NCBI RefSeq assembly: GCF_000315625.1
Contig: NW_005434633.1
Span: 324,130-388,129, forward strand
Source: Guillardia theta CCMP2712
Taxonomy: Eukaryota > Protista > Cryptophyta
Direction: 5' to 3'
Length of the DNA: 64,000 nt
Shown: piece after piece, positions 1 through 64,000 of the stretch
Position numbering within the stretch: the first letter of the stretch is position 1
Layout of the letters: the number at the start of each line of letters is the position of its first letter
Notes under the pieces: model-generated
Seen by the model: only the letters and a program-made list of their open reading frames with translations
Databases searched by the model: none
What the model was told of the DNA's origin: nothing
Made by a program: the position numbers and the translations under genes

Positions 1-289
1 GCAAGCAATCGATCATCCATCAGCAGTCTGTATGCACCATCTTACCAGCCACGACCATGACATGTTCATCCTCCCTAGTCCTGCTGCAAGGACCATTGGG
101 ATCCTCAATCGTAAACTCTCCTTCCATGGAAGTCGCAAGATGCGTCTTGTGATTTCAAATTGGGCGTTCATATCTTACGTTCATGAACACATCTCCCACA
201 CCATCATCTCATCATACATCATCATACATCGTCTCTTCATCATCAAATTACCATATCTCATCACAAAGCTTCCTCTGCATCATCAAATA

Positions 290-412
290 TCATCATCATC
301 ATTATATCATCATATCATCATATCATCATATCATCATATCATCATCATATCATCATATCATCATATCATCATCATATCATCATCATCATCATCATATATC
401 ATCGTCATCATC
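290..412. repeat. (ATC/ATATC)n microsatellite
   Basis: Visible catcat/atatcatc runs. Confidence 0.9.
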
Positions 413-568
413 ACTTCTTGGCTTCTTGTCGCATCTCTTTCCTCAGGAGGTCCCCCCGACCTAGCGGGATGTACCAAAATGGAAGGACAGAGTAGGACAT
501 AGTATCCCCGGGCCGGCGACTAGCTAGGTCTATGAGTAACGGTCCATTTATTTAATCAGGTTTTCATT

Positions 569-3500
569 CTACTCTCGTCGTTTGACGCTCAGGCTCATAC
601 TGACTCTTGACTCCTGTTGGTTCTTGCCCTTCACCCTGTCGTTGCCATGGTAGAGCACCACCTCCACGTTCTTGGAAGCGCTCGCTTCGCTCAGCACCCC
701 TCTGATCTCCTGTCCTGTCACCTTCCCCGTGCCCAGAAGATCATCCTTGGTCAACCTGTCCCAGTCCCACAGCTCGATGGTCAAGTCCTCGCAGTTGTCC
801 AGCTGCCAGATGGGCAGGTCGAAGGTCTCATTCCAGACAGGGTCCAACGTCTTGATCCTCTTGTCTGTGACGTACTCGAACTGTCCTCCTCCCTTGCCGA
901 TCTTCACCTTCACATACGGATCGCAGGTTCCCAGAACATCTGCTTTAGGAAGGTTCGAGGCGGAAATGACGCAGATAGTGAGGATCGCTTCATGCTTGCC
1001 CTCGATATCTTCTTGTTGCCATGCCCTCTCGATCTCTCCAAAGCTCAACTTCATCGGCACTTCGTCCTCCAGCGCGTCCCACCTGGGCACAGGGAAACAT
1101 CAGGCGACGACAACCTTCACAAGGCTTCGCATACATCCACTTGTACGGGTGAAAGCCAGATCCGCTGACCTGTTTCACAAGCTCTCACTCCCCCCCCCCC
1201 CCAACATCCCCTTGATCGCCAGCTACCCGATGAGGGAACATCTTCTTGTCGAAGGTGCCGATGGCGTCGATGGCGTCAGAGCTGCGACGTCATGTGAGCG
1301 GATATATCGAGTCACAATCATGACGTTACTTGTTGGAAAAGATGATGAATCCAAGGCCGTGTAGTCTGGGGTCTTTTCCTTGGTTGACGACAGCCTGGAG
1401 ATAATCGTGTCAGATCTCAACATGTAGAAGGCGAGACATGACTTGGTTGCCGAGCACAGACTTGCGGACTCGTCCAATCTGTTTGCGTTCGGGTAAGCTT
1501 CAATCGTTACCACAATCACACATGATCACTGACCGCAACTATGTTTCGTAGCAGATCCTTCTCTGCTTTCTTGTAGAACTAAGTGTCGAGACGTCAGTCC
1601 ACCAACAAACGACTCGAAATCATTCAGCTACCATTGCAGATCTGCACATCCTTTCTATGTATTCATTCTTCTTGTCGACGCTAGCCATGTCATATCTGGT
1701 TTAGCCATGCAATCAGAATCATGCATCACCATTAAGTGCACAACATCTCACCTGTAATAAAAATTGCCAAAGAACGATTCCTCCGTCAAAAAAGTCTTCT
1801 TCTCCTCCTTTTCCTTGGCTTTTTTTTCTTCTCGTTTGTACAGGAAGGTCAACAACATGTCTCGAACCTGAAAGACATAACTTGTCAACCGAAAGTCTAC
1901 AACCAAGGTCTTGAGCTCACAAGGGGCCGGCCATCTCCGTCGTGATCAAGATCTAGAATTTCAACCTTGATAGGTCGGTCAAACGAGCCTTTCTTTGCGT
2001 TTCTGCCTCAGCCCTCCTTCACCTTGTGCAGCTTCATCTTCATGATCTCAGGCCTGGAGGTCCAGCACAGATCCATGCCTTGGTACACTTCCTAACAGGG
2101 ACTCAGCAGGCAGTCGCAACGAGCGCATGACGTGACTTGAATCTTCCACGAGGCTTCTGGAGCGAGGGCGGCAGGGCCGTGTATCCACTCCCAGTCTCCG
2201 TTGTAGATGATGCTTCCGCTCCTGGGGCTCCATGCCAGGGGCGGAGCGCCTGCCTGAGTGAGACGATGGCCGTTCTGATGCATGACAGCGCTGGTTGAAG
2301 GGTCAGGAGGGAGGGCGAGGGAGCAGGGTGAGCGAGGAAAGACCGCAGTATGATTGGAACGCCCTGAGCATCCACGGGAGATATCTGCAGGAGAGCTTTG
2401 AGGAAGAGGCAAGAGGAGGAAGTGAAGTGCCTTTGTGAGCAAGTCGTCTCCTGCTATCTTGGTGTTGATCTCGTCGGGAGGAATGAATGGGAAGCGAACA
2501 AGAAGCATCTGTTCAAGGTGTCAAAATACCAGAAATCCCCGCCGGTTCCCAGCATCACAATGTCGATGATGCCCACAGACTTGTGATTGATCTTGGGCTT
2601 CAAGTCCAGCAGTTGCTTCTGTCGGGCCTGAAAAACGAGTCACATTTGTGAAGCAAGCTTGCAGACATCTACCTCTTCCTTCTTCACCTTGTCTGATTGT
2701 GAAACTCCGATGCTGAGAGACTCTAGTTGGAAAGGTGAGGCAAGCAGATAAAGGTGGTTGACGACACATACTGCTTTCTTGTACACGTTTATCGATCTCT
2801 GCCTGCAACTTGGCATACGCATCCTGGGGTTGCGTCAAGTGCAGTTGACAGATCACTAGGTACGTGTACCTCAATTCTCCTCCATCGAACGTTAATCCAG
2901 TCTTTCACAGCCTGGAAGACCAGGATCTCTTCGCATTGCATCTCATCATTGCTGTACCCGTGATGAGCGAGCGCAACACAAGACTAATGCCTCCCCCACC
3001 TCAGAAAGATCTTCATGCCGCTCGCCGTCAGCGCCTGCGCTCCGTCACGCCCGAAGCAGATGCTTTCGAGATGTTCTATAGCAAAGAAGACAAGCTCTGT
3101 TGACACGTCAGGAAACTTGTGCAGACCCCCAGCTGTTGGACCTTGAAGCCAGTCCCGCCCTAGTCCATCCGGGTCGATCGCCATGGCCGCACTCCACATG
3201 TAGAAACCCCAGTCGGGGAAGAAGCCCTGGGGAAGCGGGTCAGGAGACTTTGCTAGCACAAGAAGCGAGGCTGACTTGTTTGTGGAGCATCACCAAGAGA
3301 TACTTGAGACCAAGCTTCTTCGCTATCAAGATGAAGTCCCTCACCTGCAAGTACAAGACTGTGAGACATGCACGAGGTGATGGCGATGGAGGTCTGGAGA
3401 TGATGATATGATGATGGTGATGGTGATTATGATGATGATGGTGGTGATGATGATGATGATGATGATGATGATGGTGATGGTGATGGTGATGGAGGAGGAG

Positions 3501-6111
3501 GTGGTGGTAGTGGTGGAGGAGGAAGAGGTGGTGGTGGTGGTGATGGTTGTGGTGGTGGTGGTGGTGGTGGTGGTTATGATGATGATATTCACCTGATCTG
3601 ATCGGACTCGAACTTGTTGTCGTAAAAGCCCAGGGTCGTAGGCGTAGACATACTTGATAAGCTGCATGTAAATCAGCCATATGAAGATTTCTCATCAAGT
3701 TCTCAGGCAGCAATTCCATAACCTCATTCAACACCGTCGGATTCTCAACACTTGTAAATCTCAGAATGAGTTTGGGTTTTTCCTTGGATACATGTTAGGC
3801 GATGTTTCAAGTGACATTGAAAGGATCGGGTGAACTTGGCACGCAAATCGAGTTTACACGAAGAAATCAAGTCTGACCTGCTGAAAGACGTTCGTTACGG
3901 TCGTCTTGCCTGTCTGTGAACTCCTTGCGGCCGATCCATGTGCACACGTACACCTGAACATAGATAAATGTCAATTACGTGTCCGCTCTGTGCAAAGCTA
4001 CAACAACATACCTCAAGCCGATACCTGAGACGGTTCCTGGTACCTTCAGCAGCTTTAGCAAGGGGGAACGAGGAGAGGGAAGGATGAAGAAAGGGGGGAA
4101 CGATGAGAGGGAAGGATGAAGGGAGGGAAAGCATGGGTGTCGCTCAGTACAGAGATGCATGTGCTGGGGTTCCATTCGTGCTCAACAAAGGGACCGGCGC
4201 TTTTGCTTTTCTCTGTGCAAGGATCAGAAAATAATCTACTCCTGGCTAAACATTACTCTTCTTCTGGGTTTGGTTGATTTCATCTGGGTCGTCCTTGAAC
4301 AGCTCATTTCGGATAGCTAGAATGATGATCAGCGCAGCGACAGCAGAGAGAGATTATACCTTGTATGATAGCGTCTATTTCAGAATTGTCTTGAATATCG
4401 ATGATTTCAACCAATTCCTGTCTTGATGTTCAGGAGTTTCTTGTATCCGAAATCCAGTATTTCACCTTTTTCTTTGTAGATGAATCAAAATTCCCGTCGT
4501 CATCCTTGTTTTTAGTCATCGACTGCACAGCGCTTCAAAATGGATTTGATGAGCATTGAGTAGAAGACCTCTTGAATGTATTTCTCCAACTGAAATCACG
4601 TTGGTTACATCACACGCATTACAAAACCTCAACGCCGTCCTACCTTATCGAAAAGATTCTTCAAGTGATCTCTTAGTTCTCGACATCTAGCCCACAGCAC
4701 CGAGCAATGAGCTGAGAACAAAGAAGAGGTCATTCATGGAATCTTTGAAAAGGATCATCCAGAAAGAACACACCAAACACTTCTACTCTTGTATTTCCTT
4801 GCGATGCCTCCACGCTCACGTCGGACAACGACCCTGATACCTGTGTCAGATCTACAAACTTGGGACAGAGAGAGTTCAGAGTTCAGACATGGCATATCTG
4901 TCTCGATCTTTGGTACAATCTTCCATTCTTCCTGATCAACCTGACAGTTTTCTCACGCCTTGCCAATCCACAAGATAGTCAAAGACCGCAGTAGGTAGCA
5001 GTCCTTGAAAGCTCTCCACCTGTCTGTCAGTGAGCAAGAAATCTGAAACTCGATCCAAGTCCGTACCACATCCATTGCCCAGGCTTTCACTTCCTCTGAT
5101 TTCTTGAGATCTTTCTTCAGCTGGGCTGGAGGGAAGCATCAATGTGGAGAAGTGGCGCGTAATGGCGATTTCCAACCTTCTCTCTCCTTCGATTCCTTCA
5201 ATGATTCCTTCAACTGCTCGACTTGCTTCAGACTCTCGTCAAGCCTGTTGAGCATTCAAACATCAAAATCTAGGAACAATTTGTTGCAAAAGAATGTACA
5301 ATTCTTGTGGAGTTTTCTTCTTCTCCTTCTCCTTCTCCTTCTCCTTCTCCTTCTCCTTCGCTTTCTTCGAGTCTTCTTCATCTGTATTTTTAGTTCCAGT
5401 TCTAATCTCAATGTTCACCTACAAGGCGGTCAGGGAAATGACCTTTGCAGACATGAGCTGGATTTACACTAGTGGGACTCCCATCTTTTCCTGTTCTGGT
5501 TTTCCCTTCAAACTTGATCTCCGATTTCAGAGGCATCCATGTGCTGATGTTGGCCTGGACAGGATGGTTGAGACTGATTACAAAAACACACCAACAGCTA
5601 CCTGCAACAGCCTTTCCATCTCTATCCCCTTCACAAGAAACGATCCTGTAGAAGCATCGGGCCAGTGAGAGGGGAACAACGTGGGGTAGCAATCGTACCG
5701 ATGAACTCGTTCTTTCCGAAACGATCCCAGTCAAAGATCTCCACCTTGGATTCGCAAACATTTCAGCCAATGTCTGCAGGACAGCATGCCTACGTTCAGA
5801 TCCGTCTCGCTCAGTTTGGCCTCGTCGATGTCGAAGGTAAAGATCTGCCATTGACAGTGAACCATTCGGAAAGCTTCGAGTTGTTTGCCCACCTCGTTGA
5901 AAGTAGCATTGAGAGTGTTCTTCTTAGTCTCTGTCTTGTGTTTCTGCGCACAAACGTTTCAGCATCGTGCTCCCGTCTACCACCCCCCTACCTTCTCCCC
6001 GTAGGTGACCATAACGTAGGGGTCACACTTGCCAAACATCCCTGAGTCCATCTTGGGCAGATGGGCTGAAAGAAGAGTCAGAAGGGTCTTTGGTGCTGCA
6101 TGGCTCGCCAT
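569..6111 (-). CDS. Multi-exon C2-domain protein(s); C2 domains at both ends, possibly one large gene or two genes
   Basis: ORF 569-1090 has C2 motifs (ISASNLPKADVLGTCDPYVKV, TLDPVWNETF, IELWDWDRLTKDDLLG). ORF 5977-6177 has LLSAHLPKMDSGMFGKCDPYVMV. The intervening exons were not resolved. Confidence 0.6.
3400..3586. repeat. Compound (GAT)n/(GGT)n microsatellite, probably intronic
   Basis: Direct sequence; produces poly-H/poly-T/poly-M spurious ORFs. Confidence 0.9.
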
Positions 6112-6237
6112 ACCTACGTCCACCACCTTCACCTCCAGCTGGCGGATCCACATGGTGGAGCGCCGAACCTGTCGCAACGTGTAAGTTGAAGCTCCGACAC
6201 TTCCCGTCGCTGCTTTTCTTCCACACTAACACACTAG

Positions 6238-6340
6238 CTGCCTGCCTGCCTTCCTGCCTCGATCCTTCCCTGTATCCCTTTCTCCTTCCCTGCCTGCCTG
6301 CCTGCCTGCCTGCCTACCTGCCTGCCTGCCTGCCTACCTA

Positions 6341-6383
<43 letters not shown>
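6238..6383. repeat. (CCTG)n tetranucleotide repeat
   Basis: Direct sequence. Confidence 0.9.
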
Positions 6384-6385
<2 letters not shown>

Positions 6386-6731
6386 CTCTAAAGCGACTGC
6401 CCTAACGCTTCCCTTCGCCTCATTTTCGCCCGTTGAATCACGGGGGTAGAACTACTATGTTCGAATTGACAGGCGGGCCAACCCCTGGTCGGTGAATTAA
6501 ACAGTACAAATAATTAGTTAAATACCCCCCCCCCCCGCTTCGCCTCCATGCGGTCTGTGTGGGGCGCCGTTGAATTGAGAACGGGTGCTGAATGAGGCCA
6601 CGGAAATGGCGAAATGGCGGGAACCGGGAGGAAGGAGAAAAAGAGCAGAGGGGGGGGGGGGGGGGAGAAAAACATGGGGGGGGAGCGGAGACGAGTTGAC
6701 CCTCCTCTCTTTGCTGAGTTTCCTCTGTCCT

Positions 6732-7778
6732 CTAGTTTATTTCATCCTCTTTGAACCCCGAAGAATCACTCCTTGCCCCGTACGCGGTCAAGTTGTTCAG
6801 ACATGCACAGGTTAGGGAGAAGATGGCTGAGGAGGCGGGAGCATCTGAGGGATCATCAGAGCTCAACAGTTGTCGCACATACGATATGATGTTGTTGATT
6901 GCTGAGACGTTGACAGGCACGGGATGAACGATGCAAAACTAGCTTCCTGGAACACTTACTGGAGGGAGCAGGGACGATAAGAAGGCGTCTGACTGATAGA
7001 AGCGCATACGAGCATGTGAGGATACTATAGCCCTTTATTGAGATGGCCTGCCAGTGCGCAGCCGCTAGCGCTATGCGGGTCGATCGCTTCCTCCTTGAAC
7101 CTAACCCCAATCTGCGAAGACACGAGAAAATGAGGCGACACAAGGTAAAAGAGAGAAGGATGAGCCGATAGGGAATCGACGACAGGAAGCTGAGCAGAGA
7201 GGAGAGGAGAGACAAGGTTTCTCACCTGGATCCACGCTAAGAACGACGATGCATCATCCTCTGTCATGTTGTAGCGTTGAGCGAAATCCTTGGGTGAGAT
7301 CTGCAGTCAACATCAAGACTCCCTTCCTCCTCACTTCCTAGCTTGTACCTCCGTCAGCCCCTCCACGTTCCCTGTGAGCAGGTCTGCAATCTCTCCAGCC
7401 TTGTCGTCACCGAACCTAGATCCATCACAGTCAAGTCACCCAACGGGCCGACGATGTGCCTCACAGGTTGTATTTCTTCACAATCCGATCGAAATTTCGT
7501 TTCATTCTCTTCAGCTGTCTACCGGCAGGATCGTTATCATCCTCATCATCCAAATCCAGCTTGTGTAACTTCGGCGCAGCGCGTATGAAGAGCATGTTCT
7601 CTGGTTTCACTCCCAGCACCTGCCCGTCCTTCGCTAACCTCACCGCCCAACGTCCTTTCTCCTCATCGAATCGGAGCAGCTCTCCTTCAGAGCCATTGTG
7701 TTCCGCTGCAGCCTTGAGGTTCTGAAGTTTCACTGTGGCTCCAACTTGAAACTGGGTGTCATCTGAAGTTTCCTGCAT
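6732..7778 (-). CDS. Hypothetical multi-exon protein with an N-terminal beta-rich motif often seen in algal proteins
   Basis: ORF 7461-7778 VKLQNLKAAAEHNGSEGELLRFDEEKGRWAVRL; downstream exon-like ORFs. Confidence 0.45.
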
Positions 7779-8576
7779 GCTGGAAACTGCAAAACAGAGA
7801 ATCAGTGAGTCGAAGCGGTGGAGTCTTCACATTCAGACTACAGCTTCTCTTTGGTCATTCATCGATGATTTCAGACTCATTTCAGAACTTTCATCTTCTA
7901 CTCCAACGAGATTTCAATGATCCTCCAGCAACAATGTGAAGCCATTGCAACAACACAAACAAACACAACAAGGTTCAGTTCAGTTTGTCTTGGGCATGCA
8001 ACATTACAGACCTCAACACCATGGTACCAACAACGCCTGACTTACAAGAAAAACCATCAAAACAACATCTTCTTCAACACAAGAACTCGCATTCTTGCCC
8101 GCTCTCGATCGCTCGATCGTTCAATCCCTCCGTTCTCCCACCACATTTTCGCACGAGCCCCCTCATCCCCCTCGCCATTTACATCATCTCCCTCATTCCC
8201 ATGACTCATCTCCCTCATACCCATACCCTCCGTGAAGCAGGGCGAAGGGTCATCATGGCAGGGGAGAGCGAAGCACGCAGGCCATGCACAAGGTATGTGA
8301 AGTTGCGGTAGGAGGGAGCATGGAGAGCGCGACATGAAGTACACGACATGGTGGAGATTCCATGATGCGATGACAACCTTATGATGTGATTGAAATGTCT
8401 GAAGGGATGACCACGATGTTTGACATCCTGATGTTTTGAATGTTCATTCTTTCTGCTTTTATTGCTGTCCATGCTCGAGTTGGTATTGTGCATGTGCATA
8501 GCAATGCAACTTTTTGTATGTCTGAAAGCTTTGCTGCTCTATCGCGTGCTCCATGTGCTAGGGGCGTCACACGGTT

Positions 8577-10094
8577 ATGGACATTCTTTGTACATGTGTA
8601 AACGTTGACAGTCTCCTCGCAACGAGAGTCGAGCGTGCTGACTTCTCAATTCGCAGGTTGACAACCTTGAAAGCTCTCCCTCCCTTGCTCCTGATGACAT
8701 GCATGGTGGTCGTCCTGTTTCAATTTGTAGGCAGGAGGGATGCGATTGAATTAGCGGGGAAGCAGAACATTGAAGTTCCTCGGAATCTGCTGGAGCAGAT
8801 GAATCAGGAGCTCGCAACGGACACCAAGACTATTCTTAACCTGAACCAGCATGTATCGCAGTTGCAGTCTGTGGTCTCGAGGTTGAAAAGCAAGCGAGGC
8901 GAACTTCGCCAGGTCCACTCGCAGAGGCAACATAGCATGTTGGATACAGCCAGCAACGCATCTCCGGGAGAAGACGAGATGATGCAGCGAGCCCGACAGA
9001 ATGCCATGGACAATCGGGAAGTTGCCTTCCTATCAGCGAGGCATCGCTTGCTTGAAAAGCAGTCGGATTTCGTCAGAGACTTTCCTTACTGGGCGGTCAA
9101 CTCTGCGCTGGCAGATGCGTCAAAAGGGCATGGACAAGAGGGTGAATGGAGAGCGGACAGAGGTCCTCCATATGTCATGGCTACCACTCTCTACAGTGGG
9201 GTTGGGGTGAATCGCAAGGGAAGTGCTGACATGGTTCGAAAAATCTTGGGCATCAAGACTTCGTAATAATCTTTCGACGGTGCTGCCGTGTACTGACTGC
9301 ATTGGATTCCTCAGGTTCCGATTCCACAAGTGGGAAGGAGACAGTTTCCTCACAGACTTTGACGGACCGCAGTTTCGCTACTTGTACCGGAATGTGCACT
9401 CCACTCTTGTGATTCCACCGCTGGAACGATCTGGTGAGCATTTTGTGGTCTCTGCTAGCCCTCCAGGGCTGACGATTCTGCTGTGGAAGGTGGACCCATC
9501 TTGGGATGGAATGCTGTCCATAGGCTGTATCTGTACGTCAATGAAGGGTCGAACACTCTCATTGTTCTCGGGGGGCCATCATCGGTCATCTTCATCAACA
9601 ACAACGTGATCAACACGGATGGGGGGTATGATTTACAGTCAAAATGGGCCCCGGGTCCATACGAACGGCAGAAGGTGTGGATGGCTGCCGACTGTTGAGG
9701 AAGAGTGACCAGATGCTCGGCAGGAGGCAAGAGATACACCGCTTGCCGCATGCGCCACCACACTGCCAGGGCCTGGGACATCGGTTCATGGAGTAGCCAT
9801 ATCCTCTCTACCGTAAGACCTCAGCTCGCAAGGCGTACATGCTTGCTGACGACATCAACAGTGCGGAGGCTGTATCATATTACGAGTCTGGAGATGTTTC
9901 AGTCATGTTCTCGATCCCTTCTGGGTAAGTCGTTTGCAGGACAGCGCTCGTTGGATCATTTCTTGCTCATTTTCTTGTTTTTACGCAGTTCTGGAAGAGT
10001 CCTGTATCTTGGATACAACTTTGCAGAGCCCTTGACGCCCTGGGTCCATGCCCTCATCGCCGCCACTCAATTTCCAGACTACAAGAAAAAATGA
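8577..10094 (+). CDS. Hypothetical multi-exon protein with coiled-coil N-terminal region
   Basis: ORFs 8577-9266, 9223-9609, 9483-9698 and 9705-10094 are consecutive on the same strand with GT..AG gaps. Confidence 0.35.
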
Positions 10095-10197
10095 CCCTTC
10101 CCATTGCTTGCCTACTGTCTTTTATTACAATTCCCTCTCCAAGTTGAAAAATACATGAATGTTGGTTAAAGCATTTACAGCATCTGCAACAAAGCAA

Positions 10198-11496
10198 TCA
10201 GGTCTGCATGTACGGATGACCCTCGTCATCACTTCCCCTAGAACTGTGCCACTTCCAAACAACAAGTACAATGATTCCCAGCAAGAAAGATCCTCCTCCC
10301 ACTGCCCACAAGATCGCAATCCCATCCGTGTTGGCCAGCTGGATAGGAGGTAGGTAAGGAGGCTCTTTAGGGAAGTAGTAGCATCCAAGTGGACGAGGAA
10401 CAGTACCGTTGACATACGGTTGTACCTTAGAGACATAAGCATCACAGATAGCCTTTCCCAGAAGGAAGATGTGAGTCCTGTTAGGCGAATTGAGCACTTT
10501 GCCATCAACTACTATCCACGGACTGGACTGAATGGGAGGAAGGAAAGTTTTTGTCTTGTACAAGTTCCTCAGTAGGAGTTCCGAGGCCCGTTTGCTATGC
10601 ATGCAATCTGCGATCTTCTTGACCGACATGCCGCCTCCAAACTCGTCAATGCACTGTAGAGCAACCTCAGACGGCATCCCCTGACAGACATGGGACGAGG
10701 AGGAGCCTGTATGAGCAACAGAATCGATAAGAGGCACTTCGCCGTCAGCACACGTTCTGACAATGATGCAACTAGAAACAGGGAACCAATCTTCAAGCGC
10801 GGGATAAGCATCCTCGACACATGAGAGGATGGCGTTACCGACACATTCGGAGGGTCCATGCTCGCAGAAAAATTCAGGGAAACCGGACTCCAGTGTAATA
10901 TTCACATCCTCGGTCGAGTTCGATCCATCCACTTTCACCACGGAGGGTACCTTAGGGTCCATGTCCTTCACCAGTGTATTTCCCGATGGATACAGGTGTA
11001 GCCTGACGATATCCTTCATTCCCGGGGCCTCGATGACAGGCATGAGCACCCATTCTACAAACATCTGACTCGCCCTTCCCTGCGACTCCATGTAGACATC
11101 CACGTCAACATGGTAGTCGACTCCTTCAGGCGGTGAAAATGAAACATGCCGCAGAGGAATGACTTTCTTGCCTTGTGCGCTTGTAGTGTCCGCCAAACTG
11201 ACCTTTGTCTTCCCCTTTGAAACGAATTTTCTCTTCAAGTCCGCGAGAATTCCTGACGTGGAATTGGTGACGCTCAACTTCGCCACACTTGCCACAACAA
11301 CATCAACCCCATCATTCGGTATCCATGCAATGGCAACTATCAAAAATGCCACCAAAATGGCTGAACCAAGGATTCTCGCCTTTCGTGCATGAATATTCCT
11401 AGACTCCCACGCACTTACCATCTTGAAGTTTACTTCCTCCGAATTTCTTGTTTTTGTCTCCAAGTTGCCCTTTGACGCTCCCTTCTCTCTCCCCAC
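10198..11496 (-). CDS. GILT (gamma-interferon-inducible lysosomal thiol reductase)-like membrane protein
   Basis: CEHGPSECVGNAILSC matches the GILT signature CQHGxxECxxN; VDVYMES and LYPSGN motifs; hydrophobic segments near both termini. Confidence 0.75.
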   Translation of the reverse strand: MGREKGASKGNLETKTRNSEEVNFKMVSAWESRNIHARKARILGSAILVAFLIVAIAWIPNDGVDVVVASVAKLSVTNSTSGILADLKRKFVSKGKTKVSLADTTSAQGKKVIPLRHVSFSPPEGVDYHVDVDVYMESQGRASQMFVEWVLMPVIEAPGMKDIVRLHLYPSGNTLVKDMDPKVPSVVKVDGSNSTEDVNITLESGFPEFFCEHGPSECVGNAILSCVEDAYPALEDWFPVSSCIIVRTCADGEVPLIDSVAHTGSSSSHVCQGMPSEVALQCIDEFGGGMSVKKIADCMHSKRASELLLRNLYKTKTFLPPIQSSPWIVVDGKVLNSPNRTHIFLLGKAICDAYVSKVQPYVNGTVPRPLGCYYFPKEPPYLPPIQLANTDGIAILWAVGGGSFLLGIIVLVVWKWHSSRGSDDEGHPYMQT

Positions 11497-12124
11497 CCTC
11501 CTGACTCACTTTCTTCCTTCCTCACAGCAACTCTGTCTCTCCCTCTTCGCCTCCTCGCAACCCCCCTCAACAGCTCCTTCGACGTCTGGCAGCCATTCCC
11601 GTCTATTTCTGGTAATCACTACCCCTACCCCCTTCTATCTATCACCCCTATAAAGTTCCATGGACAGCACGAACTAACTCCTACTTGTCTTTCAAGTTCA
11701 ACCGCTGTCCCCAAAAATTAACCGATATCTTTACTTAACTGCATAGCGCCAGCCAGCGCGTGGCTCCGACTCCGAAGTTGGACCCGGTGACCGCTGACTG
11801 GCAGGCCGGGTTGCCGCAGGGGGTGCAACTTGACATCTTCAATGGGATCGCCCCTTGTGCATGTGCATTGCTGCGTACCGGACCGTCGGCGGCCCAGAGA
11901 AAACAAGTCTTCAGTCAAGTTCTTCTGCATCTAATCCGCGGCAGCACGAAGGCATGTGAAAAGAGATCGAGAGCAGTAAGTGTTTCACCAGCGAGTACGG
12001 GCCCGGGGGATGCGCAGAAAATTCATGATTGGCACTGAGGATTGGGTGTAAGGACTGTGACTCACCTCATAGAGTACACTAGGAGATATACTTCAGAGTC
12101 GCTGCTGATAGGTATAACAATCAC

Positions 12125-13177
12125 ATGACGGTTATAAACCCGTTATTCTACTGTCAAACTGGGGGTATGTTTGATGGCACCAACGGAGAGCATGCAGACC
12201 GATCGCCCTCTCCTCTCCCCTCTCCTCCGACATCTCCCCCCTGCCCTCCTCCTACTCCTCCTCCTCCCTTGCTTGACCTCCTCCCAGTCGTGTTCAGCTC
12301 CTGTGCTAGGAAACGACGACGTCTACGGCTGGATCTACGTCGTTGGTGACTGGAGGGCTGGACTCGGGTAGGCAGGTCCTGAGATAAGAGCAGGCTCGGG
12401 CGGAAACATCATCAAGAGCTCTGATGCTGGATCGACCTGGCAATGTGTGCATTGTGGTCTTATGAGGCTCACGACCGAGGATCTTTACGACGTAAACTTC
12501 AACAGCGCCTTGCGGTTCGTCTGACTGATTGGTCAATTTGACGGTTGACAATCGTGGAAGAGGTGTAGCTGTGGGCAGGAATGGTGTGATCCTGAGCACA
12601 TGGAACGGAGGAGCCAACTGGCAGCTCAATCAGGACTTTCCGATCCATCTTTACGGGGTGCATGTGTTCCGCCCCCTTCAGATCTACGTAGGAGGGCACA
12701 CCCATGTTGTGAGGAAATGATGATGCTTGCAAGGTTGTCGGCGATGGAGGAAGTGTATTGTATACCGACAATGGCGGGGACACGTGGAATCGACTCGCAA
12801 CGATCGAGGCGGTTGATGTCCAAGGAAAGAAGGTCCTGCCCACCTTGAACGCTATCCGTGAGCGAAAGAAGGACAGAGGGTGAGCAGTGAAGGTTGACAC
12901 CTTGAACAGGCTTCACGGACAACTCCAACGCAATTGTTGTCGGGCAGGCGAACTTCTGGTAAACATCGTGTTCAGCAGCTCCCTTGTGTGATGGAAGGAT
13001 ATCAGGTGGGTAACGTCCGACGGCGGTACCACGTGGACCAGAAACAACTTGACTGGTCAGTTGGACAGATCAAAGTTTCTTTTGTTTTATTTTCATATCT
13101 CATCCCCCTTATTCATCTCTGTGTGAATTTCCCAGGTGTTCCCTGGAACGAACAAGGTGTGGTCATGCGACGCCTAG
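12125..13177 (+). CDS. BNR/Asp-box repeat beta-propeller protein (YCF48-like), multi-exon
   Basis: Exonic motifs IIKSSDAGSTWQ, AVGRNGVILSTWNGGANWQ, VGDGGSVLYTDNGGDTWN, TSDGGTTWT. Confidence 0.65.
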
Positions 13178-14165
13178 CGCTGGTGAGTGTGTGTTGTGCT
13201 GGTGGCAAAAAACATCGATTCACCAAGTCGCAGGACGAGATAGCACACTTTGTAAGATGGCACTTGCTTGCATGGATGTAGCTTCCTTTTGAATTGGAGC
13301 TCATGTTTCGATTCCTTTCGTTTTCAAGATTGCGATTGGAAACAAGGGGATTGTGTACACGATATCAAGACAGACGAAGTACCTCATTGCGACACTTTGA
13401 CATGTTGGGAACATTGATGTTTTCTCGTCAGCGATCAAAACGATGCTGTGGAATTTACATGGAAGAAGGCATGTTGCGAAATCTTTGTTGTCTTGATTGA
13501 CATGCGTCTGCGCAGCTCACCGTCGTTGCTCAGAACCTTTCGAGAGGTGCGTAAACATTTCGAAGTTTGCAAGAAGAGCGTCTATGAGCTGTCGACAATA
13601 ATCATGTGCTTGATATCGGCAAACGCCCATATGTCGAGAACATTGTTGTTGTTGTTCATGATGTCAAGTCTTGGAGAGTGATGTTATCACTAACCATGTT
13701 TCATGTCTCAGTGGAGTTCTATGGATCCTATACCCTCAACTTATCAACATTCGGTGAGTGAGAAGGCTCCATCTCAGGAGAAACAAAGGATCTGAATTGT
13801 CTTTCTCAGTGGTTGTTGGCAATGATGCAGATAGAGGAATCGTCTATTCTTCTTTTGGCGCATCCGAGGTTTGAACATTTCTATGTGTTCGTGATATTCC
13901 TGGAACATTGTTTTCCTGGACACTACCATAAGAAGGATTGCATAGCTACACACACCTTCGTATCCTCCTCCTCCTCCTCCTCCTTCTCCTCCTTCTCCTC
14001 CTTCTCCTCCTTCTCCTCCTTCTCCTCCTTCTCCTTCTCCTCCTCCTCCTTCATCAGCATCATCAACAACATTGACAGTTACCAAAAGTTTGCATCTCCT
14101 TCAAAATCGCCCATTCATTCAAGTCCATAACACATCAAATCAGTCTCTCACCGTCAAAGACCTTC

Positions 14166-14265
14166 NNNNNNNNNNNNNNNNNNNNNNNNNNNNNNNNNNN
14201 NNNNNNNNNNNNNNNNNNNNNNNNNNNNNNNNNNNNNNNNNNNNNNNNNNNNNNNNNNNNNNNNN
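14166..14265. other. Assembly gap (100 N)
   Basis: N run. Confidence 1.
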
Positions 14266-15391
14266 TCTCTCCCTAATTTCCTCCTTGTCAGTCGTCGCTA
14301 CCAGCGGAGGGGCGGTCCTGAGATCGCAAGACTGTGCGACGAAATGGACCCAGTGAGTTGTCTTCCTGTCCGCCGCTTCCCATCCTCTTGCGTTCCTGCC
14401 CTTCCTCCCTTCCTCCCTCTCCTTCTTATCCTCTGCTCTTTCGGATCTTATTGCCTCCTCTCAGTTTTTCATGTCCTTCTCCTCCCCTTCATTCACCCTC
14501 TCCTCCTTCGTTCTCTTGCCGTTTTTCTCTTCCCTTCCCACCCCCCCCCTCTCCATACCTCCCCTCTCTCCCACCTGCTCCAGTAGCTTCCACTGATTCT
14601 TTTGGCAGGCAGGTGGTACCAGATGCAGCAAAGGCAACTCAATGGACAGCGATAGACGGTGAGATCGGTGGTGGTGGTGGACGAGGAGGAGCGGTAGAAA
14701 AAGAGGAAAGAAGGGGAGGAAGCGACGAGAAAAGGGAAGCAGGCAACCAGGATGGGAGAAGGCGAAGGAGGAGGAGAGGAGATGGCGAGGGGCTGTGCAG
14801 GAAGAGAAGGCAGGGACGAAGAGAGGAGGAGGAAATGGAGACGGGCTGGTGGGATGTGTGAAAGACCAGGAAGGGGAGCGAGGGGAGGGGCTTGACGTGT
14901 GGGAGGGTGTGAGTGGGGTAGGACGAGGAGAAGGGGCTTAGAGCGCGGGGCGGGGGCGGGGCGGTGGTGGAGGAAGAGGAGAGTAACGGCAACGCGAGCA
15001 GGCAGGAGTGTCTCGCAGGAATCGGGCGCAGGTCTGCGGGTTCATCAGGTGAGAGAGCAGGACGGAGGAAGAGGAAGACTGAAGTTACAGCTCCAGACCA
15101 GCTGGACGACGATGATGACGATGACAATGATGATGATGACAACAAGCGCATTCGGATGGACTTCACCGTGAAGATCATGTGGAGTTACAGAGGCAGAGGC
15201 GGGAGCAGGAGAAGGGGAAGGAGCAGGAGCAGGAGCAGAGGAAGTGGCGATGAGAGTCATGGTGAGGTTCAAGGCTGCGAGCAATGAAGTGAGGAGGAGT
15301 GAGCAAGCAGGGTAACCAACAGGCTAGTCACTCAACCTGTTCACAACATACAACTTCTCCTCCTCCTCCTCCTCCTCCTCCTCCTCCGCTC

Positions 15392-18300
15392 TCATGAATC
15401 GAGACCCAGGGCGCTGGCAAGGCTCCTCCTCTCCTCCATCGACAGCCGCGGGCCCAGCTCCCTGCAAGTGAAGTCACTTGCTGGCAAGTGAGGAGTAGGA
15501 GGAGGTACGAGCAGAGCGTGAGGAGAGCCTTGAAGACATCTCCTCCTCCCTCCTTGCGCTCTGAAGATAACAGAAGTGAGAGACTGTAGGAGCAGGTGGG
15601 GGGCGAGATGAGAGGGGAGGAGGAGGAGGAGGAGGAGGAAGCAGGTACATCAGAACATAACGAGGAGAGCAGGAGTAGGAGGACACAGCATGAGGAGAAG
15701 GGAAGAAGGAAAACATGGGCAGGAGAAGAGGAGTGCAAGAGGAGGAGGAAGACGGGTAGAGCAGGAGAGAAGGGAGTAGAAGTTGTGAAGAGACGACGAC
15801 GAACAGCGGGCATGAAACCTGAACGAGCCATCGCCTGGCTCACTGTTGGCTTGACCTCCTCCTTCAACGTAGTTCCTGCTCGCTGGCTGCTCGAACCGAC
15901 TTGCCCGAACATCTGCCAGGAGTAAGAGGCAGGAGTGAGAGCGCAGGAGGGAGCGAGAGGCAGGACGAAGGAAGTAAGAATGAGCGAGGAAGAAGCAGAA
16001 GGGATGCAACAGGAGCACGGGCAGGAGCAGGACGGGAAAAAGGAGGAGGAGAAAGAGAGGAGATATTTTGGTGGTTTTTGGTGGGGGGTGGGGGGAAGAA
16101 AGAGGAGGAGAAGGAGGTAAACGAGAGGAGGGGAAGAGGAGGAGAAGGAGGTAAACGAGAGGGAGGGGTGGGGTGGGGGTGGGGGGGCGGAATGCTGCTA
16201 ACATCGGGGTCGAACTCCTCGTGCTCCTGAGGAACAAACTCCTGCGCATCAAGACGCCTGAGGACCCGCAAACAGGCGGAGGGCAGCCGTACGCACCTCC
16301 CAAGGGTCCTCGTCGAGTTCGGAGCCAGCAGCCTCGTCCACCAGGACCACCTCTCCTCCTCGGATGAAGATCTCCTTCTTGTGCCAGACGTTGAGAAAGA
16401 ACTCGCCCGCCATCCCCTTCTCGTGCGTCATGGGGAAGACGACGTAGGGAGAGTCTGCCGGGCTGAGCTGGAGGGTGAAGGGCAGGGACACATCCCGGTC
16501 CTTCCTGAAGTGACTGAAGGCGATCAGGTCACTTTTTCTCATCCTCGCTCCCTTCTCCACCACCTGCCCACTCAGCACGTCAGGTCGGGCAGGACCCTAC
16601 AGATACTCACCGTCGACATCTTAGCGACGGCAAACCCGATGCCGGCCTCGTAGCTGTTGGGCACCCAGCTCGGGTCGTCTCTGTGTGCTCTAGAGTCCCG
16701 CTGGCTGAGGATGATGACGCAGGGGGTCTTCTCCTTGACAAACAGGTGGAACTGAGGGTTTGACAGCCATGCCGCCGGCTCCCGCGACGTGGGAGGGCCC
16801 ATGGCGGTCCCTCGGTGGGGAGCTGGGGACTTGGTGGGCTTGAACCACTTGCCCTTCATCCTGGTGCAGCGCCAGGGGTCCTTGAAGATGCGGCAGATGG
16901 AGAGAGTATCGAAGAGGTTGAAGAAGTCCTGATCCCACATCCAGAAGCTCCCCTCCTCCCCGTTCCCTTCCTGCCCGCACAGCGACGCGACTCGGTCGTA
17001 CTCCACCCACCTGTCGCTCTTGGGCGACCAGGGGCCCGTCCACGAGCCCTTGGGCCAGGGGTTTCTGATCTTGAGGAGGCGGAGGATTGAGTCCCGCTCA
17101 TGCATCTTTTCGCCGATCTCGACCAGGTCCAGCTCCTTGCTGTCGATAACGGAGTAGCACTGGAGAGGTTCCAGCCCCATGTACCTCTCCCTCGCTCCTC
17201 TGTTGTTCTGGATGGCGCAGCCGACCAGCGACTCTGACTTGAGCAGCTGCACGATCTCCTTCCACAGCATCCCGTTCTTGATCCGAGCCTCCACGTCAGG
17301 GTCGGAGAACTTAAGTTTCTGCGGGAGGAAACGCGTCAGTGGGAGCGAGGAGGAGAGATCGTCGGCGGTACCTGCGGCAGCCCGCCTGTCAGGTCCTTGA
17401 GCGCGTACTGGACGCTTCCTTGGTACAGGAGCTCGTAGCAGCCATGAAGCTTCGCGTACGCCTTCTCGAGGATCGGCAGCCACAGTTCCGTGCCCTTCTG
17501 GGACCTGGAGAACAGGAAGTTTCCTTGCATCGTGGCAGGCAGCCTGTCGTCGACCGTCACGTTCACCCACTTCCCGTTCTTGTAGAAGCGGACGGTGAAG
17601 ATCCCGCAGTTCTCGCAGCTGGGGGAAGAGTAGCCGACGAAGAGCTTGCGGACCAGCTCGGGCCGGGTGACCAGCATCGCAAGGGCCCCCACAAACCAAG
17701 AGTTCGCCAGCGCCCCCATGCACACGTGCGGGTGGATCACCTGCGAGTCCTTGGGGTACAGTTTGGGCCGCTCGGTCCCGAGTTTGACCTCCAGGCTGTC
17801 GTAGGAGATCTGGAACGGCCGCAGCCATCGGATGTTCTGTACCTTGTCATCGAGGGCCGCGAGCTGGACAGCAGCTGAGGGGTTCGAGGGGTCCATGAAG
17901 ATCGACTGCTCCTCAGCTGGGAACTCAGCGTCGTAGTACCGGTACTCGTTGTCCGTGTCCTTGAAGATGACTGGCTCGCAGGTGACGTGGCGGTTGCAAA
18001 GCTCGAGGATATCAGGCTGCTGGAGTCGGATGACTGCCGGCTTCTCGATGAAAGCTTCCTCCGGGCCCAGGACAGTCTTGAGAAACTCGTCAGGTTCATC
18101 CTCCTCCTCCTCCTCCTCCTCCTCCTCCTCTTCCTCAGCCTCCTTGAGATACTCCAGGGCGGCAGACCCTGACATATGGATCTGCTCGATCTTGACGGGC
18201 TTGTTGCTTCTGACCGTGAGGTAGAACTTGCCGTCGACGTTGGGCGTGTGGGTCATGGCGATGACAGCGTAAGGGCCCCCGCTAGGGTCGAGCACGAGCG

Positions 18301-19699
18301 GGAAGACTTGCAAGCTGACGTCTCGATCCCTCTTGAATGGGTATCCCCTGGCCACGACGTCTCCAGCTCGGAGCGAGCTGTCGAGTCCGTTTTCTGACCT
18401 CTTGATAGCGTGCGCTATGGCGCCGACCGTCGTGACCAGGAATCCGATGGCGTTGTCGTATCGATTCCACTGGGCCTCGTGATGTATCTCCGACGACTTG
18501 TTGCCGTAGCACCTGGCATCCCACTGGGACATAGAGATAGAGAACTGAGTGCGAGTCGACACGGTGAGCTTGTAGATCGGGCTGGTCCACCACAAGTTGC
18601 GCTTGTCTGGGCAGCCGCCGCTGTTGAAGGCCGCCTCCCACCTCCCTCTGAGCAGCTCCTCCGACCAAGATGGCGGGAACCGGATGCAGATGAAGAGCAT
18701 GTTGAAGTACTTGCTGAAGTCCTCAAACAGCATCCAGAACGTCCCGTCGTTCTCGGGGATGTAGTTGAGCATCCAGTCAGGAGCGTCCGGGTACCTCTCC
18801 CTCAGCTTCTCCCACTCCGGGGCGAAGTCGGCCCACCTTCCCGTCCACTCCTTCCTACCCCAAGGGTTCCTGACCTGGAGGAAACGGAGGTCGCGGTACT
18901 CCTTCAGGTCGACGATGCTGTACGCGTGCCCCTTCAGGATCCCCCCGTCGCTCTCCTGATGCCTGGCCTCCCCCTTGCTGACGGAGTAGCTGCAGCCACA
19001 AAGGCTATTCTGCTTCATCCAGAGCTTCAGTTTCTGCCACAGGAACCCGTTCTCGCACTCGTCCCGCGTCTGAGGATCCATCAGGTTGACCAGGTGAGGG
19101 TCACCTCCTGTGAGGTCCTTCAGTGCGTACGTCATCGCTCCTGTCTCCAGGTTCCTGTAGCACCTCCCATGCATCTTCGCGTACGCCTTCTCGATCAGCA
19201 TCACCCAAATCTCGCACACGTCCTTGCAGCGCGCGTACAGCGGCTCCCCGCTCGGGCTGCAGGGGATCCTGTCGTCGATGCTGACGTACTTCCACCTGCC
19301 GTTCTTGTAGAACCTGATGGTATAGATCCCTTGCGAGCCATACTCCGTAGATGCGAACAAGTTCCTTAGCAGATCTCGGCGGGAGGCGACACAGGACAGG
19401 GCGCTCAAGAACCAGCAGTCGCCCAGCGCTCCCTGCACTACATCGCTCGGGTTGGCGCCATCGACGAACAGCTGCGGCTGCCGCCCATGTGCGAGCTTGG
19501 GGACGAACTCAGAGGGTCTCAGCCACTGAACCTCGTCAACTGGAACATGCCCTACAGGTGCCTCGGTCTGTACGAAGAGGGAGCGGGAGCTGGCGGGGAA
19601 CTCAGGGTCGACGAACTTTCCGTCTCTTCCTCTGAACTGCTCCAAGAGCTCTCTCTCGCTCTTCCCGGTCTTCGGAACATACTGGATGCTCTTCATCAT
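15392..19699 (-). CDS. Calpain-family cysteine protease with two CysPc + domain III modules
   Basis: First domain: QGALGDCWFLSAL, GHAYS, RNPWG. Second domain: MGALANSWFVGAL, LEKAYAKLHG, RNPW. Domain III motifs WTSPIYKL and WLSNPQFHL. The 3' end was inferred from exon reading. Confidence 0.9.
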
Positions 19700-20105
19700 G
19701 GTCGCCCGCTGCCCCTATCCCTCCTTGAGTAATGTCCTTGGTCACAGGGTGCCCCTAGATTCTGCTGGTCACTGGAAGCTCGCTTAGCTACTCTGCTCCC
19801 TCGTCCTCTCCTCGTCCTCTCCTCCTTCTATCCTCTGCTCTGCTCTGCTCTGCTCTGCTCTGCTCTCCTCCTTCTGTCCTCTCCTCTGCTCTCCTCTCCT
19901 CTCCCGCTTCGTAGTTTCGTTATTTCAAACCGCCATTTCGTCCTGTATGAGCTCTTGCACCAGACTCCCACCCCCTTTCCATGTTGCAATACTCTCGAAG
20001 TACCCTCTAATACATAGTCATTTACACCCCTCTGTAATACCCCACCCCCTGGAGAGAAAGGTTTCCCGCGTCCTGCAAATCCTTGTGGAAGGCACGAGTC
20101 CGAGC

Positions 20106-23100
20106 ATGGCGACAGGCGGCAGCTTCATGGGCATGCTGGATGCGCTTCCTCCTATGTAAGTGATGCACCTCCTCCTCCTCCCTCCTCCTCCCACATCCCT
20201 TGCTTCACCTCCCTTGCTCCCCGTTGATCCTCGCTCGTGTCCGCCTCGTCCTCTGCCTCACTCTTCGAAGCGCCCCTGCTTCCTGCATTCCAGTATTTAT
20301 GCTCGCCTGCTCCCCAGCGAGGTTGTTGAGAGGTTGATGTGAGTGAGAGATCCTGTCCATGTCTTCTCATCTCACAGAGTCAACATCTTCGAAGCGGGCA
20401 TGAGACGAAACTTGCGATTGACGAGCATGTCGATGTATAGGCCATGGGACGATTTCCTGAAGCAAGCTGCCCAAACTTGCGGTCTCCCTCTGGACCAGTT
20501 CAAGTACACAACAGCGCTCCTCCTCGGTATCCCCCTCGGCTACTTCCTCCGCTACAGCACGAAAGATCCCTGGAGATGCTCAGATGCCGAAAAGGCATCC
20601 GCCATCTCAACTCGGCACATGCTCTGCGCCATTATCGGGCTGATGGAGGTGGTCTACGTGTTTGGATGGGAGACGTTCCACTCTTTCTTCTCGACGACAG
20701 TCGCCTACATCCTGCTGCAAGTCGCTCCTCGTGACAAGGTCGACACGCTTCCTCCCTCCCTCTCCATCACATGAACATGTCAGGTGCACCTGTGGGTCAC
20801 AGCATGGGCGATGGGTTACATGTCATGCGCTCACATCTACAGGATGATCGTGGACTTCGGTATGTAGACTCTGGAGGAGGAGGAGGAGGAGGAGGAGGAG
20901 GAGGAGGAGGAGGAGGAGGAGGAGGAGGAGGAGGAGGAGGAGGAGGAGGAGGAGGAGGAGGAGGAGGAGAGGCGAGGACGAGAGGCATTGGAGGGATGGG
21001 GATAGGGATGGGGATGGTGACGGCGAGGAAGAGGACGAGGACGAGGACGAGGAGGAGCTAAGACGTAGAGTGCAGGTGGATGGTCGATCGACTTCACAAC
21101 CCCGCAGCTCCTCGTGACTCAGAAGTTGATGAACATCGCGTTCTCGCTCTACGATGGCTCAAGAGACGCCAAGAAGCTGACGGAGGAGCAGTCAAAGAGA
21201 AAGCTCACCGCCTGCCCGTCCGTGATGGAGATGTTTGGATACGTGTTCTGCATACACACACTGCTGGCCGGCCCTGCGACAGATTACAAGTGAGGCAACC
21301 AAGGTTGCTTGCTGTCTGTCCTGCTGACCGTTGACGCTGCAGTGATTATCTGACGTGGATTGACGGCTCGAAGCTTGCTGGAAAGAAGCCGAAGCCAACT
21401 TCAGCCATCCTGTTGAGGATTGTGGGAGCCATCGGCTGTGCCATCGCCTTCTCCGTTGTCTTGCCTTACTGCAATGTGAGTAGTGGAGGGAAGATACGAC
21501 GAGGATGAGGATGAAGATCACGTTGACGATAATTGTTTCATAGATCGACGGACATGGAGATGGATCGTACCTGTCGACGAAATCATTCCTGTGAGCAATG
21601 ATCAGTGCTGAGAGAGAAAGTTTTGATCGACTTGATCTTCGCAGATATGTTCTCCTGTGGAACAATTTCTCGTTCTGTCTCCTCCGTCATCGTTATTATT
21701 TCGCTTGGGTGCTCGGCGATGCCGGATGCAATGCTGCGGGTGAAATATTTCCTCACTCTACTCCCAATCCCCTCCACCTCCTCTACTTCCGCCTCCTCGT
21801 CCTCGTCCTCCTGCTCCTCCTCTTGCTCGTCCTCCTGCTCCCTGCTCCTGCTCGTCCTCCTGCTCGTCTTCCGCTCCTTTTCCTGCTCCTCATCATTAAC
21901 TACAACTCCGCTCTCATTCTAGTGTTCTTTCCAAGTAACATGCTGAAAAGGTTTTGGATACAATGGAGAAGACAAGAATGGCAAGCAAAAGTGGGATGGA
22001 GTTTTGAATGTTGATGTAAGACGATGTGAATATGCTTGCTTCTCTCCTTTTCCCTCTCTCCCCCCTCCTTCCCTCATTCCCTCCTCCCCTCCTCCCTCCT
22101 TCCCTCATTCCCTCCTTCCCTCTTCCCTCTCCCCTTCCTTCGAATCTCTCTTTCCTCCTTTCTCCTCCCCTTCCTCTTCCTCCTCCTCAATAACCATTGT
22201 TCATCCTCTTCCTTCCTATCCCCTCGTCATGGAGTCTTCTTTCTTACATTTTTCCAGTATTTTGCCGTGGAGTTTGCACCCAACTTCAGGAGCGCAATGA
22301 ACGGTGAGATCTTTTCCTGTTTCCGCAACGTGCACAGCAGCATATTCCCTTCATTCTTTTCCCTTCTCCCTTCTCCCCTTTCTCGCCCCCGACCGTCCTC
22401 CGCTCCTCCCCATCCCACTTCTGTTTCGAGTCGCTTTCCATCAAGCCCCCCCCCCCCCTTCACTCCATTACCTTTTCACCTCCTCCCTCCCTCCCTCCCT
22501 CCCTCACCTCCCTTCTTCCTCCCCTCCTCTCCCTCCATACTTCCCACCCTCCCTCTCTCCCTCTCCCTCTCCGTCTCCCTTCCCTCCCCCCCCCCTCACC
22601 TTCCTGCCTCCCTTCCTCCCTCCCTCCCCCCCTCTCCCTTATCATCTCCTCAGGCTGGAACAAGGCAACTTCCAACTGGCTTCGTCGCTGCGTCTACGAG
22701 AGAGTCCCCGCAAACTGGCGGCAGGCAAGTCGATCCCAGCTGGACTCCTGCTAATCTGACGCTCCGCACGTGCAGACTGCGACCTTCGGCATGTCGGCGG
22801 TCTGGCATGGCTTCTATCCGGGTGAGCAGAGGAGGAGGAGCAGCAGCAGAGGGAGAAGATGGGGAGGAGGAGCAAGAAGAGCGATGGGAGGAGGAGGAAG
22901 GATTGGGAGGTAGAAGGTATAAAAGGAAGAAGGAACGAGGGGAAGGGGAAGGGAGGCAGGGAGATCGGAGGAGAGGAGCAGGAAAGAGAGACAGAAAGGG
23001 TTAAGTGGACGAGAGAACTCGAAGTATTGAGGGCGAGAAGGAGGAAGAAAAGGGAAAGAGAGGAGGAGGGAGAGGAAGAGGAATAGATGGAGGTATATGT

Positions 23101-24140
23101 AAAGCAGGAGGAGAACGGAAGGTTTTGAGTGGAGAGGATTGATAGACATTTCAGGTTACTACTTCACGTTTATCTCCTGCGCTCTCTTCAACGAGGTCGC
23201 AAGACTTCTCCGCCGGCACGTCAGGCCGCTAGTCATTCCTACCAAGGTAAAGGGAGAGGAAGTGGAGGAGGAGAGAAGAAGAAGACGACGAGGACGAGGA
23301 CAAGCAGTGAAAGGAGGAGGACGAGGAGGAAGACAATGAGGACGAGGACGAGGACGAGGAGAGGAAGGAGGAAGAGGAAGAGGGAAAAAGTTTGCGGAGA
23401 GACGTTGAGGAAGGAGAATGGGTCAAGTGAGGCACTGACGGTACGACAGGAAGCGGAGAAATCCTTGAATGCAACTCTCTATCACATTTCCTCGAGTGTG
23501 TTGGTAAGCAAGAGGAGGAGGAGCAGGGAGAGGGAGGGAGAAGGAGGAGAATCAGGGTAGTAGTGATGGCTGCGTAATGAAGGATGAAGAGAGCAAGGTC
23601 TAAGACGAGGACGAGTACACGGAGGAGGAGGAGTTTAGAGTATTTAACATGTATGCAGACTCTTTCTTCCCTCAACTACCTGGCGACACCCTTCCTGGTA
23701 CGCTCCTCTCCTCTCCTCTCCTCTCCTCTCCTCTCCTCTCCTCTCCTCTCCCTCCCTCCTTCCTTGTCTTCTTTCCTCTCTGCACTTCACTGCTTCTTCT
23801 TCCCTCGCCCTCCTCCTGACTAGCTTCGCAGCTGCTCACTTTCCAGAAGAGCATCAACTACTGGTCCTACTGGTACTTCGCGCCTCACGTCGTCGCGCTG
23901 CTCCTCTACATCGCTGTCCCCATCGTCTTCAAGCAGGTTGCATTCTCCTCCTCCTCCTCCTCCTCCTCCTTTCTCCTTCCTTCCTCCTCCTCCTCATTCA
24001 TCTCCCTGCTCTTTGCACCTACTTCATCCTCCTCCTCCTCCCTCCTCCGCTTCTGCATCTCCTTTCTTGCATGCCCTGCTGCCCCTCTCCACTCCTCTTA
24101 CTCCTGCTGACAGCCCAAGGACGCCAAGAAAATGCAGTAA
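20106..24140 (+). CDS. MBOAT-family lysophospholipid acyltransferase (LPCAT/ALE1-like), multi-exon
   Basis: Exonic motifs DFTTPQLLVTQKLMNIAFSLYDG, RYYFAW, WNKATSNWLRRCVYER, SAVWHGFYPG (catalytic His). Confidence 0.85.
20873..20969. repeat. Long pure (GGA)n tract in an MBOAT intron
   Basis: Direct sequence. Confidence 0.95.
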
Positions 24141-24401
24141 CTTCCTCTTCGTACCCACCTCCTCAGTTTTTCGAAATTTTATTGTCAAGAAGGAGAAAAA
24201 CTCTGTTCCTCCTCCTCCTCCTCCTCCTCCTCCTCCTCCTCCTCATCATCATCATCATCATCATCATCACCGTCAACCCTCCATCTTCTTTCCCTTCATC
24301 CTAACAAATCCTCTTCCATCTCTATACATATTGTCTTCTCCGTCCTCCTTTTCTCCTTCTCCCTCTCACCTCTCCTCCTCCTCCTCTTCCTTCCTGGCTG
24401 C

Positions 24402-27400
24402 TCACTCCCTCTTGCTGACGACGATATGGAACTTCCTGTCTCCTGGCACTCCACTCGAGCCATGCGGATGTGCGAAAGAAACTTCAGCCGCCATTCTCAG
24501 CGCACGCTCCTGGTTCCTGACCCAAAGTCCGGTATCGAAGAGAGGAGCAAGGCGCTTTCCTGCTCTCACGCACTCCTTCCTCCTCCTCAGCCCCTTCTTC
24601 CCCTTGGCCAGCGCTACTGCCAGCTCCGCGTACTCGTCCTCTGTCCTCACGGTAGTTTCCTCGCACCCTATCGCCCTGTTCAAGGACGCTGCCACTCGAG
24701 ACCCCATCTTGTCTCCGGGGATAGTGAGCAAGGGGGTCCCCGACCAGAGGACGTCGCAGCCCGTGGAGTGTGCGTTGTAGGAGGGAGTGTCGAGGAACAG
24801 GTCAGCAGCAGCCTTGACGTACAGATGCTCCTCCTCGTTGTACCCCTGCACCACATGCACTCGCTCTTCCTCCACTCCCAGCTGCCTCGCCCTCGCCTTG
24901 AGGTTCAGCTCTGCGTCCCTCGAGTGGATCTTGATCAGCCACAGGTGCGCCCATGGCGCGTTCCGCATCGCCTCCATCCAGGTATCCCAGATGTCCGGCT
25001 CGATCTTGTGGAGCTGGTTGAAGGCGCCGAAGAGGAAGGGGATGTCCGGGGGCAGCGATCCGTACGCTAGCCTCCTTGCCTTCTCTACCCCCTCCACTGC
25101 CACGTCATCTCTCAGCGAAGCATAGGTCTGCCTGTGGTCGTTGACGAAGAAGCAGTCAGGCATGTACAGCAGCTTCTCCACGTAGTGCCCCTCGTACTCG
25201 GGCGGTGAGCTGATCCTGTCCGTCATGTGTGCAGTATGCTCCGCTCCCCCCATGGTCCCCGCGTAACCCTCGTGCATCAGCTGGACAGGAGCTGGCCTTC
25301 TCGCCATGACCACCGTCACTGCGTCGTTTCCTCTCGTGTGCCCAGCAAGGTTGATCAGCACGTCCACTTCGTCTCTCGCGATCCTCGACGCTACTCCCGC
25401 CGTCCCCTCCTGAGCGAGTACCACGTGCAAGTCGACGAATCGCTCCACTGAGGACTCGATCTTGTTCCTCCACTTGCTGCCGTCGTTGGCATTCAGGCAG
25501 TAGCAAGTTACCCTCGTCCTCCTCCTGTCGTGCAGCCCGTACACGTCCTGCATCCTCTTGGCGACTGGGTGGTCCTTGAAGTCGGCGGAAAGGTAGCCCA
25601 CTCGCAGCCTCCCATCGGCAGCGGGAATGAAGACGGAGGAAGGGATCGGAATGGGTTGGATAGTACCCTCCTCGCTGAGGACCTTGTTGGTGTAAGTGAT
25701 CGCGACTTGCTTCATGAGCTCAGCGGAGAGAGGACGGTAGAGGACGGCCTGCAGGGGCTGAACGCAAAGGTGGCGGGGGATGGGCCGACGGGGGTCAGTC
25801 TCCTCTTGTACCTGGAACAGAAGTTAGGTAGAGGCTGCTGAGGGAAGGAGAGGAAGAAGAGAGAGGAGAGGGGGGGAAGAGGAAAGATGAGATGAGAGGT
25901 AAATGGAGATTTGAGTGTGACATGCTGCGTCTCTGGTGAGGAGCAACAAAGAGAAGCAGAGACAGAAGGAGTGGAGAAGTACATGAAGCGAGAAAATAAT
26001 GCGAGAGGGAGGAGCGAGTCACGAGGAGAGAGGAGGAGAGAGGAGGAGAGAGGAGGAGAGAGGAGGAGAGAGGAGGAGAGAGGAGGAGAGGAGGAGAGGA
26101 GGAGAGGAGGAGGAGGAGAATCAAGTTTTGTACCATCTTCACCAGCCTGTCGAACTCAGCGTGGTAGTTCTGCCAATCGCACGCAAAGAGTTTGGTGTAG
26201 ACGAGATTACAGAAGATGGTTGGGACATGCGGGAGGTAGAGTGCGCTGAGAGTGTAATGCTCGATCGACTTGGTTATCTTGTGTGCGTCCTTGTGGGAGG
26301 GCAAAATCAGCAGCGATAATCATGCCCATCACATCTCCATCATCTTCTCTATCTTCAATTCTCAGCTCCTGCTCCTGCTCCTGCTCCTCCCTTTTCCTGC
26401 TCCTCCTCCTGCTCCTCCTCCTCCTACTCTTCTCCTGCTCCTGCTCCTGCTCCTGCTCCTCCATCACCACCAACACCACCACCAACAACATCTCCATCAT
26501 CATCACCATCACTCTCATCAGAACCGTCCTCTTCTCCTCTCCTGCCACCTTCCTCTTCACATGACCCCTTCCTCTCTCCTCCTTTTCCTCCCTCCTTCCT
26601 CCCTCCTTCACCTCCCTTACCTTGTACATGTCTCCGAACTGCCCATGGCACATGCCGCATTGCGGATCAACCTCTATGGACTTTTCGAACAACTTGGTCG
26701 CTTGCTCGATGTAGATTTGATCCTCCGGCACTTTCCCGTAAGAGCGATGGCCGATGGAAACCTGATAGGCCGCCAGGATCGAGGTGGCCCAGTAGGAGTA
26801 GGCAAGGGCTACCTCCCCAAGCTCGCTGCCAGCAACGCGTCAGGGGATGAGAAGATGGAAGGTGGGGAGTAGGAGCAGAGGCAGCAGCTGTGGCAGGAGG
26901 AGGAGGGGGAGGGGGAGGGGGAGGAGGAGGAGGTGGCAGGGGGGGAGGAGGAGGCAGGGGCAGGACAGTGTCACTGCCTGACTAACCTGATCATTTTCTT
27001 GTAGACCTCCTGCTCTGCTGCAAACTGCCCTCGGGCGTGCTGGACCTGCCGCAAGCATTAGCCAAGAGGAGTAAAACTGAGGTGAAGGCAAAACAAGAGG
27101 AGGGAGACGGCGAGAGTGAGATAGAGCAGAGAGAGGTAGAGACGAATGTGGAAGGCGAGAGAGGAGGGGGAGGAGGTGGTGGTGGTGGTGGTGAAGGAGG
27201 AGGAGGAGGAGAAGGAGAAAGGGGAAGGGAGGAGGAGGAGGAGGAGGAGGAGGAGGAGGAGGAGACAGAGTAGCGCATTCCTGCCCGAGGTCGAGTCGGA
27301 ACTGCGGCTCTAGCGGCTCAAATTTTACAGCTTGCTCGAAGTTCTCCACCGACTTCTGCAGGTCCCCCATGTTTGACAGGACGGAGCCCAGCCCCTGCCG

Positions 27401-27606
27401 CATCGTCATGCTGCCGCACGCAATTCTTCGGGTCAACCGCGTACGCTCGCGCAAAGTCAGGTTTGACTCGGATGCACTCGGTGAAGGAGTCCCGCGCCTC
27501 TCCCAGCCTCCCGAGGTCCTGCAGGGCATACGCCTGGCATTCCAGCTCAGCTCCCTTCCTCCCGCTCCACCACCGGCAACACTATCACCACCTCTACCAC
27601 TATCTC

Positions 27607-27649
<43 letters not shown>

Positions 27650-30484
27650 ACCTCGTCCTCGTCCTCGTCCTCGTCCTCATCACCATCCTGATCATACCCC
27701 TCCTTCTGATTTCCCCAAATCTCCTGAATCTCTCTCCTTCAGTTATCTCCTCTTCCTCTCTGACATGAAATGTCTACAACACCTCAATCTCAACCTCCTC
27801 CTCTTCCACCACGTCCTCCTTCACCACCACCTCCTCCTACCATGTTGAGGTAAGCTTCTGGCCACTTCCCGTCCATCTTCAGCCCCTTCCTGTACGCCTC
27901 CACCGCCTCTTCGTGCTTCCCCTGCCGCTGCAGAGCAACGCCCATATTGATCAGGATTGCAGCGTTCGGACGGAGCTCGTTGGCTCGTTCGTAGGCCTTG
28001 GCCGCCTTGTCCAGCTGCTCGTCCGACAGGTACGCAGCTGCCAGCCACTGCCAGGCCTCGACGTCAGCTGGAGTCATCCTAGTCGCCTCCTCGAAGCAGA
28101 CAGAGGACAAGCGGAGGCGTCGGAACTGCTGCTGGAGCTCGTGACCGACGTCCTTGAGCATTCTGTTGTCTCCATACTTGGGCGAGGGGCAAGAGGAGGG
28201 AGGAGGAGGGAGGAGGAGTGGATCTTTGCTGCTCAGATCGATCTCGATCGATCCCTGTCCCCTGTCCTCTCCCAGAGCTCTTTTCACCTCCTGATCGAAA
28301 CGATGCAGGTCACCTTGCCTCCTGACCAGGTAGACGTAGCGAGCAAGCTTGAGGACGAGGTGCTGCTGAATCCATACCACCATGTAGTGATCACCCATCC
28401 TCCACAAGTCAGACAGGGGGAACTCTAGGTAATCTTCGGCGACCATCCAGACTCTCTTGAAGACAGCGCTCAGAGTTGAGACGATCGGCTCGACATGCTG
28501 CTTGGTTCGCTTCTTGTGCAGCCAGACGACAAACACGCAGTTCTTGTTCAGTTTCGCAGCAGGGCCCTTGCTGAACAGAAGGGGAAGGCGAGAAAGACAA
28601 TCGTCTCTTTCCTCCAAACACCAGCTGGGCACGTGCAGGGCAACGCACTGGGAAGCGACATGTTTGATGTTTATCCTGTTCGCAGCTTCTCTGACGTAAT
28701 GATTCTCTCGCACTCCCTTTCGCAGCGCCTTCTCAAGGTACAGCTGGTTCACAGGATGCTCATACCCTCCAAACTTGTGCGAGAATTCCTTGATAGTGAG
28801 CAGCGGGATCTGATTGACTTTGTCTCGGAGGTACATTAGTTCGTCTTCGTCCACCTGCCCCCCAGCTCCCTTGATCGTAAGGATGATCGCGTCAGCGTAA
28901 GAACCCGTCCGCTCCTTGGCCTCACTTGCGTTCATCATGTACAGCATGGCCGACGGCCTGATGTTCTCCAGCGGCACCCGGTCGTTCTCGGGAAATGAGC
29001 TCTCGAAGACACCATCAGGAAAGCCGCTCTCTAGCGCCTGCACGTCCAGGAACGAGTCAACGGTGCACCTGTACATGTCCTGGTCGATGTCTGCCAGCAC
29101 GATGTCCTCTCCTCCGCAGTACATGCGAGGTAGGATCAGGGCTCGTCCCATGACCCTCGCTATGGACAGTGCTTCCTTCAGTCTGTCTACCTCCTCCCAC
29201 ACGTTCACCGTCCCTTCCAGCGGCTCGTACGTCAGGTAGAGCCTTCTCTTGGCATACCTCTCGTCTGGATCAGACATCCATAGGAGGTGCTCCCTGAACC
29301 TGTGAACTTTCTGAACGTGTGTGTTGCCGTCGCCCTGCCCATCGGCCCAGTTGTTGTGAACGGCAACCAAGTCAGCGCCGCTCCTCTGCCCCAGCATTCG
29401 CATAAAATAGACCCAGCCATTCGAAACCCTCGCAGGGTCCATGATACTGAAAGTCAAGGACTCAGCGGTCCTCCGCTCCCAGTTGGAGATAGCCGTGTTG
29501 TAGGCATCCTGATCCATCTTGTCGGGACGAGACGCAAGGAGGCGGACTACTTCCCTCATGAACGCGATCGTGGTCGGGTGCGGGGACATGTATGCGAAAC
29601 CGCTGTTGACGAAGTAGGGAGTGTTTCCCATGGCGTAGTCGAAGTGAGCATCAGACATCAGGTTCAGGTGGCTGCCGACAACCTCCGGCACGGAGAAGGG
29701 ATCTTTGAACCAAACAACATCCGCGTCGCTGAGGAGGAGATGGAAACCGAGCTCGAGCACGCGCAACGTCAGCGTGGGTTTGAGATGAACGATCTTCTTG
29801 AAGGGATCAGACCCGAAGTCGGTGGCCCTGCCAAGAAAGGAGAAAAGAGAAGTTACAAGTAGAAGAGAAGAGAGAAGAACAAGGGAAGCGGAGAGAAAGA
29901 GACGCAGATAGGAAGAGGAGAGGCAACGCAACAAACGAGAGGATGGTACGAACTTCAAGATGGTGGTACATCTCAGGGTAGGAAAGGTTAAAGACTACCT
30001 CTTGTCTATCTTCCCTTCATCCAACCTGGGATCATAGAAGACGTTTGCCTCGCCCTTGAGGGACGAGTACGCCTCGGCATCAAGGGCGAAGATGACATAG
30101 TTGTCCACCCCGACACTCCTTACATGATGCAGCCAGTTCATGCAGTAGTTCAAGTATCCGCTGTTTGAGAAGGTGATAGCAATCTGCTTCTTTGAGTTGG
30201 AGTATTGCTCGAGAGCTGAGGGAAGGTAAAGAAACCAGTGAGAATGCTACACAGTTATGCCATCACGAAGCAGAGGGAGTGGGCAGAGTTGCAGCACAAA
30301 CACGATTCACGAGGGAAAAAAAGGAGAATTGAAGCACAGAAGACTGTCATCGAGTATCGAGGTTCTTACCTGAGCGAAGCTGCGCGTCCACCTCTGCCAA
30401 CACATCCTCCGCTTTGACCACACTGCTCGCCATGCAGGCAAGGCAGAACAAGGAAACCAGGACCCTTAGTGACTTGCTCGTCAT
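24402..30484 (-). CDS. Signal peptide + GT77 nucleotide-diphospho-sugar transferase + TPR + GT41 (OGT/SEC-like) fusion protein
   Basis: MTSKSLRVLVSLFCLACMASSVVKA signal; LLSDADVVW, NSGF, DQDAYN, HNNW (GT77); TPR repeats; LRVGYLSADFKDHP, INLAGHTRG, PAPVQL, FNQLHKI, LFLDTPSYNAHSTGCDVLWSGTP (GT41). Confidence 0.8.
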
Positions 30485-31421
30485 GGAAGATAGGACCCAG
30501 AGGGCCTCTTGAACTTGTCCCTTGCTCTTCCCGCCTTCTATCCAGCCTTCTTCTGCTCTTCCTCCCTCCCTTGTCACCTCATCGCCCTCCCTCCCTTGCC
30601 ATCTTCAGGCAGGATCCTGTCCCACGTCCTTCTGAAGTGAATGTGACATTTGGGGCAGCACCATTCATCTAGAAAAACTAATCAGTCTAAAAATTACTGT
30701 CTTTGACTGTGCTAGTATCATAGTATCAGTGCCACGGGCCGGGCCCAACTTGCCGGGTTGACTCACTGCAGACTCCCGCCGGCCCGGCAACCTTCACTGA
30801 GATCCGTTCGAAAGTTCCACACAACTGGCACTTTGAATGATTTGGTGAGTTCAAATGAAGTTCGTGCGACTCATACTACAGTGCTTGCTTGTTTTCAGAA
30901 CGTTATACCACGCCCAAAGCTGTACGGCGTTGTGATGAAATCTGCTTTCTGTCTCTGCACCAATTGTAACATGGTACCTTTGATGCAGATATTCAAGCTT
31001 CTTGCCAGTCAAGATCCGGATTCAACATGTACGTATAGGTAAGAATTTCTGTACATGTATAAACCTCGACGAAAGAAGGCCGGTAAATGTTGAGCTGTGC
31101 GATTGAATTTTATGATCTTTCCAACTCTCTTCGATCCTTGACCTTCATTCTGTCGTGAGTCACTCAGTCAAAACTTGCAAGGGTCGGTCAACCTGTCCGC
31201 TATGCACTACAAATGACGCGATGAGTCAATAGTGTCTGTTTCACATGGCTCCTGCATCGACACGATCGATCGGTGCGGGCGCGCAGAGGGAGACAGGAAT
31301 TCGATAGCGATATTTCGATAGAATCGACAATAAACATCATCTTTGCATTTAAACATCATCTTATTTGCATGATGTTTATTGAGGAGCAATGATAGGCGAG
31401 AAAATTTCATCATGCCTTCCC

Positions 31422-31990
31422 TCACTGCATGTCTTTGTCTGTTCCCTCTTCACATACGGCATCTTGTTCGGTGATCAACTTCAGAATCTGGGCAAGATGT
31501 CAGTGAAAAGTAAAATTTACAGGTGACGGTGGGACCGCTTTCTTGCTTGTTTCCTGCTGCTCTCCCGCAATCAACAGCTCGTCGAGGATATAGTAGGCTT
31601 TGTGGAAATTGAAGATCAGGTCAAGCTCGCAGACATTCCCGAAGTATCTGTCAAGGACTTCGACAAACTGATGAATTACTTCTAAAGTGATGAGCTCGTT
31701 GTCCGTCTTATCAACTGCTCAAGTATCATTCACAACGATCAAGGTGGGGGATAAAGAAGATCTTTGTGTGTTAGCTCACCGCATGTGATGAAGAACAAGC
31801 TTGCATATCGCTTGTAGATCAGCTTGTACTCCCTCCACTCCAAGAAGTTGCAAAGCTTCTGGGGGCGGCTAAGGCACATTTGAGAGACCTCTCTGATCAT
31901 TTTTTTCTTGTCCTTGTCGCTGTACGTGGTGTACCATTTCGACAACCTGCACTTTCCTTGACGGCTGACGAGGAGGAAAAATTGTATCAT
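31422..31990 (-). CDS. AP1S: AP-1 adaptor complex sigma subunit
   Basis: [20 protein letters not shown]...[10 protein letters not shown]; exon 2 [42 protein letters not shown]. Confidence 0.92.
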
Positions 31991-33358
31991 TCTGGTGGAG
32001 AGTGTACAAGGCCAAGAGAGAAAATCTCTTTGTTTCAACAGACAACTTCACACGGTTTGCAGGTGGAATGCGAGTCTTGTCGATCCTGTGCCAGAGCAAG
32101 GAGGCGAGAACGATGAGGTGGAGAAGTCAAAGAACAGAGGAAAGGAGAGGAGAGACGCAGGCTGTGAGACGAGCGGGAACGACAGGAAGAGGCGAGGGGG
32201 GGGGGGAGCGGCGACAGGAGCGGCGCTGGTCTGCGAGCTGGTTCGATGTGGCGGTGAATGAGGGCGATGAGGTGGCGATGACCGGTGGATCCAACGTGGG
32301 GCCGGTCGGGCCCGGCCCGGCGCCCGTACACTGACCGGAACGTGCTACGGCCCAGTCACTCCGCGGTTCGGCGGGCGGCCGCCGGGCCCGGGCCGGCGAA
32401 TGAGACGCGGCGTGTCACTCGCAGGTCACGGGGCAGCCGCTGAGACATTATTGTACGCTCGCGGCAAGCTACGACTTGGAGGGTGTCGCTGCTCTAAATT
32501 TCACTAGGAGGAGGGAAGGGAGGGGGCGAGAGAGGGAGGAAAGGGAGGGAGGGAGGGAGGGAGGGAGGGAAGGGAGGAAGGGAGGGAGTGGGTTACAACT
32601 CAGACATCGCTCCCTTTCAGCCACTGCCTGCTAACCAGGGGAGGGGAATTTCCTTTCGTTTACCTTCAAGGCTTCATTCTTCCTTACCCCTCCCACTACC
32701 GCCGGATAGCACAGGTACCCTGCCGGACACGCCCTGCCGGGCATGGCACGGAAGACGTCCGCCGGGCTGCAGTAGCGAACCAACCGGACACGCCGGCACA
32801 GCCGTGGCCCCATGGCATGATGGGCCCATCATAACGAGCCGCCTGAGCGGGTGCAGCTTTCGAGGAGACAACAATAGCTTCCGGACATCACAGTTTTCAA
32901 TACATAGTCGTGTTGGGCATGGAATCTGGTTTGACTGGTAACGTAGACGGTTGCAAGTGGTTGACACGGCGATTACATATGACATGGCATTGATGCCTGA
33001 ATTGCACTCTCAACCTCTGTAGCTCTGTACGCTGCCATGCAAGCAACTGTATCAATGGTGTGCAGATAGAGCTTGTGCGTCCCTGCCCCTTCAATTTCTT
33101 CGACCTCCTGCTGCATCCCCACTCCTGCTACAAACAGACTGATCCGCTCCGGACACACCAGCCACGTCGCCCAGGGTGATGCCATATTTTCGCCGAGCGA
33201 GAGCGATGCTGGCAGCGGTAGGGGCGCGGGGCCTGGTCGTCAGCAGCACTGTCAAGTTGGTGACTTGGTCTGGATCGGAGCACCTGGGTACTCAGACGCT
33301 CCACCTGCAGGAGCCGCGAGATCAGGAAAGACGGTAAGGCTCCATGCGTGGCTGATCC

Positions 33359-34783
33359 TCTTGCAACGATGGAGATCGAGCAAGGTGTCGTCTGACTTGA
33401 TCGCCTTGACGGTTACAAGCAGCTGAGGATGTGACATTGTAGGCATGAAATGACAGTGTGCAGCTACGAGCGAAGACGCATGCTTGTGTGATGATAGTCT
33501 GATCTTGAGTTTACTCCCAAGCCTCTGCTACAGCCTTGTACTCTCTCTCGCAGCTAGGTCTCCCTCCCCTAGCTCCCCCGCTCCTGCCACAAACAGACTG
33601 ATCCGCTCCGGACACACCAGCCACCCGTCCTCGCTGTAGCCGCTCCCGCCCCTCCTCCCTCCCTCTTCCTGCTCGCGCTCCTCCTCCTGACCGCCATGGG
33701 TCGCCCCCCCGCCAGGCTGAGGGTCTTGCTGCGCCGCTGGTCCGGGAGCGCGGAGGCGGCTGGTGGTGCTGGCCCAGGTCCGGCGGTTCCAGATGTCTCG
33801 GACGGCCTTGGGGGTGATGCCGTACTTGCGAGCGAGAGCGACGCTGGCAGCGGTAGGGAGCCAGGGCCGGGAGGGAGGATGGGAGAGGCGGAAGAGGAAG
33901 ATGTCGCGCGCGATGAGAGAGTCGATGCGGGCGCGAGGCCTGCCGGGAGGAGAGGGAGGAGAGGGAGGAGAGGGAGCAGTGGGAGGAGAGGGGGCAGAGG
34001 TAGCAGAGGGAGCAGAGGCAGTAGGGGGGGGAGGAGGGAGGGACATGAGGTGTGAGGAGCGTGCGAGGGAGGGAGGGAGGGAGTTGCCTTGAAAGAGTCA
34101 AGCCCGACTGCAAATCGCAACCTTTGAGACCAAGCGGTCGCATTAGATATGGTGGACTTAGAGGGCATCGTTTGAAATTGACCACAATAGATATTTAGGT
34201 GGTCAAATCTCAAACGTTGTTAATTTCAGTCGTCCAGAGTAGGCCTGATAGATATAAGCGTGACGGTCACGGCACCGAACGACGTGCTAGACGAACTTGA
34301 AGCTTTTCGCTGGGAGCGCAGGGAAATGACTCCTTTTAAACGCCTCCAGCCTCTCCTCGCTTCAAGCGCACCCTCCCGTCCCTGCCCCAGCCCTCCCCTC
34401 CCAAGCGCACGTATACTCCTGTCTCATCCTCCGTCTCCTCGTGCCCAGCGGCTGCCTCGATGACCTGCGTACCCTCTCACCCCTTGCATGTCCCTCTGCG
34501 GCCTGCGGCTCCCGTCGTCTGCCGGTCGCGACAGCTCGCGGCTATCCGAGCTTCCATCAGGCTCATCATGGACAAGTCGACCGTCACGTCAGCCATGGGC
34601 GAGGAGATGCGGCTATAGCGGGCCCTCCCGCGCCTACCGGGCCTTGTTGCTCATACAGAGCTTGTAGGCGTTGGGGAGCGGGTCACCCATGCTAGATGAC
34701 GCTGCTGCCCAAGGCATACGCCGAGGGGCGCAAGAGGCCTGACTGAGGGCGGCGAAGGATGCCGTGGCGTGTAGTCTGCTCTT
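33359..34783. repeat. Tandem duplication unit, copy 1 (empty-site allele)
   Basis: Near-identical to ~35873-37326 plus 46292-46384. Confidence 0.9.
33528..34046 (-). CDS. Small HTH-like protein (LARKYGITPKAVRDIWNRRTW), copy 1
   Basis: HTH-like LAxKYG..P..VxDIW..RTW motif after a Pro-rich N-terminus. Confidence 0.5.
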   Translation of the reverse strand: MSLPPPPPTASAPSATSAPSPPTAPSPPSPPSPPGRPRARIDSLIARDIFLFRLSHPPSRPWLPTAASVALARKYGITPKAVRDIWNRRTWASTTSRLRAPGPAAQQDPQPGGGATHGGQEEEREQEEGGRRGGSGYSEDGWLVCPERISLFVAGAGELGEGDLAARESTRL

Positions 34784-36024
34784 GATTGTGCTGCATCACG
34801 CCCACACACACGCCCGCAACGTGGTGATCCTCGAGGCTTTACAGGATGAACCTTAAGCGTAGCTCAACAAGAGCTTGCGTCGGAGTCTCTCTACAAAGAG
34901 GAAAGCAGAGAGTGACAGGAGGAGATCTATTTCGCTCCATTCTCCTACAACAAACACAACAAGCCGACACACACTGATATGGCACAACAGATGTGGCGCA
35001 CACACGAATGGAGAAGATGACCACCTAGTCCTAATGAGGATGATCCTTTTAAAGCTTCGAATGAGACAGGAGTACCGTCATGTGGCTGAGGGAGGTAGGG
35101 GTGCTCCGTCCTTTGAAGTTGACAAGCTTTTCTTCTCAGATGTGGAACATCCCTTCAGCACTTGGAGAGAAAACTTTGCTCTCTTGTAGGGAAGTGCCAG
35201 CTTGCCAGTGCTGCTGACGATGAGAGGGAAGAAGACGCGTCTCTGCACTATTGGCTATGGAGGCCACCGTTTGACGAACGAGGTTTTCAATGCCAAGCTC
35301 TTGCGTCCACATGTACAGCGGCTTGTTGCTCTTCAGCCTGTTCCCGGGTTGTCGCGAATAGGTCAGTTCCGAACACAAGTACGAGACAGCCCACTGTACA
35401 TTCTTCTGTGTAAACCTTTGTCTGACTCGGGCGCAGCTCCTTTGAGCTCCGACACAACGATGTGAGATGTCAGATCAGCACGCGTTTACGCACAATGAGT
35501 TAGGTAGGAGATTGGCTGCTTGCTTGGATGCCAGGCTGACTGCAGGTAGCAACTCGATGATGGCGGCTGGTTTGCGGGAGGACGGTCATTGGATCTCAAA
35601 GACCTCTCCGTTGGCTTTGCAGCTCAAGAGGACGAGAGCTAGCATGATACAGACACCGTATAATGCAGGAGAGCAAAGATCGCATGCCCAAACCTCTGTA
35701 AGATGGAAGGACGAGGGTCCTTTCATGCTCGGTAGACAGGAAGCAAGCATACAGCACAGGCAGGTAGTAAGCCCGTAGGAAGGAAGACCGAGCAGAAACC
35801 GAGGTATGCGGAAGAAAAGACAGCGAAGCAAGAACCAGCACCTGCATGATGAGGCCGAGGAGACGGTAACGCTCTTGCGACGATGGAGATCGAGCAAGGT
35901 GTCGTCTGACTTGATCGCCTTGACGGTTACAAGCAGCTGAGGATGTGACATCGTAGGCATGAAATGACAGTGTGCAGCTACGAGCGAAGACGCATGCTTG
36001 TGTGATGATAGTCTGATCTTGAGT

Positions 36025-36708
36025 TTACTCCCAAGCCTCTGCTACAGCCTTGTACTCTCTCTCGCAGCTAGGTCTCCCTCCCCTAGCTCCCCCGCTCCTG
36101 CCACAAACAGACTGATCCGCTCCGGACACACCAGACACCTGAGGGTCTTGCTGCGCCGCTGGTCCGGGAGCGCGGAGGCGGCTGGTGGTGCTGGCCCAGG
36201 TCCGGCGGTTCCAGATGTCTCGGACGGCCTTGGGGGTGATGCCGTACTTGCGAGCGAGAGCGACGCTGGCAGCGGTAGGGAGCCAGGGCCGGGAGGGAGG
36301 ATGGGAGAGGCGGAAGAGGAAGATGTCGCGCGCGATGAGAGAGTCGATGCGGGCGCGAGGCCTGCCGGGAGGAGAGGGAGGAGAGGGAGGAGAGGGAGCA
36401 GTGGGAGGAGTGGGGGCAGAGGGAGCAGAGGGAGCAGAGGGAGCAGTGGAAGGAAAGGGGGCAGAGGTAGCAGAGGGAGGAGAGGGAGCAGAGGGAGCAG
36501 AGGGAGCAGTGGGAGGAGAGGGGGCAGAGGTAGCAGAGGGAGTAGGGGGGGGAGGAGGGAGGGACATGAGGTGTGAGGAGCGAGGGAGGGAGGGAGGGAG
36601 GGTGTTGCCTTGAAAGAGAGTCAAGCCCGACTGCAAATCGCAACCTTTGAGACCAAGCAGTCGCATTAGATATGGTGGACTTAGAGGGCATCGTTTGAAA
36701 TTGACCAC
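36025..36708 (-). CDS. Small HTH-like protein, copy 2 (internal deletion gives a different C-terminus)
   Basis: Same RKYGITPKAVRDIWNRRTW core as copy 1. Confidence 0.45.
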   Translation of the reverse strand: MVNFKRCPLSPPYLMRLLGLKGCDLQSGLTLFQGNTLPPSLPRSSHLMSLPPPPPTPSATSAPSPPTAPSAPSAPSPPSATSAPFPSTAPSAPSAPSAPTPPTAPSPPSPPSPPGRPRARIDSLIARDIFLFRLSHPPSRPWLPTAASVALARKYGITPKAVRDIWNRRTWASTTSRLRAPGPAAQQDPQVSGVSGADQSVCGRSGGARGGRPSCEREYKAVAEAWE

Positions 36709-36854
36709 AATAGAAATGGCGTTTGTTCGTAAACCTCTAGGAGGTGGTCAAATCTCAAACGTTGTTAATTTCAGTCGTCCAGAGTAGGCCTGATAGATAT
36801 AAGCGTGACGGTCACGGCACCGAACGACGTGCTAGACGAACTTGAAGCTTTTCG

Positions 36855-36954
36855 NNNNNNNNNNNNNNNNNNNNNNNNNNNNNNNNNNNNNNNNNNNNNN
36901 NNNNNNNNNNNNNNNNNNNNNNNNNNNNNNNNNNNNNNNNNNNNNNNNNNNNNN
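36855..36954. other. Assembly gap (100 N)
   Basis: N run. Confidence 1.
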
Positions 36955-37326
36955 CCCTCCCCTCCCAAGCGCACGTATACTCCTGTCTCATCCTCCGTCT
37001 CCTCGTGCCCAGCGGCTGCCTCGATGACCTGCGTACCCTCTCACCCCTTGCATGTCCCTCTGCGGCCTGCGGCTCCCGTCGTCTGCCGGTCTCGACAGCT
37101 CGCGGCTATCCGAGCTTCCATCAGGCTCATCATGGACAAGTCGACCGTCACGTCAGCCATGGGCGAGGAGATGCGGCTATAGCGGGCCCTCCCGCGCCTA
37201 CCGGGCCTTGTTGCTCATACAGAGCTTGTAATCATACGACTGTTGCTGTAAATAAACTCGTATCTCACCTCACGCCGTCTCCTAGTCGCGGGGCTCCTTG
37301 TAGGCGTTGGGGAGCGGGTCACCCAT

Positions 37327-37550
37327 GTGTGTTATATTTTTTACCCCCTCACCCCACGTGTATATTTCGCACCATTTTGATGTGAAATTTTGCTATACTC
37401 AAAGTCTTGTGTATATCCTTACGTTCTCATAAGAGTTTCTGTCAATCTCTCAAAAAATTCCTTACCATTCCAATGTGAAAAAATTTCTCGCACCATAACA
37501 GTGTGGGATTTCTTCGAGAGATTGTGAGAATTCGCATGAGATAAAAAATA
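37327..37550 (+). repeat. Left terminal inverted repeat (224 bp)
   Basis: gtgtgttatattttttaccccc...gagataaaaaata is the reverse complement of 46068-46291. Confidence 0.95.
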
Positions 37551-37566
37551 ATGTTTAATCGGATGC

Positions 37567-40500
37567 TTAATTATTTATTCTATAGTGTCCAAGTGCCAAG
37601 CTACTAAATCCTAAAGATACGTCCCAATATCTTTTATCATCTGTATTACTCAAAGCAGTCTTAGACTGTTTTATTGTATAATTTTGAAGCTTAGAGCTTC
37701 TTATTCCATGTACCTTACAAGTTAGCGGTTTATTCTCAGAAACACATTTATCGTAGTCGTCATGTTTAATGTCAGTCTTTACAATAGCAGAAGGAACACC
37801 CTTCAATTTCTTCACATTTTCATATCCATCTTTCATGCTGTATTTTTTATAGGAGTAGCATTTTGGTCGTACTCCTATGAACTCTGACATAATTTTATCT
37901 CCTAGTTCATCCTTAAATTTGCCAATAACTTTTTTATTTGTTTCATCGTGTAAAGGGTTCTCTTTGCTGTACTCGCTCATATCAAAATGTTCGCGCATCT
38001 CCCATATATCGTTATAAAGATCTTCAGTATATACAGCAAAGAAGAAGCTATCTGTGTCTGTTGCTAGAAGCTTGAGATTTTCTTTATATTTTGGCTTCAT
38101 TATGTTGTAATAGAAGTCGTACATTAGATATTTAGACAGGTCCAATATAGAGAACCCAGCATATATTGGCTTATCTAGTTTTACGCTTTCTTCTTTCAAT
38201 GAAACTAATACCATTTCATTGTGTATAATTTCCCATTTAGTACAGTTAGGCTTATTTGAATATTTTTGTGCTTTCTCTAATGTAGTTGGTAGCTTTACCT
38301 TAACCCTATTTCTTACATTCTCCATAGTCTTACCAAATACAGCATTATTCATGAGCTTATAATAATCTTTTTCAAAGTCATTTTTTGATAATTTTCTTAG
38401 ATCAGTGTTTTTATCAATCCAAGGCTTAAGCCATGCTTGCTGTTTATATGTGATAACTCTATGTATCTTTGTAAGCTCAAGACCTAAACTAAGATATAGT
38501 TTCAAGTTTCTATAGTCTATAACATAATTTTTCTTATTGTGAAGAGTACCACATAGCTTTTCACAATTACCAAGTTTTATTTTTTCAGGAGCTAAAGGGT
38601 AATCATTATGGTAGTCATGTAATTCTTCTGGATATCTTAAATCTACTTCTAGAGTTGCCCCCTCATCTTCTCTTAAACTTTCAATATCAAATAGTTCAGG
38701 ATTTTTTAACCATGTAAAACCTCCAATGGGAAGAGGTAGAGACATAGCCCAACCGTAAAGATTATTAGCATCTCCATAATATAGATATGAAGATGGTTTA
38801 TTAGGGTTATAATCTTCAAGATACTTATTATTAGCCTTAAATTTCTTACTCATTATGATAGACTGACCGCCTCTTATTCCTGCCTCATAGAATTCATACA
38901 TTTCAATATCTGTCAAATTTTCAAGCTTGACATTTGTAAGCAAGAGCATAGCGGACCACCCATAGGAAGGAGTGCCAACAAAGAAGCAGGGGTCAAGTTT
39001 ATAAGTCTTAATGCTAAGCTCTATAAAGCTTTCAAATACATCAGCTAAGCCATTAACATCTTTATGTAGATATATATCATGATACTCACCAAATGTTTTT
39101 ATGTTAAGTGCTTCAACTGTTTCTAGAAGCTCATCATATTCTTCTTCAGAACATCCAGAGCTTCTTTTGATCTCAGACTTAAAGCTTTCTTTTTTAAGCT
39201 CAGTTATTGGATAGTCAAATTTTTCAATGCTGTCAAACCATTCATAAGGAAATATACCCTTACCATTCAAATATTTAAACTGTTCTTCTGTTTCACAAAG
39301 AGATCTCAAATATGTCCTTTTGTCTTTAGGAATGTTGTTTATAAGCTTTTCAAGTCCAGATGACATAAACCTAAAGCTATCTATAAAGGAGTATTGTCCA
39401 ACCTTGAAGTATTTAAATTTCTCGGTATTATCTGGAATTACGCTTATTTCTTTAACATTGTAGAATTTGCCAAATTCTGTCAAGAATAGATTTTTATCAT
39501 AATTGCTGTTATGAAATATGACTGGGATATCTATATTATTACGCTTTAGGTTAGCTTTTAAGTTACAATTTCTACACAAAGGCATGATGTAATCACCAGT
39601 GAAATGGTTATGATGCCTGCATTTATAATTTGTATGATCAAATACACATTTACAACAAGGACAATTTCTAGTTTTATTATACTCTTGTTTTTGCTCTGAG
39701 TTCATACAAATTGTTTTATAATCTTCATGTTCTTCAAGGGCTGAATTTATTGAGTTATTAAGTGCGTCTTTAATTCTCATAAGCAAGCTTGCAAACTCAT
39801 AAGCGGGTTTTTCTCCTCGATACAAGTAATCATAAATATACTTATCATTTACTTTTTTATGATCAAACCCAATAAGCGGAATGTCTGAGACAATCAATAT
39901 TTTAAAGCTGGCTGCCTTATGTTTACTGTAATATGAAGTGTTGCCATTCTTACTAATCTTTGTATCGTTATAATCTTGTATAGCCTCAAAGTCTCCATAT
40001 ATTCTAATAGGTAACTTATTAAGTGCGACATGCTTATTGAAGCTAATATAAATTTTTTCATTTTCTTCTTTTTGCTTTGGCATCTCAAGCCTTTGGTAAT
40101 TATTTGTAATACAGAACTTCTTATGATTTTCTAGGGCTTGCTTACTTTTAAAGTTACATGTACAACATATGTCACAGAATAACGACCGATTATCTGTTGC
40201 GTCATGTCCTAACAATGCGTTGATGCTCTTAATATATGAGTAATGCCCATCATGTAGCATTAAATTTATGCGTTTCAAGCTGTGGTCTTTATTAGAAACA
40301 TGAGATGTAACAATCTTTTTGTTAGTGATAGTATAAACATTTATTGCTAGGTTGTTTTTAGTCTCAAACTTACAAATATCTTTTACTTTCATAGGAAGCT
40401 CAAAGCCTTGATAATCCAATTTATCAAGATACTTATCATAGTTGCTTACTCTGTTAGGGTTCTTGATTTCTTTAGATGTTGGATAGAGATCCGCAAGAAC

Positions 40501-40734
40501 TGAATATAAGAAGCATTTATCATCTTTGTTCTGAATATTGATAATAGCTCGCTTATTCTTAACCCAATCTGGCAGCTCCTTAAATGTTCCTCCGCTGGTA
40601 ACCTGAGAATTAGCAAAGTATATCTCAATGTATCTTATTCCGACTGTGTATTTATATGTTAGATCTCGGATTAGTAATTGGTTTTTTAAAGTATTTAATA
40701 GTTCCTTCACATCTGTTTGATTTGTGATAAGCAT
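37567..40734 (-). CDS. polB: Protein-primed family B DNA polymerase (Polinton-type) with OTU-like and endonuclease VII-like inserts
   Basis: Exonuclease motifs YGDFEA, FHNSNYD, YLHKDV; polymerase motifs DANNLYG, KLMNNAVFGK, TDTDS; EndoVII-like CPCC..RHHNHFTG..LCRNCN; DDKCF...HY N-terminal domain. Confidence 0.95.
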   Translation of the reverse strand: MLITNQTDVKELLNTLKNQLLIRDLTYKYTVGIRYIEIYFANSQVTSGGTFKELPDWVKNKRAIINIQNKDDKCFLYSVLADLYPTSKEIKNPNRVSNYDKYLDKLDYQGFELPMKVKDICKFETKNNLAINVYTITNKKIVTSHVSNKDHSLKRINLMLHDGHYSYIKSINALLGHDATDNRSLFCDICCTCNFKSKQALENHKKFCITNNYQRLEMPKQKEENEKIYISFNKHVALNKLPIRIYGDFEAIQDYNDTKISKNGNTSYYSKHKAASFKILIVSDIPLIGFDHKKVNDKYIYDYLYRGEKPAYEFASLLMRIKDALNNSINSALEEHEDYKTICMNSEQKQEYNKTRNCPCCKCVFDHTNYKCRHHNHFTGDYIMPLCRNCNLKANLKRNNIDIPVIFHNSNYDKNLFLTEFGKFYNVKEISVIPDNTEKFKYFKVGQYSFIDSFRFMSSGLEKLINNIPKDKRTYLRSLCETEEQFKYLNGKGIFPYEWFDSIEKFDYPITELKKESFKSEIKRSSGCSEEEYDELLETVEALNIKTFGEYHDIYLHKDVNGLADVFESFIELSIKTYKLDPCFFVGTPSYGWSAMLLLTNVKLENLTDIEMYEFYEAGIRGGQSIIMSKKFKANNKYLEDYNPNKPSSYLYYGDANNLYGWAMSLPLPIGGFTWLKNPELFDIESLREDEGATLEVDLRYPEELHDYHNDYPLAPEKIKLGNCEKLCGTLHNKKNYVIDYRNLKLYLSLGLELTKIHRVITYKQQAWLKPWIDKNTDLRKLSKNDFEKDYYKLMNNAVFGKTMENVRNRVKVKLPTTLEKAQKYSNKPNCTKWEIIHNEMVLVSLKEESVKLDKPIYAGFSILDLSKYLMYDFYYNIMKPKYKENLKLLATDTDSFFFAVYTEDLYNDIWEMREHFDMSEYSKENPLHDETNKKVIGKFKDELGDKIMSEFIGVRPKCYSYKKYSMKDGYENVKKLKGVPSAIVKTDIKHDDYDKCVSENKPLTCKVHGIRSSKLQNYTIKQSKTALSNTDDKRYWDVSLGFSSLALGHYRINN

Positions 40735-40820
40735 AGCTTCTCCCGTTTCATAATCTGTTATTATTTCTTGATAATCATTGATAAATGAAGTTACAATCTT
40801 ATTTTTTTGTATTTTGTTAT

Positions 40821-41276
40821 CTATGGTTTCTTATTCTCCTTATCGAACTCGTTTAATACATTGCGCAATGTCTTTAAGTCTCTTCTATTGAACCACTCGT
40901 TGCCATAAGCAGGAGTTGTTAGCTCTTTCATCCTCCTCTTTGCTCTAAGTTCAAATCTTTCTTGTGGTGCTCCCTCTTGATTAGTTCCCTTGACATACTG
41001 ATACCATACCCTAAGATGTAAAACTCTAAAATCACCATCATAATATTTTTCATAGTCTGATAACCTTCTTATGATCTCGCTGCTGCCAACTGATGAAATC
41101 CCTAGCTTAATCAAGTCACCCTTACCATTGACAGTCTTAGGAGTTCTGATGACATAGAAGGCGGATGTATTTAGATATTCATCATATTTTTTCTTGAAGT
41201 CTAGCCATTTCATACCTAGGTCATCATTTGAGTTATATACTATTTCACCATTTCTGCTCCCTCTTAACTTGCTCAT
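40821..41276 (-). CDS. GIY-YIG superfamily (T5orf172/MUG113-like) nuclease
   Basis: FYVIR...LIKLGIS...RRLSDY...E...GNEWF pattern. Confidence 0.65.
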   Translation of the reverse strand: MSKLRGSRNGEIVYNSNDDLGMKWLDFKKKYDEYLNTSAFYVIRTPKTVNGKGDLIKLGISSVGSSEIIRRLSDYEKYYDGDFRVLHLRVWYQYVKGTNQEGAPQERFELRAKRRMKELTTPAYGNEWFNRRDLKTLRNVLNEFDKENKKP

Positions 41277-41300
41277 AATTTATTTACAGGTAATAAATAA

Positions 41301-41531
41301 ATGAACGGATCACAGAGGAATAAGTACCGATTAGATGAGGCTTACAGGAATAAGAAGAAGGCATATAGCCGTGAATATTACCGCAATAAGGTAAAACTTG
41401 AAAATTCTAAGCTGTACAAAGAGATTGCTATAATAAAAGAAAAACAAATATTATATTTTGATAATGACATAAGTCATGACACTAGCTTTTGGAGTGATTT
41501 CAATGCCAAAAAATTAAATATAGCTAAATGA
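41301..41531 (+). CDS. Small basic viral-type hypothetical protein
   Basis: 76 aa, YRNKKKAYSREYYRNK; TAAATG start context; divergent from the GIY-YIG gene. Confidence 0.55.
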   Translation: MNGSQRNKYRLDEAYRNKKKAYSREYYRNKVKLENSKLYKEIAIIKEKQILYFDNDISHDTSFWSDFNAKKLNIAK

Positions 41532-41752
41532 TAAAATATGAATTATGACAACCTCAACTGGGTTGCTGGTAGGGGGTATCAATTGTCTCAAAGAGAGTTA
41601 AGGAACACATCAAACCAACTCAGTGGTGAAATAGGAGCACAGAGAGATGAGATAATAGCTTACGTTGATAACGAGCTTAAGAAATATTATAATAAGGGTG
41701 AGATTGACTTTAGTGTTTATACCAAGAATGAAACTGATACAATTATTAAAGA

Positions 41753-42320
41753 TGAGAGCAATGTGCTATATGGCCATATAATGACACACTCAAACATTCT
41801 GTTTGATTACATCTAAAACACAAGTAATATATTATTAACATCTGCTATCAATGAAATTAATACTGAGAGCAATGTGCTATATGACCACATAATGACACAC
41901 TCAAACATTTTGTTTGATTACATCTATCATACCAGCAATATTTTATCATCATCTGCTAACAATGGAATTAACACTGAAAGTAATGTGCTATATGGCCACA
42001 TAATGACACAATCAAACATCTTGAATAATACTATATACAGTGAGAGCAATGTGCTATATGACCACATTATGACACATTCAAACATCTTGAGTACTACAAT
42101 ATACAATGAGAGCAATGTGCTATATGGTCACATCATGACACATTCAAACATCTTGAATAATACAATATACAGTGAGAGCAACGTGCTATATGGTCACCTC
42201 ATGACACATTCAAACATCTTGAATAATACAATATACAGTGAGAGCAATGTGCTATATGGTCACCTCATGACACATTCAAACATCTTGAATAATACAATAT
42301 ACAGTGAGAGCAACATATTG
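41753..42320 (+). repeat. Coding tandem repeat, 66-bp unit (ESNVLYGHIMTHSNILNNTIYS)
   Basis: gagagcaatgtgctatatg recurs at 66-bp spacing from ~41976 to ~42306, with two ~111-bp variants upstream. Confidence 0.9.
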
Positions 42321-43257
42321 CGAGCATGAGCAAATACCGACCTCATTTGACTGGACAACTCAAATAACAGGAACAGATAATATAATAGATGTAAATAAAC
42401 TTATTGATGAGAGAAACCTCTTGGCTGCCGATTTATCCTCAATCTTTGGCCATCCTTACACTTTCTTTGATACAACTGTTGAGCCTACCCTTATAAGTGG
42501 CAATGATTATTATCTTAAATTTACATATGATGGTATAGGAAATAGCACAACATACGAGATAAATTTTCATTATGACACTGTCTGCGATATTCTCATTGTC
42601 GGTGGTGGAGGCTCAGGCGGTCGAGGTGCTAGCTCAGCCGCAGGGGGTGGGGGTGGGGCTGGTGAGGTGGTACATCTAATTGATTACAGAATAGACACTG
42701 GTACGTACAATATAGTTGTAGGAAATGGAGGAAGCGACAGCAACGGTTATATATCATCGTTTGGAAACATTCAGGCTAACGGTGGTGGTAAAGGTGGGAG
42801 ACTTGCAAATGGCAACGATGGGGGGAGTGGTGGAGGAGGAACTTACCATATTCTAATGGAGGTGCTAGCGTCAAGCTTTCAAATGGATACGGAAACTCTG
42901 GCGGTAGCAGTGCCGGAGGATTTACTATAGGAGCCTCAGCCGGTGGGGGTGGTGGCGCTGGTGGTCCTGGAGATGATGCAAGCAGTTCCGTAAATCAAAC
43001 ACTGGGAGGTGTTGGAGTATCAATAGATATCACAGGAGAAGACATTATATATGGAACAGGTGGAAGGGGTGGGGATAAAAATAATAATGTGACAGGCATT
43101 GATGCTCAGAACCATTCAGGAGACGGCGGAGAAGGAGGAGGGAAGGGCAGCTTTTTTTTGAGTCGTTTCGGTGGAAAAGGCGGCTCCGGTGTGGTTATCA
43201 TACGTTTTAAGAAAGCGACGCTCTTTAATGGCGACTATAACAATCTCATCAACAAGC

Positions 43258-43797
43258 CTACACTAGCAACCATAGCAACAAGCGGCTTATACTCTGACCT
43301 TTCAGGAGCTCCAACACTGGCAACGGTAGCAACAAGCGGCTTATACTCTGACCTATCAGGAGCTCCAACACTGGCAACGGTAGCAACAAGCGGCTTATAC
43401 TCTGACCTATCAGGAGCTCCAACACTGGCAACGGTAGCAACAAGCGGCTTATACTCTGACCTTTCAGGAGCTCCAACACTGGCAACGGTAGCAACAAGCG
43501 GCTTATACTCTGACCTATCAGGAGCTCCAACACTGGCAAACATAGCAACAAGTGGCTTATACTCCGACTTAACAGGAGCTCCAACACTGGCAACTGTGGC
43601 AACAAGCGGCTTATACTCTGACCTTTCAGGAGCTCCAACACTGGCAACTGTGGCAACAAGCGGCTTATACTCTGACCTATCAGGAGCTCCAACACTGGCA
43701 ACGGTAGCAACAAGCGGCTTATACTCTGACCTTTCAGGAGCTCCAACACTGGCAACTGTGGCAACATCTGGCAGTTACAATGACTTAAGCGACAAGC
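43258..43797 (+). repeat. Coding tandem repeat, 10 x 54 bp (PTLATVATSGLYSDLSGA)
   Basis: Translation of ORF 43089-44606. Confidence 0.95.
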
Positions 43798-44604
43798 CGA
43801 CTATATTAAGCTATGGTGATATTAATGTACAAGCATATTTAACTAACAATAATTATATAACAAGCACCGACCAATACATACAGAGTGTTTCATCTGATTT
43901 TAATGTCACAGGTGGATTGCTTACATATACCGGTTCATCTTCACAATGGACCACAAGCGGGACAGATTTAACATATACCGGAAATATTTATGTAGATGGT
44001 AATATCATATTTACAGGTTATGAATATGACCAGACAACAAATGTATCTAATGGATACACCGCAATGACAGGCGCTCAGGTTTGGCTCCCATACACTGGCA
44101 CAGCTTGGTCTCCGATATACCATATCAACAATGTTGGATATATCTACACACAAACTTCTGGGGTGAATACAGTGGCAGATGAAACACTTACGTTTAATGT
44201 CCCAAGCGGTAAATCTCATATGTATATCAATCATCTGCCTTGGAATAATTGTGGGTATTTTGATGTATATGGGCTTCTTTCAAATGGGACTTGGTTATTT
44301 GTGTGCCGCATCAACAATTACAACCCTAACACACAGAACTCGACTGAACATAGCGGGGTTACAGTAAATGAGATAGGAGCAGTGAATAGGTTTGTAAAGA
44401 TTAGAATAGATGCAAGAAAGGGGAGAATTCATTTGATGGGCATAGGATGGTCGCAAAAGAAGCACGGTGTTACAAATGGCGGATGGACAGGATACATACA
44501 CTGGGACAACGTTGTAAGCATACCATCCATATTATCAAACCAAAATTTACTATTCAACAATATGGGAAACAATCACGGAACATATACAGACTTCAATAGC
44601 ATAT

Positions 44605-44934
44605 GAAGATATTCAGTATGTACCACCAGATAGGAACAGAACAAGAAGGGTTAAAGAGATCTCAACCAATACATTTGTAAGGATTAAGCATCAAGGTAAA
44701 TTTTATCTTGGAGTAATATATGATATTGTAATTAATAATAAGAAGCCGTGGTTTAGTGTTGTATTCTTTGACGATAAATATAATGTAAATGTTAGTGACG
44801 TAGGAGGTTATAAAAAAGATGAGGTCAAAGAAGGAATTTTAAATTTTGAGGAATGGGAGGATAAAAATCCAAAGTTAGCAAAAGAACTAAGGGCTACATG
44901 GTCAAGGGCTAGGAATGAGTATGGGTTACTCTAA
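44605..44934 (+). pseudogene. Start-less ORF remnant (~110 codons)
   Basis: Open frame ...RRVKEISTNTFVRIKHQGKFYLGVIYD...RARNEYGLL* with no ATG in this span. Confidence 0.5.
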
Positions 44935-45082
44935 ACAACTGTTTTAATTTACTAAACAGTGACTTCTTTTTTGGAGGGGTAAGCTTGACACCGATTGTGT
45001 CTAGCACATTAAATCTAGTCCAAGGTCTCTCTAAGGCCTCGCAATAATAAATTTTGCCTTCTTCTAAAAGCTGATAAACCAT
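44909..45082 (-). CDS. Small hypothetical protein (57 aa)
   Basis: MVYQLLEEGKIYYCEALERPW...; TAAATG start context shared with neighbours. Confidence 0.4.
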   Translation of the reverse strand: MVYQLLEEGKIYYCEALERPWTRFNVLDTIGVKLTPPKKKSLFSKLKQLFRVTHTHS

Positions 45083-45101
45083 TTATTAATACTTTACAAA
45101 A

Positions 45102-45902
45102 TTAGTAATTCATAATACATATGTGAGTTGTTGTCTTCTTCTTGTTTCCTTCACTACGTAAAGAGTTTTGATATTGCTTTTTGTACTCACCCTCATCTTT
45201 AATATAGTCCTTAAATATTATCTTAAAAAGCCAATTATTCTCGTGACATATTAGCATCTTGCTTTTAAAATTCTTAAAACCTATTTTTACGAAATATTCA
45301 TACATATTAAGCTTATCACTCGAATAAAAGTTATTATTTGATGCTATATATGGAGGGTCTAGAAACATAAAGACATTATCCTTATCATATTCTTGTATAA
45401 CATCGCAACCATCCTTATTCAATATGGTTATATCCTCTGATGTTAGAAAGTCATATATTGGATAATCTGAAAATTTAAACTTTCTTTTAAATACACTTTC
45501 AGGAGGAAATAAACCAACCCTAAAATTATAGTACCTATTTGCCATGATGTAACCTGTTAATGTTTTGCTTCTTGTGAATTTGTTGTATTCTTCTTTTGTT
45601 ATAATTATTTCTTCATCCTCATCTCTGATAACATCGTTAATCTCTTTTTCTATTTCATCCATCCGCTTTTTATCTCCTGATTTCACAAGGGTTAGAAGCT
45701 CATATAACTTATTGTCTAGGTCATTTAACACGTACTTAAATCTTTTTGTTGGGAATTGCTTCCATATGTAATAAGACACAGCACAAGAACCACAGAATGG
45801 CTCGCATACCGTGTCGATATTTTCAAAATTAATCTTAGAGTATATACGCTCTACCTCCTCCCTCTTATTACCAGCATATGAGAAGAAAAAATGGTTCTTC
45901 AT
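45102..45902 (-). CDS. Dam-like (D12 class) N6-adenine DNA methyltransferase
   Basis: FSYAGNK, EPFCGS (SAM-binding motif I), LNDLD, FLDPPY (motif IV). Confidence 0.9.
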   Translation of the reverse strand: MKNHFFFSYAGNKREEVERIYSKINFENIDTVCEPFCGSCAVSYYIWKQFPTKRFKYVLNDLDNKLYELLTLVKSGDKKRMDEIEKEINDVIRDEDEEIIITKEEYNKFTRSKTLTGYIMANRYYNFRVGLFPPESVFKRKFKFSDYPIYDFLTSEDITILNKDGCDVIQEYDKDNVFMFLDPPYIASNNNFYSSDKLNMYEYFVKIGFKNFKSKMLICHENNWLFKIIFKDYIKDEGEYKKQYQNSLRSEGNKKKTTTHICIMNY

Positions 45903-46067
45903 TTATTGTTGTGGCATATTTTATTTTTAAGCCCGCCTCAGAACATCCAAATTTGCTTTTTTTTTTTCCGTATAGTAGGTTTTGAACTGAGGAGTTTGAG
46001 GATGAAGAAAAAGGTTTCATCCACTGTCACAAATGGATATTTTCAATTTGAGAAGACAAACATTATA

Positions 46068-46291
46068 TATTTTTTATCTCATGCGAATTCTCACAATCTC
46101 TCGAAGAAATCCCACACTGTTATGGTGCGAGAAATTTTTTCACATTGGAATGGTAAGGAATTTTTTGAGAGATTGACAGAAACTCTTATGAGAACGTAAG
46201 GATATACACAAGACTTTGAGTATAGCAAAATTTCACATCAAAATGGTGCGAAATATACACGTGGGGTGAGGGGGTAAAAAATATAACACAC
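46068..46291 (-). repeat. Right terminal inverted repeat (224 bp)
   Basis: Reverse complement of 37327-37550. Confidence 0.95.
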
Positions 46292-46656
46292 GCTAGATGA
46301 CGCTGCTGCCCAAGGCATACGCCGAGGGGCGCAAGAGGCCTGACTGAGGGCGGCGAAGGATGCCGTGGCGTGTAGTCTGCTCTTTGTTAGGAAAACTTGC
46401 TACAAGTGTCTCTCGATCGGATCCCGGCAAGAAACCAAAGTTAGCGTGCGAAAACAATGCACAGTCCAACGGTACTTTACTTGAATCCAACATTAAAGAT
46501 AAAGAAAAGTAAGTAATATTTCTTCAGAAACGATACTGCCTAGGACACCTACTTAAGAGAGACAAAAAGTCAGCAAACATATCCGATCTTTTCGCTCCCT
46601 AGCGCTGTTAGATGAGAACACACTTCTCAGCCCCACCTCGCTGCAAACACCAAGAA

Positions 46657-47140
46657 TCAATGAGCATTCACAAGATTGAAATCACGAATTGTTTTCTTGA
46701 ACTCTGGAGTGCAAAATTCACGTGTAGACAACCAAGAATCATCCGACGACTTGTCATATCCTTTCCAACGAACCAAGCACTGCACACGATTACCTTTTCC
46801 ACGACGAGCCAGAACACGATCGACCTCGAAATACTGTCCATCTCGTTGAACTAAAGGCAAAGGTTGTGGTTCACTCTCTTCCAAAGAAACATCGCGAAAA
46901 TAGTAAAAACGAAGTTTCGCCACGTTGTTTATCACCATTCTCCGTTGAGAACTGGTCTTGCTCAGCCATCGGGAGAGTAGCCGGGGGCCACCATAGCTGC
47001 ACTTCTGGACCGAACGCAGAGATCGCGGCGCCTACCCACCTATGACGTGAGATGCGGTGAAATTTACATCGACCTTCCAGATACCCGATCCATGAGACGA
47101 CTGATCTCTCCATTGTCTGCTCGCCATTGTACTGCAGCAA
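46657..47140 (-). pseudogene. Chromodomain-containing ORF remnant, probably TE-derived
   Basis: YFEVDRVLARRGKGNRVQCLVRWKGYDKSSDDSW; an overlapping upstream ORF lies in another frame. Confidence 0.7.
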
Positions 47141-48743
47141 CGACTTCGGATCCAGTTTGCGGCAAATCTTACCACCCGGTCATTCTCCGCATGCTTCGCC
47201 GGGCTTGGTAGGCTTGACCTCGGGTTCCTGACCCCTCCTCCTTCATGCTCTCAGTCTCCCCGCCCTGCTCCCCATCCTTCCCTGCCTCGTAAGCCTGCCA
47301 TGATGTCCAGCTTCGTTCCCTCGCAGCAGCCATCCGTCTCATCCAGGAGGCCTTGTGAGTCCATCCAAGGACAGAGCCGCCCCCTTTCCTCCTTCCCCTC
47401 TCCCCCATTATATCTCTGATGGCCTCAGCCTCCCTCTCGTGCTGCTCGCGAGGCTCCGCACGCCCTCAAGGCTCTCGACCGCTCCGGGTCAGCCGATACG
47501 CTCCTTCCCGCTCCTGTGGATTAGGTCCTGATTGGACTGCCAGGCACGATGTCCGACTGGACTCGAATGTCGAGTCCTGTTGCGATCTACAACGGGTTGG
47601 GCAGGAAGAGCGTCCTCCTCCAATACGCGCGCGATCGTATTCCTGTTTGAAGCCGCCTGAGAGCGAGAGGGGAGGGCTGCTATAGGCCTGAACGTGCTCT
47701 ACCGCCACGGGAGCACGGGATTCCTCCCTCAACTGCGGTGAAGAAAATATTTGTCCTTCTCCCGCTTCATTGCTCTGTCTGCCTGAATTCATCTTCATGA
47801 ATTGTCGGCTCAATGTCTTCTCGGCGTTCATACGCGCTTTGCCGAGTTTCGGCGGACATGTCGATTTGTTTCGATAAATACTTTTCGAAGATTGAAATTG
47901 CACCAACTTGCGATCAAATGTTGTACACACAACCTTCGGGAATGAGGGAGATCACCAGAGCGATGACTGCTGTGTGAAGCGCCTCTAGGGGAGTATCTCG
48001 TCGTCGACTCTCTACCTCATCATCGTATCTGAGTCAGTATGAGCATTCCTCCAGTGACTCCTAACGCACTCGAGGAAGATGTCGGATCTTACTCACATTC
48101 CAGGGGGCATCGGGGGATAGTCGCGACATCCTGGTATCGTGATCGCCACGGCTGCTCCCGACCTGCTCTGTCATACATATCACTACCTTTTGTTTACCTG
48201 CATTGTTCCTCCTTCCCCCCCCCCTTCTTCAAGTCTTCCGTCTCCCCGCCCTGATCCCCATCCTTTCCCGCCTCGTAAGCCTGCCATGATGACCTGCCGT
48301 ACCCTCCCTCCCTCCTCCCTACCGTCCCCCGTCTCTCCTTCCTGCCCGTTCCTCCAGCCTCCTAGATCCCGTCAGCAGCAGCTTCGATCCCTCGCAGCAG
48401 CCATCCGTCTCATTGAGGAGAAGCGAGTGCTCGAAGCCGTGACGGGGGAGGAGCTGCGACTCTGAGCGAGGCAGCCTGGACAAGAGGACCAGTCACAGGT
48501 CCACGGCTACGGATCGCCTCCAGCACCGACGCGCTCGCAGGTCAAGGGGCAGCCGACATTGCGATGCTTGTACGCTCGCGGCAAGCCAAGAAGTCCAAGT
48601 AGCGTCGTAGGTGACGACAAGAGGTTGAATGTGAAATAAAGCCACGTGTACACTAGCAGACTAGCATGTGAGACTGGGGTAGACGATGGTGATTGAGCTT
48701 GCTTTCATTGGTACACCCGTGACCTGTAGTGAGGCTGTAGGAC

Positions 48744-50873
48744 TCAGCTAGGATGAGAGCAGTGACACCCTTGCGTCCACGGACCTGTGAAAGGCACCTG
48801 AGCACAGGCCCAAGCCAGAGCTGTCTCAAGTCGTACCCGACAGCGATGATCTTCTTGCAGGGGTTGGCTGCTACCTGTATGCTCCTGTTGCCGAACTTGC
48901 TCGCTTCCAACCGGCTCTGCATACACTTTCGTCAGGAGCTCCCGACGGCACGGCTCCTCCTCTAAGCGAGACCTCGCAGACGCATCTCTGCTTGCGAAGG
49001 TCCCATACACGGCACGTTCCATCCGCGCCTCCTGTCATGACCTGAAGCACTGTCAGCAACATCCGCTTGCTCCTCAGATGGGTCAGGCTGTACATATAGG
49101 CCAGTGCCGTCGATCGTTACCGATACGACTGGGGCATCGTGGGCTGGGAGCTGGAAGACTGTTTTCCCCCTGCACACTGCAGGTCAGACGATACTCTCCT
49201 TCCTGCTCTTGCACGAGCTTGCCTGCTCAAGTCTACTGCCGTCAGGACAGAGTCGAGATGACCTATCACAGCCAAGGGGAAAGTGGGGTGGACTGCCAGG
49301 CACGATGGTGCCTTGGATGCGCAAGGCGTGCTCGAGTTGTGCTCCGACTGGACCAGAAAGTCTAGCCTCACAGTTTGTGAAGCGACGTCAAAGTCTGCAA
49401 CAGCACCGTTGTCATACAAGGCAAAGAAATGGTCCGCGTCTTGGGGGCTGGTTTCAATGGCGATGGCTACTCCGGGCTCGGCCAGAGAGCCTTGCCGACG
49501 GTAGTCGTGGACAGCCGGTCGGTCATGGTCTTGAATGTTGCCGCCCTCGATCAGTTCGGAATCTTTGGTCTCCAGCAAGTCCCCGATGCTCCATCCTTTC
49601 ACTATACCGTCGGCAGATCCTGAGATGAGGAATCGATGCTTTGCGGTGTAGGTTATCGCCCACACAGCATCGCTGTGATACGTATAGCACATCCTCTCGT
49701 TGCGAACGCTGCAGCCCACGCTATCGTAAAGATCCTGCTCTACCTTGGGTGTATCCCACAGGCGGACTGATCCGTCAAGCCCTCCACTCACGCAGAAACC
49801 GTTTGGGTCCCCGCGACCCGCGGAGACTGTGATTCCGCAGTTTACAGCTCCATTATGACCGCGATACGTGATGAGCGGCTCGATGTCGGGCACCGTGTTA
49901 GAGGCCTGCACGGACTATGATGACTCGTAGGCTGAACTACACCAGCTCATAGTCACCTTCGTGACTGCCTTGATGCTCTTCAGGCACCATAGCTTCAAGC
50001 AGCCGTCTTCAGAGGCAGACAGGAGGAGCGAGCCGTTCGAGTTCCAGCTGAGATCGTTGATGCTGTCCATGTGGCTTCGCAAAGATGCAAATTCACGGTA
50101 TCCCTTGATCTCTGTCGTCGATTCTTCGAACGGTTTGAGCTATTACTCTGTAAGCCCCATACACACACTCAGGTTGTTGTTTGGACCTTGTTGCCAAAGA
50201 AAGCAGACATGTCATCGACTTGCTCGCCTTCTGTACAGACTATCTCTGCACGAGCTTCGACCTGTTCTGTGCTTTCAAATAGATGTACTGAAGCGGCCTA
50301 TCTCACCTCAACATCCTCTTCCTTCTCTCGCGCTGCCTTAAGCAGAACTGTACTTGCTCCGTCAAAGTTCTGCGTCAAAGATATCAGCCATGATCATCTT
50401 TTTCCGATCCAGGTGCCTGAGGGAAGCAGAATTTATTAGTGTGGATCTCCTTGGTCGACTGTCGCTCCTGTCATCATCTTTACCAAGTCGCGCATGACAG
50501 AAAACTTGTCGCAAGTACCATCTTCAATGCAAGCTCCAATATTTCAATCCGACGAGCAGATTCTTCGTCTCGCTCTTTGTAAATCTTCAGCTATCAAATG
50601 CAGAAAGTTATGACCTCGAGCATATTTCATGAGCACCCTATTCTAACCTCGTTCTCCACAGCCTTCAACTTCTCCTCCAGCACCTTGATCTTCTTATCCC
50701 TTTCGTCTAGCTCCTATTCGTCAGGTTAGCAACGAGCTTCTCGCAAACAGGACGAATAGGCATTCAACCATTTCCTTAAAAGTTTCAAATGACTCGAGGT
50801 AAGATATCACACCCTGTTAGCATCGTCAAAACAAGCACGGCATGTACACTCACAGATCCATCGCTACCTGCAT
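48744..50873 (-). CDS. Striatin-like WD40 protein, multi-exon
   Basis: N-terminal coiled coil; RSHMDSIN, DIEPLITYRGHNGAV, HSDAVWAI, AVHPTFPL, AHDAPVVSV, TGGADGTCRVWD. Confidence 0.8.
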
Positions 50874-51369
50874 GGTGTACTTGGGGCGATCCTGCAGAAA
50901 CGATTGTATAGCTGACATCCTCCTTTCAGACTTTCTTGATCTGCCTCCTTTGTATTCAACTCACAAGAACCTGATTAGGAGGAGCGTGTCACTTGCATGC
51001 AACAAAAGTATCCGGCCAGCTACCTCTACTCTCTCATTTCGCCGCCATTTTCGATACTAGCTGGGATACCCGGCTTTGTCTTTCTAAAACAATGTATCTC
51101 CAGTACCGGGGGCGCCCGCCGGCGCGGCGCCGGGCCGCGGCCCGGGCCCTCTACTGACGGTATGGGCCACCGTCTGGCACCGTGACTGTTGGCCGCTACC
51201 GTTGACTCCGACCCGGCGTACTAGGCTGGCACCGGCGACTGAGCCATGGTCACAGTCACGAGTGGCAAGGTTTCACTGTCCGGTCGCACAGTGACCGGGG
51301 CCATACCGTGCAGGCAGTGCCGGGCCGGCCGCGGCCCGGGAACTTCGGAGAAAAGACAGCGCTGAGAAC

Positions 51370-52893
51370 TGATGGAACGTATGCCAGCCGTGCCAGTCAG
51401 ATAGCGCCGAGTTAACAAAAACTCTCCTGTAAACCAAGACGACTTACGTGTCAAGGCGGCAATGTAGTACGTATGATGAAGAGGAGGCCTTCCTAGCCGT
51501 CTTGCTAAGGTCCCCTCATGTCTGGTTGCTTGGGTTTCACATCCTAGCATACAGTCTATCTCTCATGTGCTCCTCAATTCTGGTTTTTGTGTGCATTAAA
51601 CTCGGTCTTGAGCAAAAACTGTCTTGTTACAACTAAGGTCGATGTGACATCTGCGTGACTTTAGACTAGTACAAGTCTAACAAACTTGTATTCCGTCGGT
51701 TATGGGCCCCGATTACATGCTCAATCATGTTGATCTTATATTTGGTTAGTTGAATTGTTTACTGGAGTTTTTTCTTTCTTGGTATCGTTTCGTTACTGTC
51801 GAAAATTCATGCAATTCAAGCCTTACAAATTCGGATGACTCTTCTCTTCAATCAGGCTCTCTCTCTAGCCGCAAGTTGTTTAGGCCTCTCATCTCAGCCT
51901 CAATTTGTTTGATTGATCTTCGAATAGGAAAAACAAGCCTTCCCCAGCCAGATTGGTCGGTCGAATATCTGCTTAACCGTGTGGAAACGCACTTGAAGCT
52001 GATTCGATTTTAATCTTCTTGATCTTTGAGTAGGATCAAATGGAACTACCAGGAGATCTGGCGGAAGTTTCATGTCATGGAGCTAGGCTGTGGCATGCAT
52101 AACTGGAGCTACTTCTGGATCGGCGAACAAGGTACTACTGCACAACAATCTTCAGATGCCTTGAAACGGATGTTCCAATCTCGCGGCAGCAATCTCTGGT
52201 CACAAGTTCTTTACGGTTCAAAAAATTTATCTTTTGGTCTTCAAATGCCGGCGGGCACGCTCTCTCTCTCTCTCTCTCTATCTCTCTTATCTTCTCTCTC
52301 TTCAGACTCTCTTATCCTATACTCTATCTCTCGTCATTGCATCCGCTCGCCAGGCATCTCCCCTTATCTCTGTGCCGCACATCTAACAGCCCTGCATGAA
52401 AATCTTCTTCAGAATGGACAATCCTCGAATGGTTATTGCCCACTCAGCATGACTGTGAACTTGACGTTGTATCATCGTATCTTGACTTGGATCTGCTGAC
52501 ATTCTCTTGTTTGTGTGACTTTCTGACGTCCGATGTAACGTACTATTTCAGAAACTCGGGGGGAGGATGGAACGTATGCCAGCCGTGCCAGTCAGATAGC
52601 GCCGAGTTAACAAAAACTCTCCTGTAAACCAAGACGACTTACGTGTCAAGGCGGCAATGTAGTACGTATGATGAAGAGGAGGCCTTCCTAGCCGTCTTGC
52701 TAAGGTCCCCTCATGTCTGGTTGCTTGGGTTTCACATCCTAGCATACAGTCTATCTCTCATGTGCTCCTCAATTCTGGTTTTTGTGTGCATTAAACTCGG
52801 TCTTGAGCAAAAACTGTCTTGTTACAACTAAGGTCGATGTGACATCTGCGTGACTTTAGACTAGTACAAGTCTAACAAACTTGTATTCCGTCA
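51370..52893 (+). mobile_element. Non-autonomous Ty1/copia-type LTR retroelement (TRIM-like)
   Basis: Matching 327-bp LTR cores at 51371-51697 and 52566-52892; TG...CA outer ends; 5-bp TSD AGAAC (51365-69, 52894-98); PBS ggttatgggccc; polypurine tract ggggggagg; no gag/pol ORF. Confidence 0.92.
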
Positions 52894-54746
52894 AGAACCA
52901 ACCCTCGGCCTGGCATCCTGCCGAGCCTAGTCCGTGTGACTCAGTGACGGTTACCGTAAGCACCGATACCCGGGTGACCCGGCCGCGTACTGTCGGACGG
53001 TCCGGCCGCCCCCGGCGGCCCGGCCCGGCCCCGGGCCCGGGGCCCGGGCCCCGGCCTGCAGTGCGGCGCCGCGGCCCGGCCCGGAAAGTTCGATCTACAG
53101 CTGGTTGAACAGGGGTGGGTATATAGATACCCCACCTACCCCTTTTACTTCTACATCATCACGAAAGGGGGGGTATTCATTCATGATGAAAAGATCAGAC
53201 AGAGTAAAGAGGTACGATTGTCGACCAAGCAGGGTGGGGTACCTGGTGGGGTACCCTCATCCATGGCGACCCCAGCTTTTCAGTCCTCTTGAAAGGGGTG
53301 TCCGATTATAAGAGGGTGGGGTGGCTCTGAAGCCTCAGATGCAAAAGGAACCCCTCTGCAGGGGGTGGGTCTGGCCTTTGTTGCAGGTATAAAAGTATTG
53401 TATTAATCAGGATAAATTATTGTAAAACATTTTTAGAAAGTTTGTGCCTCCGATAAAACATTACCCAGTATCATATATGTTATCCTTTCTGTACCATGAT
53501 GTACAAATACTATCTGCCAAAATTTCTAAATACAAACAGAGACTTTTTTCAATTTGTACTGATTATCTTTATTTCATTGTATCAACTCCCAAATATCGTA
53601 CAGATTATATATGAATATTTTATCTTGATAGGATCTTTTTTCTGTACATAGTTGTATTTTCTTTTACAATACTTCTTAGATCGGCCTCATCAGAGGACAG
53701 GTGGCGAAGCAAACGATTGCGCATCTTCAACGACGGGGTAGTCTCGTAAAAGGGTGGGGTAGTGGTCTCAGGTGGTCATTGGGGGCAGTGTGATTCCAGA
53801 TTGGGGGCTCCAAGGTGGGTACTTCACAAAGGGTAGGGTCTGAAATGATGGGGCCATAGGAACTGGGGTAGAACATTGAAATCTCCAATTTCGTGAACAA
53901 AGACCTTAAAACACTGATTTGTATTGGGAAATATATCGTTCATAATTGAATATTTACGCAAATAATTGGTTGTCTTATTTGAAAGTTGTATTAATGAATC
54001 CTGAATGAAATTACTGTATGGGCAAGAGATGGGGTAGTAGTGTGGATAGTGAACCCTACCACTACGGGTAGGGATCATCATGACAAGATGGTGGGTGATA
54101 GAATAACAAAGTGGGGGTAGGGTCCTTTACGAAACCGGTGTCCAAGTATCCAATGTGACGGGGGTTGTTCAAAAGAAGGGGTGGTTTCTACAGGGGTACG
54201 GGTGGTGGGGGTGGTCGGTAGCAGCACAAAAAGCACAATGCAGGGCGCGCAGGACGCAAGAATAGTGCGGGACCGAAGGAGATTGGATAGATAGATGAAG
54301 AATGTGAAACAGAATCTGTAGAACCTAACAGACGGTATATACTAGACGAGGGAGAAAAGTCTTGATGGCTTTGATGGGGAATGAGCAAGAAGTGTAAACT
54401 TAATGAGCAGGTTGACTTTGTTGCAAGGGTAGAAATGGACCGCCAGGAGACTGGAAGAGAGATCCTATAGATCTGTAGAAATTCTTTAAGTCATGCTGAT
54501 TCCGTCTGATCTGATTGGTTCCTTTATTCATGAGGGGGCTGACGGGCCATGATTTGCATTTGAGAGACAAGGGCAGAGTGCTAGTTTGCTACAGCGTACA
54601 GAGTGTTTGCAAGATTGTTGTATTTGTTGTCTTTGCTTGGCATAAAAATCTATAGCCACCTTGCGAGCTTAATGTCAATCTTCCTTCTTGTTTCCGATGT
54701 TCTCTGACCTTTTGCTCTAGTTTCCCCAACTGATCCACTAGGCATA

Positions 54747-56416
54747 ATGCAAAGGGTCTCGGCGCGAGCTCTCCGATTTGCTACGAGGAGAGAGGCCTCA
54801 AAGTTTCTCTCTGGTTCACTTGCAGTTCAGGCTTCCAGGCTATCAAGACCCATGGGGGTGTTGAGTTTCCAGTCCAGGAGGAACTTCTCCGCTGGTGCCA
54901 ACCCAGCTACTACCTCTCCGATTGAGGTCACCATCGAGCCGATGAAAAAGGATGATTTCAATCAGGTGCCTCTACAGTTTACTCTCTGTTTACTTAAGCT
55001 CATTTCTTTCGTTCCAGTTGAACAATGACATGACTCCAAGACAAATTGTGGATTATCTCAACAAGCACATTGTTGGACAACAGGATGCGAAGAGGGCGAT
55101 CGCGATCGCTATGCGAAACCGATGGAGACGAATGAAGTTGGAAAGCCCTCTGAAAGATGAAGTCATGCCAAAGAACATCTTGATGATTGGTCCTACAGGG
55201 GTAGGCAAAACTGAAATCGCCCGCCGCCTTGCGAAGCTTGCTGGCGCGCCTTTTATTAAAGTTGAAGCCACGAAGTATACCGAAGTCGGCTTTCATGGCA
55301 AGGACGTTGATACTATCATCAAGGATTTGGTAGACATTGCTGTAGTGCTGCAGCGGAACAAGATGAAGGAACAATTGAAGCAGGAAGTCGCGATCGCTGT
55401 GGAAAACAGAATTCTTGATATTCTTGCTGGGGATGTTGCACAGTCAAGCACCAAAGAATCTTTCCGTGCATTGTTGCGTGAGGGCGCGCTTGAGGACCGC
55501 ACAATCGAAATCGATCTGCCTGTCAACCCTGGGAATCGCAATCCGCAAGATAATCGTGGATTTCAATTCGGCGATTTTGTCCTCAAGATGGACAATACTA
55601 TGGGCAACAAGACTCAGACGAAGAAGATGAAGATCTCTGAATGCAGACCCATCTTGGAAGACCTTGAAGCTGACAGGATGATGAATTCGGAGACGATTGA
55701 GCGCGATGCGATCAAGAATACAGAAGAAAATGGAATTGTGTTCATTGATGAGATCGACAAGATTATTGATTCTTACAGCTACGGGGCTGATGCTAGTGCT
55801 GAAGGTGTTCAGAGGGATCTTCTTCCTTTGATCGAAGGATGTTCGATCAGCACCAAGTATGGAAACGTGAAGACAGACCATATTCTTTTCGTCTGCTCTG
55901 GAGCATTTCACTCGGCCAAACCTTCAGACTTGCTCGCTGAGCTGCAAGGAAGGCTGCCCATTCGCGTTGAATTGAAGCCTTTGACCAAAGAAGACCTTTT
56001 CTTGATCCTTACCGTGCCGGAGTCAAATTTGATCAAGCAGCAAATTGCCCTCCTTGGGACCGAAAATGTACAGTTGGTGTTCCCAGAGGAAGCTGTCAGG
56101 TACGTTGTCTGTTTTATTGGTACACTTTGCTGACTTTGGATTGACATTTTTCCAGGGACATTGCGAACATCGCGTTTGAGATGAATACTACTATCGAGAA
56201 TATTGGTGCACGTAGATTGCACACGGTACGCATTTGATGAGTGAGCGATTGGACTAGTTCTGATCCTTCGAGCAGGTCCTTGAGAAGATCGTCGATGAGA
56301 TCTCGTACACTGCAGACGATCATGCAAGCCAAGAGTTCAAGATCACGAAAGAGTATGTTCAAGAAAGGGTGAAGGAGATCATGGTCAAGAGTGACCTGAC
56401 GAGATACGTCTTGTAA
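54747..56416 (+). CDS. hslU: Mitochondrial HslU (ClpY) AAA+ ATPase subunit
   Basis: MTPRQIV...IVGQQDAKRAIAIA, PKNILMIGPTGVGKTEIARRLA, FIDEIDKI, GVQRDLLPLIEG, ELQGRLPIRVEL, NIGARRL; Arg/Ser-rich presequence. Confidence 0.95.
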
Positions 56417-56643
56417 AATTCCATGAGATAATCATGTCGCGGTGCATGTTGATATCTACATTCATTCTTTGTCGATGTAACCTTCTTACCATTCCTGAGG
56501 CTGATCTCCGTTACCTATTCATACGGGGCTAATGGTTGCTTGTTGATATAAAGTATCCTAGATATTCGAATGCCATTCCTCCTTGAAATGAAAGGAGTAT
56601 TGGCTGAGTGATACAACATGTTGATTAATTAGAGCATACAAGT

Positions 56644-58107
56644 TTACAGGTCTGACATCTTCTGCTGAGATGGTGTGAACTGTTGGTTTGTTTGTCCGCT
56701 CCCTGGTCGAGTTGTTGGTTGCCATCTCGGATTGAACTTCTGCTGATTCGTGGGCACCGGCGTGCGCTCGTCTCTCGGGCCTCTTTCGGGCCGAGGGTTC
56801 GGATGAAAGCTTCTGCCGTTCTCGGTGCGCTGCGGGAACCTCCGGCGATCAGGCTGGGGCTTGCCGTCGTAGTGTGGCCGATTCTGCAGCAAGGAATGAG
56901 CCGAGCTAAGTCTACACGGGCTTGCCTGGTGGAAGTTGGGTGTTTGCATCCTGTTGTAGGGCAGATTTTCTATCCGCTGAGGCGTTGGTATCCTCCTTCC
57001 CTCGTACCTAGAGTCCGGCGTTCTTGGTGAGGAGTCTCGGCGGCTTGCGGGAGACTGGAAAGAGGTCAAGGGATCGATCTAGCGCTCTGTGAAAGATCAA
57101 GACCTGGGTATCTGGTCTCTTGCGGATGGCGTCCGTGGGCGAAAGCGCTATGGTCCCTTCCCAGAGTGTCAGTGGGAGATGGGAAGCAGGAGGAGGGTAA
57201 GGAGGGAGGGAGGCGTTGTAGGGGAGGAGGGGTGGTTTGATTTGAAAGCATTACTCGATATGCGCGTGTTGGATTTTCTTTTGTTCGGCCTGTCATGTCT
57301 CAATTTCAGTATGGGAGATCACAACGGAAGCGGCGACTCTACCGTCCTCTATCACTCTGGAAGCCCTTCTGCTTGTTTGTGAACAGCTTGTTCGGCTGCG
57401 GATGAAGCAGTTCTCTCCTCTCCCTTCCTCCAGCGTATCCTCTTGCCGTTCGGTTCAGCCCTGCAGCAAACTTCAGTCTCACTCCTGTCGCCTGCTCTTC
57501 CTGCACCCGTCGCGTCCACATCCATCATCTCCTGGTCCACCTTCTGCAGCACCTCCCCTGAAACCATGGGAGTCGCCTGCACGTTCGCAACAGGATCCTC
57601 CTCCTTCAAGACCCTCTCTAGGCGAATCTGCAAGACGGACTTTGCACCGAGCACGTCGCACCCTCGTCGCTGCAGCTCGTCTCGGAGCTGCTGCTTGGTC
57701 AACGCGGTCAAAGCTCCAGCAGACGCGTCCTGTGCCTCCCTCTTCAGCGCATCGTTCATCGCAATGTCATCTTCGGCCCCTCCTCGCAGCCGGAGCAGGA
57801 TGCACGTGATAGTGAACACATCTAGGAGCGCCGACTCTCTCCCTCCGATGCATTGCTGGGCTCTGGCCAGCCCCCAGGTGGGATAGCAAACTCCAAACTT
57901 GGTCGACAACAAGAGCAGGAAGAGGCAGATCGACGATGTACTTCCCTTCAACAGTTTCCCAGCCCCCCCACTTGACCTTCGCCCCGTCAGCCCCCCCCCT
58001 TTCATGTCAGTCGTATTGCCTCTCCTGTGGATCTTGCCGGTTATCCAGTCTTCCTCTTCCTCCTCTCTCGCATTGACCATCAGGTTTCGCTGTTCCAGCC
58101 ATGGCAT
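56644..58107 (-). pseudogene. Fragmented SAP-domain ORF with LRLRGG motif
   Basis: LTKQQLRDELQRRGCDVLGAKSVLQIRLERVLKE (SAP); successive ORFs in shifted frames. Confidence 0.5.
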
Positions 58108-58446
58108 GAAGTTTTCATTCCCATCCCTCCATCAAACAAGCTCTCCTCAGCCCCCCCCTTCCGCTCCCTGCGGCCACCATTGCCTCCGGCACTCGTTCGC
58201 CATATCGCGAATGAGGGCGATGAATATGAGCATGAGGGTAACGCGTTTGAGTATGAGGGCGATGAAGCTGGTCGTCCTTTTATCGAGCACCGGGGGAGGT
58301 CACTTAAAAGTGCCAAGTTTGTCGGGGAATGGCAGAGACTAGCTAGCGGCAATGGCGACGAGAGGAGAGGAGAGGAAGGGAAAGGAGGGGAGAGGAGAGG
58401 AGAGGAAAGGAAAGGAGAGGGGAGGGGAGGAGCGGAGGAGTAGGAG

Positions 58447-58488
<42 letters not shown>

Positions 58489-58949
58489 GAGTAGAAGTAG
58501 GAGAGGAGAGGAGAGGGGAGTAGGAGGGGAGGGGAGGGGAGGAGAGTAGGAGTAGGAGTAGAAGTAGGAGTAAGAGTATAAGAGGGGAGGCAGCTGCAGG
58601 AAGAGGAGAGGATAAGAGAGGATAAGGAGAGGAGTAGGAGAGCCGGAGACGGTAGTAGGAGATGAGTAGGATTAGGCGAGGAGGGGAGAGGAGGGGAGAG
58701 TAGGGGAGAGGAGGGGAGAAGAGAGGAGGGGAGGGGAGGGGAGGGGAGAGGCAGCTGGATGAATGCAGAAAAAACACGTTGGAACTTATCGTGAGAAAGG
58801 TGATGAAAAAGGATACAAATAAATAGAAAGAGAGGAATAGAACGAGTAGAACAAGAGGCTTCTATTTGTATGAGGGAGGGTGTGAGGGAGTGAGTGAAAC
58901 AGGGCAGCAGGAGAGAGAGAGAGGGAGGGAAGTAGAGGGAAGGAGGGAG

Positions 58950-59072
58950 AGAGGTAGAGGTAGAGGTAGAAGTAGAGGTAGGGGTAGAGGTAGAGGTAGA
59001 GGTAGAGGTAGAGGCAGAGGCAGAGGCAGAGGTAGAGGTAGAGGTAGAGGTAGAGGTAGAGGTAGAGGTAGA
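58950..59072. repeat. (AGAGGT)n hexamer repeat
   Basis: Direct sequence. Confidence 0.9.
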
Positions 59073-59147
59073 GGGAGGGATCGAGGGTGATTGGGCTTCA
59101 TGCCACTGCTCACATTGCGATCGTCGCTTTTCAGATCATCTTCAGAC

Positions 59148-59962
59148 ATGAATTGCGTGTTGTTGGAGCTCGTGGATCATATTGTGCGTCGACTGCAGGA
59201 TGAAAAAGATCCACATTCTGGAAAGCAGCTGTGGATCGCGCTGGCGGGACCACCCGGCAGCGGGAAGTCGACGATCTGCTCGAAGCTCGTGAGCAGCTTG
59301 TCGGGTCGTGGTGTACCTGCCGCGATTCTTCCCATGGACGGGTGAGGACAGCAAGCTTAGCTGCGGGTCTTGTGACAGCGGTCGCCAGGTTTCACTACTA
59401 TCGTTCAGAGTTAGACACGATGCAGAATCGCGAGGAGGCGCATGCTCGGAGAGGAGCGCACTGGACCTTCAACGCGCATAAGTTTGTCGACATGCTCGCT
59501 AGGATGAAGGACGAGGGCTCAGGTTGCTGCCTTGACTGGTTGCCTGCGGTGATGGACTTACAGGAAGGGCGCCGAGTTTTGACCACGCTCATGGGGATCC
59601 TGTGGAAGACGCCATCAGCATTGAGCGCGAGCACCGAGTGATTCTTGTAGAGGGGAACTACGTACTGCTCTACGACATCGAGCCTTGGAGAAAGCTGCAG
59701 CATCTGTTCGATGAGAAGTGGTGGGTGAAGACGTGATGTGAGGAGTATCTGAAGGTATAGCAGGTTGATCGTCTGTCCCGAGCACGTGCTGAGGGAGAGA
59801 GTCATCCAACGCAACTCAGTTGCATGGGGTTGGGATCGAGAGCGAACGGCACGTCGGGTGGATGAGAACGACATGGTGAATGCGCGACTGGTCATGGAAG
59901 TCTCGAGCAAGTATGCGGAGCGAGTCATAACCTCGCAGCAAGACGATGGCTGGTGTGGTTGA
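59148..59962 (+). CDS. YggC-like P-loop kinase (uridine/pantothenate kinase family), multi-exon
   Basis: ALAGPPGSGKST, PMDG-FHYYR, RRGAHWTF, PSFDHAHGDP, VEGNYVL. Confidence 0.85.
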
Positions 59963-60221
59963 GGCCAAAAGAGGAGGAGGAGGAGGAGGAGGAGGAGGAG
60001 GAGGAGGAGGAGGAGGAGGAGGAGGCGACAGCGGAGGAGAAGGAGCAAGAGATATACCTGTGTTCAATATGGCAGAAGGAAGAGGGCGATTTTGGTAGAA
60101 GTTAGTGGAGGAAGAGGGACGGCGGAAAGAATTTTTCCTGCTTTCATGACACACAGGCGAGAAGACACCATTCATGGGGCGCTCAAGATATAAATGTTTT
60201 ATTGCAAGCATGAATAGAAGC

Positions 60222-62483
<2,262 letters not shown>

Positions 62484-63592
62484 GTACAACAAAACAAAGG
62501 ATAAGACATGGTCAATGCTGTCGGATACACCGAGCCTCATTTCTAGAACACAGCAAAGCATATAATAACACCCCTGTATGACCTAGTAACATACGCGCGT
62601 TCTGCGCTTAGAATCCTCGAGTTGAAGGGTAGGAGGCGGGAGCAAGGAAGGGTGGGAATAAGAGGGCACAGGGGACATAGATTCAAGTGACTAGCGGTGA
62701 CAAGCTGAATCAGAGCATGAGGGCCAAGGGACGAAGAGCAACAGTATGCCGATATGCATTCCCGACGAACAATCCGCCCCAAGGCGGCTCGGAACTTCGT
62801 GAGAGCTTTCTATTCATACATCCAAACTATGGTGATTCCTCTTTGTTTCTTTCTTCCGAGCTGAAGAGACAACTGATTGCAACCTCCTCAATGCATCTTT
62901 CTCCTTGAACCATTACATGCCCTCCTCCAAATCATTCCGCCCCCATCCCCCGCCCTTCTCGAGCTTCTCCCACTGTTCCTCTCATCTTCCCTACACCATT
63001 CTCGTCTCACTCACCTGCTCTATCTATCTTCCTCCTCCTCCTCTCTCCTCCTCTCTCCTCCTCTCCTCCCCTCTCCCCTCTCCTCCTCCTCCTCTTGCTC
63101 ACCATCTTTGCTCATGGCGCGGAAGGTCTGATGATCCTGTTCCCGCCCTTCCCTGAGTCCATCACCCCACCCCATCTTTCACCACACCACCCACTTATCC
63201 TATAACCCTACCCAGTCATAGACCTTCTTTGTACCCCACCATTTACCTATTTCTCGGAAGTAGTTGTCGTACCCACCGTGGGATATTTTACATTTTCCAT
63301 CCTAACCCCCTTTTGCCTTTCTACCCACCCTTCTTCATGTCATGTGGGTCACATCACCCCTACCCCTTGTGGACATTTTCCCGGATTCTTTGTTTGAACC
63401 ACCGGTGTTTCTACCACCCCACCCCACTTCAACTCATTGTTCCACACCAGAGGCTGTACCGTTGCATTATCGTTACAAAGCCGTTATCTTACAAAACGAT
63501 TTTGGGAATCTACACCCAGGACCCAGATCCCGAAGACTGCTCTACGCTCCTCCTCCCTCTCCCTCCTACCCCCCCCCCCCCCCACCGTTGTC

Positions 63593-64000
63593 GATGGTTT
63601 CACTCCCGAGGTGCTCTGGGATGTTGTACGCATCTGCCGGACGAGCAAGGACCCATGGACGCCGACGGCTGCGATCAATACGCTGCACAACCTGCTCTGC
63701 CTCGACTACTATGAGAAGGTGCTAAGAGATGGGGCCCTCGAGCTAGCCATCGAGCTAGACTGTAACGAAGAAAGCGCCACGAACGAAGTCGAAGCTGCGT
63801 GCGCTATGCTCCTGGATCTGTGCTGCTTCTACAAGATATCGAAGCAGGTTGCGGAACACGTGCAAGCTGTGTCGGGAATCTTCCCCTCGCTCTTTCCCTC
63901 ATCGACGTGCAAGCGTTGGAACCGTAAACAGATTGTCGTATCCTTGAGTAGCCAACAGCAACTGTTACTCCATCACCACCCCATGGACAAGACGGAGGGG
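63593..64000 (+). CDS. Partial hypothetical ORF running off the window
   Basis: Open frame DGFTPEVLWDVVRICRTSKDPW...MDKTEG to the window end. Confidence 0.3.

Follow-up and report, generated by a model that had tools for sequence, protein, structure and literature searches.

Does a 9-kb element that carries a pPolB gene between matching TIRs, and no recognisable capsid, ATPase or integrase gene, represent a distinct minimal type, or is it what remains of a Polinton-like virus (PLV)? The question is raised by a locus on scaffold JH993005.1 of Guillardia theta CCMP2712, which we analysed in a window of 64 kb (the whole stretch of DNA considered here). The inserted element occupies positions 37327..46291 of the window (8,965 bp, unstranded), as indicated by the TIR pair, the GC profile and an empty paralogous site. 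Its GC content is low, at 0.30-0.46 compared to about 0.55 in the flanks. The left TIR (37327..37550, + strand) and the right TIR (46068..46291, - strand) are each 224 nt long and 100% complementary, confirming the matching TIRs of the preliminary description and agreeing with what is expected of a Polinton/Maverick. The outermost bases of the left arm form a short GT reiteration. The terminal 34-mer occurs twice in the window, at the two element ends, where 0 occurrences are expected by chance.

The bounds were fixed independently, to the base, by an uninterrupted paralogous copy of the host repeat in which the element lies. Copy 1 (33358..34783, +) contains the empty target site at 34690|34691. 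Copy 2 is present as a portion left of the insertion (35872..37326, +) and resumes to the right of the element at 46292-46384. The filled and empty copies are separated by about 2.5 kb and are 99.3% identical (8 mismatches over 1,175 nt, plus several indels). The presence of a filled and an empty target site within one window makes the integration visible at base resolution. Relative to the empty site, both the target-site duplication (TSD) and the target loss were 0 bp, and the ~6-bp TSD of the Polinton/Maverick type was not observed in this comparison. Blunt, TSD-free entry is a reported signature of tyrosine-recombinase PLVs or of end-joining capture, not of rve integrases, and would point to one of the former routes here. 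YREC-type PLVs of cryptophytes have no TSDs (PMC12220804). Taken with the identical TIRs, the closely matching empty site strongly supports the recent insertion that had been proposed. The short distance between the host copies is also what would be seen if they were alleles that the assembly had placed in tandem, and they could be such alleles. However, the 8 differing sites and the indels indicate that they are no simple duplicate of one read set.

The pPolB gene (37567..40734, -) is a single uninterrupted ORF of 1055 aa, as previously described, and all its catalytic motif residues are kept. The ORF itself had no match in Pfam. More than 5,000 homologues were found, including P0079, which shows 40% full-length identity and matches PF03175 at 77.6 bits. 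The key residues of Exo I-III, of motifs A, B and C and of KxY were kept in 13 of the 13 aligned relatives. The PF03175 match in homologues and the conserved catalytic motifs are those expected of a Polinton/Maverick pPolB. An Endonuclease-VII-like (HNH-type) insert lies between Exo I and Exo II, and the N-terminus is about 150-215 aa shorter than in the closest relatives, which have that region in common. The nearest pPolBs (47-49% identical) are encoded at one end of the 20-22-kb contigs L005 and L006, and also on L002.

At the other end of the element is an intact D12-class (Dam-like) N6-adenine DNA methyltransferase of 266 aa (45102..45902, -). It matched PF02086 over essentially the full profile (positions 1-244 of 253; E 2.5e-16; 60.6 bits against a cut-off of 22), in line with the earlier assignment, and scored below the cut-off of the TIGR00571 dam model. 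On sister contigs whose methylases are 87% and 79% identical at the amino acid level, the methylase adjoins a gene of more than 480-528 aa. In the window, the corresponding position is taken by the TIR or by a 57-codon ORF (44909..45082, -), which lies between the methylase and the next gene, had no homologues and is doubtful as a genuine gene. The large gene beside the methylase on L023 and L024, outside the window, had no match in Pfam, PHROG, NCBIfam or PDB. Arg/Lys/Arg-containing blocks are conserved between the two copies and look recombinase-like by eye, which would make this gene a tentative tyrosine-recombinase candidate.

The two remaining recognisable genes are both broken. The first belongs to a ~257-aa family with a T5orf172/GIY-YIG-like N-terminal domain and a Tudor/chromo-barrel-like C-terminal domain. 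It is split into two pieces on opposite strands at the ends of the span 40821..44934 (no single strand), which encloses ORF76 and the fibre-like gene. Sister contigs L020 and L022 have an unbroken version of the gene. The alignment of L020 falls on two window segments in opposite orientation, which indicates that the gene was broken once, by an inversion within the element. The GIY-YIG-like ORF of the preliminary description is therefore real at the level of fold, but it is merely the N-terminal piece of this split gene. The 151-codon ORF and its full-length relative P0266 matched neither PF01541 nor PF10544, nor any other Pfam, PHROG, NCBIfam or PDB sequence entry. An AF2 model of the ORF (pLDDT 81.7, pTM 0.81) matched many viral proteins named T5orf172 or GIY-YIG with a probability of about 1.0 (E 1e-4 to 1e-2). 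In addition, hhalign aligned it to the T5orf172+Agenet protein of contig L035 (E 1.6e-4, 50% probability). Since a fold search of PDB with the model was blank, we consider the support for a putative place in the T5orf172 branch of the GIY-YIG superfamily to be moderate. A homologue of the split gene on L017 is 51% identical. The enclosed ORF76 (41301..41531, +) encodes a small, basic protein of 76 aa and is conserved in sister contigs, where it also adjoins the fibre gene. On a giant-virus MAG contig, the motif at its N-terminus recurs next to a related methylase.

The second broken gene is the fibre-like gene (41538..44606, +), which has a Gly_rich_2 domain, phage-fibre-like repeats, 66/111-nt and 54-nt tandem repeats and a C-terminal head of ~270 aa. 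At least three interruptions (one in-frame stop and two frame changes) were found, in agreement with the decay noted earlier. In sister L022, the first two fibre pieces read through as one ORF. The frame interruptions are located in or close to the tandem repeats, and assembly errors may account for some of them. More broadly, the internal damage might in part or as a whole be an artefact of misassembled repeats or of collapsed haplotypes or copies. The interrupted gene is indeed rich in tandem repeats of 54, 66 and 111 nt, and many stop codons in protist EVEs disappeared after error correction (Bellas et al., PMC10120064). However, the tandem repeats do not extend over the inversion junctions, and the split gene can be aligned cleanly to the sisters in both of its pieces. 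Even with all interruptions counted as errors, the conserved PLV block, an ATPase and an integrase would still be missing between TIRs whose outer limits are set by the empty site. We regard an artefact as quite unlikely.

Genes for capsid, ATPase and integrase are among those missing. None had a Pfam, PHROG or NCBIfam match in any ORF of at least 50 aa, so the reported absence holds at the profile level for these ORFs. The same searches gave no match to an rve/DDE integrase. No Walker A motif, and so no FtsK/A32-type packaging ATPase, was found in the six frames of the element. A double jelly-roll MCP and a penton were likewise not found by sequence, and every coding stretch of 110 codons or more has been assigned. 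An RNA polymerase ORF, present in most linear DNA plasmid families, is also absent from the element.

The recognisable genes of the element are shared specifically with PLV genomes. Homologues of the pPolB, the methylase, the Gly_rich_2 fibre and the T5orf172-type gene all occur in a single group of PLV-like genomes of ~14-22 kb with TIRs. Metagenomic contig L035, for example, is 20,348 bp long with 131-nt TIRs. Its genes include one of the T5orf172+Agenet type, a 1,652-aa fibre with Gly_rich_2 and Peptidase_S74, a pPolB and a Dam methylase that is 53% identical to that of the element. L005, L006 and L002 have a syntenic block in common with L017 and L035, encoding proteins of 431-488 aa, ~300 aa (with a Walker A motif) and ~285 aa, among others. 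This block is wholly absent from the element, including any homologue of the 431-488-aa protein. That protein is a candidate capsid, for which Pfam and PDB sequence and profile searches were blank, and the block is presumed to be morphogenetic because of its size, its synteny and the Walker A neighbour. Compared to the sisters, dN/dS was 0.02-0.15, both pieces of the split gene included, indicating that the lesions are recent. None of the close sister contigs (70-96% identity) exceeds 2.8 kb, and no full-length parent of the element's own lineage was recovered. Cryptophyte PLVs span 14-40 kb (PMC12220804), and complete and partial PLVs are already known from G. theta (PMC4642659, PMC12220804).

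Collectively, these results suggest, with a probability of roughly 0.7, that the element integrated recently and arose by reduction and internal rearrangement from an ordinary pPolB-type PLV of marine algae, probably of ~20 kb, and that it is not a distinct minimal type. Of the two origins offered in the preliminary description, the deletion derivative is supported by the PLV-group homologues of every recognisable gene, the missing conserved module, the large gene beside the sister methylases, the internal inversion and the two broken genes. The term minimal fared less well: it implies a designed architecture, and the sequence is a damaged subset. In the parent virus, the polymerase would have begun DNA synthesis at the TIR ends via a protein primer, the methylase would have marked the viral DNA, the fibre would have mediated attachment of the particle to cells, and the T5orf172-type nuclease may have acted as a selfish or homing gene. 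The element keeps both replication ends (perfect TIRs with the reiterated dinucleotide), the polymerase and the Dam-type methylase. The entire conserved, presumably morphogenetic, block with its Walker A ATPase has been lost, and the fibre and T5orf172-like genes are broken. The present copy would make no particle and encodes no integrase, and at most its ends and polymerase might still be replicated or serviced with the help of a complete relative. Its present state would be that of a young endogenous relic.

The retained TIRs, catalytically complete polymerase and methylase would equally be expected from selection on a replicating form without a capsid. The 9-kb form might then be the normal state of its lineage, an established PLV-derived satellite or linear plasmid of algae. 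Such a replicon would copy itself with its own pPolB and TIRs, take particles and integration from a helper or complete PLV, and occasionally land in a chromosome at blunt breaks without duplication. The perfect TIRs with their reiterated terminal dinucleotide, the complete pPolB and the purifying selection on the intact methylase fit this alternative. So does the exact bounding of the inserted unit by TIRs in a very young site, which suggests that the numerous lesions probably predate insertion; reduction came somewhat more probably before integration than after it. A 2026 preprint argues for the independent mobility of the replicase modules of such viruses (10.64898/2026.10.13.758929), and the published screens were all capsid-baited, so that such elements would escape them. 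Against this, one copy is in evidence. The pPolB cluster of the element has one member on one contig, and neither a TIR match nor a second minimal copy was found in the JGI metagenomes and IMG/VR. The sisters at 79-87% identity keep extra large genes beside the methylase, and the pPolB is without the N-terminal region common to its closest relatives. Without a particle a fibre gene has no use, and the one present is broken. Strong constraint acted on the T5orf172-like gene up to the very recent past (dN/dS 0.02) and the gene is now split, pointing to a fresh accident rather than a settled architecture. Nothing supports an established minimal family, and we consider the replicon unlikely.

Far less probable still is a primitive, never-encapsidated self-synthesising element that is ancestral to PLVs and was the source of their polymerase. 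pPolB genes do move between capsid lineages, and the same conserved block occurs with two unrelated pPolB clades. However, the element encodes a virion fibre together with accessory genes of the sort usual in complete PLVs, and the breaks in two genes are fresh. Its gene sequences fall inside the diversity of PLVs, dN/dS is low in comparison with sisters whose gene sets are larger, and the nearest pPolB relatives already suggest nesting among complete PLV genomes.

As a PLV derivative, the element would be a clean, datable case of a Polinton-like virus stripped to its replication ends and polymerase. Surveys of capsid genes miss such remnants, and PLV-derived DNA in protist genomes is therefore probably underestimated. 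Should further copies with this architecture exist, it would form a natural intermediate step from PLVs to pPolB replicons that have no capsid, such as linear plasmids and capsid-less Polintons, a transition so far inferred mainly from phylogeny. Were the satellite or plasmid alternative true, it would reveal a PLV-derived class invisible to capsid-baited surveys.

Among known systems, the marine and cryptophyte-type PLVs (for example L035, L005, L006 and L017; Yutin et al. 2015, Bulzu et al. 2025) are alike in being linear with TIRs and low GC, and in having a terminal pPolB, a long Gly_rich_2 fibre, a Dam-type methylase and a T5orf172-type gene with a Tudor/Agenet-like tail. YREC-type PLVs similarly integrate into algal chromosomes without a TSD. 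In contrast to the marine and cryptophyte PLVs, the element is less than half the size, lacks the shared block with its Walker A ATPase and 431-488-aa capsid candidate, lacks an integrase, is internally inverted and has two broken genes. Capsid-less Polintons/Mavericks, as in the Trichomonas vaginalis expansion (PMC4405056), and the pPolB+DDE "replication-integration modules" (bioRxiv 10.64898/2026.10.13.758929) also combine a chromosomal pPolB and TIRs with no morphogenetic module. However, these keep an rve/DDE integrase, have TSDs of about 6 bp and occur in many copies, whereas the element has no integrase, no TSD and one known copy, and retains a broken fibre gene. The linear mitochondrial and cytoplasmic DNA plasmids of fungi and plants are likewise small and linear, with TIRs, a pPolB and no capsid genes. 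Those plasmids are extrachromosomal and usually encode an RNA polymerase, while the element is integrated, encodes none and has PLV-derived genes. Finally, defective viral genomes in general and non-autonomous TIR transposons with internal deletions resemble the element in their retained cis ends, internal loss and rearranged segments, and in that spread would need a complete relative. Unlike these, the element still encodes its own polymerase, and thus only packaging and integration would be needed in trans.

The preliminary description had delimited the element by matching TIRs, and these were recovered in full: the two arms (37327-37550 and 46068-46291) are 224 nt long and 100% complementary, and their terminal 34-mer occurs only at the two element ends in the window, with a chance expectation of 0. 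The GC content is 0.30-0.46 within the element compared to ~0.55 in the flanks. The outermost bases of the TIR form a short GT reiteration. Reiterations of this kind at the ends of a genome are what the sliding-back step of protein-primed replication uses, and by analogy the GT reiteration of the element may have this role. The terminal 24-mer of the TIR gave 0 matches in the JGI metagenomes or IMG/VR.

A host segment of ~1.4 kb is present twice in the window, with a 1.1-kb spacer between the copies. Copy 1 (33358-34783) is uninterrupted, whereas copy 2 (35872-37326) holds the element and resumes beyond it (46292-46384). The two copies differ by 8 mismatches over 1,175 ungapped positions (99.3% identical), plus indels in low-complexity parts. 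Since copy 1 is continuous across the point at which copy 2 is interrupted, and since the 30 nt on either side of that point are exactly the left and right flanks of the element, the inserted unit is exactly 37327-46291. Comparison of the filled and the empty host copy revealed that 0 target bases were duplicated and 0 were lost. The host copies may be true paralogues or alleles assembled in tandem; in the first case the insertion postdates a host duplication that is itself very young, and in the second, with the tandem order an artefact of assembly, it hit one of two near-identical alleles. The identical TIRs, together with the 99.3% identity of the host repeat, support the earlier claim of a recent insertion. 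An rve integrase would leave a duplication of ~6 bp, and YREC-type cryptophyte PLVs are reported to be without TSDs (Bulzu et al., PMC12220804). That the host repeat is an LTR retrotransposon was also considered and found no support: TG..CA ends are missing, and so are ORFs for an RT or an integrase.

The flanks encode ordinary eukaryotic proteins, namely a calpain, an OGT-like glycosyltransferase with TPRs, a WD40 protein, a ClpX-like AAA protein and GILT, with no sign of human or animal DNA. A 93-aa ORF (46657-46938(-)) that starts ~365 bp beyond the right end of the element contains a Chromo domain (PF00385, 30.1 bits; cut-off 25.1). No gene model is annotated at this spot, and the ORFs near it have no RT or integrase domains. 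To the right of the WD40 gene is a 300-nt direct repeat that is 100% identical (51371-51670 and 52566-52865, starts 1,195 nt apart). Purine-rich (GGA/GAG)n and complementary low-complexity arrays are abundant in the host flanks at 15-30 and 58-61 kb, and one repeat family among them has 85 copies.

The uninterrupted pPolB ORF that had been reported is present at 37567-40734(-) and encodes 1055 aa. The ORF itself had no match in Pfam, NCBIfam or PDB sequence searches, so its family membership is argued from homologues and motif conservation. Its homologues number more than 5,000 and include hits in the animals Caenorhabditis briggsae and Pinctada and on large ENA contigs; for many of them PF03175 and PF02945 assignments had been precomputed, and a relative that is 40% identical over the full length scored 77.6 bits on PF03175. 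When the pPolB was aligned with 12 relatives, Exo I, II and III and motifs A, B and C were invariant in their acidic and aromatic residues, as was the KxY lysine (13/13). Between Exo I and Exo II sits a zinc-finger insert of the Endonuclease-VII-like (HNH) type (residues ~370-395, in the 38.5-39.7 kb region), and its His, Cys and Asn residues are likewise invariant in 13/13. From its sequence, the polymerase looks catalytically competent. The Endonuclease-VII-like insert is the sole nuclease candidate of the element besides the split T5orf172-like gene.

The ORF begins where the conserved core begins, and the closest relatives carry ~150-215 more N-terminal residues. Those relatives are 26-33% identical to one another over this extra region, of which the element has no remnant; a few more distant relatives (1,045-1,066 aa) are also without it. 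The short N-terminus is a candidate defect. Because reviews locate the predicted terminal-protein domain within the pPolB genes of such elements (PMC4405056), a shortened N-terminus could affect priming. At the DNA level, the pPolB gene has one close relative, on the 2.7-kb metagenome contig L004 (80% identity), where the gene is broken into several ORFs, as in a decayed or poorly assembled copy. A single public contig, JH993005.1 (611 kb), encodes the pPolB protein.

The Dam-like methylase described as intact (45102-45902(-)) was found to be a full-length D12-class N6-adenine enzyme, and three close methylases match it at 87%, 79% and 70% identity. Its only relative in IMG/VR is on L007, a giant-virus MAG contig (GVMAG-M-3300021962-8), where a 50%-identical methylase adjoins a 63-aa ORF sharing the N-terminal motif of ORF76, the 76-aa ORF of the element (L007 5277-6482). 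This arrangement suggests that the methylase and the ORF76-type gene move jointly between giant-virus and PLV gene pools. L007 (9,092 bp) was rejected as a sister element of similar size, since it has no pPolB and no TIRs.

The fibre-like gene (41538-44606(+)) is decayed, as had been claimed: it is interrupted at least three times, by one in-frame stop and by two frame changes. It contains tandem repeats of 111, 66 and 54 nt, and its interruptions in repeat-rich sequence could in part be assembly errors (compare PMC10120064). The pieces of broken genes were searched and compared separately. The Gly_rich_2 domain is spread over two ORF pieces, there are matches to phage fibre-like PHROGs, and the Gly_rich_2 piece is 44% identical to part of the fibre of L035, a metagenomic PLV-like relative. 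In the close sister contig L022, the counterparts of the first two fibre pieces lie within a single ORF. Searches of IMG/VR and the JGI metagenomes with the fibre head domain matched only the C-terminal tail of ~20 residues, on unrelated large contigs. This tail (~44545-44606) is 83-89% identical to ORF ends on otherwise unrelated contigs of up to 199 kb and is a widespread short C-terminal motif (viral and metagenomic contigs L008-L016 and L026-L034). Among the real genes of the element, the public annotation calls just the pPolB; a 173-aa gene annotated antisense to the fibre repeats (43235-44234(-), seen as 6501-7500 of the locus L001) is most likely spurious, arising from repetitive sequence.

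Directly upstream of the pPolB is a 151-codon ORF that had been read as a GIY-YIG-like gene. That assignment holds at the level of the fold, with moderate support, but not as a complete gene, as the ORF is one piece of a split gene. It had no match in IMG/VR. It has eight homologues, and the complete ones (248-264 aa, 51-96% identical) are ~105 residues longer at the C-terminus. A stop-free stretch without a start codon, located elsewhere in the element and on the opposite strand, codes for the missing ~105 residues. In the sister contig L020 the gene is whole (P0266), with an N-terminal part 96% identical to the 151-codon ORF, and it is colinear with two window segments on opposite strands; the same is true of L022. 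This match to opposite-strand segments shows that an inversion within the element cut the gene once. ORF76 (41301-41531(+)) and the fibre-like gene both sit inside the inverted segment. The three sister contigs L020, L021 and L022 share one local order, namely the fibre, a small ORF and the divergently transcribed 257-aa gene.

In the AlphaFold model of P0266 (pLDDT 77.7), the N-domain is alpha/beta and the C-domain forms a small beta-barrel. The modelled barrel resembles chromo-barrel/Tudor domains (6bph, probability 0.99, TM 0.62 on the target). The 151-aa piece from the element itself was modelled with a pLDDT of 81.7 and a pTM of 0.81. Fold searches of the PDB with both models returned no nuclease match, and nothing at all for the 151-aa model. 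Against predicted viral structures, the 151-aa model matched dozens named T5orf172/GIY-YIG, from phages and giant viruses (probability ~1.0, E 1e-4 to 1e-2). A profile of the 257-aa gene family matched a T5orf172+Agenet protein of L035 (207 aa) in its T5orf172 region (E 1.6e-4, probability 50%).

The lesions are recent. In pairwise comparisons with sisters, the two pieces of the split gene had dN/dS values of 0.02 and 0.15, the methylase had 0.05-0.10, and the pPolB, compared with the longest L004 ORF, had 0.12; dS was at least 0.6 in all sister comparisons. With dN/dS low at such dS, nearly all of the divergence accrued under constraint, and the T5orf172-like gene was split very recently on that scale. 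Combined with the identical TIRs and the near-identical host repeat, these values point to a young insertion whose damage is also young.

The reported lack of morphogenetic and integration genes was upheld on both strands: among the ORFs of at least 50 aa, none matched a family of capsid proteins, ATPases, proteases, rve integrases or tyrosine recombinases. No Walker A motif was found in any of the six frames of the element, and no tRNA or Rfam family within the window. The nearest pPolBs (47-49% identical) are located at one end of two metagenomic contigs, L006 (20,132 bp) and L005 (22,128 bp), and on a fragment, L002. L006 also encodes a 2,270-aa Gly_rich_2/Peptidase_S74 fibre. L017 (13.6 kb) has a 51%-identical homologue of the split gene, Tlr6f (DUF5754) and a pPolB of another clade. 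L035 (20,348 bp) was seen in at least 24 assemblies. Its TIRs are 131 nt long and 92% identical, and its methylase is 53% identical to that of the element; it further has the T5orf172+Agenet gene, a GIY-YIG gene, a Gly_rich_2/Peptidase_S74 fibre of 1,652 aa and, in a terminal position, a pPolB. L002 (9.2 kb) was considered as a minimal relative and rejected; it has no TIRs and carries conserved-block genes, and is a fragment of a larger genome.

All five contigs (L002, L005, L006, L017 and L035) have a syntenic block in common. Its products are a protein of 431-488 aa, one of ~300 aa in which a Walker A motif is conserved, one of ~285 aa and several that are smaller. The 431-488-aa protein and the ATPase gave no match in Pfam and PDB sequence and profile searches. 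From its size, its position and the ATPase-like neighbour gene, the 431-488-aa protein is a capsid candidate. No counterpart of the block was found in the element. All recognisable genes of the element have homologues in one PLV-like group, and just the part by which that group is defined is absent from the element.

Close sisters of the element, all of them on short contigs, carry an additional gene. The match of L023 to the window ends ~60 nt upstream of the methylase start, where the window has the TIR; L023 instead carries a gene of more than 483 aa that is divergently transcribed (L023 3-1451 (-)). The matches of L024 and L025 end right after the methylase stop and are followed by a homologous gene of more than 528 aa (L024 983-2566 (+)); the side and orientation of this large gene relative to the methylase differ between the contigs. 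The gene on L023 and L024 had no database match. In our reading, the stretches of this gene that L023 and L024 share resemble Arg/Lys/Arg boxes of tyrosine recombinases, which we take as a lead. Such a recombinase would fit both the absence of a TSD and the distinct tyrosine recombinase reported for G. theta PLVs (PMC4642659). The larger gene sets of these sisters are evidence of loss in the close lineage.

Together, these results are best explained if the element is a reduced and rearranged derivative of a ~20-kb pPolB-type PLV. The preliminary description had offered a PLV deletion derivative and a helper-dependent plasmid or satellite as its two readings, and the shared genes, the missing block and the damage favour the former. 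That the element is a satellite or linear-plasmid-type replicon is improbable. The main support for such a replicon is that both ends and the polymerase are kept, as they must be in a replicating defective genome, but a single copy is in evidence, its TIR was not matched elsewhere in the JGI metagenomes or IMG/VR, its close sisters have larger gene sets and its damage is fresh. It integrated recently, at a blunt site. It retains both replication ends and a polymerase that looks catalytically competent, it encodes nothing for particle formation, DNA packaging or integration, and two of its accessory genes are broken. We lean slightly towards reduction having preceded integration rather than followed it, since the site is very young, yet ~10 kb has been lost, with an inversion and at least three interruptions, and since the survivors, both ends and the polymerase, are what a replicating defective genome needs.

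The element differs from Polintons in having no rve integrase and no TSD, and from complete PLVs in having no capsid or ATPase genes. It is best classed as a PLV derivative. Three whole PLVs and two partial ones of G. theta, found with capsid baits, have already been reported (PMC12220804) and may or may not include this locus. Capsid-less Polintons that retain the integrase are known from Trichomonas (PMC4405056). In a 2026 preprint, pPolB+DDE modules without the morphogenetic module were discussed, and replicase modules were proposed to move alone (10.64898/2026.10.13.758929). Alongside these systems, the particular value of the G. theta element lies in its base-exact empty site and in its clear subset relation to one PLV group.
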